Part shown: positions 1 through 64,000 of the stretch, piece after piece
How the letters are laid out: every line of letters begins with the position of its first letter
Position numbering within the stretch: position 1 is the stretch's first letter
NCBI RefSeq assembly: GCF_963921235.1
Contig: NC_086108.1
Coordinates: forward strand, 15,624,001 to 15,688,000
Direction: 5' to 3'
DNA from: Mobula hypostoma
Lineage: Eukaryota
Length of the DNA stretch: 64,000 nt
Notes under the pieces: model-generated
The model's database searches: none
Told to the model about the DNA's origin: nothing
The model's input: only the letters and a program-made list of their open reading frames with translations
Translations under genes and position numbers: made by a program

Positions 1-446
1 TTGCTAATTACTTCAGTTATTGAGGCCACTAAATGGAAATTGCCTTCTCTTTTAATGTGTGAACGAGAGAGGAGCCTGCTTCTCTGTAATGCCGTTTGTG
101 ACTGAAGGATCTCTTGATATTTTTCACAGCCCATAATTTACAGTTAGCATTGTAAGGCAGGAAGCCTAGCTAGTTAATTAGCACGCAGTGAGCTCCCACA
201 GTCTGCAATGTGGAATTGACCAGGTAATCAGTTTCTATGACCTTGGTCGAGCATAAATATTGCTCTGAGAGAATTCCTTTGCTTTTTTTTCGAAACCATG
301 CCAGGGATAATTTTCAACAGGCTTGGTTTATTGTCTCTTCCCAAAGCCGCCACATGCTGCAGTGCAGCGCTCACTTGGTTCTGCATTGGGTTGTCAACCT
401 GAGCTATCCTCGTGTCCTTTGGGGAAAAAAAACTACAATATCCTAA

Positions 447-690
447 CTAGTCAGAGAGTGGTGAATCTATGGAATTTGTTGCCACAGGCAGCAGTGGAGG
501 CCAAGTCATTGGGTGTATTTAAGGCAGAGATTGATAGGTATTTGAGTAGCCAGGGCATCAAAGGTTATGGTGAGAAGGCGGGGGAGTGGGACTAAATAGG
601 AGAATGGATCAGCTCATGATAAAATGGCGGAGCAGACTCGATGGGCCGAATGGCTGACTTCTGCTCCTTTGTCTTATGGTCTTATGGCTA
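447..690 (+). mobile_element. CR1 LINE 3' end fragment
   Basis: SQRVVNLWNLLPQAAVEAKSLGVFKAEIDRYL C-terminus followed by a 3'UTR ending in (tcttatgg) repeats; closely similar to the CR1 3' end at about 62650-62870 (-). Confidence 0.85.
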
Positions 691-1689
691 ATTTGAGGAA
701 ATCTCACAAATAGGATTGTGGACAAGCTTTCAACTAAGTAGGAGGGGGAAGGACTCCACAGATACTCAATACACTCAAAAGGAAATGAGCACAGAATAGT
801 GAGGAGGGAAGTGACAAAGTGTAACAAATGTAACAACAGAAATATTAATATAAGTATACAGCACAGAGCAAATCCAGAGTTAGTAAAAACTTTAAATTAA
901 AAATCACTGCTTAATTTGCATTTGCAATAAGACAGGTGGGTCAATAGCACAAATAGCAACATAATGAAAATTATCTAATAGATATTTCAGAACTCACTGG
1001 GATGGGATAGACCAAATGGGAAAGGAGGTGTTGTGGCTTTGCTTAATCAAGCAAGTATCAGAGTGGTTGAGTTATGATAGGGTAGCAATGGTTAGTAATG
1101 TAGAATTGGTTTGGGTTGAAATCATCAAAAGTTCAAATGAACTTTGAGCAAAAGTTAAATGAAACAAGTTAAATGAAGAAGAAGTTAAATGAAAGAGAAA
1201 AGAAGACAAGGGTGTGAGTAACTTTTAGCCCCTAAAGTGTGACCTCTCAATAAGGCAGGACCTCTCAATAGAATGAGGAAATATCTAGGGCATGATTGAA
1301 AAGGACTGCAATTGTCAGAGGACTCTTTAATCTACAGCTTGATTGGTAAGGGTATCATAGAAGAAGAATTTATGAAGAATAGCATCTTAGAAGAGTATAT
1401 TATGGAGTCTACCCAGAAATGTGCTATTCCAGATTTGGTCATGAGTAATGAGGAAAGATAATTAAAGATCTTGTGGTTAAAGGTCCCTATTGATGATAGT
1501 GACCATATTAAGACAAGTTTGCTAGAGATGTAGGGAGAGTTTTGATTAGTCAGGTGTCAAAGATTACGGAGAGAAAGCAGGAGAATGAGATTGAGAGGGA
1601 AAATAAATCAGCCATGTTCAATTGTATGATTGATAGGCCAATTAGCCTAAATTTGCTCCTAAATAAACTTCTGAAGTTCTATCATATTA

Positions 1690-2870
1690 AACCATAAGAC
1701 ACATGAGCAGAATTAGGCCACTCGGCCCATCATGTCTGCTCCACCCTTTCATCATGTCTGAATTATTATCCTTCTCAACCCCATTCTGCTGCCTTCTCCC
1801 TGTAACCTTTGATGCCCTGACTAACCAAGAACCTATCAACTTCTGCTTTAAATATACCCCATGACTTGGACTCCACAGCTGTCTGTGACAATGAATTCCA
1901 CAGATCCACCCTCCTCTGGCGAAAGAAATTCCTCCTCATCTCTGTTTTAAAGGGATGTGAACAGATCCTGGCCCTGTTCTGGGCTGTACCCTCCAAATAT
2001 CTGGACCTGCCTCTCGGTTTTTTTGCACGACCTTACTTTCCCTTTTCTATTTTCTATTTATGATTTATAATTTAAAATTTTAATATTTACTATTGATTTG
2101 TACTCCAGGGAGCATGAAGAGCAGAATCAAATATCGCTGTGATGATTGTACGCTCTAGTAACAATTGTTTGGCGACAATAAAGTATAAAGTATGTCTTTG
2201 TATTCTGAGGCTGTGTCCTCTGGTCCTAGACTCGCCCATTATAGGAAATATCCTCTCTAGGTCCACTCAATCTAGGCCTTCAACATTAGATAGGTTAGAG
2301 AAGTACAGCATAGAAACAGGCCCTTTGGCCCATCTAGTCCATGCAAAACCATTTAAACTGCCTACTCCCATTGACCTGCACCAAGACTGTAACCCTCCAT
2401 ACCCCTACCATCCATGTACCTATCCAAACTTCTCTTAAACATTGACATCGAGCTCATATGCACCATTTGTGCTGGCAGCTCGTTCCACACTCTCACCACC
2501 CTGAGTGAAGAAGTTACCCCTAATATTCTCATTAAACTTCTCACCTTTCACCCTTAACCCATGACCTCTGGTTGTAATCACACCCAACCTCAGTGGTAAA
2601 AGTCTGCTTGTATTTCTATATGCTGTCCCTGTCTATACCTCTCATAATTTTATATACCTCTATCAAATCCACTCTCAATCTTCTACGTTCTAAGGAATAC
2701 TGTCCTAACGTATTCAATCTTTCCTTATAACTCAGGTTGTCCAGTACCGGCAACATCCTTGTAAAATTCCTCTGGGCTCTTTCAACCTTATTTACATCTT
2801 TCCTGTAGGTAGGTGACCAAAACTGCACACAATACTCCAAATTAGGCCTCACCAACAAATTCAACATGTG
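1690..2870 (-). mobile_element. Nested CR1 3' fragments
   Basis: Minus-strand ORF pieces LVRPNLEYCVQFWSP...QRNFTRMLP...RRLRVDLIEVYKIM and RRNFFRQRRVDLWNSL. Confidence 0.8.
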
Positions 2871-2977
2871 CCATGTGTAATCAGATAAATTTGACAACAG
2901 AGAGACACGAGGGACTGCAGATGCAGGAATATAGAGCAATTTTACAAGTAATTTTACTTGGTAGAGGAACAGGAAGC

Positions 2978-3290
2978 TGGTGTGTGTGAGAGTGGGTATG
3001 GGTATGAGATCGTGTGAGAGAGAGGATGTGTGTCTGAAGAGAGTGTGAGAGCATGCACTAGTGTGACAGTGTGAATGTGTGAGTGTGCATGCACATGAGA
3101 GGTGTGTGTGCACAAGTGAGAGTGCATGTGCGTGAGTGTGTGAGTGAGAGTGTGCATGTGAATGTGAGTGTGTGTGTGGGAGAGTGTGAGTCTGCATAGG
3201 AGAGTGTGAGTGCGTATGTGTGGGTGAGAATGTGAATGAGTGAGTGTGCATGTGAGAGAGTGTACGTGTGTTTGAGAGTGAGTGAGAGCG
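2978..3290. repeat. Degenerate (TG/GA)n low-complexity tract
   Basis: Runs of gtgtga/gagtgt; these explain the His/Thr-rich spurious ORFs. Confidence 0.9.
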
Positions 3291-4048
3291 ATTGTTTCAA
3301 TGAGATTTCCTCCCCTCACCCCTATTCTTCTAAACTCCAACAAGTACAGGCCAAGAGCCATCAAACCCCGCTACAGCCCAAGAAGCCCATCTCCACCCTA
3401 GCACAGCCTAGGACTTTTGAGCCTTTCATATCCCTATAAAAGAGGCTGAGGGGTGCCCTTTTATAGGGATATGAAAGGCTCGGATAAGGTGAGTGATCAC
3501 AGTATTCTTTGACAGGCTAGGATTCTTAGACATGGAACCTAATACAACAATGAGAGGCCCAGATTGAAAAGGCAGCCTGTATACTTTTCCCCTAGGTTGA
3601 AATGTCTAGTACTAGAGGGTATACATTGAAAGTGAGAGAAAATTAAAAGGAGATGTGCAGGGCAAACTTTTTTCATAAAACACGATTGGTGCCTAGAATG
3701 TGTTGCCAGGGGTGGTAGTAGAAGCAGATATGAAAGAGGCATTCAAACCCACTTAGACAGGCATTAGGAATGTGCAGAGAACAGAAGGGAGGAGCATTAC
3801 GTAGGCAACAGGCATTTAGTTACTAGTTTAAATAGTATAGTGCAACATTTTGGGCTGAAGAGCCTGTTCCTATCCTCTACGGTTTTATATTCTATGTAAA
3901 CTACAAGGCATAGATTTAAGGTGACAGGAGAGTTTTGTTGTATCTGAGGGGCAAGTTTTACCACACAGAGTGAACTGCCTAAGAAAATGATTGAAGTAGG
4001 TATAATTAGAACATTTAAAACTCATTTGGACATCAAAGATGCAGAGTG

Positions 4049-4595
4049 GAGGAAAAGGTATTATTTTGGAGACATCTGATTTGTACATTTTGGCATTTAA
4101 TTCTCTTATAGCTGGGAGGGCGATCCTGTTTAAATGGAAGGATGTCGTTCCGCCTACTCACGGTCAATGGTTTCGTGATGTTATGTCATGCTTAAATTTA
4201 GAGAAGATCCATTGTTCAATTTCTGAATCTAGCCAAGACTTTCAAACATTGTGGGGACCATTTTTGAACTATTTTCAAAACCTTTGACTTGCTGTTAAAG
4301 TACAAATGGTGACTAATAACATATTTCACTTTATGATAAGGATTTTTTTCCTTTTTTTCTTTCTTTACCAAACAGCTTTGATCTTGGTAGTGGGTTTAGA
4401 ATTTTTTTCTGTATAAAAAAATTATTACATTTCAATATTACGATTTAATTTAATTTACATGAATATAGGGTAATGTGATTGCAAGTGTGATTCTAATATA
4501 ATGTATTTGGTATTATTTTATCTTTTTTTTGATTTATAATATATATGTCTTCTTGTACTCTGTATTCTTATATGTAGGAACGAATAAAAATATTG
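4049..4595 (+). mobile_element. 5'-truncated L1-clade LINE 3' end with 14-bp TSD
   Basis: ORF2 C-terminus (..RAILFKWKDVVPPTHGQWFRDVMSCLNLEKI..WGPF), AT-rich 3'UTR with aataaa; TSD aaagatgcagagtg at 4035-4048 and 4596-4609. Confidence 0.85.
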
Positions 4596-6359
4596 AAAGA
4601 TGCAGAGTGATATGGACCGAACTTATGTAAGTGGGACTAGATCAGGTAGACATCTTGGTCGCCATGGATGAGTTGGCCATAGGGCCTGTTTTTCTGCTGT
4701 ACAACTCCATGACACATCCTTGTAGTGTTTTTTTCAAGAACCAAAGAGGGGAGGTTATGTATAGTTCACATCAGAAGTAGGTTATTTTGCCCAGTGGTAC
4801 AGGGCCAGAGTTTATTTTCCACATCCTCTGTGGCTCACCCTATTATATGTATTGTTCTGTTCGTTCCTGCCAGTGTATCAACCCAACTTTGCTGTTCTCT
4901 CAGCCACCGCTTAAGGTAATGACCTTCACGTTCTGACCAGCCCCGGTTTAAAAAGAAACATTCTTCCCAGTTTCTCTGCTGGATTTACTGGTTACTCTTG
5001 TTATTTGTGATTCTGTCTTTTGATCCCTTAACTTCTTGCCTGCTGCATCAAGCAAATTAAATTGGTCACTCCTGTGCAGACTCATATTCTGACGATTATA
5101 ATTTTGTGGAGAATACCTTCTGAATGGACCCATTCCCCAGAGGATCTCCTCCTCCTTCACTTCCATGTGCATCTAACCCCTGCTTATTCCACCACCCCCA
5201 TTAAACTCATAGAAGCTATGGTGCCAGCGGGTTGTGACCTAGGGCCAGGGCTCATTTGGTGCCTTTGGGTGTTGACTCTCTTGGCTTGCACTCTAATTTG
5301 AGAAGCTTCCCACATCAACCAGCCTTCTCATGGAGTTCTGATATAATCTGGTCATGCACTTTATTCCTTAATGGGCCACATCTTTAAAGGAGAGCTAGGA
5401 GCAGAAGTAGGCCATCTGACCTCTGAGCCTATTCCACTATTTACTAAGATCTTGGCTGAGTTTCTAATTAGGCTATCCTCTTGTCCCCTGACACCCTTAA
5501 CATCCAGTTCACATATACTTTTATAGCTGAATGCTCCAATGGGATTACATTCTTTCAGGAGTACAGACCCTCTGGCACTTCAACCAAAATAAGTATTTCA
5601 GCAGTCAGTGGCTATTTAACTACAGCAAACCTTAAAACCTGCCTCCACCCACTATCTAAAATTTCAAGTACGATTTCAAGTTTATTGTCATCCAACTGTA
5701 CATACATAAAAACAAATGAAATAATGTTCCTCCGGACCACAGTGCACCCACAAAACATATATCACACACAGTACATAAAACAAATATTACCATGAAAATA
5801 GTAATAAATATAATTCAAAATGCATGTAGTGCATTGCACAGGTAACAGTAAACAGCTCACTGTCCTAGTGACAAGATCTTGGTGGTGGCAGGGTATTGAT
5901 TAGTCTGACAGCCTGAGGGAAGAAGCTGTTACCCAGTCTGGCAGTCTTACTCCTGATGCTCCTGTACTTCCTTCCTGAGGGTAGTGGGTCAAACAGATTG
6001 TGGAATGGGTAGTAGAGATCATCAACAATATATAATACTCCCAGTAAATGTCACAAATGGGGGGAGGAAGATCCTGTTGATCATCTAGAGTGTGGGTACC
6101 ATCTCCCTATTCGGCGGCAAACTGCAAAGTACCACCTTCGGTCTTGAGATTTGCCAGTGGTTGAACCCAGAACCTGGTGTGCATCCAGTCCCGATGAAAG
6201 GTCTCAACTGCCCTCCCCCCATATCTCCTGCCTGTTCCTCTGAGAGCCTCCAGCTATTCTGTTTTTGCTCCAGATTCCAGCATCTGCAGTCCCTTGTGAC
6301 TCATGTCCCTTGTGTGTCGTACAGTCGGATGACAATAAGATTGACATTCCAGTGACTAT

Positions 6360-7400
6360 TTGGAGCAGTTTGTGGTTGAGTCCACTAGGGGAAGGCAATT
6401 CTGGATTGGGTGTTGTATAATAAACTGGATTTGATTAGGAGCTTCAGGTAAGGGAACCCCTTAGAGGCAGTGATCATAATACGATAGAATTCACCCTGCA
6501 GTTTGAGAGAGAGAAGATAAAGTCAGATGTTTCAGAATTAGAGAGGCATGAGAGATGAGCTAGCCAAAAATTGATTGGAAGGATGACAGTAGAATAACAA
6601 TGGCTGGAGCTTTCAGGGGAAATTCAGAAGGTGCAGGGTAGATACATTCCAAAGATGAAGTAGTATTCTAAAGGGAAGATGAGGCGACTGTGGCTAACAA
6701 GGAAAGTCAAAGACAGCATAACAGCAAGGAAGATGGCATACAGTATAGCAAAAACTAGTAAGAAGTTAAAGGATTGCCTAGCTTTTAGTCTGTATTCATA
6801 ACCCTTTTCGATTTTGCCTTATGTTACACTTCAACTCATTCCGTCTCACTGACTGAAATTTTGCCCTATCATCTGCCTGTACTTCCTCACAGTTTTACTA
6901 CACACAGCATCTACTTGTATGCTCACTGCCCCATTCTCAGCCCAAACTAGTTTTAATCCTCCCCAACAGTTCTTGCAAACCTGCCTGCAAGGATATTTGT
7001 CTACCTCGGGTTCAAGTGTAACCTGTCTTTTTTATACAAGATATACCTTCCCCAGAAAAGATCTCAATGATCCAGAAATCTGAAACCCATTTCACCTGCA
7101 CCAGTTCCTCACCCACACATTCATTTGGCAAACCACCCTTACTGGTGAGTGTCACATGTAGCAATCTAGAGATTACTACCCTTGAAGTCTTGTTTTTCAG
7201 CTTTTGACCTATCTCCCTATTTTCTCTATTCAGGACCTCCTCTCCTTTCCTACCTAGTGTATGTAGTTGCTTCCTGAACACAGTCTCTGAGGAGCTACAG
7301 ATCGATGCACATTGTGCAAATGTAGTTATCAGGGAGACTTGAGGTATCCTGGAGTTCCCGCAACACATATAAAGAACTTATCACTAACACTGGATTCATT
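6360..7400. mobile_element. Degenerate CR1 fragments (ORF2 endonuclease/linker on +, ORF1 esterase-like region on -)
   Basis: The + strand encodes a GEGNSGLG/SDHN-like endonuclease-end region; the - ORF 7012-7368 contains LKNKTSRVVISRLL, resembling CR1 ORF1. Confidence 0.55.
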
Positions 7401-8554
7401 TTCACCACACTAGTTATGTACTAATAGATAAAAGAAGTGGAGGGAAAGAAACTTACTAAAAACTTACTTTGAACCTCCACCTGTTGAGCCAAAGCCTCGC
7501 CACCCTAACACTCACATAATAGCCACTCCAATTACAGCTTGCTTCTTTTTATTGGCCCTTGCTAAGTTACTAATAACCCAAGTTAATCGGTCCTGTTCCA
7601 CCGGTAAGTCCTGACAGGCCCCTCTCACTTTTTTAAACTGGCAAGCAATGCCTGCAAGGAATTGTCTTACATTCTCGCCGCGATGTCCAATTAGGCCACT
7701 CGTGCTTTTTCTGGTGTGCTTCTCGTGGATATCCTAGAACAAGGATAGATATAAGCAGAAAATGGAGATCTATGGGTGAGTACTGCTGTAATGGCTGCAT
7801 CATATTTGGAAGTCATCTCAATCATTCAGGTCATTGAAGAATCTGGGACACCCTCCAGCGTCACTTGCTGTGCTTACAAAGATGGTTTCTCTCTGAAATC
7901 AGGCTGTGCCCATACCAGAAGGGTTATGCTGTCCAAATACTATGGTGTACACAATGTCCTGGCACACAGGCTGGCTGCTGTGTGGGAAACCAGAAATAGC
8001 TTAGCAAGATGTTTCAAAATCCACCTCTATATCATTACCAGATTTATAGGTTCAGCTGATATTCACTTTTCTTTCTGTAGTTGTACACAGAAAGGAAAGA
8101 ATCACTTTTCACTTCTTCAGTGATGTCAAAGTGTTTCATAGACATTTAACTAATTGAAGAGTCAGCATTCGTTTTCTTAAGTGTGGCTTGGGGATTGTTC
8201 CTGTACAAGTATCCTTGATTGATTTTGTTTTAAGTGGAAATTGCAATTAATACTAAACTGCATTTCATTCTTTGCTGCTTTGTTTCAGTATTATTGATAG
8301 ATGGAAAGCAGACAAGGCTGTTTAGCTGTGATTTTAAAAGAGTTATCCAATTAATTGCACCTTCCCCATACTCCATATGTGCTTCAAGTGATTACATCAG
8401 CTTTCAGTTCCCTTTCATGTGGCATATTTCCTTCAATGGTTCTCTGCAGTGTTGTTGTGAACAGCTACATATTTCCATGGCTATTATTCATTTGGAATCA
8501 CTTGAAACCAATGTATCCATGCTATGCACCTGTGGGTTTTTCCACCAACACTGG

Positions 8555-10125
8555 ATGATGAAGTATGTGAAAAGCAAGAGGATAAGAGGATGTGCTGGAG
8601 CTTTTGGAAAGCATTAAGTTGGATAAGTCATCGGGACCGGACGAGATATAGCCCAGGCTACTGTGTGAGGCGAGGGAGGAGATTGCTGAGCCTCTGGCAA
8701 TGATCTTTGCATCAGCAATGGGGATGGGAAAAGTTCTGGAGGATCGGACTGTTGCAGATGTTGTTTCCTTAATCAAGAAAGGGAATAGAGATAGCCCAGG
8801 AAATTATAGAGCAGTGAGTCTTACTTCAGTGGTTGGTAAGTTGATGGAGAAGATCCTGAGAGGCAGGATTTATGAACATTTGGAGAGGCATAATATGATT
8901 AAGAATAGTCAGCGTGGCTTTGTCAAAGGCAGGTCGTGCCTTAACGAGCCTGACTGAATTTTTTGAGGATGTGACTAAACACAGGTAGAGCGTAGTGTAT
9001 ATGGATTTTAGCAAGGCATTTGATAAGTTACCCCATGCAAGGCTTATTGAGAAAGTAAGGAGGCATGGGATCCAAGGGGACATTGCTTTGTGGATCCAGA
9101 ATTGGCTTGCCCACAGAAGGCAAAGAGTGGTTGTAGACGGGTCATATTCTGCATGGAGGTTGGTGACCAGTGGTGAGCCTCAGTGACCTGTTCTGGGACC
9201 CTTACTCTTCGTGATTTTTATAAATGACCTGGATGAGGAAGTGGACGGATGGGTTAGTAAATTTGCTGATGACACAAAGTTGGAGGTGTTGTGGATAGTG
9301 TGGAGGGCTTTCAGAGGTTACAGTGGGACATCGATAGGATGCAAAACTGGGCTGAGAAGTGGTAGATGGAGTTCAACCCAGATAAGTGTGTGGTGGTTCA
9401 TTTTAGTAGGTCAAATATGATGGCAGAATATAGTTTTAATGGTAAGACTCTTGGCTGTGTGGAGGATCAGAGGGATCTTGGGGTCTAAGTCCATAGGACA
9501 CTCAAAGCTGACTCTGTGGTTAAGACGGCTATGGTGCATTGGCCTTCATGAACCGTGGGGATTGAGTTCAAGAACCGAGAGGTAATGCTACAGCTATATC
9601 AGATCTTAATCAGACTCTACTTGGAGTACTGTGCTCAGTTCTGGTCACCTCACTACGGGAAGGATGTGGAAACTATAGAAAGGGTGCAGAGGAGATTTGC
9701 AAGAATGTTGCCTGGATTGGGGAGCATACCCTATGAGAATAGGTTGAGTGAACTTGGCCTTTTCTCCTTGGAACGACGGTGGATGAGAGGTGACCTGATA
9801 GAGGTGTATAAGTTGATGAGAGGCATGGATCATGTGGATAGGCAGAGGCTTTTTCCCAGGGCTGAAATGGCTAACATGAGAGGGCACAGTTTTATGGTGC
9901 TTGGAAGTAGGTACAGAGGAGATGTCAGGGGTAAGTTTTTTATGCAGAGGGTGGTGAGTGCGTGGAATGGGCTGCTGGTGACGGTGGTGGAAGTGGATAC
10001 GATAGGGTCTTTTAAGAGACTCTGTGGGTAAGCCAAGGTAATTTCGAAAATAAGTACATGTTTGGCACAGCATCGTGGGCCGAAAGGGCTGTATTGTACT
10101 GTAGGTTTTCTTTGTTTCTCTATTT
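8555..10125 (+). mobile_element. CR1 LINE, 5'-truncated, frameshifted RT
   Basis: [50 protein letters not shown] motifs. Confidence 0.92.
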
Positions 10126-10686
10126 CTAACCCTGATCTTTTCCTTATTTCTTCTGTTCATCTTGTGTTCGACCAGTGGCCATCTAATACTCCAGACAGAC
10201 TGTCTGACCATAGCAAGCATCACAACTAAGTCTTGTTCCTTATTGGATATGCCAAGTTTGAAGCCTAGCACTTGCCTTTAGAATGTTTATTAACACAACG
10301 CAGTGTAACCCTGCAGAGGCAAGCTTATTTGCATCCTCTCAGTCAGCATGAAGCCACTCATCAAACTGAAAGGGTGAAATAGTCTCAGGTGCAACAGCAC
10401 TGCTCATAATGAGAAACCGAGTCTGGAGCTGCAAGGTCACAGAGTTAATGACAAACCAGTCAAGTTGATGTTCTAATAACGGCAGTAAATTGAGTGATCA
10501 CACTCCTTGTATGTTGTATGTCCCGTTGTGTATCATTGTGTCTGTGAAGGAGCTGGATTCCTGAATCATTGCATATAATTGATGGACTGTGCACTCTATC
10601 AAACTGCCCACCCCTGGCCCTTTTTCAAGTAATCACAAGGGTGTGGCCAAGCACTCAGGCACATCAGCTCCTTCTCCAGCTGTGTA

Positions 10687-11498
10687 CACCTCTGGTCAAA
10701 ATTTCTGTTACTGTGAATTGCTATGCGAGTAAAAGATGAATTGATTTCCAAAAGGCATAAAGATGACACATTTCTTTAATATTTTAAGCAAGAAAACTTT
10801 TCTATTTCCATCTTTTACAGTTATAAAATAACAAAAAAAGGAAAAGGGCCCAAAACAAAAGTTTGGGCACCCTGCATGGCAGTACTTAGTAACACGCCCC
10901 CTTGGCAAGTATCACAGCTTGTAAGTGCTTTTTCTAGCCAGCTAAGAGTCTTCCAATTCTTGTTTGGGGGATTTTCGCCCATTCTTCCTTGCAAAAGGCT
11001 TCTAGTTCTGTGAGATTCTTGGGCTATCTTGCATGCACTGCTCTTTTAAGGTCTATCCACAGATTTTCGATGATGTTTAGGTCAGGGTCTGTGAGGGCCA
11101 TGGCAAAACCTTCAGCTTGCGCCTCTTGAGGTAGTCCATTGTGGATTTTGAGGTGTGTTTAGGATCATTATCCTGTTGTAGAAGCCATCCTCTTTTCACC
11201 TTCAGCTTTTTTACAGACAGTGTGATGTTTGCTTTCAGAATTTGCTGGTATTTAATAAAATTCATTCTTCCCTCTACCAGTAAATGTTCCCCGTGCCACT
11301 GGCTGCAACACAACAACAAAGCATGATCAATCCACCCCCATGCTTAACAGTTGGAGAGGTGTTCTTTTCATGAAATTCTGCACCCTTTTTTCTCCAAACA
11401 TATATTTGCTCAGTTTGGCCAAAAAGTTCTATTTTAACTTCATCAGTCCACAGGACTTGTTTCAAAAATGCAACAGGCTTGTTTAGATGCTCCTTTGA
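10687..11498 (-). mobile_element. Tc1 DNA transposon, right part (DD34E transposase C-terminus plus one terminal repeat)
   Basis: VLWTDEVKIELFG, TVKHGGG, LQQDNDPKHTSK, WPSQ..DLN motifs; end TA|cacctctggtcaaaa; truncated by a Penelope-like element. Confidence 0.88.
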
Positions 11499-11512
11499 AC
11501 CCTTTGAATAGA

Positions 11513-12786
11513 ACTCTCACAGCTACCTGGACTATTCCTCTTCCCACCCTATCTCTTACAAAAATGCCATCCACTTCTCGCAATTCCTCCGTCTCCACCG
11601 CATCTGCTCTCAGGATGGGGATTTTCATTCCAGGATGAAGGAGATGTCTTCCTTTTTTAAAGAAATGGGCTTCTCTTCCTCCGCCATCAACACTGCTCTC
11701 AAACGCACCTCCCCCATTTCATGCACATCTGCCCCATCCTCACCTACCACCTCACCAGCCTCCTGGTCCAACATATAATTCTCCGTAACTTCCGCCACCT
11801 CCAACGGGATCCCACCACCAAGCACATCGTTCCCTCCCCCCCCCCTTTCTGCTTTCCGCAGGGATCGCTCCCTACGTGACTCCCTTGTCCATTCATTCCC
11901 CCACATCACTTCCCACTGATCTTCCTCCCGGCACTTATCCTTGTAAATGGAACAAGTGCTATACTTGCCCTTACATTTCCTCCCTCACCACCATTTCAGG
12001 GCCCCAGACAGTCCTTCCAGGTGAGGTGACACTTCACCTGTGAGTTAGCTGGTGTGATATACTGCATCTTGTGCTCCCAGTGCAGCCTTCTATATATTGG
12101 CGAGACCCAACGCAGACTGGGAGACCATTTTGCTGAACACCTATGCTCTGTCGGCCAGAGAAAGCAGGATCTCCCAGTGGCCACACATTTTAATTCCAGG
12201 GCCCATTCCCATTCTGATATGTCCATCCATGGCCTCCTCTACTGTCAAGATGAAACCACACTCAGGTTGGAGGAACAACACCTTATATTCCGTCTGGGTA
12301 GCCTCCAACCTGATGGCATGAACATTGACTTCTCTAATTTCTGTTAATGCCCCTCCTCCCCTTCTCACCCATCCCTTCTTTATTTATTATTTTCAATTTT
12401 TTTCCCCTTTCTTTCTCTCTTTTTTCTCCCTCTGTCGCTCTCACTATATCTTCCTCTGATGCTCCGCTCCCCCTTTCTTTCTCCCTAGGCCTCCCGTCCC
12501 ATGATTGTCTCCCTTCTCCAGCCCGGTATCCCTTTTGCCAATCAACTTTCCAGCTCTTAGCTCCATCCCTCCTCCTCCTCTCTTCTCCTATCATTTCGGA
12601 TCTCCCCCTCCCCCCCCTTTCAGATCTCTTACTATCTCTTCTTTCATTTAGTCCTGACGAAGGGTCTCGGCCCAAAATGTCGACTGTACCTCTTCCTATA
12701 GATGCTGCCTGGCCTGCTGCATTCCACCAGCATTTTGTGTGTGTTGCTTGAACTTCCAGCATCTGCAGATTTCCTCGCGTTTGCAC
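11513..12786 (+). mobile_element. Penelope-like element (older subfamily), 5'-truncated: RT thumb, GIY-YIG endonuclease, 3' repeat with tail
   Basis: IYCILCSQCSLLYIGETQRRLGDHFAEH; mutated hammerhead at 12649-12686; no TSD found. Confidence 0.9.
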
Positions 12787-13820
12787 TACTGAAGGGTTTC
12801 ATTGACTCTTTCAATGTCCTTGTTAGGTAGGGATGGGTGCTGGTAGTGGCAGATATGATTGATGTGTTTAAGTGCCTCTTAGGCAGGCATATCAATATAC
12901 AGAGAATGGAGGGATTAGGTATTACTTTACTTAGTTTGGCACATTGTGGACTGAAAGGCCTGTTTGTGTACTGTTATGTTCTGTATTTTATCCTCCTATA
13001 AAGTGAAGTCTGAGAGAGCCTGAACCCTGGGACAAAGAGCACAGATTTACATTAATCTTTATATAATGTTCCCATGTAACGTTGTTAAACTGCGAGGGAC
13101 TGAGTCTTGAGATGCTCTGAAACTAATTATTTTCTTTGTAATGAGACAGGCTGGGCTGTCTGGCTTCACACTTCCCTGCTTCACTTTGTCTTTGTAAATC
13201 TGGGTGATTATATTTGCTGAATCTGCAGGTTTGGTTTGTCAAGACATTCATCACCTTCACCTTATTTGACAGACATTTCAAATTCTATTGCTTTTGACAA
13301 TGTTCTACCCAACATACTGCAGGAGGGATGGACATAGAATGAAGACGGAATGGTTGAGAGATCCAGGCAGAATGGGAGCTGTGACTGCAGCCAGAGAATG
13401 TAGAACCTGTGGTGGTGCGGTGATTGATGGTGGCTGCGGCAGATAGTACACAACAGAACAATTATTCATCTCTCTGTCCAGAGGCTGAATTATGATGCTG
13501 AAAGAAGCTAGATTATGTTATGCACATCCAATAGGCAGTATATTGGTTCAATTAAAGGCATGTTCCTTCAGAGTAAATGTCCACTGGCATCACCTGAGAT
13601 CTTTGTATAAGAGTCAGTTAATCCTTAGCAGGCAGAAATATTGCAACTAAATCCAGATGCATTGTCAGATGTCACTAGGCAGTGATTGTAGGTAGAAAAA
13701 AGTCACTGTTCTAGTGATCTGACTTGGAAGCACAAGACTTTAAAAATGTTAATATTAGAAAATTCAGAAATATTATAAATCAGGAGGGAATGGCAACAGT
13801 CCAAAGACAGATTGACGAAA

Positions 13821-16790
13821 TAGAGTCATAGAGAAGTACAACACAGAAATAGGCCATTTGGCCCATCTAGTCCATGCTGAAACCATCTCCACTACCTACT
13901 CCCATAGACCTACACCAGGCCCATAGACCTTACTATCCATATATCTATCCAATTTTCTCTTAAACATTGAAATCAAGCTCGCGTGAACCACTTGTACTGG
14001 CAGCTCATTCCACACTGTCACAGCCCTCTGAGTGAAGAAGTTTCCCCTTATATTCTCCCTAAACTTTTTACCTTTCTCCCTTAACCCATGACCTCTAGTT
14101 GTAGACTGTCCCAACCTCAGTGGCAAAAGCCTGCTTGTATTTACTGTATTTATATCCCTCATAATTTTGTACACCTTTATCAAATTTCCTCTCAGTCTTC
14201 TACGTTCTAAAGAATACAGTCCTAACCTATTCAATCTTTCCTTATAACTCAGGTTCTCCAGACCTGGCAATATCCTTGTAAATTTTCTCTGTACTATTTC
14301 AACCTTATTTACATCTCCCTTGTAGGTAGGTAACTAAAACTGCACACAGTATCCCAAATTAGGCCTCACCAATTTCTTATACAACTTTAACATCCCATCT
14401 TCTGTACTCAATACATTGATTTATGAAGGCCAATTGACAAAAGCTTTCTTTACAACCCTACGTACCTGTGAAGCCACTTTCAACGAATTATGGACCTGTA
14501 TTCCCAGATATGTTTGTTCTACCACTCTCCTCAGTGCCCTACCCTGGTTGGTCCTACTGAAGTATAAAACCTCGCACTTGTCTGCATTAAATTCCATCTA
14601 CTTTTGTCCAACCCATTTTTCTAGCTGACACAGATCCCTTTTCAAGCCATGATTGCCTTCCTCACAGTCCACTCCACCCCTAATCTTGGTGTCATCCACA
14701 AATTTGCTGATCTGTTTGACCATATTATCATCCAGATCATTGATATAGATGACAAACAGCAAAGGACTCAGCACTGATCCCTGCAGCACACCATTAGTCA
14801 CAGGCCTGCAGTCAGAGGCAACCCTCTACCATCACGCTCTGGCTTCTCCCAAAAAGCCAGTATCAAAACCAATTTGCTACCTCATCTTGAATGTTGAGTG
14901 GCTGAACCTTTTTGACCAGCTGCATATGCAGGACCTTGTCAAATGCCTTACTGAGGTCCTTGTAGACAACGTCCACAGCTTTGCCTTCATCCACTTTCCT
15001 GGTGACTTCCTCGAAAAACTCTATAAGATTAGTTAGACATGACCTACTATGCTCGAAGCCATGCTAACTATCCTTAATCAGTCCATGTCTATCCAAATAC
15101 TATATAACTTCCAATAACTTCCCACAAATTTGACGTCAGATTTGCCAGCCTCTGATTTCCTGGAGTATGCTTTGGAGACTTTTTAAAACAGCGGAACTAC
15201 ATTGGGTATATTCCAATCCTCAGGTACCTCCTCTGTCATTAAGGGTGATTTAAGTATCTCTGCTAGTGCCCTGGCATTTTCTGTTCTTGCCTTCTGTAGG
15301 GTCTGAGGGAACACCTTGATAGGCCCTGGGGATTTATCCATCCTGATTTGCCTCAGGGTAGCAAATACCTCCTCTGTAATCTGGACAGGTTCCATAAATT
15401 GATGCCACTTTGCCTCACTGCTATAGACTCTGTATCTGTCTCCCATGCAAGTACAGATGCAAAGATGCATTTAAGAACTCCCCATCTGTTTTGGCTCCAC
15501 ACTTTGATTGCCATTCTGATCTTCCAAAGGACCGATTTTGTCCCTTGCAATCCTTTTACTCAGAACAGATCTGTAGAATCCCTTTGGATTCTCCTTCACC
15601 TTGTCTGCTTACTTCATACCTTCTTTTAACCTTCTTGATTTCTTTCTTGAGTGTACTCCTGCATTTTTATATTCCTTAAGCACCTCAATTGTTCGTACTT
15701 GCCACTTACCTTCTATGCAACTCCTTTTTTCTCTGAACCAGGGCCTCAATATTTCTTGAAAACCAAGGTTCACTATACTTGTTATCTTTACCTTTTATTC
15801 TGACAGGCACATACAAGTTTTTTACTCTCAAAATTTAGTTTCTGAAGGCCTTCCACTTGCCAAGTACCTTTGCCAGAAAACAGCCAGTCCCAACCCACAC
15901 TTACCAGATCATTCCTGATACCATCAAATCGGTCTTTCTCCAATTTAGAATTTCAGTCCATACACTAGACCTATCTTTTTGCATATTTACTTTGAAACTA
16001 ATGGCATTGTGGTCACTGGATGCAAAATATTTCCTGACACACACTTCTGAAACCTTCTTCCCTAATAGCAGATTGAGAATTGTACACTCTCTCATTGGGA
16101 CTCCTACGTACTGATGAAGGAAACTTCCCTGAATATATTTGAAAAACTTTACCCCATTTAGTTCTTTTTCCCAGTCAATATGTGGAAAGTTAAAATCACC
16201 TGATATAATGACCTTATGTTTCTTATAACAGTCTGTGATCTCTTTACAAATTAGTTCCTCTAAATCCTTAAGACTGTTGGGTGGTCTGTATTATAGCCCC
16301 ATTAACATGGGCATATCTTTTTTATTTCTCAGTTCCACCCATAACACCTCACTGGTCGAGTTCTCCAGTCTGTCCTGATGGAGCACTAATGTGACATTTT
16401 CCCTGACTAGTAATGCCAGCTTTCCTCCTCTAATCATTCCCACTCTGTCACGTCTAAAACAACGGAACCCTGGAATATTGAGCTGCGAGTTCTGCCTCTC
16501 CTGCAACCAAGTCTCACTAATGGCTACAACATCAACCACGCCCTGAGCTCATCTGCCTTTCCTATGAATGTTCTTGCGTTGAAATATATGCAGTTCAGGA
16601 CACTAGTCACCCCATGCTCAACCTTTTGTTCCTGACTTTGTCTGAGGTCTTACCAACTTCTGTCTCTACAACCTCTCCAGCATCTGTTCTGACACCTTGG
16701 TTCCCATCACCCTGCAACTCTAGTTTAAACTCCACCATACAGCATTAATAAACCTTCCTGATAGGATTTTAGTCCCTCTTCTGTTCAGGT
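13821..16790 (-). mobile_element. CR1 LINE, about 3 kb, decayed (APE endonuclease to 3' end)
   Basis: DVVAISETWL, FRRDR, SSDHNAISF, KSPGP, GVLQGSVL, KFVDDTK, RGHG motifs. Confidence 0.9.
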
Positions 16791-19081
16791 GGGGGACACA
16801 TGGCAGATGAATTTTTTTTACAGAGAAGTACCATTCATTGTGAGAATGACAGTATGCAAAAAACTAGTTCCAAGTTAACAGGTGTTATCCAAAAGAAATC
16901 TGTGAACAATGAAATCTCCGCCTCTTGTTTATCCAGGTGGTAGTTTACAGAGTGGATGCCTGCAAAAGCATTCCCAATCTGAGTGATTGTTTCTCCCAAC
17001 ACCTGAGTGCTGATAACGAAGGAAGTATGTCCAGCCAGGAATTTTGAGTTGATGATCCATCCTGATTTCCTCCTGAAATTCCATCATTTCAGTGGCCAAT
17101 TCATTTCACTTTATGATATGAAGACGGGGCTAAGAACACTCATAACCAAAGGCTACCTGACTTAATAGTTGTGCACTGAGCAATGTATGCCTCTAGCCAA
17201 ACTATTTTAGTAGTTCTCTAGCATCTATCTGATTATGAGGAAAATTACTACTATATCCTGTTCACAAAACCGGGAAAAATCCAGCTACCTTCCACTCATT
17301 GTCTCCTCACAATCAACAGCAAAGAAATTTGAAGATATTATCAACAGTGCTACCAAGTGGTGTGTCAGTAATAAAATCCTGCTTCTGATTCTGATTCTGT
17401 CAACCAAGTTCCCATCAAGCCAGTCCACATTTAACCCTTTGCTATCCATGTGCCTGTCCAAGTAGCTTTTAAATGTTTTGTTTTAATGTACCTGCCTCAA
17501 CTACTCACTCTGGCAGTAGTTCCATATACTGACCACTGCTGGGGAGTAAAATGCCCCTCAGGTTCCTATCAGATCTGTTTTGACTGGCCCCCTTTCAACC
17601 ACCTAGACAAGAGCATTCATTCCTTTCACTGTTGGTACATTGTGACTACAGTACGTTGTTAACCGTTTACAAAATGCACTGTAGTAACTTGCATAGACTT
17701 TCTGATGTGTGGTGTGGTGTGGTGACCGGAAATGCTCACACTATTCCAAGCCATTAGATAGGAGCCTCCATCCTAGTTATCTTAACCAGTAGCAACTGAC
17801 ATTTTTTCTGGTATTAGAGATTTTCACATAGTTTGCAGATTATTTTTTCTAACTGTTGTGTTTATCATCTTATTGTTTTTGGTACATTTGAGCAGTTTCT
17901 AAGGATGTGCATTTTGTGCCTTTCTGTCTGACTGAGTTGAAGAATTTGACAGTAGTTGAAGAGAAGGTTAAGAAAGTCCTCAATCAACAGAGACTAAAGG
18001 GCTTTGTTGATATTGCCACTCACCATCTCCACATTTTTCTCACTTGGTTCTTTAATAATCTCATCACAACCTTATGTTGGAGAAGCAAATGCCAAAACCA
18101 TCTTTCATTGAAGAACATGAACTGAGGGACTTCAGTTATCTCAATATAGGCTGGCATAGTCACGGTGGCAAAAGGAGGGTGAAATTCTTGAAAAGTATAT
18201 TAAAGAACATTCCTGATCACTGCGTATCCAAGTCCAATAGGAAGGAAGTTGTGCGAAATCTTTCAGGATTTCAGTCACCCACTTCCACGAGTCCACCCAG
18301 GGTCTCTGTCCTTTTGTTCAAATTTCTATCCTTTTCCCCTCTCATTACCTTGACATCACCCTCTCTCAATTGGTTCAATCTGCCCATCACCCAGGGTTCT
18401 CTCTTGGTTCGCCTTTCTTTTCCCCTCCCCAACTTACTGCCACCTGGCCAGCATTCCTCTCTTATCTGGCTCCATTTTTCACCTACCAGCAGCCTCTTTC
18501 TCAACACTCCTCCCCCCCCCATCTAGTTCCATTTGCCCATCATCCTCCTCTCCCCCCTAATCTGATTCTACCAATATCACACTTCCCTCGCAATTTCATA
18601 TACTGGCTATCTCTCCTCTGCAGTCTCAATCCCAAAAAAATCAGCCATTTCTTTGCTTGCACAGATGTCGTTCAGCCACTGAGTTTTGTTCCAGTTTTTA
18701 GCATCTGCAGTCACTCATGTTTGTGTTTGATGTTGTTCTGAGAATAAAGAGGGCAACAGTTTGGAAATGGTCATCACATCATCAAGTTTAAACTGGTTAA
18801 TAACAAGGCAAGATATAACCAAGCATAAAATACAAGGGAAGCTTTCAGTGAGTTGCATAGGGATCAGGCCTTGAAAGATTGGAATCAAATGTAAGCAGAT
18901 ATGACATTAAGTAGAAATGGAGGCCTTCAAAAACGAAATGGTTTAGTTTTAAAGTTTACATATCTATGTGTGAGAAAGACAGAGCATTGAAAGATAGATC
19001 TGGCTTAGCACTAAACACAGTCACAACCAAGCAAAGTGTTAAAACCATAGGTAAAGTCTAGTTCGATCAACTAAAGTACAC

Positions 19082-19730
19082 GATGGTGTTGTGGTTAGTA
19101 CAATGCTATTACAGCTCAGGGCATTTGGAGTTTGGAGTTCAATTCTGGTGCCATCTGTAAGGAGGTTGTATGTCCTCCCCATGAACATGTGGGTTTCCTT
19201 TACTCAGGTTTCCTCTGGGTGCTCCAGTTTCTTCCCACAGTTGAAAGACCTACTGGTTAGTAGGTTCAATGGTTCCATTTTAATATCAGCTATACGACAT
19301 GAAATTTTTGCTCTTAGACATTCACGCAAACAGAAGAGAACCCCAAAGAATGAATGACAGTAAAATGTTAAAACCCCAAAGCCCACTCTTCCCCCCTACA
19401 CACCCAAGCAGCAGCAGCAAAGCATCAAACCTCTCCCATTTATTTCAGTAGGAAGTATCAGCACCCACCACTCACCAAGCAAGCAATAGCCAAGCCTCCA
19501 CACAGAGACCATGATCTGCAGTCCAACAAAAATTTAATCGTTTACCCAACCATTTGACATGCCACAGGCTCTCTCTCTCCCTCGCAGAGGAGCTCAAAGA
19601 AACCGCCCTCTGGTGACATCTTAATTGATCATCGTAAATTGTCCTGTGATTAGGTGAGGGTTATGTAGATGGGTTGCTGTGCAGTGCAGCTTGTTGGGTC
19701 AGATGGGTCGTTCTGCTCTGTATCTCTAAA
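19082..19730 (+). mobile_element. tRNA-derived SINE interrupted by another repeat (about 19266-19620)
   Basis: A-box-like gtggttag, B-box-like gagttcaattc, then a tgggtttcc...gggtgctccagtttc body typical of fish SINEs. Confidence 0.55.
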
Positions 19731-20339
19731 CAAAAACAAAAATAACAAAGGGGCAAAGGTAGAGCACAAGAATAGATGAGTAACCAAGACATCATGGAAC
19801 CCCAAAATCTATACACAATGGGTAAAGTTGGTTTGAGAGACTAAGAAGGTGATCTTGCACAACATGAGAATATGGCTGAGTTACTGAGTATGCACTTTGC
19901 ATCTGTTTCCACTGGAGGATCCTGCCATTATTACAGTAAAGGAAGTGGCAGGTATGACACTGCACCAGATACAAATGCATAAGAAAAGATATTTAAAGTA
20001 GAAAACTCACCTAATATGGGTGAGGTGTATGCCGGATTGTCGAGGGCTATCGGAGGCTTTGGATCAGACTTCCAGTCTTGTTCAACTGTAGAGGTGGTAA
20101 TGGTGGGGAATTTCAGATATTGGAAATCTGCATGACCTGAGTATTTCCACTTTTTTCTGTTGATCTCCAGTAACTGCAGTGCCTGCTTCATGCAATTCCA
20201 GCATTGTTTTTCTCTCCTCTTATCTCATCTCAAGTTGGTGCCCATAAGTCGCGATATTTTGTGTGTAGCTGTGATGGGACTCATTAAATATTCCCATTTA
20301 GGCCTATTACAGCTGAAATTCACAGACACAGCAATAGGT

Positions 20340-23050
20340 ACTTCAGTAAGCAACATTGTTTTAAGACATTTAAAAAATCTTTTGATCTTCAAAATCGACA
20401 GACTCAGATTGCAAGTGCAGTTTCCCTTTAAGAAAACAAAGCACAGATGCCGAGCCAGTCTGCAGGTACGATTGAAACGCAAAGGTTTTAGACCCTCTTC
20501 TTATGACTATCCTGCTGGCAAATGTACTGTCTCTTGAAAATAAAATTGAAGGCCCAAGAGCAATATTGAGGTACCAGGGGGACATCAGGGACCACCAAAT
20601 ACTTCGCTTTATGGAAACGTTGCTCACTAATGCAGTGCTGCAGCCCAATGACTTCACCATTCTCCTCAAAGACAGGACAGCTCAATATTTTAAATGTAGA
20701 GGAGGTGGTGTGTAGTTTGTAGTTACTACCTGTTACGCTGCTGTAGGTAGAGTACGCTATATGATTAATTATTCATGGTGTTTCTGTCTCAGTCCTGCTC
20801 ATCTGAACTGCTGCATCTAACAGTCAAATCTCATCCATTTTATCTTCTGAGGGAGTTTCTGCCGTTATGCTGGTCATGGTGCACATTCCACCTCAGGCCA
20901 ATGTCAGACAGGCTCTGGAGAAGCTGAGCACTGTAATCAGCAATCACAAAATGCTTTCCTTATCATTACGGGGGATTTCAAACAGTCCAGCTTGAAGAAA
21001 TCTTTGAACAACTACCACCAACGTATCACCTGTAGAACCAAAGGAGGCAACACACTTGGCCAGTGTTATACCATCATCAAGAACGTTTACTGTTCCAATC
21101 CACGCCCACACTTTGGAAAGTCCAATCACCTGGCTGTACTTCTATTCCCTAAGTTTAAGCAGAGACTAAAGACCATAGTATCAGTGGTAAGGACCAAGAA
21201 ACTATGGACAAGGGAGGCAGAGGAGTGCTTACAGGACTGTTTTCAGTCGGTGGACAATATTCAGGAACTCATTTTGAATTTGAATAAATATGCCACAGTT
21301 GTCACCAATTTCATGAAGACACATATGGATGAATGTGTTCCTTTGAAGACATACTGGATATACCCAAACCAAAAGGCTTTGATAAACCAGGAGATCCATG
21401 CAATGCTGAAGGCTAGATCTTTGACATTCAAGACCAGGGATCCAGAACTATACAAGAAGTCCGGGTACGATCTATGGAAGGCTATATTCAGAGTGAGAAA
21501 ATAATTCCAAGCTTCTTATGCACACTTTGAAAGGGAGAATCGAACTACACCTGTGCAAATCCCTGCAGCATCTGGTGACCCTGTGACCTCTGTTTTGGAT
21601 GCCAACGTCAGAACATCTTTCAAGAGGGTGAACCCTCACAAGGTGTCAAGCCCTGATGGTGTTCCTGATAGGGCATGAAAATCTGTACTAACCAACTGGA
21701 AAGAGTGTTCAAGGACATATTCAATCTCTCACTGCTGCGGTTAGAAGTTCCCACCTACTTCAAAAGGGTGATAATCATACCTGTGCCAAGAAGAGCAGGG
21801 TGAGCTGCCTCAACGACTATCACCCAGTTGAACTCACATCTACAATGATGAAGTGTTTTGAGAGGTTCATCATGGGCAGAATCAACTCCTGTCTAAACAA
21901 GGACCTGGACCCACTGCAGTTTTCCAGTCGCCACAATAGCTCTTCAACAGATACAATCTCACTGGCTCTCTACTCGGCCTTGGATCACCTGGACAATAGC
22001 AACCCCTGTGTCAGACTACTGTTTATTGATTACAGTTCAGCAATTAGCACCATAATCTATGCTCAGTACTGATGTTAAAGCTCCAAAGCCTGGGCTTCTG
22101 TACCTCCCTCTGCAACTGGATCCTTGATTTCCTCAATGGTTGACCACAGTCAGTGTGGATCAGAAATAACATCTCTTACTCACTGACAGTCAACACTATC
22201 ACATCTCATGGATGTGTGCTTAGCCCACTGTTCTACTCTCTACACGCACGAGAGTGTGGTTAAGTACAGCTCAAATGCCACCTACAAATGTGTTGACATA
22301 ACTATTGTAGGCAGAACTTCAGATGGTGACAAGCAGACATATAGGAGTGAGATAGATCAGCTGGTCGTGTGGTGTCACAACAACAACCTTACACTCATTG
22401 TCAGTAAGACCAAGGAATTGATTATGGACTTCAGGGAGGGGAAATCGAGGGAAGACACACCAATCCTCACTGAGGGGTCAGCAGTGGAAAGGGTGAGCAT
22501 TTCATGCTCCTGGGAGTCAACATCTCTTGAATATCTATCCTGGATCCAACATATTGATACAATTAAAAAGAAAGCACGACAGCGGCTATAATTCATTAGG
22601 AGTTTGTGGAGACTTGGTATGTTTCCAAAAACTCTCGGTAATTTCTACAGGTATACTGTGAAAAGTATTCTAACTGGTTACATCACCATCTGGTATGAAG
22701 GAGCTACTGCACAGGATCGGAAAAAAGCTGCTGCAAGTCATAAACACAGCCAGCTACATCATGGATGCTATCCTCTCCAGCATCCAGGGCGCCTTCAAAG
22801 GCAAAGCCTCAAGCAGGCAGCATCCATCATTAAAGGACTCCCATCACCTAGACATGGTTTCTTCTCATTGCCACCATCAAGGAGGAGGTAGAGGAGTCTG
22901 AAGACACACACTCAATGTTTAGGAACAACTTCTTTCCCTCTACAATCAGATTTCTGAATGGACAATGAACCCATGAGCACTATCTCACCGTAGTTTTTGC
23001 TCTCCTAACTTAATTTTATATACAGTGTACTGTATGTTTCTTATTGTACA
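20340..23050 (+). mobile_element. Rex1/Babar-like LINE, decayed endonuclease and RT
   Basis: ILLANVLSLENK, PHFGKSNH, SCLNDYHPVELTS, VRLLFIDYSSA, VSKTKELIMDFR, KKARQRL. Confidence 0.85.
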
Positions 23051-23156
23051 TATACTGTATGTACAGGTGCAATTAAAAATTTACTTGCAGCAGCTTCACA
23101 GGTACAATACATAACATTGCATTCACAAAGGAAACATAAATTAAAAGTAAATTCTA

Positions 23157-24057
23157 GCAACACACATAAAAGTTGCTGGTGAACGCAGCAGGCCAGGCAG
23201 CATCTCTAGGAAGAGGTACAGTCGACGTTTCAGGCCGAGACCCTTCGTCAGGACTAACTGAAGGAAGAGTGAGTAAGGGATTTGAAAGTTGGAGGGGGAG
23301 GGGGAGATCCAAAATGATAGGAGAAGACAGGAGGGGGAGGGATGGAGCCAAGAGCTGGACAGGTGATAGGCAAAAGGGATACGAGAGGATCATGGGACAG
23401 GAGGTCTGGGAAGAAAGACAAGGAGGTGGGGGGGGGGACCCAGAGGATGGGCAAGGAGTATATTCAGAGGGACAGAGGGAGAAAAAGGAGAGTGAGAGAA
23501 AGAATGTGTGTATAAAAATAAGTAACAGATGGGGTACGAGGGGGAGGTGGGGCATTAGCGGAAGTTAGAGAAGTCGATGTTCATGCCATCAGGTTGGAGG
23601 CTACCCAGACGGAATATAAGGTGTTGTTCCTCCAACCTGAGTGTGGCTTCATCTTTACAGTAGAGGAGGCCGTGGATAGACATGTCAGAATGGGAATGGG
23701 ATGTGGAATTAAAATGTGTGGCCACTGGGAGATCCTGCTTTCTCTGGCGGACAGAGCGTAGATGTTCAGCAAAGCGGTCTCCCAGTCTGCGTCGGGTCTC
23801 ACCAATATATAAAAGGCCACATCGGGAGCACCGGACGCAGTATATCACCCCAGCCGACTCACAGGTGAAGTGTTGCCTCACCTGGAAGGACTGTCTGGGG
23901 CCCTGAATGGTGGTAAGGGAAGAAGTGTAAGGGCATGTGTAGCACTTGTTCCGCTTACACGGATAAGTGCCAGGAGGGAGATCAGTGGGGAGGGATGGGG
24001 GGGACGAATGGACAAGGGAGTTGCGTAGGGAGCGATTGACAAGGGAGTTGCGTAGGG
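23157..24057 (-). mobile_element. Penelope-like element (young subfamily), single arm lacking the 3' tail
   Basis: Intact GIY-YIG ORF 23555-23881 (VIYCVRCSRCGLLYIGETRRRLGDRFAEH); intact hammerhead 23219-23256. Confidence 0.92.
23219..23256 (-). ncRNA. Minimal type I hammerhead ribozyme
   Basis: tagtc-CTGACGA-agggtctcggcct-GAAAC-GTC-gactg read on the - strand. Confidence 0.8.
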
Positions 24058-25628
24058 CTACCCAGTTTTTCCAAGAAAGTACACTATTAGAACAAAAAGA
24101 AATATTTTACTGAAAAGAGCTCAAACTGGTAATAGTGTTGCTAAACCGTAAGTGATTAACGTATTGCTGGTTGATTCAAACACAAATGGTTGATGGTAAG
24201 TAGCTGTTCTTAAACGTGGTGTGTGTGGGGCTTTAGGCTTCTATACATCTTGCCCAATGATAGCTTTTATGATGCTAGGACAAATTTTTAATTTTCTTAT
24301 TTTTATGGTAACAGACCCATCCAGCCTAATGAGGCTGCACCACCCACGCATTGCACCCATATGACCAAGTAACCCTGTGTCTTTGGGGTGGGGGAGGAAA
24401 ACTGGAGCATATTGTCACGGTTTTCACTATCACTGCAAATAATCATGCTGCTAAATTGAACAAGGGATCACTGGCTATATTATTAGATGTAAATGTTGAA
24501 AAGTAAATGGGTTCTGGTACAACACTTCAGCAGAGATATCAAGTTATCTGTTTGTCATCTCCCATTGTAAAGGTTTCAGACAGGGTGCTGAAGAAAATTG
24601 TCAGCACAATATCGGGAATGAAGGTACTCGGCCATATGTAGAGACAGAAGAGGTTCTTGGTTAAGCCATAGCTGGAATACTGTGTACATTTCTGATTGCA
24701 CTGGAGCAAGTGTAAAGGTGGTTCACCAGGATGATGCCTGGGATGGAATTTTTAGTTATGAGAAGAGACTGGAAAGATTAGGATTGTTTTCTTTGGACCA
24801 CAGTAAGCTGACCGGTGACCTGATAGAAGTATACAAAATTGTGAAGGCATACAGTAGATAGGGTGGGTAGTGAGGAACTTCTCTCCATAACAGAGTAGTG
24901 GAAGGGTTTAGGATAAGGGTTAAGAAGTTTAGTGGAGATATGAAGATGGTTGTGAAATCTGGAATGCACCATCTGAGGGATATTTCAGAAGTATCTCGAT
25001 GAACATTTGAATTGTCAACACATAGAAGGCTACAGACTAAGGATTGGTATCTGGGAGTGATATAGATGGATACTTGATCTTATGGATGTAATGGGACAAA
25101 GATCCTGTTCTGTACTGTACACCTCTGAGTAGATTGGATAATGTGCTCTCAGAATCTCCATGTATGTCCCTAAGAATAGATTTGATAGTGTGCATATTTC
25201 CACTCTTCCCTCCTCCATCTCCCTGTCACCCTTCCTGAACTGATAATTTGCCACTCTTACCCTGCCACTTCCCATCACCTCTTTCAGTCCAGAAGAAGAG
25301 TCCTGACCTGAGGCCAACTGCATTTTCCCTCCACAGAAGTTGTCTGTCCCACTGAATTCTACCAGTATTTTATTTTTTATCTCTGGATTCCAGCATCTGT
25401 AGACTCTTCCCTCCTCATCCTTTGATCCTTCCAGTCCTAAGAACAATTAACTTCTCCTTGAATATATTTAATGACTTGACTTCCAGCTGCCTTCCATGAC
25501 AGAGAATTTCACATGTTCACCTGTTTCTGGGAGAAGAACTTTCTTCTCCTCTCTCTGTACGTTTCGGTTTCAAAGTTAATGTGAAAAATAAAGCTGATCT
25601 TTAAATTTTTAAAAACCATCTCTAATCT

Positions 25629-25740
25629 TCCAAAACGTCAACTGTACTTTTTTCCCATAGATGTTGCCTGGCCTGCTGAGTTCCTCCAGCGTTTTGTGTG
25701 TGTTGCTCAGATTGTCAGCATCTGCAGATTTTCTCTTGTT
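25629..25740 (+). mobile_element. Solo Penelope-like 3' end with 8-bp TSD
   Basis: aaaacgtcaactg...gcatctgcagattttctcttgtt flanked by tctaatct at 25621-25628 and 25741-25748. Confidence 0.6.
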
Positions 25741-28366
25741 TCTAATCTGAAAAGAGCAATCCCAGTTTCTCCAATCTATGATCTCCACTGAGGTCACACT
25801 TCAGTTTTAATTATTTTTAAAATTTTTTTTGTGTTCATGGGGGTGGTTTTGGGGAAAGTGAGGGTGTTTGAGGTTAGGTTAGGGTTTTAGGGGCAGGGAT
25901 GTGGGGAATCAGAGGATAGGCCAGAGTCATAAGTCTTGAGTCTCCGCTCCACGTTCAAAGGACAGTGACACAGATGAGGGACATCCATGGACCAGACCGG
26001 ATGTCCAGTTAACAAAGGCTGGTGGCTTCCCCTGGCTCAGTGAGTTGTAGGCAGGTTCCAGTGTCAAAGTTCTGTGCAAGCAAGAGGAATAAGGTTTGAT
26101 TCCCCCCCCCACCCCAGATTCACAAATAAGAACAGAATTCAAGGCCTGGTGTTCAGTGATCATCAGGTCCTGTGGTCGATGCCAAGGATCGAGACCTAGG
26201 AGTTGAATCGGAAATCCAGAAGCTGGGGCCCATTGGCTGGAGACCTGGTCCTGTGAACCTCTGGGAGTTTGTTGGGGTAATTGAAAACCCAATTTCTGGG
26301 TGTCCATATCCAGAGTCCAAAGCTGGATCTGCTGGAGGCCGAAGAACATGGTCTGTCTTGGGGTTAGAGAACTGTGTGTGGGTGTGGGTGAGAGGGAGGA
26401 ATAGTGCTTGTTTTGCTGTTGTCTTGTTGCTTGTTGTGTTCTATGCTGAGCACTGTGGGCAGGCTGTGTTGGTGTCAGAATGTGTGGCCCCCTGAACACC
26501 TTTGGGTGTGTTAGTTGTTAACATCAATGACCCATTTTACTGTACACATGATAAATGAAATTGGGTTTTAAATTTTGAATCTTTCTGAGGGCAAAGTGCT
26601 CTGCATCAGATTCATTGCTTCAGTTGAGACAAGCAATAATATATAAAACTTTAGAATGGCTTTTTAGCATAAATTGTTTCTTGAAGATGTTGCCTGAGCA
26701 TTTTGATCAGTCAGTGCATTGAATGTTTGCTAAGTATCAGCTTGAGCTGACTGATTGGGATAGGCTTATTGATTCTTAAGACAATGAGCCTTGCCTGCTG
26801 ACATGGGTGAATTGATGAGGAGATGCTGTAGTTCTCAAGATGTTGTGATAATGCAGCCCCGATATAAAGCCAAAATCAGCTTTTAGTGAGGCACGGTCTT
26901 CTCTCCTCCATATGCACAAGGGAGGCAGACTGAGTGGTTCTTGACAGCTCTGCAAAAGGGATGACCTTTTATTATAAGACCTATTGATACATGTGTCAAG
27001 TAGAACAAAATTTAGTTTTGTTGCCAATCTATTTGTAGGAATTTAGTCGTCAAGTCAGTAAATTTGAATTATGTCTTAATAAACTTTTTTAAAGAGACTG
27101 CTATAAACAAGCCTCTGACAATGGAATTTAGAATTAATGGCAGGTTTGAAGGTCATTGCAAATGGCACCATTTCAGTATCACTGAAGTAATTTTGGTATA
27201 GTTAATGCAGTTACACAGGGGATCCAATCTGAGCTCAACAAGACCACACAGAAATTAATAAGGTATTTTATTATATGGATAAAATTGATTGATGTCTGGA
27301 AGTTCAAGTTCATGCTTAATTGTCATTCAACCATACATGAATACCCATGAATACACCTAAACGAAACAGTGTTACTGTGGGTGGAGACTGACTGTTGGAT
27401 GGTTGGGAGTACGGATGCTTTTACAAAATTCAAATAGATGTTTTCTCTGGAGTATCAGGATGAAGGGTGACCTGATAGAAGTTTATAAACTTCTGAGACA
27501 TAGGCAGGATAGATAAAAAGTCTTTTTTTCCCAGGGCATATCAAATAGTAGAGTTCATAGCTTTAAAACGAGAGGGGCAAGTGTAAAGGAGATCTAGGAG
27601 GCAAGCTTTTACACAGACAGTTATGTGTCTAGAATGTGCTATCATAGAAGATCTGGGTGGTAGAAGAGCAATAGTTAAGAGGTATTTAAACAGATGCATG
27701 AAGAAGCAGGGAATGGAGGGATATAAATCACTTGAAGGCAGATGGAATTAGTTTCGCTTGGCATCATGGTTTCCACAGACCTGTGGATGACCATATTTGT
27801 TCTGTGCTCCATGTAACTTAGGGCTGGAAGGAGAACTCCCACATCTTTTTGAATAATGCATTAGGAATTTGTCCATTCATCTGAAAGGGCAGGTGGAATA
27901 GCAAGCTGACACTTCAGCTGCAAAGGTTCAAAGGTTCATATTGTTGTCAAAGTATGCATGTACAATACAACCTAATATTTGTCTTCTCGAGATAGCCATG
28001 AAATACAGAAAAACCATGGGAGTTCTTGAAAGAAAAGACATCAACCCCCCCCCCCACAAAAAGGAAAAAGAAACAAAACCCACAAATCTGAGCCTCCCAC
28101 CTCCTCCTTCGCACAAAAAACCTAACAGATTACCCACACGAAAAATGGCAGCTGGAACATCAAACCATCAATGTACCACTTATACAGCGCTGCCCTACAG
28201 TTCAAGTTTGGGTTATGTATTGACATAGAGCCTGGTATTTTGCCCTTAATTTTAAAGCTAGGAGTCTCTAAATTGAAAATGCAAGATTGTTTTAACATAA
28301 GTTTGTTGGAATGAATTTGCTCACTAGCTTGCCTTGGTTTATACTGCTCTCTTATCTTTTCCACAG

Positions 28367-28441
28367 GCTTACTCTGTACATGATGAAGATATTGGTTATT
28401 GCCAGGGCCAGTCTTTCCTTGCTGCTGTTCTCTTGCTGCAC
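28367..28441 (+). CDS. RABGAP1L: RABGAP1L coding exon, TBC domain (AYSVHDEDIGYCQGQSFLAAVLLLH)
   Basis: 75-nt phase-0 exon; acceptor ctcttatcttttccacag, donor gtaagt; contains the TBC YxQ catalytic Gln motif (GYCQG); joins the next exon in frame. Confidence 0.93.
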
Positions 28442-28902
28442 GTAAGTAAACTGGCATTTGCTGAGTTGTTCATGACAGAATTGACAGTGTGTGGGTCTTC
28501 CTGTTTGAATTGTCCACCTAGTACTGGTGAAAATAACCCCAGCAACAATAAAGAGCAAAGTGTAAACCCAAGACTTCTATGTTTGTGGAGACTGTAGATT
28601 ATGGAAATACAAACTGTTGGAAGGCCAGGCAGCATTGGTGGGTGTGAAGTGATTGTTGACATCTCTGGTCAAAACCCTGCATCAGGTCTGAGTGTATGTA
28701 GAAGGGAGATGGACAATATAAAGAGGTAGGCAGTTGGAGCCAGGTTGGGGGTGGGGGCGGGCACGGGGGATAGTGGAGTGGGGCTGGTGGGTAAAAAGTC
28801 AAGTAAGAAGGAGAAAGGATAAAAATGATCGTGCAACATTCTGCTGCAGTGACTGCAGTCATCCCCACCCTCCACTTTGCTACTGCGATCAGCAGTATGT
28901 AG

Positions 28903-29880
28903 TAGTCATAGTCATAGTCATAGTAATACTTTATTGATCCCAGGGGGAAATTGGTTTTCGTTACACTTGCACCATAAATAATAAATAGTAATAGAACCAT
29001 AAATAGTTAAATAGTAATATGTAAGTTATGCCAGTAAATTATGAAATAAGTCCAGGACCAGCCTATCCGCACGGGGTGTCTGACCCTCCAAGGGAGGAGT
29101 TGTAAAATTTGATGGCCACAGGCAGGAATGACTTCCTATAACGCTCTGTGCTACATCTTGGAGGAATGAGTGTCTGGCTGAATGTACTCCTGTGTCCACC
29201 CAGTACATTATGTAGTGGATGGGAGACATTGACCAAGATGGCATGCAACTTAGACAGCATCCTCCTTTCAGACACCACCGTGAGAGAGTCCAGTTTCATC
29301 CCCACAACATCACTGGCCTTACGAATAAGTTTGTTGATTCTGTTGGTGTCTGCTACCCTCAGCCTGCTGCCCCAGCACACAACAGCAAACACGATAGCAC
29401 TGGCCACCACATACTCGTAGAACATCCTCAGCATCGTCCGGCCGATGTTAAAGGACCTCAGTCTCCTCAGGAAATAGAGACGGCTCTGACCGTTCTTGTA
29501 GACAGCCTCCGTGTTCTTTGACCAGTCCAGTTTATTGTCAATTCGTATCCCCAGGTATTTGTAATCCTCCACCATGTCCACACTGACCCCCTGGATGGAA
29601 ACAGGAGTCACCGGTACCTTAGCTCTCCTCAGGTCTACCACCAGCTCCTTAGTCTTTTTCACATTAAGCTGCAGATAATTCTGCTCACACCATGTGACAA
29701 AGTTTCCTACAGTAGCCCTGTACTCAACCTCATCTCCCTTGCTGATGCATCCAACTATGGCAGAGTCATCCAAAAACTTCTGAAGATGACAAGACTCTGT
29801 GCAGTAGTTGAAGTATGAGGTGTAAATGGTGAAGAGAAAGGGAGACAAGACGGTCCCCTGTGGAGCCCCAGTGCTGCTGA
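28903..29880 (-). mobile_element. Rex1/Babar-like LINE 3' part, relatively young, with (GACTAT)n tail
   Basis: 261-aa ORF containing SPFLFTIYT, QKFLDDSAIVG, LNVKKTKELVVD, QSRLYFLRRLRSF. Confidence 0.9.
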
Positions 29881-29999
29881 TACAGCAAGCACTTCAAACC
29901 ACTGGAAAAATAACAGCAACAGCATCCCTGCAAAATCTTCCAAGTTCCCTAGAAGGAAAGGGGGCCCCCTCCCACCAGATGGTACCTCCTGCATTGAGT

Positions 30000-30375
30000 C
30001 CCTAGTTACATTCAGTCCACTCCTTTGACATGCCTAAAGCCAGACTTCCAAAACAGGAACTTTATCCTAAGCACTGTGTGATAAGAGATTACCAGGTGCT
30101 CAGAGTAAATGATTCAAGGACATTTTCAAAGCCGTCCTGAAGAAATGCAATGCCCCCACTGATTACTGGGGTCTCTGACCCTTGAACCCAACCCTTAATA
30201 AAGTATGAGAAAGGATGTTGTGAACCTCAGATCCATGTTACAGGAGTGCACAGGATAAATGGTGGAAGGAGCACATCACCTCACAACATACCCAGCTATT
30301 AGACTTCTCTTGCCCTTTCTGTGACAGTTAGCAGACCCCATTTTGGCTGCATCAATCACCTGGAAATCCACAAAG
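30000..30375 (+). mobile_element. Degenerate RTE-like LINE 3' fragment
   Basis: Encodes a MP..RLPKQ.LY...RFKDI.KA.LKKC-like segment and a terminal zinc-finger-like remnant. Confidence 0.5.
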
Positions 30376-31324
30376 TCAATTAGAACATAGGCCAGTACAG
30401 CACAGTAACAAGTCTGTGGCCTATGATAGTAATTCAAGTTGCACATGGTCTATATTCCTCAGTTCCCTGCTTGTTGATGTACCTGTCTAAATGCCTCTTA
30501 AACATTGCTATTGTACTTGCTTCCACCACTTCCCCCGACCACAATGCTCCAGGTACCTACCAAACTCTCATTAAAAGAAAATGGCCTCACAAATCTCCTT
30601 TAAACTTTTTTTCCTTTCACCTTAAAATGGGGCTTTCTAGTATTTCACATTTCCACTGTCTATACCTCTCAGAATTTCATATATTTCTAACATGTCACCC
30701 CTCAGCAGCTGACACCCAACATCCTGGTGATCCTCTCCTGCACCCTCCCCAAAGCCTCCACATCCTTCCTGTAATGGGTGACCAGAAATGCACACAATAT
30801 TCCAAGTGCAGCTGCAACTTAGCTTTCCAACCTTTATATTCAATACCCTGGCCTCAAACAGGCGTTTGAGGTCAGGGTGAACGTTAAGAAAGATGAGGTA
30901 CTGGTACTTCAAAAAAACAGAAGTTCAAAAATTAAATATATTATTAAAGTGCACAAATGTCAACATTTTCTACCCCAAGATTCATTTTCTTCCAGGCATT
31001 TACAGTAAGTACAAAGACACAATAAAATCACTGAAAAATCTGACAACTCTGTTGTAATTCTTTGAATAAGTAATGAGCAAGAGAGACAAAGGAGAATTGG
31101 TTGATGATGTGTACTTGGATTTTCAGAAGGCATTTGACAAGGTGCTTTGACATTTTCTTTAGATTAATTATGAGAACACTCAGTCCTCATTTATTGTCAT
31201 TTAGAAATGCATGCATGAGGCTGCTTAACAAGCTACGTGCCCCTTGGTATTACAGGAAAGATTCTAGCATGGATAAAACAATGGCTGATTGGCAGGAGGT
31301 GATGAGTGGGAATAAAAGGAGCCT

Positions 31325-31456
31325 GTGCTGCGGAAGAGTCTCTGCCCGAAATGTCGACTGTACTTTTTCCTATAGATGCTGTCTGGCCTGCTAAGTTCCT
31401 CTAGCATTTTGTGTGTTTTGTTTGGATTTCCGGCATGTGCAGATTTTCCCTTGTTT
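31325..31456 (+). mobile_element. 132-bp solo Penelope-like 3' end with 13-bp TSD
   Basis: TSD ataaaaggagcct (31312-31324) / ataagaggagcct (31457-31469); degenerate hammerhead at the start, tail at the end. Confidence 0.75.
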
Positions 31457-32077
31457 ATAAGAGGAGCCTTTTCTGTTGGCTGCTGATGACTAATGGTGTT
31501 CCACAGGGGTCTGTTTTGGGTCTGAGTCTTTTTACATTATATGTCAATGATTTGGATGATGCAATTGATGGCTTTGCTGCAAAGTTTGCAAACAATATGA
31601 GGATAGGTGGAGGGGCAGGTAGTTTTGAAGAAGTCGAGAGGCTACAGAAGAACTTAGACAGATTAGGAGAATGGGCAAAGAAATGGCAGATGGAATACAG
31701 TGTCAGGAAGTGTATGGTCATGCACTTTGGTAGAAGAAATGAAAGGGTTGACTATTTTCAAAATGGTGAGAAAATACAAAAATTTGAGTTGTAAAAGGAT
31801 TTGGGAGTTCTTGCGCAGGATTCCTTAAAGGTTAATTTATAGGTTGAGTCTCTGGTGTGGAAGGCAAATGCAATATTGGCATTTATTTCAAGAGAACTAA
31901 AATATAAAAGCAAGGATGTAATGTTGAGACTTTATAAAGCACTGGTGAGATTTCACTTAGAGTACTGTGAGCACTTTTGGGCCTCTTATTGTAGAAAAGA
32001 TATGCTGAAACTGGAGCAACATACATAAAAGTTGCTGGTGAACGCAGCAGGCCAGGCAGCATCTCTAGGAAGAGGTG

Positions 32078-32115
32078 CAGTCGACGTTTCAGGCCGAGAC
32101 CCTTCGTCAGGACTA
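32078..32115 (-). ncRNA. Minimal type I hammerhead ribozyme
   Basis: Same 38-nt motif with an intact core. Confidence 0.8.
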
Positions 32116-32829
32116 ACTGAAGGAAGGGTGAGCAAGGGATTTGAAAGTTGGAGGGGGAGGGGGAGATCCAAAATGATAGGAGAAGACAGGAGGGGGAGGG
32201 ATAGAGCCAAGAGCTGGACAGGTGATAGGCAAAAGGGATATGAGAGGATCATGGGACGGGAGGTCTGGGAGAAAGACAAGGGGGGGGACCCAGAGAATGG
32301 GCAAGGGGTATATTCAGAGGGACAGAGGGAGAAAAAGGAGAGTGAGAGAAAGAATGTGTGTATAAAAATAAGTAACAGATGGGGTACGAGGGGGAGGTGG
32401 GGCCTTAGCGGAAGTTAGAGAAGTCGATGTTCATGCCATCAGGTTGGAGGCTACCCAGACGGAATATAAGGTGTTGTTCCTCCAACCTGAGTGTGGCTTC
32501 ATCTTTACAGTAGAGGAGGCCGTGGATAGACATTTCATCTTTACAGTAGAGGAGGCCGTGGAATGACTTATTTTTACACACACATTCTTTCTCTCACTCT
32601 CCTTTTTCTCCCTCTGTCCCTCTGAATATACCCCTTGCCCATCCTCTGGGATCCCCCCCCCCACCTTGTCTTTCTCCCCGATCTCCTGTCCCATGATTCT
32701 CTCATATCCCCTTTGCCAATCACCTGTCCAGCTCTTGGCTCCATCCCTTCCCCTCCTGTCTTCTCCTATCATTTTGGATCTCCCTCTCCCCCTCCCACTT
32801 TCAAATCTCTTACTAACTCTTCCTTCAGT

Positions 32830-32867
32830 TAGTCCTGACGAAGGGTCTCGGCCTGAAACGTCGACTG
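32830..32867 (+). ncRNA. Minimal type I hammerhead ribozyme (sense to RABGAP1L)
   Basis: tagtcctgacgaagggtctcggcctgaaacgtcgactg. Confidence 0.8.
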
Positions 32868-33513
32868 TACCTCCTCCTAGAGATGCTGCCTGGCCTGCTG
32901 CGTTCACCAGCAACTTTTATGTGTGTTGCTTGAATTTCCAGCATCTGCAGAATTCCTGTTGTATGCTGAAACTGGAATGGGTTCAAAGGATGTTCACAAA
33001 AATGAATCCAGGATTGAATGACTTGTCATGTGAAAAGTGTTTGATGGCTCTAGGCCTGTGTCTACTCGAATTCAGAAGGATGAGGGGTGACGGAATTGAA
33101 ACCTATCGAATGGTGAAAGGCCTTAATAGAGTGGATGTGGAGAGGATGTTTCCTATGATGGGAGAGTCCTGAGAATAGAGGGACATCCTTTTAAAACCGA
33201 GATGTGGAGGAATTTCTTTAGCCAGAGAGTGACGAATATGTGGAATTCTTTGCCACAGGCAGCTGTGGAGGCCAAGTCTTTATGTATATTTAAGGTAGAT
33301 AGATTCTTCATTGGTCAGGGCATGAAGGGATATGGGGAGAAGGCTGGAGGTTGGTGCTGAGAAGATTGGATCAGCCATGATGAAATGGTGGAGCAGACTC
33401 GATGGGCCAAATGATCTAATTCTGTTCCTATAGCTTGTAGTCTTATGGTCTTAAAAACTGTACATAACAAAAATGGACAAATAACGAAGTGCAAAAGACA
33501 ACGAACTCCAAGT

Positions 33514-34490
33514 ATTGAATTGAATTGGCTTTATTACTTACATCCTACATATACCTGAGGAGTAAAAATCTTTACGTTACATCTCCATCTAAATATGTAT
33601 CTTTAGTAATTTATAGTAAGTATTATGTACAACAGAATAGTTGATATGACATAGAAATACAGTTGCATCAGCATTAATTAAGCAGTCTGATGGCCTGGTG
33701 GAAAAAGCGTCCCAGAGCCTGAAGGTCCTGGCTATTATGCTACGGTACTGTTTTCTGGATGGTAGCAGCTGAAGCAGTTTGTGGTTGGGTGACTCGGGTC
33801 TCCAATGATCCTTCGGGCCCTTTTTACACACCTGTCTTTGTAAATGCCCTGAATACTGGGAAGTTCACATCTACAGATGCGCTGAGCTGTCCGCATCACT
33901 CTCTGCAGAGTCCTGCGATTGAGGGAAGTACAGTTTCCATACCAGGCAGTGATGCAGCCAGTCAGGATGCTCTCAATCATGGCCCAATAGAAAGTTCTTA
34001 GAATTTGGGGGACCATTCCAAACTACTTCAACCTTCTGAGGTGGAAGAGGCACTGTTGTGCCTTTTTCACCACATAGCCAGTACGTACAGAACACGTGAG
34101 ATCCTCGGTGACGTTTATGCTGAGGAACTTAAAGCTGTTCACCCTCTCAACCCCAGATCCATTAATGTCTATAGGGGTTAGCCTGTCTCCATTTCTCCTG
34201 CTGTCTAGAACCAGCTCCTTTGTTTTTGCGACATTGAAGGAGAGGTTGTTTTTTTGACAGCACTGTGTCAGGGTAATGACTTCTCCTCTACAAGTTGCCC
34301 CATCATTATTTGAGATTAGGCCAATCAGTGTAGTGTCGTGAGCAATTTTAATTAGCAGATTGGAGCTGTGGGTGGCGACACAGTCATGTGTAGACAGAGA
34401 GTAAAAGAGGGGGCTTAATAGACAGCCCTGAGGGGCACCTGTGTTGAGCGTCAGAGGGGCAGAGGTGAGCAAGCCCACTCTTACCACCTG
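33514..34490 (-). mobile_element. Rex1/Babar-like LINE 3' part with (TTCAA)n tail
   Basis: LNTGAPQGCLLSPL, NVAKTKELVLD, KKAQQCLFHLRRLK, IESILTGCITAWYG. Confidence 0.88.
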
Positions 34491-34769
34491 CAGGCAAAAA
34501 GAAGGAAAAAAATTAAAATAATAATAAATAAATAATCAATAAATATATAGAACATGAGTTGTAGAGTCCTTAAACGTGAGTTCAATGGTTGTGGAATTAG
34601 TTTAGTGTTGGGGTGAGTGAAATTATCCCTTCCAGTTTAGGAGCATGATGATTGAGGGGTAATAACTGTCCCTGAACCTGGTGGTGAGGGACCTGAGGCT
34701 CCTGCACCTCCTTCCTGATGGCAGCAGCAAGCAGAGAGCATAGCCTAGATGGTGGGGTCTTTGACAAGT

Positions 34770-37700
34770 CCTCAGAGCCTGCTGAGATATACCCCAGGTA
34801 CTACAGGAAGCGAGAGAAGAGATTGCTGCACCTTTGGTGATGATCTTTGTGTCCCCACTGGTCACAGGAGTGGTACCAGATGAATGGAGGGTGGTAAATG
34901 TTATTCCTTTGTTCAAGACAAGGTGTAAGAATAACCCTAAGTATAGACTAGTGAATCTTACTTCAGTGTTGGGTAAATAATTGGACAACTTCCTTAGAGT
35001 GAGGATTTATGAGCATTTGGAGAAGCATAGTCTGATTAGGGATGGTCAGTATGGCTTTGTGAGAAGCAAGTCATGCTTCATGAGCATAGTTCCCTCTAAG
35101 CTGTGCGCGTGTGCACACGCACACGTTTTTCAACCAGCACACAAAGGAAATTAATGTACGCACAAAAGGTTAGTTACCTAAAATAATGTAATTAATAATT
35201 ATACTTATTGAAAATAATCTTCTACCTAACTGTTTCTGTTAACTAGTTAGTCGGTTTTTCAAATACCACAATGCACGTCACTAATTTACGTCACCTCACC
35301 TTTCCTGTTCCGGTTTGTACAGCTGCATCACGGCGGCAGCCATGTTTGGCGGACAGTGTTCATATCGTAAAGTTTACAAAGATCTGTGTCAAGTCCTGTA
35401 GATAGCTTACTAAGTTTTTATTGAAAAAAGTATTGATTCACTATGTCGAATTCAAAAGAAGCGAAGGGCATGAAGCGCAAAAGAACTGCAAATTTGTTTA
35501 AAGTTGAATGGCTTAACAAAATAGTAGAAACTGCTACACCGAAAGCTCATGAGGTCATGAACATTCCGCTACGAGAAATATTTATGTATGGTTCGGAAAC
35601 TGGAGTTATCTGTTTGTATTGTCATGATGCGAAAGTTGCTGGAGAATTTGCTAGTGGAAAGAAGTGGGATGATATTTGGAAACTTGACTTTTTGAAGCAC
35701 ATTTGACAAGGAAATCGCTTTTGGATGGTGTGCAAAAGCTCAGGCAACAGAACCCGTCATTACCCATTACAGGAGTGCTACGCATGTTACGGTTGAGTGC
35801 AGATGAGCGAGAACGAAAACGATCAAACCCAGAAGAGATCAAAGTTGAGCTACAAGAATGGTCAGCTTTTGATTTCTCCGCAACTGCAGATTGTGACTCC
35901 ACATTTGGCGATGAACAGGTTAATGTTTTATGTCTAAAATATCATGATTTTCTAGCTGAAAATACTGTAATAGTTAGACAGTTTAATGATTTCAAATTTT
36001 CCATTCAAGAAAAAATTAAATCCAAATTGATTCCAAACTCTGCTCAAACGGTGGCATTTGTACTTCAAAATGAACAGTTTTGCGACCTTGCACAGTTGAT
36101 GGACATTGGGGGAATCTTTCTTGCGTCTAGTGCGGACTGTGAGCGAGGTTTTAGACTAATGAATCAACTCAAAAACAAGCTGAGAAACTGTTTAGGTGAA
36201 TGTCATTTGGATATGTTAATGAGAATCAAAAGCTATCAATTGGATGGAAGTTCTATTAGTCTAGACAGAGTTTACAAAGAATGGGTAAATGCCAAAGACA
36301 GGAGAGAGAAAAAATAACAGTGACTTAAATATGTATGTTATTTTGTTGTTATTCTGTGCAATTTTATGTCAAATATTTTGTAAACCTACATAAAGTGTAC
36401 CACGTGTGCATTCAGTGTGCACATGCTTTTGTCACAGGAAAAAAAATTGCACAACATAAGATTTTTGCCCACACTAACTACTAAAAATTAGAGGGAATAT
36501 TGCTCATGAACTTGAAGAATTCTTTGAGACGGTGTCAAAGCACATTAATGAAAACAAGAGCAGCAGATATGGTGTATATAGATTTTAATTAGATGCTTGA
36601 TAAGGTTCCTCATGATAGGCTTCTTCAGAACATCAGATATCCCGGAATCTAGGGAAACTTGGTTGTGTGGATTCATAATTGGCTTTATCAGAGAAGGTGT
36701 TAGTAGATAAAATCTAGAGGTCAGTGACCAGTGGTGTTCCACAGAGATCTGTTCTGGGACCCCTGCTTTCTGTGATTTTTATAAATGACTTGGATGAGGA
36801 AGTGGAAGGGTGAGTTAGTAAGTCTGTAGATGAAATGAAGGTTGGTGGAGTTATGAATAGTCTGGAGGGTAGTTGTAGGTTGCAGCAAGACTGTCAGGTT
36901 ATAAAACGGGGTAGAGAAGTGGCAGATGGAGTTCAACCTAGAAAAATGTGAAATAATTCATTTTGGAAGGTTGAATTTGAAAGCAGTATACAGGGTTATG
37001 GCAGGATGCTTGGCAGTGTAGAGGAACTGAAGGATCTAGGGGGTCATGTCTATAGTTCCCTCAAAATTGCGTCGCAAGTTGTTAGAGTTGTTAAGAAGAC
37101 GTGGTGTGTTGACCTTCATTAGTTCTGGAATAGTGTTCGAGAGCCATGAAGTAATGTTGTAGCCCTGTAACACCCTAGTTAAACCACACTTGGAATATTG
37201 TGTTCAGTTCTGGTCGCCTCATTGTAAGAAGGATGTGGAAGCTTTAGAGAGGGTGCAGAGGAAATTTGCCGGGATACTACCTGGAATAGAGGGCATTTCT
37301 TATGAAAGTAGGTTAAGTGGGCTAGGAATTTCTCTTTGGAGCAAAGGATGATGAGAGAAGACTTCATAAAGGTGTACAAGATGATGAGAAGCATAGATCA
37401 AATATATAGTCGGAGACTTTTCCCAGGATGCAAATGGCTAATACAAGTGGGCTTAATTTTAAGGTGATTGGAGGAAAATATAAGAGGGATGTCAGAGGTA
37501 AGTTTTTTTTTATTTTGAGGGTCATAGATGTGTGGAACCAGGGATGGTGGTAGAGGCAGATTCATTTGGGGCATATAAGAAAAATAGATAGGCAATGTGT
37601 GATAGAGAAATGGGGGGCTATGTAGAAGGGAAGGGTTAGATTGATCTTAGAGTAGGATAAAAGGTTGGCACAACATTGTGGGCTGAAGGGGCTGTATTAG
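34770..37700 (+). mobile_element. Decayed CR1 LINE split by a hAT insertion
   Basis: RT motifs continue on both sides of 35085-36502 (QYGFVRSKSC | ...EFFE). Confidence 0.8.
35085..36502 (+). mobile_element. Internally deleted hAT DNA transposon
   Basis: Terminal inverted repeats catagttccctctaa / ttagagggaatattg; 8-bp TSD ttcatgag / ctcatgaa; N-terminal zinc-finger-like ORF 35443-35706 (ICLYC..W..WK) and hAT dimerisation motif SSADCERGFRLMNQLKNKLRN in 35703-36317. Confidence 0.88.
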
Positions 37701-39300
37701 AAATAGAAATAGAATAGTACTGCACAGTACAAGCCCTTCAGCCCACAATATTGTGCCGACCTTCAAACCCTGCCTCCTATATAAACCCCCACCTTAAATT
37801 CCTCCATATACCTGTCTAGCAGCCTCTTAAACTTCACTAGTGTATCTGCCTCCACCACTGACTCAGACAGTGCATTCCATGCACCAACCACTCTCTGAGT
37901 AAAAAGCCTTCCTCTAATATCTCCCTTGAACTTCCCACCCCTTACCTTAAAGCCATGTCCTCTTGTATTGAGCAGTGGTGCCCTGAAGAAGAGGCGCTGG
38001 CTGTCTACTGTATCTATTCCTCTTAATATCATGTCTCCTCTCCAAAGAGTAAAGCCCGAGCTCCCTTAATCTCTGATCATAATCCATACTTTCTAAACCA
38101 GGCAGCATCCCGGTAAATCTCCTCTGTACCCTTTCCAATGCTTCCACATCCTTCCTATAGTGAGGCGACCAGAACTGGACACAGTACTGCAAGTCTGGCC
38201 TAACTAGAGTTTTAAAGAGCTGCATCATTACCTCGCAACTCTTAAACTCTATTCCTCGACTTATGAAAGCTAACACCCCATAAGCTTTCTTAACTACCCT
38301 ATCTACCTGTGAGGCAACTTTCAGGGATCTGTGGACATATACCCCCAGATCCCTCTGCTCCTCCACACTACCAAGTATCCTGCCATTTACTTTGTACTCT
38401 GCCTTGGAGTTTGTCTTTCCAAAGTGTATCACCTCACACTTCTCTGGGTTGAACTCCATCTGCCACTTCTCAGCCCACTTCTGCATCCTATCAATGTCTC
38501 TCTGCAATCTTCGACAATCCTCTACACTATCTACAACATCACCAACCTTTGTGTTGTCTGCAAACTTGCCAACTCACCCTTCTACCCCCACATCCAGGTC
38601 GTTAATAAGAATCACAAAAAGTAGAGGTCCCAGAACCGATCCTTGTGGGACACCACTAGTCACAACCCTCCAATCCGAATGTACTCCCTCCACCATGACC
38701 CTCTGCCTTCTGCAGGCAAGCCAATTTTGAATCCACCTGGCCAAACTTCCCTGGATCCCATGCCTTCTAACTTTCTGAATAAGCCTACTGTGTGGAACCT
38801 TGTCAAATGCCTTACTAAAATCCATGTAGATCACATCCACTGCACTACCCTCATCTATATGCCTGGTCAATTCCTCAAAGAACTCTATCAGTCTTGTTAG
38901 ACACGATCTGCCCTTCATAAAGCCATGCTGACTATCCCTGATCAGACCATGATTCTCTAAATGCCCGTAGATCCTATCTCTAAGAATCTTTTCCAACAGC
39001 TTTCCCACCACAGACATAAGGCTCACTGGTCTATAATTACCCGGACTATCCCTGCTACCTTTTTTTGAACAAGGGAACAACATTTGCCTCCCTCTAATCC
39101 TCTGGTACCATTCCCGTGGCTAACGAGGACATAAGGATCCTAGCCAGAGGCTCAGCAATCTCTTCCCTTGCCTCGTGGCCGGGCCTGTGGACTTATCTGT
39201 CCTAATGTATTTTAACAACTCCAACACCTCCTCTCCCTTAATATCAGCATGCTCCAGAACATCCACCTCACTCATATTGTCCTCACCGTCATCAAGTTCC
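37700..39300 (-). mobile_element. CR1 LINE, 5'-truncated
   Basis: [54 protein letters not shown]. Confidence 0.92.
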
Positions 39301-40087
39301 CTCTCATTGTCCTCTATTGCTCTATGTTCATTAAAGGCAAGCTGCACCATATGCATTCTTGCACCCCAAGATCCTTCTGTATATCAATACTTCTTAGGGT
39401 CCTGCCATTTACAGTATATTCTCCTCTTGTAATTAAATTTCCAATGTGCTCACACTTGGAGGATCACCTTTGACTCTAAGGGAGTGCATTAGAAGGAAGT
39501 TTTTTTTGTGATTGCATATTGCAAGGACAGATGGATTACACAGAACACTCACCGAATCATCAGAACCTGAGAACTTACAGCTTCGATAATGTCGTATATT
39601 TAGTTTTATTATCTCACACCATGACTTTGATGACTGTGATGCTCTGTGCATAAGCGTGCTTTTATAATGAGAAAGAAATCCTTTTATTTTACATTTCCTG
39701 ACCCTGTGGAGATCCCAGTGTGCATCCCATAAATGACAGCCTGTCAAATAAGTGGCCAGCACTCCTTACTCTGTGTCAGAAGGTGATGTGTTTGTTGTTT
39801 CTCTGGGTGCTTGCAGTAAAGGAATTAAAACAGAAATACTCAGTAGGTAAGAAATCGAGTTAACCTTTCAGGTCAGTGACTCTGCAACAGAACTCCAGCT
39901 TGGAATGCAGAAATTTTGACTGTTGACTTTCCTACGTGATATCAATAACTGCACTTCAGACTGAGTCTCTGACTACCTTGGGAACTCATGTTCATCCAGA
40001 AGCTCAGTTACAAACTGTTGCCTTCATCAGGACAATGTGGCAGTAAACTACTCATTTTCTAGAGTGAACGGCCATTCCTGATTATAA

Positions 40088-40470
40088 GAGATTCTGCAGA
40101 TGCTGGAAATCCATTACAGCACACAAAATCCTGGAGGAACTCAGCATTTCAGGCAGCATCTATGGAGAGAAATAAACACTCGATATTCGGGGCAAGACCC
40201 TTCATTAGAAATGAAAAGAAAGGGGTAGGAAGCCTGATTAAGAAGTTGAGCTCAGGGAAAGGAGTACAAGCTGGGAGGTGATAGATGAAGCCAGGTGAGG
40301 GGGAAGGTGGATTGGTGGGGGAAAGGGTATGAAATAAGAAGCTGGCAGATGATAGGTGGAAGAGGTAAAGGGCTGAAGAAGAAAGAATCTGAAATGAGAG
40401 GAGAGTGGACCATGGGAGAAAAGGGATGATGCAGGGGCACTAGGGAGAGGTAATGGGCATGTGAGGAGAA
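40088..40470 (-). mobile_element. Old Penelope-like 3' repeat
   Basis: agattctgcagatgctgga...ggcagcatctatgg, degenerate hammerhead, purine-rich tract. Confidence 0.65.
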
Positions 40471-42069
40471 GAGGAGGAGTCATTCCTGGTTCCTGTATTG
40501 GGACAAGTGGAATGCCACCTTTCTCCTTTTGCTAATTGCAGGGTAATTTGGGCCATATTGACCTGGGATTCTTGAGTACTCCAGGTTATCTTGCAGTGGT
40601 GCCATATTGAGGTCCCATATGGGTCAGTCAGTAGGGAAAATAGAAAATGTTGCAAACATTTATCAGGTCGGGTCTCATCTATGGAGATAGAATCATTCAA
40701 CATTGCAGATTTGTGACCCTTAGTTCATGGAGCAATAAGTTTAGTGGGGCAAGAGCAGGCTGAAACAGTCCTGTTTGTGTATCTTGAGCAGAAGATAGAA
40801 GCAGGCTGAGTGAGGCTGAGGCATCTCAAGGTTAGAAGTTGTGGAGGGAAGATCACTTGAGGAAAACTAGTTAGAACACTTCAATTACGTGTCCTGCTAG
40901 TCCTCATTAACCAGCCTGCCCCCACCATTCTTCAGATGACAGCTCCACCTCACTCAGAGTCATAAAGTGAAAGGGAGATGCAACACTGACACTAACTCTT
41001 CAGCCCATTTATTCAGCCGCTGCCAACCTCCCATTTATTCTCCCCACATTCCCATTGGCAACTGACTCAATTTCTTTGCATAATGCCAATTTTCTATAAT
41101 TGTGTAAAGGATGCTGAACCTTTATTCTTCAATATCACACTTCATTTAACTTGTTGGGCATCTGTCAATTAGAAACATTCTAAAATGAGCTTGTGTTGGC
41201 AGTCTATCTTGATCTGGAGTGCTGTCTGCCTGGAATTTTCACATTCTTCCTATGACTGTGTGTTTCACCTAAATCAAAGGTTGGAAGGTTCATTATCAAA
41301 GCATATATCCAAATACAACTCTTATGCTCTGTTTACTCTCACATCCCAGAAATGTGTGGTTTGTTGGGTTAATTGGATGGTGTCATTTGTGTAGAATCTG
41401 GCAGGTGCAATTTGACTGCAAATCTGTGGTTGACAGTCAATACAAACTTGTTTCCATGTTAAACCCAATAACTAATGACTCCCAATCCCCTCATGTTGTT
41501 TCTAGTTAACCTACCAATCCGCAGTCCTTAAGATGGGGAAGAAAACTGGTGTACACAAAACTCACACAGGGAGAATGTGTAAACTCCACACCAACAGCAT
41601 TGTGGATCAAGATTGAACCAAGACTGCTGGAGCTGTCAGGGAACAGCTCGACTGGAGGCTCATGGTGTTGTCCCGATCTGCTTGCCCCCACGTTCCCCCC
41701 AATGAAAATGCCAGTGGCAATTTCTTAAAGTATCTGTACTGCCAAGTACCCAACAGTTAGTCTCCACCTTATGCCGACCACCTAATAACCCCAATCCTAT
41801 CTCCTGCCAGGCTCCTGAAGTACTCCCCTTCTCCTGGTCTCCCAGAGGAGAACCAGGCACAGTGCCTGGTTACTACTGTCTGTAGAATCCACAGACCTCT
41901 AGGCAACTGCTGCATAGTCACTTAGATAATAACTAATTGAAAGAGAGGTATCTTGAGGCTTTCCTGCTACAAACACTGGGCAGTGCTGAGCAACTACAGC
42001 CCTCTAGAAGATTCAACTTGCAGATTAGGTGTTATACCAGGCCCATTCCGTAGATATAAAGTTGAACAT

Positions 42070-42480
42070 ATCCTGACTGGTTTCATCATGGTCTGGTACA
42101 GCAATTTGAATGTGTAAGAATATAAGAAGCTGCTGAGAGTAGTGCACTCTTCCCAATATTCTGTGCACCTCCCTCCCCACCATCATCATGCAGGAGGCAC
42201 TGCCTCAAGAAGGCAACATCCATCATCAAAGATTTCCACCTACTGGATGATGCCACCTTCTTGCAGTTACCATCAGGCAGGAGGCAGAGAAGTCCCATTT
42301 CACCAAAGCACTTGATTGTTTTGCACTATAATGGACATTTTGTTTTGTTCTCATGTGTTCCAACCTATAAAAATCCTTTTCTTCTGATGCTGCTTGAATA
42401 ATGCTATGTCCCTGTGATGCTGCTGCAAGTAGCTTTTCATTGCACTTGTGCATATGATGATAAACTTGACTTTGACTTGA
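42070..42480 (+). mobile_element. Decayed Rex1-like 3' fragment with (TTGAC)n tail
   Basis: ILTG....WY and A.SIIKD.H....F..LPSGRR-like segments; ends aaacttgactttgacttga. Confidence 0.65.
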
Positions 42481-43501
42481 TCAGGTGATGATATAAAAGC
42501 CACTGCCGGAAGAGCAATGTTTTCGAAGTCCCTGACCAATACTTATTCCTCAGTCAACATCACTGATCATTGCTGTGCGTGACTGTCACATTTTGGTATT
42601 TGTAAACCACCTGATGTGTCTGGATATCATGGAAGACACTACTAACAAGCAAGACTTGATTAAAGAGCATTGTTATCGTATTTCTAATCCACAGCTTTTT
42701 GGGTTCATTGTGATCAAACCTGAAGCAGATTCTCATTTTGAAATGAGATTAAACTTGATTGGAATGTCTGGCATGTTAAAGGAATGACAATATTAAGTGA
42801 TGAGGGTTGAAGTATTCGTAACATGACCTGTGTGAGGAAATTAGCACTGTGCAAAGAAATTAGGTCAACAGTTGACAGCTGACCCATTGCATTCAGGAAG
42901 TAGAGTCACCTGCTGTCCTTAATCCCTCTTCCTTATCCCTAAATCCATCAGTTAATAACATCCACATTCATTTCAGAGATGCTACGGAAAATCTAAGTTG
43001 GAATTACAGTATCTTATTAAAGTTGGTTTACAGACTGCAGTAGGAGGAGCCTCTAGCACTGCTTGACAATTCCAATGACCTTGTGATATATCATCCCTCT
43101 CATGCACTCAAATTGCAAGGTTTATCTGGGGAGGGAGGGGGCTTGTGATGCCTGGTAAATGTACATGGGCCAGGGATGATCAAAAAATCCAGAAGTGAAG
43201 TTCCCTCATATCATTAGAGGAAGAAGCACTCAGAAGGTGTATTCGTGCCTTGTCTGTAGTAGTTCCCTCACTGCGATTCTGCCCACCTAAGCAGTAAGAC
43301 CCAGTTCAACCCCACTGGATTTATTACACTTAACCAGACTTCTTCCATAATGCAGCTCACAAAACTGAACCACTTTGCAACAGCTGGGCTAGTTCCCTTA
43401 CTCCCCCTGCACTGGCTCACAACCCTGCATCCAACAAAATGTCCTGGACTGTCATAGGGAATGCAACGAATCCTGACTTGGAATGAATGTCTTCCCTGCA
43501 G

Positions 43502-43627
43502 ATGCCAGAAGAGCAAGCATTTTGTATCCTGGTGAAGATCATGTATGACTACGGTCTTCGAGAGCTCTACAAGAATAATTTTGAGAATCTTCACTGCAAG
43601 TTCTACCAGCTGGAAAGACTACTCCAG
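43502..43627 (+). CDS. RABGAP1L: RABGAP1L coding exon (MPEEQAFCILVKIMYDYGLRELYKNNFENLHCKFYQLERLLQ)
   Basis: 126-nt phase-0 exon; acceptor cttccctgcag, donor gtacgt; not in the ORF track, translated by hand. Residues AFC, IMYDY and LY.NN fit RABGAP1L better than RABGAP1 as recalled. Confidence 0.93.
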
Positions 43628-43786
43628 GTACGTGCCACGTTTAAGCAAAGTTTAGGTTAATAAGCATGAAATGAACATGTAATTGAAGCAAACAACAGGA
43701 ATTCTGCAGATGCTGGAAATTCAAGCAACATACATCAAAGTTGCTGGTGAACGTAGCAGGCCAAGCAGCATCTATAGGAAGAGGCG

Positions 43787-43824
43787 CAGTCGACGTTTCA
43801 GGCCGAGACCCTTCGTCAGGACTA
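43787..43824 (-). ncRNA. Minimal type I hammerhead ribozyme
   Basis: Intact 38-nt motif on the - strand. Confidence 0.8.
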
Positions 43825-44305
43825 ACTGAAGGAAGAGTGAGTAAGGGATTTGAAAGCTGGAGGGGGAGGGGGAGATGCAAAATGATAGGAGAAGACAGGA
43901 GGGGGAGGGATAGAGCCGAGAGCTGGGCAGGTGATAGGCAAAAGGGGATACGAGAGGATCATGGGACAGGAGGTCCGGGAAGAAAGACAAGGGGGGGGGT
44001 GACCCAGAGGATGGGCAAGAGGTATATTCAGAGGGACAGAGGGAGAAAAAGGAGAGTGAGAGAAAGAATGTGTGCATAAAAATGAGTAACAGATGGGGTA
44101 CGAGGGGGAGGTGGGGCCTTAGCGGAAGTTAGAGAAGTCGATGTTCATGCCATCAGGTTGGAGGCTACCCAGACGGAATATAAGGTGTTGTTCCTCCAAC
44201 CTGAGTGTGGCTTCATCTTTACAGTAGAGGAGGCCGTGGATAGACATGTCAGAATGGGAATGGGATGTGGAATTAAAATGTGTGGCCACTGGGAGATCCT
44301 GCTTT

Positions 44306-44757
44306 GATTTTTATAGGTTGGAACACATGAGAACAAAACAAAATGTCCATTATAGTGCAAAACAATCAAGTGCTTTGGTGAAATGGGACTTCTCTGCCTC
44401 CTGCCTGATGGTAACTGCAAGAAGGTGGCATCATCCAGTAGGTGGAAATCTTTGATGATGGATGTTGCCTTCTTGAGGCAGTGCCTCCTGCATGATGATG
44501 GTGGGGAGGGAGGTGCACAGAATATTGGGAAGAGTGCACTACTCTCAGCAGCTTCTTATATTCTTACACATTCAAATTGCTGTACCAGACCATGATGAAA
44601 CCAGTCAGGATATGTTCAACTTTATATCTACGGAATGGGCCTGGTATAACACCTAATCTGCAAGTTGAATCTTCTAGAGGGCTGTAGTTGCTCAGCACTG
44701 CCCAGTGTTTGTAGCAGGAAAGCCTCAAGATACCTCTCTTTCAATTAGTTATTATCT
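44306..44757 (-). repeat. 452-bp inverted duplicate of 41924-42375
   Basis: Both ends and the internal segments checked are exact reverse complements; identical 70-aa ORFs at 42086-42298 (-) and 44383-44595 (+). Confidence 0.95.
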
Positions 44758-45673
44758 GGAGACAGCTTATCCACTGATGTCTACTATAAGCCTACTGACT
44801 CTCACAGCTATCTGGACTATTCCTCTTCTCACCCTGTCTCTTGCAAAAACGCCATCCCCTTCTCACAATTCCTCTGTCTCCGCCGCATCTGCTCTCAGGA
44901 TGAGGCTTTTCATTCTAGGACGAGGGAGATGTCTTCATTTTTTAAAGAAAGGGGCTTCCCTTCCTCCACTATCAACTCTGCTCTTAAACGCATCTCCCCC
45001 ATTTCACGTACATCTGCTCTCACTCCATCCTCCCACCACCCCACTAGGAATAGGGTTCCCCTGGTCCTCACCTACCACCCCACCAGCCTCCGGGTCCAAC
45101 ATATTATTCTCTGTAACTTCCGCCACCTCCAACGGGATCCCACCACTAAGCACATCTTTCCCTCCCCCCTCTCTCTCTGCATTCCGCAGGGATCGCTCCC
45201 TACACAACTCCCATGACCATTCGTCCCCCCCATCCCGCCCCTCTGATCTCCCTCCTGGCACTTATCCGTGTAAGCGGAACAAGTGCTACACATGCCCTTA
45301 CACTTCCTCCCTTACCACCATTCAGGGCCCCAAACAGTCCTTCCAGGTGAGGCATCACTTCACCTGTGAGTCGATTGGGGTGATATACTGCGTCCGGTGC
45401 TCCCGATGTGGCCTTTTATATATTGGTGAGACCCGACGCAGACTGGGAGACCGCTTTGCTGAACATCTACGCTCTGTCCGCCAGAGAAAGCAGGATCTCC
45501 CAGTGGCCACACATTTTAATTCCACATCCCATTCCCATTCTGACATGTCTATCCACAGCCTCCTCTACTGTAAAGATGAAGCCACACTCAGGTTGGAGGA
45601 ACAACACCTTATATTCCGTCTGGGTAGCCTCCAACCTGATGGCATGAACATCGACTTCTCTAACTTCCGCTAA
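44758..45673 (+). pseudogene. Penelope-like ORF 3' part: RT thumb, Cys-rich linker, GIY-YIG endonuclease; one frameshift near 45170
   Basis: TDVYYKPTDSHSYLDYSSSHP..KNAIPFSQFLCLRRICS; CKRNKCYTC linker (Neptune-like by inference); IYCVRCSRCGLLYIGET. Confidence 0.88.
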
Positions 45674-45969
45674 GGCCCCACCTCCCCCTCGTACCCCATC
45701 TGTTACTCATTTTTATGCACACATTCTTTCTCTCACTCTCCTTTTTCTCCCTCTGTCCCTCTGAATATACCTCTTGCCCATCCTCTGGGTCACCCCCCCC
45801 CCCTTGTCTTTCTTCCCGGACCTCCTGTCCCATGATCCTCTCGTATCCCCTTTTGCCTATCACCTGTCCAGCTCTTGGCTCTATCCCTCCCCCTCCTGTC
45901 TTCTCCTATCATTTTGCATCTCCCCTTCCCCCTCCAGCTTTCAAATCCCTTACTCACTCTTCCTTCAGT

Positions 45970-46007
45970 TAGTCCTGACGAAGGGTCTCGGCCTGAAACG
46001 TCGACTG
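45970..46007 (+). ncRNA. Minimal type I hammerhead ribozyme (sense to RABGAP1L)
   Basis: tagtcctgacgaagggtctcggcctgaaacgtcgactg. Confidence 0.8.
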
Positions 46008-47499
46008 CGCCTCTTCCTATAGATGCTGCTTGGCCTGCTGCGTTCACCAGCAACTTTGATGTATGTAATTGAAGCATCTGGTGGAAATGGATTTGGTTCA
46101 GTAGTCTATTGACTTTGGGGCCATTGGTTGGGGCACTGTGAGGTGCTCTAAGTTCAGTGATGCACATCCCCGTGTTTTGGAAGCATTGTGTTTGTGAATA
46201 TAGAGGTATGGGCCCAGTAAAGGGAATGGGAATGATTTGTCTGTATCTGTGAAACCCACAATTCCTCTATTCCATTTCAGCACCTACTTTTTAAGAAATA
46301 TATGCCCTCTTTATTTTTGTTGGAGAGATACGCAGCTGAAGATACCTTGCTCATCACTACCATTCTGTAAGCTTTGAAATGTTTCAACCATTTTGTTGTT
46401 TTTTTTTCAACTTTGCGTACCCTTTAGAATCAGGAACTATTTGAATAGTTCACTGCAGGGGAACATGAGGTTCGGCTTTGAAACCTGCTGGTCAGGTTTA
46501 GAGTGTGGATTACACTCCACTGCCGAAGCTTCCAAGTTCAAGTTTGTTTATTATTGTTTTAGCCATTCATGCACCAGGTATAAATGCTATAAAATTTAGC
46601 TTTACTCAGCACCAGCACAGTACATTCTAGGACAAGGGCAAGCACAGAGTAACTCAAGAGATTCTGCAGATGCTGGAACTGAAGCAACACAAAATGCTAG
46701 AGGAATTCAGCAGGTCAGGCAGCATTTATGGAGGGAAAGAAGCAGCCAACGTTTTGGGCCAAGACCCCTCATCAGGACGGTTAACATATATTTTACATAA
46801 GACGTGTTTAAAATAAAAAACACTAGTGCAAGATGGAGCAAGAAAAGGAGACATAAAAAATAATTAGGCTGTGGTAGTGTTAAGATTTTTCAGGTTGGTC
46901 TATATTTTGATTTATCATGCTTCCACTACTTGTCTCATGCCAACCACCCTCTACTAATCCCCATCCCAGCTCTGGCCTCCTGGAGGAGAACCAGATACAG
47001 TGGCTGGTTAATAGTGTCTGTAGAATCCACGGACCATAGAGATCCATAGAGATTTAAAGCGATTTCAATGTTTTCTGGCAACTGACAGGTCTCTTTATTT
47101 CTTACTTTTCTATCTGCTTCCTTTCTTGGGTAGATGTAATGTCTGCTGTTTCACAATCCACAGAGGTTGCTCTAGAATTTTGGGATTTTTGCCAGGTCAC
47201 AATAATTGAGTGACACATTTTGTTGCTCTATCAGTTTTTGTTTTACTAGAATCTTCAATCTTATTAACTCATTGCTTTCTTGATCTATCTAAGATACATT
47301 CTACTTTCTCTGCTGTGAAGCAAATACAAAATGCTAAATATAATGCCTAAGTTAGCTCCTTCAATACGTCTCATGTTTCAGCCTCTGAAGGATCTGCATA
47401 CCTCCATGTTTGCCTTCTACAAACTCCTGTTATATATTTCTCACAAGTTTCATAATTGATTTTCCTCCCTTTTTGGCCATCTTTCAGTATTAACATTCC

Positions 47500-47820
47500 T
47501 TGATTTGGTATGTCACCAAAAATGTTAGCAAATTTCTACAGATGTACCATGGAGAGCATTCTGACTGGTTGCATCACCATGTGATATGGAGGGGCCACTG
47601 CACAAGATTGTTGCAGAGGGTTGCAGACTCAGCCAGCTTCATCATGGGCACTAGGCTCCCCAGCATTGAGGACAGCTTCAAAAGGCTCAGAAAGGTGGTA
47701 TCCATTATTAAGGACCCCCACCACCTCAAACATGACCTCTTCTTATTGCTGCCATTAGGGAGGAGGTACAGGAGCCTGAAGACATATACTTAAGATTTTA
47801 GGAACAGCTTCTTCCCCTCT
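47500..47820 (+). mobile_element. Rex1-like 3' fragment
   Basis: LQRVADSASFIMGTRLPSIED..SIIKDPHH..LLPLGRRYRSLKT. Confidence 0.75.
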
Positions 47821-50253
47821 CTTCAGATAATTGTGAAGGTAATTGAGAATGTGCAGCAGGTAGGATGCAGAAATTGGTAAGAAAAGGCATGACATTAAAT
47901 TTTTAAAGATTTGTGGTGATATCTCATTTGCTGATCATGAAGCATCAGAGAAATTCATTGATGAGTATTCCAAGATCATTGCTGATAAAAATGTAACATG
48001 CTGAATTGCTGCTTCAGTATATATGTTGATGAACAAGTGTAACATGAATTAGTGCTTAGCGGTAGCACATAAGTTAAGAGTTGGAAATGATAGCAATCTA
48101 TTTCATTATATATTCAAAAATTTAAAGAATCCAAAATCTGAAAATCTTCGTAACCCCTAGCATTTTGGATATTTATATCATCTATGCTTCTCATGACTTC
48201 TTTATACCTCCATGAGATCATCCTATAGTGTCCTACTGCAAGTAGTAAAGGAGTATATAATTATTGTAATTTATAGTTTTTCATGTATTGCGTTGTACTG
48301 CTACTCCAAGACAACAAATTTCACCACATAGAGGATCCTGTATGTTTAAAATTTGGTGTCTTGCGGTAGCAGTACAGCGCAATACATGAAACCTGATCTG
48401 ATTCCTATTCTCGGGTTCAGTTTTCTTTAATGTTTTGGTAAATCTCTTCTGATTATTAAAAACTGCAGTTAAATGCAGGTACAAGTGGTGCACCTTTTCT
48501 TAAGGAGCTTTTTTTTTAATGTATTGCACTGGGATAATTTTCAAATATTTCTTTAAATACGTACCGTTGTTCAATTGCTGTTCTTATCTATGCTTATAAT
48601 AAATTTATATACCTCTATAAGATCACCCTTCATTGTCCTACATTGTAAGGGGTAAAGGCCCATTCTGTCTAACCACTCCCTATAACTTAATTTCCATTGC
48701 AGCTTAGCCAGTTCATACTATATAGCTATGCAAATGATTCTGATTAATTTCAGAACTCTGGTGTTGGATGAGGACATTGGTATGACATTGGTTATGAAAT
48801 TCCATCCCAACAAGGTTACTAATTAACCTTGTGTCACAATCAATGACTATATCCAAAACAGCTTTTTTTAGATTAGCTTCACAACACTTTGTTCCAAGCA
48901 ATTGTCTCAGTTGCTTTCTGTGAACCCTTTCTCACAACATCCCACAATAATTTGATTTGTCCCATCCACGTGAAGCCTGGAGTACATTGCATCGTGTTCA
49001 CTATGAGCTCTTGTTATTTCTTGATGCATACTTCACCCCACAGGATATCCATCATTAGCAGGCCTGTAAAATTGCTCCCATGAACGTTATCCATTGTCTT
49101 ATCTCCAGCTATAATTTCTACTTTCTGATTATATGAATATGGCTCATTCGGGCCTATTGTTTTCAGACTCACCCCATTATCAGGGTTAATTCCCACTTCT
49201 TGTCCACTCTTTCTGTTGCTTCAGATCTCTAATTCAAATCTTTGAGCCCTTGCAAACTGAGGTTGCTCTCAGTCCAAAACTATTTATCACTATTCGTTCT
49301 ATTGACTTATCTATTTGGTTATGTATGTTACTTGTAGTGAGATAAAGTGATGTAAATTTTAACTCTTTACCATTTATTTCATGGTTGGATCTTTTACTAG
49401 TATTTCAAAGTTGAGTTATTGTAATTAAAAACTTAACTCAACACAGGCATATAACATCATGTCATCAACATTCAGAAGAAAAACATAAATTTAACATAAG
49501 ATATACACCATTTTTACGAGAAAGAAACACAATTAGAAAAAAAACAAGTGCGTTTTAGTGCAATGTTCTCATAGTGTTGCCGTATTTAAATAATACAGGC
49601 TGTTCAGGTTGGTGCAAGTAGGTGATGATGTAGAACTTCAGGCCTCTGTATCTCCTGCCTGATTGTAGCTTTGAGAACATGGCTTGGCCTGGGTGATGGA
49701 TGATGGATGTTACCTGTTCACTGTTATAGTTAAAGTCTGTATAATTCTGACACAGTTTTGTTATCCTACTTAACAACAATGCTCTTGCCGTGACATTACA
49801 AGGTGGTTTTCAAAATTTTCCCTCACATCCTTACAGATACAAGTCGACCTTCACTAATCCTTTCTTTTTCAATCTTTTTATTAGTTTCATAAAATATAAA
49901 CATAACATAATAATAGTACAAAGTTATTGGGAATGCAATGTTATACTTAACATGAGTAATTATAGAACCAAATAGTACTTAATTAACAAAACTCCCAATC
50001 ATATAGGATACCAATGAATAATACAGAACAAAAAAAAAATCTGGACAAAAATCATGAAAAAAGAAAAAAAAACAAAAAAAAAAACCCTCAAAAAAAAAAC
50101 TAATCTAAACAGAATTAATCAACTAAACTAAAAACAAGACCTGGGCTGTTTTAACATCATAAAAAATGGGAGAAAAGAAAACCTTAGTGTCGACGACTCC
50201 GCTCCTCTCAACCAAAACTACAGAGAAGTAAAATAAGTTTGGAAATGGTCACA

Positions 50254-53200
50254 TTACATCATATGAAAATGCTGAATAAATGGCCTCCAAGTTTTTTCAA
50301 ATTTAATGGAAGGGTCATAAACCACACTTCTAATTTTTTCCAAATTTAAACACAACATAGTTTGTGAAAACCAGTGAAATATAGTAGGAGGGTTAATCTC
50401 TTTCCAATTCAGCAAAATGGATCTTCTAGTCATTAAAGTAAGAAATACAATCATCCAACAAGCTGAAGAGGTTAAATGATTTGATTCTATCTTTGGTAAC
50501 CCAAAAATAGCAGTAATTGGGTGAGGTTGTAAGTCTATATTTAGGACCGTTGAAATAATATCAAAAATATCTTTCCAATATTTTTCCAACAAAGGACATG
50601 ACCAAAACATGTGAGTCAAAGAAGCTATCTTGGAATGACATCTATCACATATAGGATTTATATAAAAGTAATAACGAGATCGTTTACCTTTGGACATATG
50701 AGCCCTGTGCACTACTTTAAACTGTATCAACGTATGTTTAGCACATATAGAAGATGAATTAACTAATTGAAGAATTTTTTCTCATTTTTCAATCGGTATA
50801 ATAATCTTAAGTTCTCTTTCCCAATCAGTTTTAATTTTATTAGATACATCAGGACATAAATTCATAATTATATTATAAATAATTGCTACAACACTTTACT
50901 GAGAAAGATTTAAATCTCAAATTTTTTCCAAAATATCCATTGGATATAAGTCTGGAAAATTAGGAGAAACAGTAATTAAAAAGTTTCTAACCTGTAGGTA
51001 TCTAAAAAAGTGAGATCTGGGTAAATTATACCCAATGTGGACTTGAAGTTGCATCCAAATCTCGTAACCAAAATTTTAAGTATCGAATATTAATTGCCCA
51101 ATAATAAAATCTAAAATTTGGGAGCGCTAACCCCCTCCCCCCCTTTTTTTAGATTTCTGTAAATACCTTTTACCTAGCCTAGGATTTTTGTTCTGCCATA
51201 TATATGAGGAAATTTTTGAGTCAACATTCTCAAAAAAAGATTTTGGAATAAAAATTGGAACCGATTGAAATACAAACGTTTGTACATATAAAAATTTAGG
51301 CAAAATAATCATCTTAATAGCATTAATCTGACCAATCAAAGACAAAGAAATTGGAGACCATTTAGTAAACAAAAGTTTAATCTGATCAATTAAAGGTAAA
51401 AAATTAGCTTTAAATAAATCTTTATACTTTTCCGTAATTATAATCCCTAAATATATAAACGATTCAGTAACCAATTTAAATGGTAAACATCCATAATAGG
51501 GGAAATAATTCACTCTTATTAAAGTTTAATTTGTAGCCAGAAAAATTACTAAATTGAGCCAATAAAGCTAGAATAACAGGAATTGACTTCTCCAGATTAG
51601 AGATATATAATAACAAATCATCTGCATATAGTGATAATTTATGTATTTCATTTCCGTGGGTAATACCAAAAATATTGGGCGAGTCACAGATAGCAATTGC
51701 TAAAGGTTCAAGGGCGATATTAAATAGTAAAGGACTAAGAGGGCATCCTTGCCTAGTACCACGAAATAGACGAGAAAAGGGAGATCTTTGATTATTAGTG
51801 CAAACCGAAGCTACCGGGGTATGATATAACAATTTAATCCAAGATATAAATATCAAACTAAAATTAAATTTCTCAAGCACACTAAATAAATAAGGCCATT
51901 CAACTCTGTCAAAGGCTTTCTCAGCATCTAATGAGATAATACATTCCGGAGTATTAAATGAAGGGGTATAAACAATATGCAGTAACCTCCTAATATTAAA
52001 AGATGAATAACGGTTTTTAATAAATCCAGTTTGGTCCATAAATATAATTTGAGGTAATACCTTCTCTAACCAAGTTGCTAAAATTTTTGAAAAAGTTTTT
52101 GAATCTATATTCAAAAGAGATATCGGTCTATATGATGCACAATCAGTAGGCTCTTTATTCTTTTTAAGAATTAAGGAAATAGAGGCTTCATAAAATGATT
52201 GTGGTAATTTACCTAAACTGATTGCTTCTTTGAATATTATAGACAACCACGGAGAGAGAATAGAGGAAAAGAATTTTTAAAATTCCACTGTAAACCCATC
52301 CGGACCAGGTGCTTTACCAGAATTCATTGATGGGATTGCAGTTGTTATTTCCTCCTCTGTAATAGGAGTTTCTAATGATAAGCAATCTTTGGGTGATAAT
52401 TTCAGAAAATTCTGTTTACTTAAAAAATCATGCATGATTTTAAAATCATGAGGAAAATTAGAGTGATATAAAGAGGTTTAAAATTCTTGAAAGGTTTTAT
52501 TTATCTCGTCATGATCAACTGTCAAAGTATCATCGTGTTTACGAATCTTAGTAATTTGACGTTTAACCGAAACAAATTTCAATTGATTAGCCAATAGTTT
52601 ACCCGATTTATCACTATGAATATAAAACTCACTTTTTGTTCTCATTAATTGATTTTCGATAATAATAGTAAACTATGTTCCAATTGAAGTTCAACTCTGT
52701 GTTTATACAGCTCCTTACTAGGAGCAATAGCGTATTTTTTTTTATCAATATCTTTAATTTTATCAACCAACAAGAGTATTTCATTCTTAGTACGTTTTTT
52801 CAAACCAGCCGAATAGGAAATAATCTGACCACAGATATAAGCTTTAAAAGCATCCCATACTGTTCCATTGGAAACTTCTCCCATAGTATTAGTTGAAAAA
52901 AAATCAATCTGTCCCTTCATAAACTTAACAAAGTCCGAGTCTTGAAGCAAAATAGGATTAAATCACCATTGTCTATTAGTAGAAGAAGTATCCATTAACT
53001 TGATAGAAAGTTTCATTGGAGCATGATCTGAAATGGCGATAATATCGTAATTACAATCAATTACAGATGGGATTAATCGAGAGTCAATAAAAAAATAGTC
53101 AGTTCGAGAATAAGAATGATAAACATGTGAAAAGAATGAGAATTCTTTGTCCTTTGGGTGTAGAAATCTCCAAATTTCTGAAATCCCAGAAGCAATCATT

Positions 53201-53712
53201 AGAGAGTTAATAAGAGTAGCTGACTTATTCGGTAAAGCCGGACTACCTATGGATCTGTCCACATGGGATTTAAACATAAATTAAAGTCACCACCCATTAT
53301 CAACATATACTCGTTTAAGTTAGAAAAGGAAGTGAATATGTGCTTAAAAAATTCAGGATAATCCACATTCGGAGCATAAACATTAAACCATAACAACCTT
53401 TTTATTAAAAAGTAACCCAGTAATTAGCAAGAATCTACCATTAGGATCTGAGATAATGTCTTGATGAATAAAAGTAATTGAGGGATCTGTAAAAATTGAA
53501 ATGCCTTTAACTTTGGCTTGGGAGTTCGAATAGTATTGTTATTCTTTCCAGAACTTAAAGAAGCGTTGATTATCCTCTTTCCTTACACGAGTTTCTTGTA
53601 CAAAAATAATATGAGCATTCAGTCTTTGGAGTACTTTGAAAATCTTTTCCCGTTTTATTGGATGGTTTAAGCCATTTGTATTCCAAGAGACAAGATTAAT
53701 AATGTGAGCCAT
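50254..53712 (-). pseudogene. L1 ORF2 (APE endonuclease, RT, C-terminal Cys motif), disrupted
   Basis: MAHIINLVSWNTNGLNHPIKR, SDHAP, YRPISLLN, SLDAEKAFDRVEW, GTRQGCPLSP, LYADD, CDRC..HMFWSC. Confidence 0.92.
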
Positions 53713-54533
53713 AATTTAACATTAACCCTTTGGTATGTAAAGGGTTAACCATAATGTGAACTCATCAAATTGGAAGAGGAATACATGATCAAAGAGGAAC
53801 CGGAAATCCCGACATTGCAGACATCTTTGTAGTACTAAATCAGCCCAATAGAAAAAATTAATAAAGAAAAAAACTCCCCCACCCTCCATCCCTAAGAACC
53901 CCGAACTAAGCCAGAGACGGCTGAAGAAAGAACTAACTAACACTAAATCTAACCCCATTTCTGCAGGAGGAAACTCCAAAGATATATGTTACATAGATGA
54001 CCCCCCGAAAACCGATATAAAAAATTAAACACTATACTACAATAATCTACATAGTATAATTTCTAAAGTACATAAATAAGAAAAAGTTAATATCAGTACG
54101 TATGATTAGTTAATTATAAATGAAAGTGAATAAAATATCGCTTCCAAAAAACGAAAGGGGATTGTGGGAAGAAGAAACGTAAGAACATGGCGTGCCCAAA
54201 AAGAACAAAGGAGATTATGCAAAAAGAAAAACAAACTGCCATTTTAATTATACAAAAGCAAAAATAAAGAACATATAACTAAAATTGATCGGCAGATCAA
54301 ATCATTAGTGATAATATAGGAAATCAAATAGTTAAAAAAAATTAACTAAGGAAAAGTAACGTTATTCGCGAGAAAAGACTTTTTTAGATAAGTTGTAAAA
54401 TAATATCTGTAGTACTAAGCACAAAACAAAAATCTTGAGCTTATAAAAAACCTTCATTGTATGGTAATAGAAAGTTTGTTATTTTTTTTAAAACACCAGA
54501 AAGAAAGCTGATACTGAGAGCACCGAACATTAA

Positions 54534-55437
54534 TTAAAGGGCGGTGTCTGTATCAGATGGGTAGTTGACATCCAAAAAGCTTCGAGCAGCAGTTGTGGAA
54601 TGGAAGACACGACGAGATCCATCAGGAAGAGAAATTCTTAGGCGTGCAGAGTACAATAATGCCGGTTTGAGATTTTTTTGATAACATTCCGACATCAGAG
54701 GTTTAAAAATCAGTCGCTCTTTCATCACTTCGGGACTGTAATCTTGAACTATTCTGAAGGAATGCTGACGATAATTGATCATCCCTTGCTGACGAGCAGC
54801 CTGGAGAAGCTGTTCTTTAACATTAACGTAATGGAAACGAAGAATAATTGGTCTCGGTTTTGATTCGGCGGATGCCGGCTTTGGCTGCGATATACGATGG
54901 GCACGGTCAAGCAATGGAGGCTCGTTTGGAAATACTGAGCTGAACATATCCTTTAAAAGTTGAGCAAAGAATATTGAAGGGTCTCCATCCTCAACATCCT
55001 CGGGTAGACCAATTATACATAAGTTCTGTCTTCTCGATCGTTTTTTCAAGATCGATGACTTTGGATTTAAAATGTTGCAGTTGTTTCATGGTCCAAGCTA
55101 GATTCTGCTCCAAGTTCTCGACTTTTGAATCCGTCTTCTGAGATTTGTTATCCAGTTCAGAAATTTTACTTCGATGTTTTTGAACTTCACAATCCAGGGA
55201 TTTCAGCATTTCCGTGATTGATTTTAAGTCTTCATTAAGACTTTAACTTTGTTCAAATTTATCAGATAATTTATCAGATAAACTTTCAGATAGATTTTGA
55301 CGTTGTTCCTTGAATTTTTCCTCTAAAACCTTCATCGTGGCATCATAGGGTAGCTGCGTTTGTTTAGAGTCACCTTTTCTTTTTCCTCTGTTCCCGTCGG
55401 AATCTTTCCTGTCTTTGGCTTTGGATCTTGTACTGAT
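54534..55437 (-). pseudogene. L1 ORF1 (coiled coil plus RRM/CTD), frameshifted
   Basis: RSRRQNLCIIGLPE, LDRAHR, KPRPIILRFH, IVQDYS, LLYSARLRI; the presumed start codon appears mutated to ATC (inference). Confidence 0.85.
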
Positions 55438-57678
55438 TTCTTTAGATTCCAGAGTTGCAGTTCAAGAAAAAATCAGTAAGATAAAATAAGTCTTCTGGTG
55501 TAGGTAAAAATTAACCAATTTTCAAGATCGTAAGGGAGATCATAGGTTAAAAAAAAGATAACGGGAATGGAGCAAAGCCAGAAGCGACCTCACTTCATGA
55601 GTGCTCCCTGCAGAATTCCACCTTCACTAATCCGACTACCTGTAATCCGATTCCTTCGATAATCCAGCACTGATTATGCTTATGTGATCCTTCTGTAATT
55701 CGGCGTTTTCACTAATCCAGCACTCCTCAGATCCCAATGGTGCCAGATTAATGAAGGTCAACCTGTACTAGTGTGATACCTGCTTGTAAGTAATGTTGAC
55801 TGGGCTCAGGACCCTGGAGTGTGACTTAGACCCATGTTCTTCTCACATCTGATCCAAGAGCTTTATTGCCTGGACATGGCTGACACCATGTATGAAATAC
55901 CAAGTACACAGTAAGGAAACTATAGATTATTAACTTCACAATCCAGTCCTGCTGCTCCCCTGATAGGAAATTTATTTTTTGGGATCTGAATTTAAACAAC
56001 ATAAATCTATTTGAGCAAATTGGAGGGTGATCTACATAACTGGTAATTCAGTTCTATAAATAGAGGAAGAAAGGAATTTGAAAGGCAGAGTGAGGCATAC
56101 TACAATTATTTATGGTAGTGAAGTTTAAATATAAACTTTGAAGCCTTGAAGCTTATCATTTCAGTAATTTACTTAAATAAGTTGCTGCTGTGCAAAAGGC
56201 TAACTCTATAATTAAAATATAATGTGTTTTAGAGTCAGATATTTCTCAAATTAAGAGAAAATAAAATGGTAAAAACATAAAGCATGGCTGTCCTTAGAAG
56301 CATATCCATTGCTCTTACCTGCCACACAGCCCTAGCCACACAGTACTGTCCCAGAATTATGGTTCTACACTTTTTTTTGCACTTACTTATCACAGGTAAA
56401 GTTCTGTCACATGGTTATAGCCAAAACATTACTACCACACTTGTGCCGTGGTTACTGTCAGTTGTCTGGGTAGACAGCTTCACAGTTGTTACATTCTGCT
56501 TTATTAGCCACGCTGATGATCATAGATCCACTGTCACTGCCCTCCCACACTCACACACCCACAAAAGCAGCTTGGTTGGCTGGCTTTAGGGTCAGAGGTC
56601 ATTTGCCTGGTGGGAGATCAGATACATAGTCAGACCATCACATTTCTAACCTAAACAAATATGTGAAGATCCTCTCAGCTGAATCCGAGAAACCTTCTGA
56701 CATCACATTTGAATATAGAAGTCACTTCAATAAATCTGGTTCTGGAGTCAGATATGATAGTGGTGTTTAAGAGGCTCTTAAATAGGTGCATGAATATGAG
56801 AGGATGTAGGGTTATAGACATTGTAGAGGCACAAGGGATTAGTTAGTTAGACATTTAGTTACGTTTAGTTGCAGGGCCTGTTCCTGTGCTGTACAATGTA
56901 CTGTATAATGTAACCATATATATTTATGTAATATACAGATTGAATGTCAGCTCCATCTTACCCACTGTTGCTCAGGTACACTTCCCTGTTATTGAGCTTC
57001 ATATGTATGGTGTTTATCAGGCTAGAAGTTACTTCCTTCCACCTGGGCTGTATCCCATCTTAATAATATTCAGTTACTGGTTATTTAAAAATAGCACAAA
57101 CACGGTTGTAACAAACCAGGTGAGGAGACTTGCAGATGCTGGAAACCTGAGATAAAACAGTGAATGCTGGAAACACTCAGCAGGTTGGGTAGTCCCGGCA
57201 GAGAAAGGAACAAAATTACCAATTCAGTCTTCTATCCAAGTAGAATGATAAGGAGTCCCTGATTTAATGTGTTGGACCCGCTGAATATTCGTAGCATTTG
57301 CAGAAGTTTTTTGAGTCTGAACAGCTTTTGAAGGAATATGACTTTTCCATTTCTTATTCACTGCTTCCCACTACAGCACTCTGGCAATTGTCTGATTCGA
57401 TTCAGATTTTTCTTTTCAAAAATATATCCTGTAATATTGTATGTGATACTGATACACCCAAACCATTGCTAGTGGTGCTGTACAGATGAACTGAATAATG
57501 GTCAAGAGTAGACTACGATTCCTTGCTATCCCCCTACCTTCACTGCAAAACATTTGTTCTTTTTGCTTCATTCATTGGGAAAATATAGGTGAATGAATTA
57601 GTGAGCTGTTCCCTGCTTCAGTTGCTTGTGGAACTGCATGTTGGAGTAAAGCCCCACACTGTTACTTATTGCTTCCAG

Positions 57679-57822
57679 GAGCAGCTGCCGGAACTCTACA
57701 ATCACTTCCTGGACCTGAACTTGGAGGCACACATGTATGCTTCACAGTGGTTCCTCACACTCTTCACTGCCAAGTTCCCTCTCTGTATGGTCTTCCACAT
57801 CATCGACCTGCTACTCTTTGAG
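57679..57822 (+). CDS. RABGAP1L: RABGAP1L coding exon (EQLPELYNHFLDLNLEAHMYASQWFLTLFTAKFPLCMVFHIIDLLLFE)
   Basis: 144-nt phase-0 exon; acceptor ttgcttccag, donor gtaagc; EQLP, DLNLE and FPLC match RABGAP1L as recalled. Confidence 0.93.
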
Positions 57823-58519
57823 GTAAGCATATTTATACACACCCTCCCTTTTATAAATATATCCACATGTTACGGTGAAAAGAATTATTCACACATATCT
57901 GTTCCTGGGGAAGACAAATGTGTTTATCCTATTGATCTTCAACCTACAGGGAAAAAAGTGTTCATTCAACCTATGAGTGCATCCGCACACTCCTTCCGAT
58001 GGTACAGAGGTAGAACAATTGAGTACACTTAATCACTCAAGTGCCAACCCTGATGACACTTTTTTTACGTTGTATGTCAATGATTTGGATGACTGAATTG
58101 ATGGCATTGTGGCCAAGTTTGCTGATGATACAGAGATAGATTGAGAAGCAGGTAATGTTGAGGAAGCAGGGAGGCTGCAGAAGGACTTAAACAGACTAGG
58201 ACAATGGACAAAGAAGTGGCAGATAGAATACAGTGTCTGGAAGTGTATGGTCATGCACTTAGGTAGAAGGAATAAAAGCATAGAGTATTTTCTAAATAGA
58301 GAAAATTCAAAAATCAAAGAGATTTCGGGGTCCTCATGCAGCATTTCCTAAAGGCTAACTTATTAGCATTCATTTCAAGAGGGGTAGTATATAAAAACAA
58401 GGATGTAATGCTGAGCCTTTATAAGGCACTGGTGAATGTTGGAGTATTGTGAGCAGTTTTGGGCCCCTTATCTAAGAAAGACATTTAAGAGGGTTCAAAG
58501 GAGGTTCAAAAAAATGATT

Positions 58520-60518
58520 GCAACACACACAAAATACTGGTAGAACACAGCAGGCCAGACAGCATCTATAGGTAGAAGTACAGTCGACGTTTTGGGCCGA
58601 GACCCTTCGTTAGGATTGACTGAAGGAAGAAATAGTAAGAGATTTGAAAGAGGGAGGGGGAGGGGGAGAACCGAAATGATAGGAGAAGACAGGAGGGGAA
58701 GGGATGGAGCCAAGAGCTGGGAAGTAGATTGGCTAAAGAGAAACAAAGCTGGAGACACGGGAGAAAGAAAGGGGGAGGGGAGCACCAGAGGAAGATGGAG
58801 AGCAGGCAAAGAGTGATTGTGAGAGGGAAAGAGAGAGAGAAAAAAGGGGAGGGGGAAATAATAAATGAATAAATAAATAAAATAGGGGATGGGGTAAGAA
58901 GGGGAGGAGGGGCATTAGCGGAAGTTAGAGAAATCAATGTTCATGCCATCAGGTTGGAGGCTACCCAGAAGGAATATAAGGTTGTTCCTCCAACCTGAGT
59001 GTGGCTTCATCTTCACAGTAGGGGAGGCCATGGATGGACATATCAGAATGGGAATGGAACGTGGAATTAAAATGTGTGGCCACTGCGAGATCCTGCTTTC
59101 TGTGGCGGACAGAGTAGAGGTGTTCAGCGAAACGGTCTCCCAGTCTGTGTCGGGTCTCACCAATACAGTCGGCCCTCCTTATCCGTGAGGGATTGGTTCC
59201 AGGACCCCTCGCAGATACCAAAAAACGCGGATGCTCAAGTCCCTTATTCAACCTGCAACAATGCAGAGGACCTTAGGACCCAGCAGAACCCTGGACCTTA
59301 TTTAACCTGTCGTAATGCTGTGGACATTAGGACCCAGCGGTGGAGCTCTGAATCCACAGCGTTTCTGTTCACGAAAATAATCACAATCACCATTGAAAAT
59401 AAAGTGGAAGTAGTGAAGCGATCAGAAAGAGGTGAAATGCCATCGGTCATTGGAAAAACGTTAGGCTACAGTCGGTCAACGATCAGAACAATTTTAAAGG
59501 ATAAAGTGAGAAAGGCCCTGCCCCGATTAAAGCTACAATTATTACTAAGCGACACAGTGGTTTAATTATTGGGTTTTGGGTTTTTGATCCTCCACCTCAA
59601 CCCGGCACGGGTGGAGAGCGCACTCGGGAGCGGTCTGTCACTGGATCGAACTCGGGAACGGAAGTTCCCAAGCCCGGAGCTGAAACATACATTTCTTAAG
59701 TGTTTTATATGCATAGAAAGGTAAAAAATATACTATATACTAAGACAAATGCTTGACTAACTGACACTAAATAATACTGAATGTACCTATTCCGACTTAC
59801 TTAGTAAGAGAACTTCCAGTTGTTTTTCATTCCTGCTCCAGGATAACCTACGCACATCCTCCCGTATACTTTAAATCATCTCTAGATTACTTATAATACT
59901 TAATACAATGTAAATACTATGTAAAATAGTTGTTACACTGCATTGTTTAGGGAATAATGACAAGAAAAAAAAGTCTGTACATGGCCAAACAACAAGTGCC
60001 GGAAGAGCACTTCTGGGTTTTCTTGAGTCGCGGTTGGTTGAATTCGTGCATCCGGATTTCTCTAACTTCCGTTAATGCCCTTCCTCCCCTTCTTACCCCA
60101 TCCCTTATTTATTTATTTTCCCTTTTCTTTTCTCTCTCTCTCTCTGTCCCTCTCACAATAACTCCTTGCCTGCTCTTCATCTTCCTCTGGTGCTCCCTTC
60201 CCCCTTTCTTTCTCCCTAGGCTCCCGTCCCATGATCCTCTCCCTTCTCCAGCCTTGTATCCCTTTTGCCAATCAACTTTCCAGCTCTTAGCTTCATCCCT
60301 CCCCCTCCTGTCTTCTCCTATCATTTCGGGTCTCCCTCTCCCCCTCCCACTTCCAAATCTCTTACTATTTCTATTTTCAGTTAGTCCTGAAGAAGGGTCT
60401 CGGCCCGAAACATCGACTGTACTTCTTCCTATAGATGCTGTCTGGTCTGCTGTGTTCTACCAGCATTTTGTGTGTGTTGCTTGAATTTCCAGCATCTGCA
60501 GATTTCCTCGTGTTTGCG
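58520..60518. mobile_element. Older Penelope-like inverted two-arm insertion with 14-bp TSD and a central Tigger-like segment
   Basis: Arm 58520-59165 (-), arm about 60055-60518 (+); TSD tcaaaaaaatgatt (58506-58519) / tcacaaaaatgatt (60519-60532). Confidence 0.88.
59166..60054 (+). mobile_element. Tigger/pogo (MER2-like) non-autonomous DNA transposon, right terminal repeat truncated
   Basis: TA|cagtcggccctccttatccgtgagggattggttccaggacccc left end; CENP-B-type HTH TITIENKVEVVKRSERGE..IGKTLGYSRSTIRTILKDK. Confidence 0.85.
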
Positions 60519-61405
60519 TCACAAAAATGATTCCAAGATTTGATAGCTCTGGGCCTGTACTCGCTGGAATTCAGAAGAACGAGGGAGTATTTAGTTGAAA
60601 ACTATCGGATGTTGAAAAACCTAGATAGAATGAATGTGGAGAAGATATTTCCTACAGTGGGAGGAGTCTCAAACCAGACGGCACAACCTCAGAGAGACTT
60701 TGAGAGACATACATTTAGAATGGAGATGAGAGATTTAGGCAGAGGATGATGAATCTGGAATTTGCCAAACACAACTGTGGAGGCCAGGTCATTGATTGTA
60801 TTTAAGGCAGAGGTTGATAGATTCTCAAAAACTTTAAAAACAGGTTGAAACTTTACAGGGAGCAGGCAGGAGAATGATGTTGAGAGGGAAATGGATCAGC
60901 CATGATGAAATGATGGGGCAGATTCGATGGGCTGAATGATGTAATTCAGGCCCCAATATCTTATGGTCTTATCAGAGGTAACCACTTCCAGGTTGTGTCA
61001 GGGAGGTCTTGAAGCTTGGGTATTACTTTGTCCTAGTCTGTTATCACTGATGCAAGACTCAAAGAGCTCAAAGAGCACTGTGAATTGTGGCCTTGTATAC
61101 CACTTTACATTCCTAAGGTTGCAGAATAGGCTGCAGTTTCACTGTATTCAAGTTGTCCTGATGTTGCTGGTCTTAGTTGTCAATGTCTTTTAACATATTT
61201 GTAAATCTGAAACACACATTCATACTTGTGTTAATGCACGCACACCGTACTTGCTCACACACACCTTCTCAAACACACATATCGTATAACCATGCACACT
61301 GGCTCACACACAGCTCCACGAACACACACCTGTTAACCATGTACACTTCCTCACACACACCTCCACAAATTACACATATTGCACAGACATGCATGCTTAT
61401 TTTCG

Positions 61406-61686
61406 GCATCTGTTAATCTCGTGAGATCATGGATTTGCGCCTTGGAAGGTTTCCAGGGAACAGGCCTTGGCAAGGTTGTATGGAAGACCAGCAATTGCCT
61501 ATGCTGCAAGTCTCTCCTCTCCACACCACCGATGTTGTCCAAGGGAAGGGCACTAGGGCCACACAGCAGAGCAATGTGTGGTTAAGTGCCTTGCTCATGG
61601 ACACAACACGCTGCCTCAGCTGAGGCTCGAACTAGTGACCTTCAGATCACTAGACCAACGCCTTAACCACTTGGCCACGTGCCAAC
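61406..61686 (-). mobile_element. tRNA-headed SINE
   Basis: On -: tggccaagtggttaagg (A box), agttcgagcc (B box), then gtgtccatgagcaaggcacttaacc central domain. Confidence 0.75.
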
Positions 61687-62644
61687 ACGCATGCTTATAC
61701 AAAACACATAATTAATGGCTTACTTGTATATCCCTAATGTGTAAGACTCCCCCCCTCCCAGCCCTGCCTACCTGGTTTCCAGTGGCTAGGAGATCCACTG
61801 CCCATTGATTTAGTAGATGACAGTGAACCCAAACTCCTTATTCTGTACTGATGCACCTTTACTTAGGGGTGAGAGACAACAACCTCAATGCTAGAACTGC
61901 ACATAAACTCCAAAGTCAACCAAACCAAAGCTTTATACAGCTGTAACAAGACTTTCTGATTCTTGTACTCAATGCCCCAACTGACGATGGCAAGAAAACC
62001 TTCTTTACCTTCTTCTTTACCACCCAATCTCATTGTGTTGCTACTTGGATCTGGGTATTCTTGTAAATGAATCACAACAAATTAGTAGGTGGGTTGAACA
62101 AATACTTAAAAAGGCAAACAGCATGTTGGTCTTTATTAAGAAGAGGCTGGAGTTTGTGAACAGGGAGGTTTTGTTACAATTACACAGGGTGTTACCTGGA
62201 ATATTTTGCACTGTTTGAGCCCCATGTTCTAAAATATGATATAGAACATAGAATACTACACCACAGTACAAGTCCTTCAGCCCACAATTCTGTGCTGACC
62301 TTTTAACCTACTCTAAGGTCAATCTCCAGTTCTCTATCATCCATGTGCCAACTAAGAGTTTCTTAAATAACTCTAATGTATCTACCTCTACCAGCACCCC
62401 TGGTGGAGGGCGTTCCACACACCACCATTCCCCATATAAAGAACTTACCTCTGTACTTACTTCCAATCACCTTAAAATTATGTCCCCTTGTAATAGCCAT
62501 TTCTGCCCTAGAAAAAAGTCAGTCTATCCACTCAGTCTGTGCTTGTTATCATCTTGTACACCCCTATCAAGTTTTCCCTGGTCCTTCTTTGCTCCAAAGA
62601 GAAAATCTTAGCCCATTCAACCTATATTCATAAGAAATAAAACA

Positions 62645-64000
62645 AATGAGCAGAAGTTGGCCATTTGGCCCATGGATTCTGCTCCACCATTTTATCATGA
62701 GCTGATCCATTCTTCCATTTTGTCCCACTGCCCGGCCTTCTCACCATAACCTTTGATACCCTGGCTACTCAGATACCTATCAATCTTTGCCTTAAATACA
62801 CCCAATGACTTGGCCTCCACTGCCGCCTGTGGCAACAAATTCCATAGATTCACCACCCTCTGGCTAAAAAAATGTCTTCGCATTTCTGTTCTGAATGGGC
62901 GCCCTTCAATCCTTAAGTCAAGCCGTTTCGTACTAGACTCCCCCATCATGGGAAACAACTTTGCCACATCCACTCCGTCCATGCCTTTCAACATATAAAA
63001 TGTTTCTATGAGGTCCACCCTCATTCTTCTAAACTCCAAGGAATACAGTCCAAGAGCGGACAAACGTTCCTCATATGTTAACCCTCTCATTCCCGGAATC
63101 ATTCTAGTGAATCTTCTCTGTACCCTCTCCAACATCAGCACATCCCTTCTTAAATAAGGAGACCAAAACTGCCCACAGTACTCCAAGTAAGGTCTCACCA
63201 GCACCTAATAGAGCCTCAACATCACATCCCTGCTCCTATACTCTATTCCTCTAGAAATGAATGCCAACACTGTATTCACCGCTTTCACCACCGCCTCAAC
63301 TTGGAGGTTAACCTTAAGGGTATCCTGCACGAGGACTCCCAAGTCCCGTTGCATCTCAGAACTTTGAATTCTCTCCCCATTTAAATAATAGTCTGCTCAT
63401 TTGTTTCTTCTGCCAAAGTGCATAACCATACACTTTCAAACATTGTATTTCATTTGCCACTTCCTTGCCCATTCTTCCAATCTATCCAAGTCTCTCTGCA
63501 GACTCTCTGTTTCCTCAGCACTAAAGGCCCCTCCACCTATCTTTGTATCATCAGCAAACTTAGCCACAAAGCCATCTTTTCCATAATCCAATTCGTTGAT
63601 GTACAACGTAAAAAGAAGCGGCCCCAACACGGACCCCTGTGGAGCACCACTGGTAACTGGCAGCCAACCAGAATAGGATCCCTTTATTTCCAGTCTCTGT
63701 CCTGCCAATCAGCCAACACCCTATCCACGTATGTAACTTTCCCGTAATTCCATGGGCTCTTATCTTGTTAGTAGCCTCATGTGTGGCACCTTGTCAAAGG
63801 CCTTCTGAAAATCCAAATATACAACATCCACTGCATCTTCCTTGTCTAGCCTACTGGTAATTTCCTCAAAAAATTGTAATAGATTTGTCAAGGCAGGATT
63901 TTCCTTTTAGGAAACCATGCTGAGTTCTGCCTATCTTGTCATATGCCTGCAGGTACTCTGTAACCTCATCCTTGACAATCGACTCCAATAACTTCCCAAC
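62645..64000 (-). mobile_element. CR1 LINE 3' part, running off the window end
   Basis: [44 protein letters not shown]. Confidence 0.92.

Follow-up and report, generated by a model that had tools for sequence, protein, structure and literature searches.

A perfect inverted repeat around a RABGAP1L exon of Mobula hypostoma as the probable scar of one Penelope-like insertion

A short coding exon of RABGAP1L in the ray Mobula hypostoma lies in the loop of a perfect inverted repeat, which most probably is a scar left by an insertion, of the type known from human L1, and not a built-in splicing switch. We consider it highly probable that the repeat goes back to a single recent insertion of a Penelope-like element, putatively of Neptune type, and that the right arm of the repeat is a filler copied from the local intron. 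The scar is real, young and readable, and its kind is known, although less documented in the Penelope-like class. All positions given here refer to the window, i.e., the whole stretch of 64,000 nucleotides analyzed (NCBI RefSeq assembly GCF_963921235.1, contig NC_086108.1, positions 15,624,001 to 15,688,000 of the forward strand).

In the assembled sequence the two arms, at 41924-42375 and 44306-44757, lie 1930 nt apart and are complementary at 452 of 452 positions when one is reversed; the match stops sharply at either end without any extension. The original prediction of a perfect 452-bp inverted repeat holding a RABGAP1L exon in its 1.9-kb loop was thus borne out. The left arm (plus strand), hereafter the donor, is intron DNA consisting of single-copy sequence and old repeat fragments, while the right arm (minus strand), hereafter the filler, is its exact reversed copy. 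A young repeat family was ruled out as the source of the filler, since its best other match in the window is only 72% over 101 nt.

The enclosed exon (43502-43627, plus strand) is 126 nt long and in phase 0/0, has AG and GT at its ends and an ATG at its start, and encodes residues 632-673. All 42 residues are identical to Mobula RABGAP1L, the exon being the same in the RefSeq proteins of M. hypostoma and M. birostris. Identity between the proteins of the two species also extends to the other two of the three exons in the window, namely the upstream one (28367-28441, plus strand), which holds the motif GYCQG, and the downstream one (57679-57819, plus strand, with an approximate 3' end). The enclosed exon is nearer to human RABGAP1L than to human RABGAP1, scoring 80.2 bits against the former (3HZJ) and 71.9 bits against the latter (4NC6), and RABGAP1 was ruled out as the identity of the gene on account of this lower score. 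The exon corresponds to positions 105-146 of the 216-position TBC model, that is, to the core of the domain.

The firmer finding, passed over in the original prediction, concerns the way in which the repeat came about. The filler sits between two parts of one element, and all of these are enclosed within a single 14-bp target-site duplication (43677-43690 and 46063-46076, both on the plus strand), the first four bases of the right copy also fitting the element end. This arrangement confirmed the view that the right arm is filler within an element. To its left lies an inverted pLTR (43691-44305, minus strand) with a hammerhead-like core at 43819-43792 and a 37-nt tail (43691-43727) that has no counterpart at the right end. 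To its right lies the element body (44758-46062, plus strand), which is 5'-truncated and frameshifted and runs from the end of the reverse transcriptase (RT) region through the pLTR, where a second hammerhead-like core is found (45975-46002, plus strand). In the papers on these elements, Penelope-like insertions usually show arms placed head to head, a tail on one of the ends and a short duplication (PMC3846280; PMC8557442), and the unusual part of the present one is the filler. The inverted pair of the element itself, 43728-44305 with 45487-46066, is identical in 573 of 580 columns; between its arms there are 5 differing sites among 578 and a 2-nt indel. When six copies are aligned, three of these changes occur in the left arm alone and two in the right arm alone, a pattern that would fit either two templates or later mutation.

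Regarding the junctions of the filler, microhomology is 0 nt at 44305/44306 and 0 to 3 nt at 44757/44758, where the value of 3 nt assumes a TCT serine codon before the truncation, as deduced from protein relatives (serine in 13 of the 16 relatives printed, cysteine in the nearest one). Re-copied stretches, of 29 and 20 nt, also occur at the 5' junctions of two further young copies in the window, indicating that the 5' joints of this family are prone to templated additions. For the element DNA upstream of the truncation, no matches were found in metagenome contigs, and the window holds no longer copy.

The inverted pLTR, the 37-nt tail and the 14-bp duplication mark the insertion as an endonuclease-bearing Penelope-like element. 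The body matches the GIY-YIG profile PF01541 C-terminally (about 45377-45604, plus strand), with an E-value of 1.8e-4 and 22.2 bits, slightly below the cut-off of 22.6. Of 206 candidate proteins, 96 match the first 133 codons of the body, the best ones being from rays at 86-96% identity; many of the matched proteins contain PF00078 and some PF01541, the RT core itself being missing from this 5'-truncated copy. A pattern of the hammerhead core matches in both pLTR arms; Rfam gave no matches over 41000-47000 at E-values up to 1. A C..C motif precedes YIGE in the body, and a CX4CxxC linker is present (45269-45295, plus strand; CKRNKCYTC at 45269). A zinc-finger linker of the form CX2-5CxxC between RT and endonuclease has been described as separating the clades, Penelope/Poseidon being without it (PMC8557442). 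The presence of such a finger before the endonuclease thus excludes the Penelope/Poseidon clade, and a 'Poseidon-like' label was discarded for the same reason. By its linker the element would fit Neptune or Nematis, which are told apart by RT phylogeny, the RT core being absent from this copy.

The age of the insertion was approached through the contigs of four sequencing runs, which were aligned to positions 40300-43730, both filler junctions lying to the right of that stretch. In run X2, which comes from organism A, possibly the source sample and hence not independent, a contig matches 42444-43712 without difference and enters the element tail, so that the left junction is present in that run. 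Run X5, from organism B, contributed two long contigs, which disagree with the window at 41 of 2963 bases (1.4%). One of them (40397-42113) holds the left part of the donor in place, and the possibility that the donor is the new copy was therefore ruled out. The other matches 42447-43691, one base beyond the duplication, and continues with 604 letters unlike the element tail, as judged without display of the letters themselves. Counted from 46077, these letters would end at 46680, 20 bases inside an old repeat that starts at 46661; since a contig is expected to break in that repeat, the extension was taken as the empty site. It appears that organism B, a sister 1.4% diverged, is without the insertion. 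A filler lying inside one insertion, together with an apparently empty site in organism B, makes the filler a copy of the local intron that dates from a recent event.

The substitution counts point in the same direction. The filler shows 0 differences from the donor over 452 bases (upper 95% bound 0.66%), which is below the rate at which organisms A and B differ, 41 of 2963 (Fisher p 0.0045), and it is thus younger than the split of the two organisms. Compared with the differences between the pLTR arms (5/578), its identity gives p 0.07; an identical filler beside arms that differ requires two templates, or chance. Depth of the X2 contigs over the donor was 7.7, 14 and 6.14, against a two-copy expectation of 8.5, 12.6 and 10.8 and a one-copy expectation of 6.3, and is therefore raised in two of three cases and not in the third; contig depth is no measure of copy number, and this mixed result was given no weight.

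The perfect identity of the filler could also be taken as a sign of an assembly or long-read artefact, in the form of a fold-back chimera within a real insertion, given that the contig comparison ended to the left of the filler junctions and that inverted structures of Penelope-like elements are reported to trouble assemblies (PMC8557442). We nevertheless find this highly improbable. The filler lies exactly between two truncated element ends, templated inserts also occur at the junctions of two other copies, and the flanking pLTR arms differ from each other, meaning that they were not collapsed in the assembly. Moreover, a fold-back chimeric read is symmetric about a point, whereas the filler copy is not.

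Concerning the mechanism, the insertion may have proceeded as follows. The endonuclease would cut both strands 14 bp apart, and each 3' end would prime reverse transcription. The right end would give rise to the truncated body, while the left end would give rise to the inverted pLTR and then to 452 nt copied from the sense strand 1.3-1.75 kb upstream. The left strand would run on a template of sense polarity from 42375 back to 41924 and subsequently join the first cDNA. Double priming of this kind is suggested in outline by the target duplication, the head-to-head arms and the tail at one end. It is also in line with a report of a Penelope-like protein that makes cuts on both strands and extends them, starting at two sites that flank the tail, the later steps of the insertion being described there as yet to be validated (PMC11167929). 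The filler reads as the upstream sense strand in reverse complement, a polarity that fits a sense template extended from the left nick. In this account the filler has no dedicated function.

A single locus does not distinguish an RNA template from a DNA template of equal polarity. Tentatively, we regard nascent RABGAP1L intron RNA, reached by a jump of the RT, as the most likely of the possible templates, although short of an even chance. For human L1, published precedents exist for an RNA as well as a DNA route. The gene is transcribed on that strand, and broken or trimmed nascent intron RNA would thus have been a ready template. The RT of R2, an enzyme distinct from that of Penelope, has been reported to jump between templates with one or two added bases (PMC8857657). 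The lack of microhomology at the first junction would mildly favor an RT jump over DNA snap-back, in which the left end is resected, its 3' overhang with the new inverted pLTR at the tip folds over at 42375 to pair with the same strand, and repair synthesis supplies the 452 nt before ligation. Snap-back fits the side and polarity exactly. It has also been proposed as a model for L1 inverted duplications, and the distance of less than 1.8 kb falls inside the resection range described in that work (bioRxiv 10.1101/2024.12.14.628481). However, the inverted duplications published there have 2-bp fold-back homology and small hairpins, while in the ray the priming junction at 44305/44306 shows 0 nt of microhomology, the primer end has no complement from 42376 on, and a loop of about 1.9 kb would be needed. 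We thus hold snap-back to be unlikely.

Microhomology-primed template switching at replication forks (FoSTeS/MMBIR) is an established process. It offers a precedent for copying in the opposite direction, whereby the 3' end of the body cDNA would anneal to the bottom strand at 41924 through some 3 nt, in a sister chromatid or a fork gap, be extended rightwards to 42375 and then be joined bluntly to the inverted arm. The possible 3-nt match at the second junction, with none at the first, is what such a route would leave. On the other hand, that match is deduced from protein and is equally explained by a final annealing junction, and the bottom strand would have to be exposed upstream of the break, where resection would remove it. 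This route is also improbable.

Whatever its origin, the repeat could still affect the transcript. The element hairpin anticipated from the sequence is real and holds the filler in its loop; only the segment 43691-43727, which had been counted as part of its left arm, turned out to be the tail, present at that side alone. It had further been suggested that this hairpin and the donor-filler duplex compete. The order of the segments (donor, pLTR arm, filler, pLTR arm) gives a crossed arrangement, and the two helices have no bases in common. Strict competition for the same bases was therefore rejected; any competition would be topological, and the loops allow both helices to coexist as a pseudoknot, judging from standard helix and strand lengths. 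The calculated energies are -906 kcal/mol for the donor-filler duplex and -1250 kcal/mol for the pLTR helix. The filler is fully transcribed 729 nt ahead of the start of the pLTR partner, and its pairing with the donor can accordingly come first.

The premise that flanking complementary sequences favor back-splicing is in print, reverse-complementary motifs being thought to act in this way (PMC6376117). A functional role is not exclusive of an origin as an insertion scar, and in this allele the perfect pair might lead to appreciable in-frame skipping, A-to-I editing or formation of a circRNA from the single exon. The energy of the duplex and its early completion speak for such an effect, as does the fact that, of six cross-exon pairs in the window (pairs of at least 200 nt and at least 80% identity being counted), no other has so short a loop (1930 nt) and no other is perfect. 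Even so, several observations make it rather improbable. Single-exon circles have been found to arise from long exons, with medians of 169-253 nt against 121 nt (PMC6376117), and circularization is reported to be affected by exon size (PMC4479058), so that an exon of 126 nt is below the length typical of single-exon circles in these reports. Bracketing by inverted pairs of at least 200 nt is common in this region, given that all three window exons are spanned by them (2, 3 and 1 pairs for the upstream, the present and the downstream exon, respectively); the two further pairs spanning the present exon have 92% identity over 404 nt and 95% over 526 nt.

All four Mobula RefSeq isoforms in the cluster retain the exon. 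Skipping would remove the core of the TBC model and likely yield a dead domain; exon loss would probably break the TBC domain. A contig of run X9, guessed to be RNA, has the whole exon and 343 letters past its 3' end, and hence a joined form exists, in an animal that may or may not carry the insertion; the contig is silent on rarer forms. Of 207 joints, the 15 displayed did not include the back-splice 43627>43502; they come from contigs only, in which rare forms are dropped, and low levels of circles, skipping or editing would escape such a comparison. No A>G or T>C change was listed for X9 or X10 (both RNA by guess), where an exact contig covers just 114 of the 452 arm bases in one of the two runs. 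There were no exon-skipped forms among the proteins fetched, a set biased by the 120 RABGAP1L-like proteins that came from a query with the exon itself, and among the literature matches listed for RABGAP1L and circRNA none concerned this exon by title. Donor and filler could pair across the exon in the pre-mRNA, with normal inclusion as probably the main product and a circle, skipping or editing as at most a minor one.

As it stands, the insertion is one neutral-looking scar. Its clean junction suggests that a second primed end can undergo two rounds of extension, one templated by element RNA and the next by host sequence nearby, a behavior seen now and then with L1. With a sister organism that is apparently empty at the site, the allele also constitutes a natural test of the effect of a close perfect pair on a short exon. 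The combined reading, namely that a Penelope-like RT jump onto nascent pre-mRNA makes an exon-flanking perfect repeat that measurably changes splicing, as a lineage-private circRNA or skipped isoform, is in our opinion very improbable. If it were true, such events would be a recurring source of back-splicing alleles in genomes as element-rich as that of this ray.

Among known systems, repeat-driven circRNAs (PMC6376117; PMC4479058) resemble the present locus in having complementary arms in both flanking introns and long introns; as described there, they differ from it in that the ray exon is short and its pair is a one-off young copy that is not conserved in the sister organism. The endonuclease-bearing Penelope-like elements of the rotifer Adineta vaga (Arkhipova et al., 2013, PMC3846280; Craig et al., 2021, PMC8557442) share the head-to-head arms, a tail of 30-40 bp at one end, a short target duplication and host sequence enclosed between pLTRs. 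In the cases those papers describe, however, the inverted copy directly adjoins the body and the captures are not traced to their own flank. The literature searched, with supplements and most subscription papers outside its scope, held no Penelope filler traced to the flank of its own insertion; closer cases may exist in Extended Data Fig. 9g of PMC10191854 or in Repbase entries.

The closest parallels come from human L1. In the break-end remodelling reported for L1 (bioRxiv 10.1101/2024.12.14.628481), the side and polarity are the same and the target duplication is retained; the cases reported show 2-bp homology and small hairpins, in contrast to the ray, where there is no homology, the loop is 1.9 kb and the copying follows the second cDNA. 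Nam et al. (2023, PMC10191854) described upstream fold-back inverted duplications of 52-220 bp in L1 insertions, three cases plus one with twin priming (0.3% and 0.1%), as well as one co-insertion of local precursor mRNA. Those events are human and somatic, whereas the ray case was read from an assembled fish genome and concerns a Penelope-like element, with 452 bp of filler whose source lies 1.3 kb away and which separates the inverted arm from the body. Nevertheless, the likeness is close: in both, an inverted copy of nearby upstream sequence lies in the 5' part of an insertion, within its target duplication. Such a copy should be absent from the empty site, and this appears to be so in the contig of organism B, where the match ends at 43691 and the sequence beyond is unlike the element tail. 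Finally, one of the human cases joins the inverted copy with twin priming, as the ray insertion does.

The first codon of RABGAP1L exon 43502-43627 is ATG, and three shark RefSeq isoforms, each of 417 aa, start at the residue that opens this exon. A contig from sequencing run X9 (43097-43531) matches exactly over the final 405 nt of the intron and continues into the exon, while contigs of run X10 are located at 43046-43291 and 43353-43511; both runs were regarded as RNA by guess and may contain DNA. An alternative 5' start is possibly located within the loop of the inverted repeat. If so, a transcript begun inside the loop would be devoid of the left arm (41924-42375). At the other end of the exon, the window has G at the +5 position of the 5' splice site (43632) where organism B, a sister organism, has A, rendering the donor site of the window nearer to consensus. 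Further into the downstream intron, GC content falls to 30-37% over approximately 8 kb (48000-56000), compared to 39-50% elsewhere, and a hairpin of 43 nt (91%) was found at 48279-48391.

Concerning the Penelope-like insertion at 43691-46062, three to four bases of the target duplication at each end (43688-43690 and 46063-46066) also fit the element. This overlap suggests that a short pairing occurred at each priming site. Positions 43688-43690 are also the start point of many contigs of the family. This family has another head-to-head insertion at 32001-32976, which lies inside a 15-bp duplication and carries a 29-nt direct re-copy at its inner junction. In addition, 20 nt are directly re-copied at the 5' end of a 5'-truncated copy on the minus strand (23149-24058) that shares 96% identity with the element body (44758-46062). 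An older head-to-head pair was found at 58520-60517, with arms 82% alike, a 10-bp duplication remnant and approximately 890 bp separating the arms. The start of this intervening stretch resembles the end of a DNA transposon, putatively of Tigger type.

Finally, the element contributes hammerhead-like cores to the sense strand of the RABGAP1L introns in the window, at 45975-46002 and 32835-32862, and three further cores are antisense. In vitro, the related ribozyme underwent cleavage only when protein was present (PMC11167929).

What the first reader, a model, noticed from the sequence alone, without database searches (positions are those of the whole stretch)
43677..46076. Penelope-like insertion that captured 452 bp of neighbouring host DNA between its inverted arms
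Seen: one 14-bp TSD encloses arm(-), a 452-bp filler and arm(+). The filler (44306-44757) is the reverse complement of 41924-42375, which lies about 1.3 kb upstream, across the exon. It includes both apparently unique flank and part of an old Rex1-like fragment, so it is a locus-specific copy rather than a family match. Inference: during integration the nascent DNA switched template from element RNA to local DNA or nascent RABGAP1L pre-mRNA and then back. The filler is antisense to the host transcript, as a top-strand cDNA of the pre-mRNA would be. This would be a route by which Penelope-like elements create local inverted duplications.
Basis: partly seen in the sequence, partly recalled or inferred. 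Interest (0 to 1): 0.85.

Follow-up and report, generated by a model that had tools for sequence, protein, structure and literature searches.

The report
Penelope insertion with copied neighbouring DNA
A young Penelope-type jumping gene in a fish-like vertebrate intron carries, between its two head-to-head halves, a perfect back-to-front copy of 452 bases of host DNA from 1.3 kb away; this is a rare integration by-product already known for the human L1 element, and whether RNA or DNA was copied remains open.

Summary
A 14-bp target duplication encloses an inverted arm, a 452-bp filler and a forward arm of a Penelope-like element (PLE). The filler is a 100% reverse copy of 41924-42375 with only two full copies in the genome. 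In a run of the same organism, filler contigs have twice the flank depth; two related organisms appear to lack the insertion.

Two arms, duplication and one-sided tail are the ordinary PLE pattern (81 of 158 sampled insertions are two-armed). The filler is rare: 1 of 158 others has an inverted local host copy (38 nt, 0.7 kb), similar to L1's 22 of 3,598. Two further cases borrowed sequence from PLE copies 30 kb and 548 kb away on the same chromosome.

A template switch during integration is likely. The pre-mRNA template is unproven (about 40%, against 30% for resected DNA): strand and zero microhomology fit it, but no RNA-specific mark exists. Earlier scan notes report similar local captures on other DNA (unchecked). 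New variant of a known kind.

The parts
41924..42375 (+). Source of the filler: intronic host DNA, its middle part a fragment of an old dispersed repeat
   Evidence: 100% reverse match to 44306-44757
43502..43627 (+). Host exon of a RabGAP-TBC gene, between source and insertion; fixes host transcription as +
   Evidence: Pfam PF23436 E 3.3e-11 and PF00566 E 1.2e-8; AG/GT borders; neighbouring exons on +
43677..43690 (+). Left copy of the 14-bp target-site duplication
   Evidence: 55 two-armed insertions had TSD calls of 12-18 bp
43691..44305 (-). Left PLE arm: inverted 3' part of the element, with the 37-nt tail at 43691-43727
   Evidence: tail on exactly one arm in 58 of 62 two-armed insertions
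44306..44757 (-). 452-bp filler, inverted copy of 41924-42375; no microhomology at the left joint, 3 nt (44755-44757) at the right joint
44758..46066 (+). Right PLE arm: 5'-truncated, frameshifted copy with the end of the RT region, a CX4CX2C linker, a GIY-YIG domain and the 3' untranslated part, no tail
   Evidence: translation; PF01541 E 1.5e-4, 22.4 bits against a cut-off of 22.6
45975..45998 (+). Hammerhead-like core in the 3' part of the arm
   Evidence: matches a core motif recalled from memory; no Rfam match
46063..46076 (+). Right copy of the 14-bp target-site duplication

Best explanation
One PLE integration event. Inferred: the element's endonuclease cut both strands 14 bp apart and each 3' end primed its own cDNA, giving two head-to-head arms, one started at the tailed site and one at the inner site. 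Before the two cDNAs were joined, the 3' end of the left (top-strand) cDNA jumped without homology onto a local sense-strand template, copied 452 nt backwards from 42375 to 41924, and was then joined to the right cDNA through 3 nt of microhomology. I commit to the PLE reverse transcriptase copying the nascent, unspliced host pre-mRNA held at the site. Shown: the structure, the local origin, the orientation and the junction sequences. Inferred: the timing, the polarity, the enzyme and that the template was RNA.
For: The filler lies exactly at the arm-arm joint inside one TSD. Source and site are in consecutive introns of one + strand gene, and the filler is antisense and attached to the upstream arm, as a pre-mRNA copy must be; DNA fold-back would give this side half the time. 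The starting joint has no microhomology (1 of 10 nt match). L167 shows the same layout: an inverted 38-nt copy from 0.7 kb away, joined to the TSD with one untemplated base and to the arm with 3 nt of microhomology. The purified anole PLE protein cuts and extends both strands and starts at internal RNA sites with no homology to the DNA (PMC11167929). PLEs retain introns and carry host DNA (PMC8557442; PMC3846280). The L1 inverted-duplication cases show 2-nt microhomology and small hairpins (bioRxiv 2024.12.14.628481), unlike this joint.
Against: No RNA-specific mark: 0 differences in 452 nt, so no editing, and no splice junction is crossed. Both inverted sources (1.3 kb, 0.7 kb) lie within DNA resection range (under 10 kb). 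No host exon was found in 18 reading frames tested from L167, so its transcription direction is unknown. Blunt joints are common at ordinary arm-arm joins (15 of 55), so the opposite polarity is not excluded. L077 switched by homology onto an older copy, which fits DNA strand invasion as well as RNA. The filler is cleaner than the arms: the arms carry about 9 rare non-CpG substitutions in 1,900 nt, which would predict 3-4 filler-source differences (my estimate, P about 0.02-0.06 for none) if those arose after insertion, and no donor with those alleles was found.
Confidence: 0.4

Rival explanations
1. Same timing and polarity, but the template was single-stranded top-strand DNA (a resected 3' overhang or the displaced strand of an R-loop), copied by the PLE RT or a host polymerase after fold-back.
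For: Published model for L1 insertions with local inversion or inverted duplication, TSD preserved. Both sources are within 2 kb. Patchwork, slip-like fillers at other joints (L013, L096, L124, L133) point to end processing.
Against: Needs about 1.75 kb of exposed strand and priming with no microhomology, whereas the L1 cases show 2 nt and small hairpins.
Confidence: 0.3
2. Opposite polarity: the right (bottom-strand) cDNA invaded the upstream duplex through the 3-nt microhomology, copied towards the break in an SDSA-like step, and was blunt-joined to the left cDNA.
For: 3-nt microhomology at the primary-arm joint in both the window and L167. Mechanism cited for L1 templated insertions (bioRxiv 2024.08.27.596794). 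Homology-led switch to a copy 548 kb away in L077. Blunt joins in 15 of 55.
Against: The bottom strand is the one removed by resection on that side and the one paired with RNA in a transcription bubble (established knowledge). Three matching bases are weak for invading a duplex.
Confidence: 0.17
3. The filler was added later, by repair of a break at the joint of an existing two-armed insertion, or filler and source were later homogenised by gene conversion.
For: 0 of 452 differences against about 0.3-0.5 rare non-CpG substitutions per 100 nt in the arms.
Against: The filler sits at the exact joint of a 1.9-kb element; 730 nt of unique right-arm sequence separate the paired parts, so there is no perfect palindrome there; the arm variants may be inherited from templates or RT errors.
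Confidence: 0.06
4. 5' transduction from a now-lost donor allele: a truncated PLE once inserted after 42375 in the pre-mRNA was copied through its 5' joint into 452 nt of intron.
For: Explains the lack of microhomology and the orientation; L077 carries 71 nt of a donor's flank.
Against: No PLE at 42375/42376 in the assembly, and a contig of run X1 runs on past that point (record 4; continuation into the source flank inferred). No donor with the left arm's alleles. Needs a lost allele 1.3 kb from the target.
Confidence: 0.04
5. Assembly artefact.
For: 100% identity; no listed contig bridges the filler joints.
Against: In run X1, filler contigs have depth 16.5 and 17.3 against 8.42 for the flank; a 1,376-nt contig with 190 nt in the filler has 9.61 (9.6 expected from 2x plus 1x); the flank contig runs 22 nt into the arm without mismatch; in X5 the matching contig is at single depth (6.6 against 6.74).
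Confidence: 0.03

Closest known systems
Inverted (head-to-head) insertions of endonuclease-bearing PLEs with one-sided 30-40 bp tail (PMC8557442, passages; Pen2a_Av in PMC3846280, passages)
   Same: Inverted 5'-truncated copy, short TSD, tail on one arm, C-terminal GIY-YIG.
   Different: The passages read describe no local host DNA at the joint.
L1 templated insertions (bioRxiv 2024.08.27.596794, passages)
   Same: A nearby genomic segment copied into a new retrotransposon insertion; 22 cases in a set of 3,598, close to 1 of 158 here.
   Different: Typically under 250 bp and within 15 bp of the site; here 452 bp from 1.3 kb away, between two 3'-primed arms, in a germline PLE insertion.
L1 insertions with inversion or inverted duplication at the reciprocal end (PMC11702581 and its 2026 bioRxiv version, passages)
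   Same: Inverted copy of target-side DNA, TSD preserved.
   Different: Primed by self-annealing with 2-nt microhomology in small hairpins on a bare end; here no microhomology, the end already carries 615 nt of cDNA, and the source is distant.
PLE capture of host DNA and intron-containing genes between pLTRs in Adineta vaga (PMC3846280, passages)
   Same: Host sequence enclosed by PLE ends and a TSD.
   Different: There cargo lies between direct pLTRs and moves to new sites; here it is a local copy at the inverted joint.
U6/L1 and mRNA/L1 chimeras (PMC13174262, passages)
   Same: RT switch to another RNA is one proposed mechanism.
   Different: Partners are distinct small RNAs or spliced mRNAs; the passages read do not describe the pre-mRNA of the target gene.

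Membership tests
EN+ Penelope-like element | [quoted passage not shown] | tested here: met
   PF01541 E 1.5e-4, 0.2 bits under the cut-off; CxxC between the two motifs seen in the translation
EN+ Penelope-like element | Single long ORF with RT upstream of the EN | tested here: met
   Near-full copy L051 shows one long frame with a YIDD motif upstream of the EN, one internal stop; read by eye, no profile match obtained
EN+ Penelope-like element | Inverted or tandem pLTR structure, short TSD and one-sided 30-40 nt tail | tested here: met
   37-nt tail on one arm; 58 of 62 two-armed insertions tailed on one arm, 55 TSD calls of 12-18 bp
EN+ Penelope-like element | Hammerhead ribozyme in the pLTR | tested here: inconclusive
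   Recalled core motif at 45975-45998; 0 Rfam matches at E up to 1
EN+ Penelope-like element | RT phylogeny within the PLE clade | not tested
   No tree built
Neptune/Nematis clades | CX2-5CxxC linker between RT and EN (PMC8557442) | tested here: met
   CX4CX2C upstream of the GIY-YIG; does not separate Neptune from Nematis, and no tree was built
Retrotransposition-associated templated insertion (L1 type) | Locus-specific copy of nearby genomic DNA inside the TSD of a new insertion | tested here: met
Retrotransposition-associated templated insertion (L1 type) | Typical size under 250 bp and source within 15 bp | tested here: not met
   452 bp, 1,301 bp away; the paper gives these as typical values, not limits
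Fold-back inverted duplication at a resected end | Microhomology at the fold-back joint | tested here: not met
   0 nt at the left joint; 3 nt only at the right joint
RT jump onto nascent pre-mRNA | Copy antisense to the host transcript, from upstream, on the upstream arm | tested here: met
   one locus, half expected by chance under DNA fold-back
RT jump onto nascent pre-mRNA | RNA-specific marks (splice junction, A-to-I edit) | tested here: inconclusive
   No differences and no exon border in the 452 nt
RT jump onto nascent pre-mRNA | Strand bias across many genes | not testable with these tools

The most novel reading that the evidence does not exclude
The PLE reverse transcriptase, working at both ends of a break inside a transcribed gene, routinely samples chromatin-tethered nascent RNA in cis. 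It jumps without homology onto the host pre-mRNA (this locus, L167) and, by homology, onto PLE copies within transcripts tens to hundreds of kb away (L096/L097, L077/L112). This would make PLE-rich vertebrate genomes a steady source of local inverted duplications and locally chimeric copies, tens of events for this subfamily alone.
Probability: 0.3. Interest if true: 0.7.

Novelty: new variant of a known kind. Interest (0 to 1): 0.45.

Why it matters
How PLEs make their inverted insertions is called undefined in PMC8557442. Fillers at the arm-arm joint record what a free cDNA end touches before joining. This genome holds at least 11,328 exact matches to one 40-mer of the family, so the strand and side of such fillers relative to host genes is a direct, computable test of RNA against DNA templating. 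A 452-bp perfect inverted pair bracketing an exon, plus 580-bp arms 49 bp from its donor site, could also fold the pre-mRNA and affect splicing (inference, untested). As a single event it is a rare by-product with L1 precedent, not a new system.

Tried and rejected
Filler as part of the element consensus: rejected; only two full copies, and none of the 158 other insertions analysed carries it. Donor copies for either arm: none beyond the locus itself (up to 1 mismatch, exact). Listing two-armed pairs by gapped patterns: not possible in this genome, so no enrichment for fillers; the sample stayed at 160 loci. L136 and L161 failed the pipeline and were only looked at by eye, leaving 158. My first scan missed L167; the later scan has a control rate of 6 inverted hits in 465 windows (all 93.8-96.4% identity), so 1 hit in 81 non-window junction windows is not above control by count. 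L167 stands on 100% identity, position inside an 11-bp TSD and two copies genome-wide. L062, L129 and L142 direct hits were set aside as flank repeats (L062 examined, the other two not). L157's 36-nt filler is a high-copy repeat with no donor found. I first read L077 as a plain 5' transduction; one search showed a switch from a young template onto an older copy, so that reading was dropped. Clustering of young copies: 3 neighbour pairs under 50 kb of 99 places against 0.48 expected (P 0.012), but no excess under 1 Mb (12 against 9.2, P 0.19); uniform placement is a crude null. Rfam: nothing. Pfam on the old repeat in the filler: nothing. Run X9 did not cover the flank.

Full report
OBSERVATION. 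Self-comparison of the window shows 44306-44757 as a 452 of 452 reverse match to 41924-42375, and 43728-44305 as a 98.8% reverse match to 45487-46066. An exact 14-mer at 43677-43690 and 46063-46076 bounds the unit. The left arm has 37 nt at its 3' end that the right arm lacks. The right arm encodes the end of an RT region, a CX4CX2C linker and a GIY-YIG domain. The genome search returned the filler and its source at 100%, and 38 other scored matches at 74-79% over the middle only (40 of 2,103 candidates scored). An exon of a RabGAP-TBC gene lies between source and site, with neighbouring exons on the same strand.

REALITY AND AGE. Four of the 23 listed runs were laid on 43380-44900; all are contigs. 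In X1 (organism A, possibly the assembled sample, so not independent) the flank contig has depth 8.42 and continues 22 nt into the arm. Two filler contigs have 16.5 and 17.3, and a contig that is 190 nt filler and 1,186 nt other sequence has 9.61, as expected if the filler is present twice. In X5 (organism B) the matching contig is at single depth. In X5 and X20 the flank contigs stop matching at the TSD and run on for about 600 letters, the distance to an old PLE remnant in the empty allele (inferred). X5 differs at 6 of 312 flank letters, so the insertion is probably younger than that split. No listed contig bridged the filler joints, and 158,709 pieces were not shown.

WHAT IS ORDINARY. A 40-mer of the family has 11,328 exact matches, and 21 head-to-head pairs appear in the first 100 rows. 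I fetched 160 loci: those 21 pairs and 40 of the unpaired rows, and the 100 listed of 287 matches, as 99 loci. Of 158 analysed, 81 are two-armed and 77 single; the sample is enriched for pairs by design. Among the first 100 loci plus the window, 58 of 62 two-armed insertions have the tail on exactly one arm, 55 TSD calls are 12-18 bp, and of 55 simple joins 15 are blunt, 24 overlap by 1 or more bases, 10 have 1-9 extra bases and 6 have 10 or more. Arms of one insertion differ by 1.83% (42 insertions), arms of different insertions by 2.47%. Inverted copies with a one-sided tail are the described PLE pattern (PMC8557442, passages). The anole PLE protein cuts and extends both strands and starts at two internal RNA sites that define the tail, without homology to the DNA (PMC11167929, parts 1-2 of 4 read). 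I infer that each arm is a separate cDNA primed from one nick.

WHAT IS RARE. One of the 158 other insertions has the window's layout. In L167 (C1:13.68 Mb) a 38-nt stretch between an 11-bp TSD and the arm is a 100% inverted copy of host DNA about 0.7 kb away on the same side, with two copies in the genome. By count alone this is not above the control rate of 6 in 465 windows. Flanks were only 1.3-4.5 kb, so more distant sources would be missed. Two other cases borrow from PLE copies on the same chromosome. L077's 74-nt filler is 71 nt of the flank of an older truncated copy 548 kb away (70 of 71 identical; next best match 92% and shorter), and the arm switches from a young template onto that copy about 12-55 nt from the joint. 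L096 and L097, 30.5 kb apart with different TSDs, share a private 23-nt joint found only there, and their right arms share 11 rare allele positions, most of them in two deletions. Of 9 arm pairs sharing two or more rare non-CpG alleles, 1 lies within 100 kb (0.01 expected) and 2 within 1 Mb (0.06 expected); the first is the same L096/L097 pair. So free cDNA ends in this family do sample nearby sequence.

MECHANISM. The left joint has no microhomology and the right joint has 3 nt; L167 is alike. The simplest reading is extension of the top-strand end on a sense-strand template, then joining by microhomology. A sense template is offered by nascent pre-mRNA, by a resected overhang or by an R-loop; all give the same sequence. 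RNA is slightly favoured by the strand and side, the homology-free start and intron retention by PLEs. DNA is favoured by the short distances and by the L1 precedent of end remodelling. Against simple simultaneous origin, the filler has no differences while the arms carry about 9 rare non-CpG changes with no donor found. I put RNA jump at 0.40, top-strand DNA at 0.30, bottom-strand invasion at 0.17, later addition at 0.06, lost donor at 0.04 and artefact at 0.03.

KNOWN KINDS. L1 templated insertions: 22 cases in a set of 3,598, usually under 250 bp and within 15 bp (bioRxiv 2024.08.27.596794, passages). L1 insertions with nearby templated DNA or inverted duplication (PMC11702581 and its 2026 version, passages). 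PLE capture of host DNA in rotifers (PMC3846280, passages). mRNA/L1 chimeras (PMC13174262, passages). Fold-back insertions in yeast (PMC11724301, search listing only). Six searches listed no paper on local templated fillers in PLE insertions; the library lacks most subscription papers. I did not see the supplementary figures of the two L1 studies (Fig. S4d; Figs S9, S10), which may hold closer matches in size and distance. Earlier scan notes mention local captures in other genomes and larger PLE-linked rearrangements in this one; none lies near this finding, and I did not check them.

VERDICT. Real, young, locus-specific, and most likely made during integration. It works like an L1 templated insertion but is longer, more distant and lacks priming microhomology. 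It is a new variant of a known kind, interest 0.45; the nascent-RNA reading would be worth about 0.7 and is testable in this genome.

Noticed in passing
L167 (G000:C1:13679379-13679445 and 13680134-13680171): Single PLE arm with an 11-bp TSD and a 38-nt perfect inverted copy of host DNA from about 0.7 kb away; second case of the finding's layout.
   Followed up: yes
L077 (C5:143.137 Mb) and L112 (C5:143.685 Mb): A young arm switches by homology onto an older truncated PLE copy 548 kb away on the same chromosome and copies 71 nt of its flank, which looks like the 3' end of an RTE-type LINE (label recalled).
   Followed up: yes
L096 and L097 (C9:93.44 and 93.47 Mb): Two insertions 30.5 kb apart share a private 23-nt joint and rare alleles; the allele pattern suggests one was templated on the other and that L096's centre may later have flipped between its arms.
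   Followed up: partly
window 32002-32957: Second two-armed PLE insertion with a TSD of about 15 bp; its joint repeats about 28 nt of the left arm, like a slip during joining; the arms are only about 92% alike.
   Followed up: partly
C5:94.967/95.005 Mb; C9:93.439/93.471 Mb; C12:27.972/28.002 Mb: Three pairs of very young copies lie 30-38 kb apart, against 0.48 expected among 99 places.
   Followed up: partly
L068 (C5:94.965-94.972 Mb): Two same-strand arms each followed by an identical 230-bp stretch: a tandem duplication or a very long target duplication.
   Followed up: no
L027, L069, L074, L084, L124, L127, L152: Short extra element pieces, often inverted or repeated, at the arm-arm joint, resembling twin priming with switching.
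   Followed up: no
window 45205-45240: Four rare non-CpG substitutions cluster within 30 nt of the right arm, with no other copy in the genome within one mismatch.
   Followed up: partly
window 41924-44757: Source and filler form a perfect 452-bp inverted pair around exon 43502-43627, which could pair in the pre-mRNA.
   Followed up: no
L157 (C1:8.355 Mb): 36-nt filler between the arms comes from another high-copy repeat; no specific donor found.
   Followed up: partly
many single-arm loci, e.g. L038-L040, L137, L148, L149: A sizeable share of single arms show no TSD within the fetched flank, possibly target deletions or larger rearrangements.
   Followed up: partly
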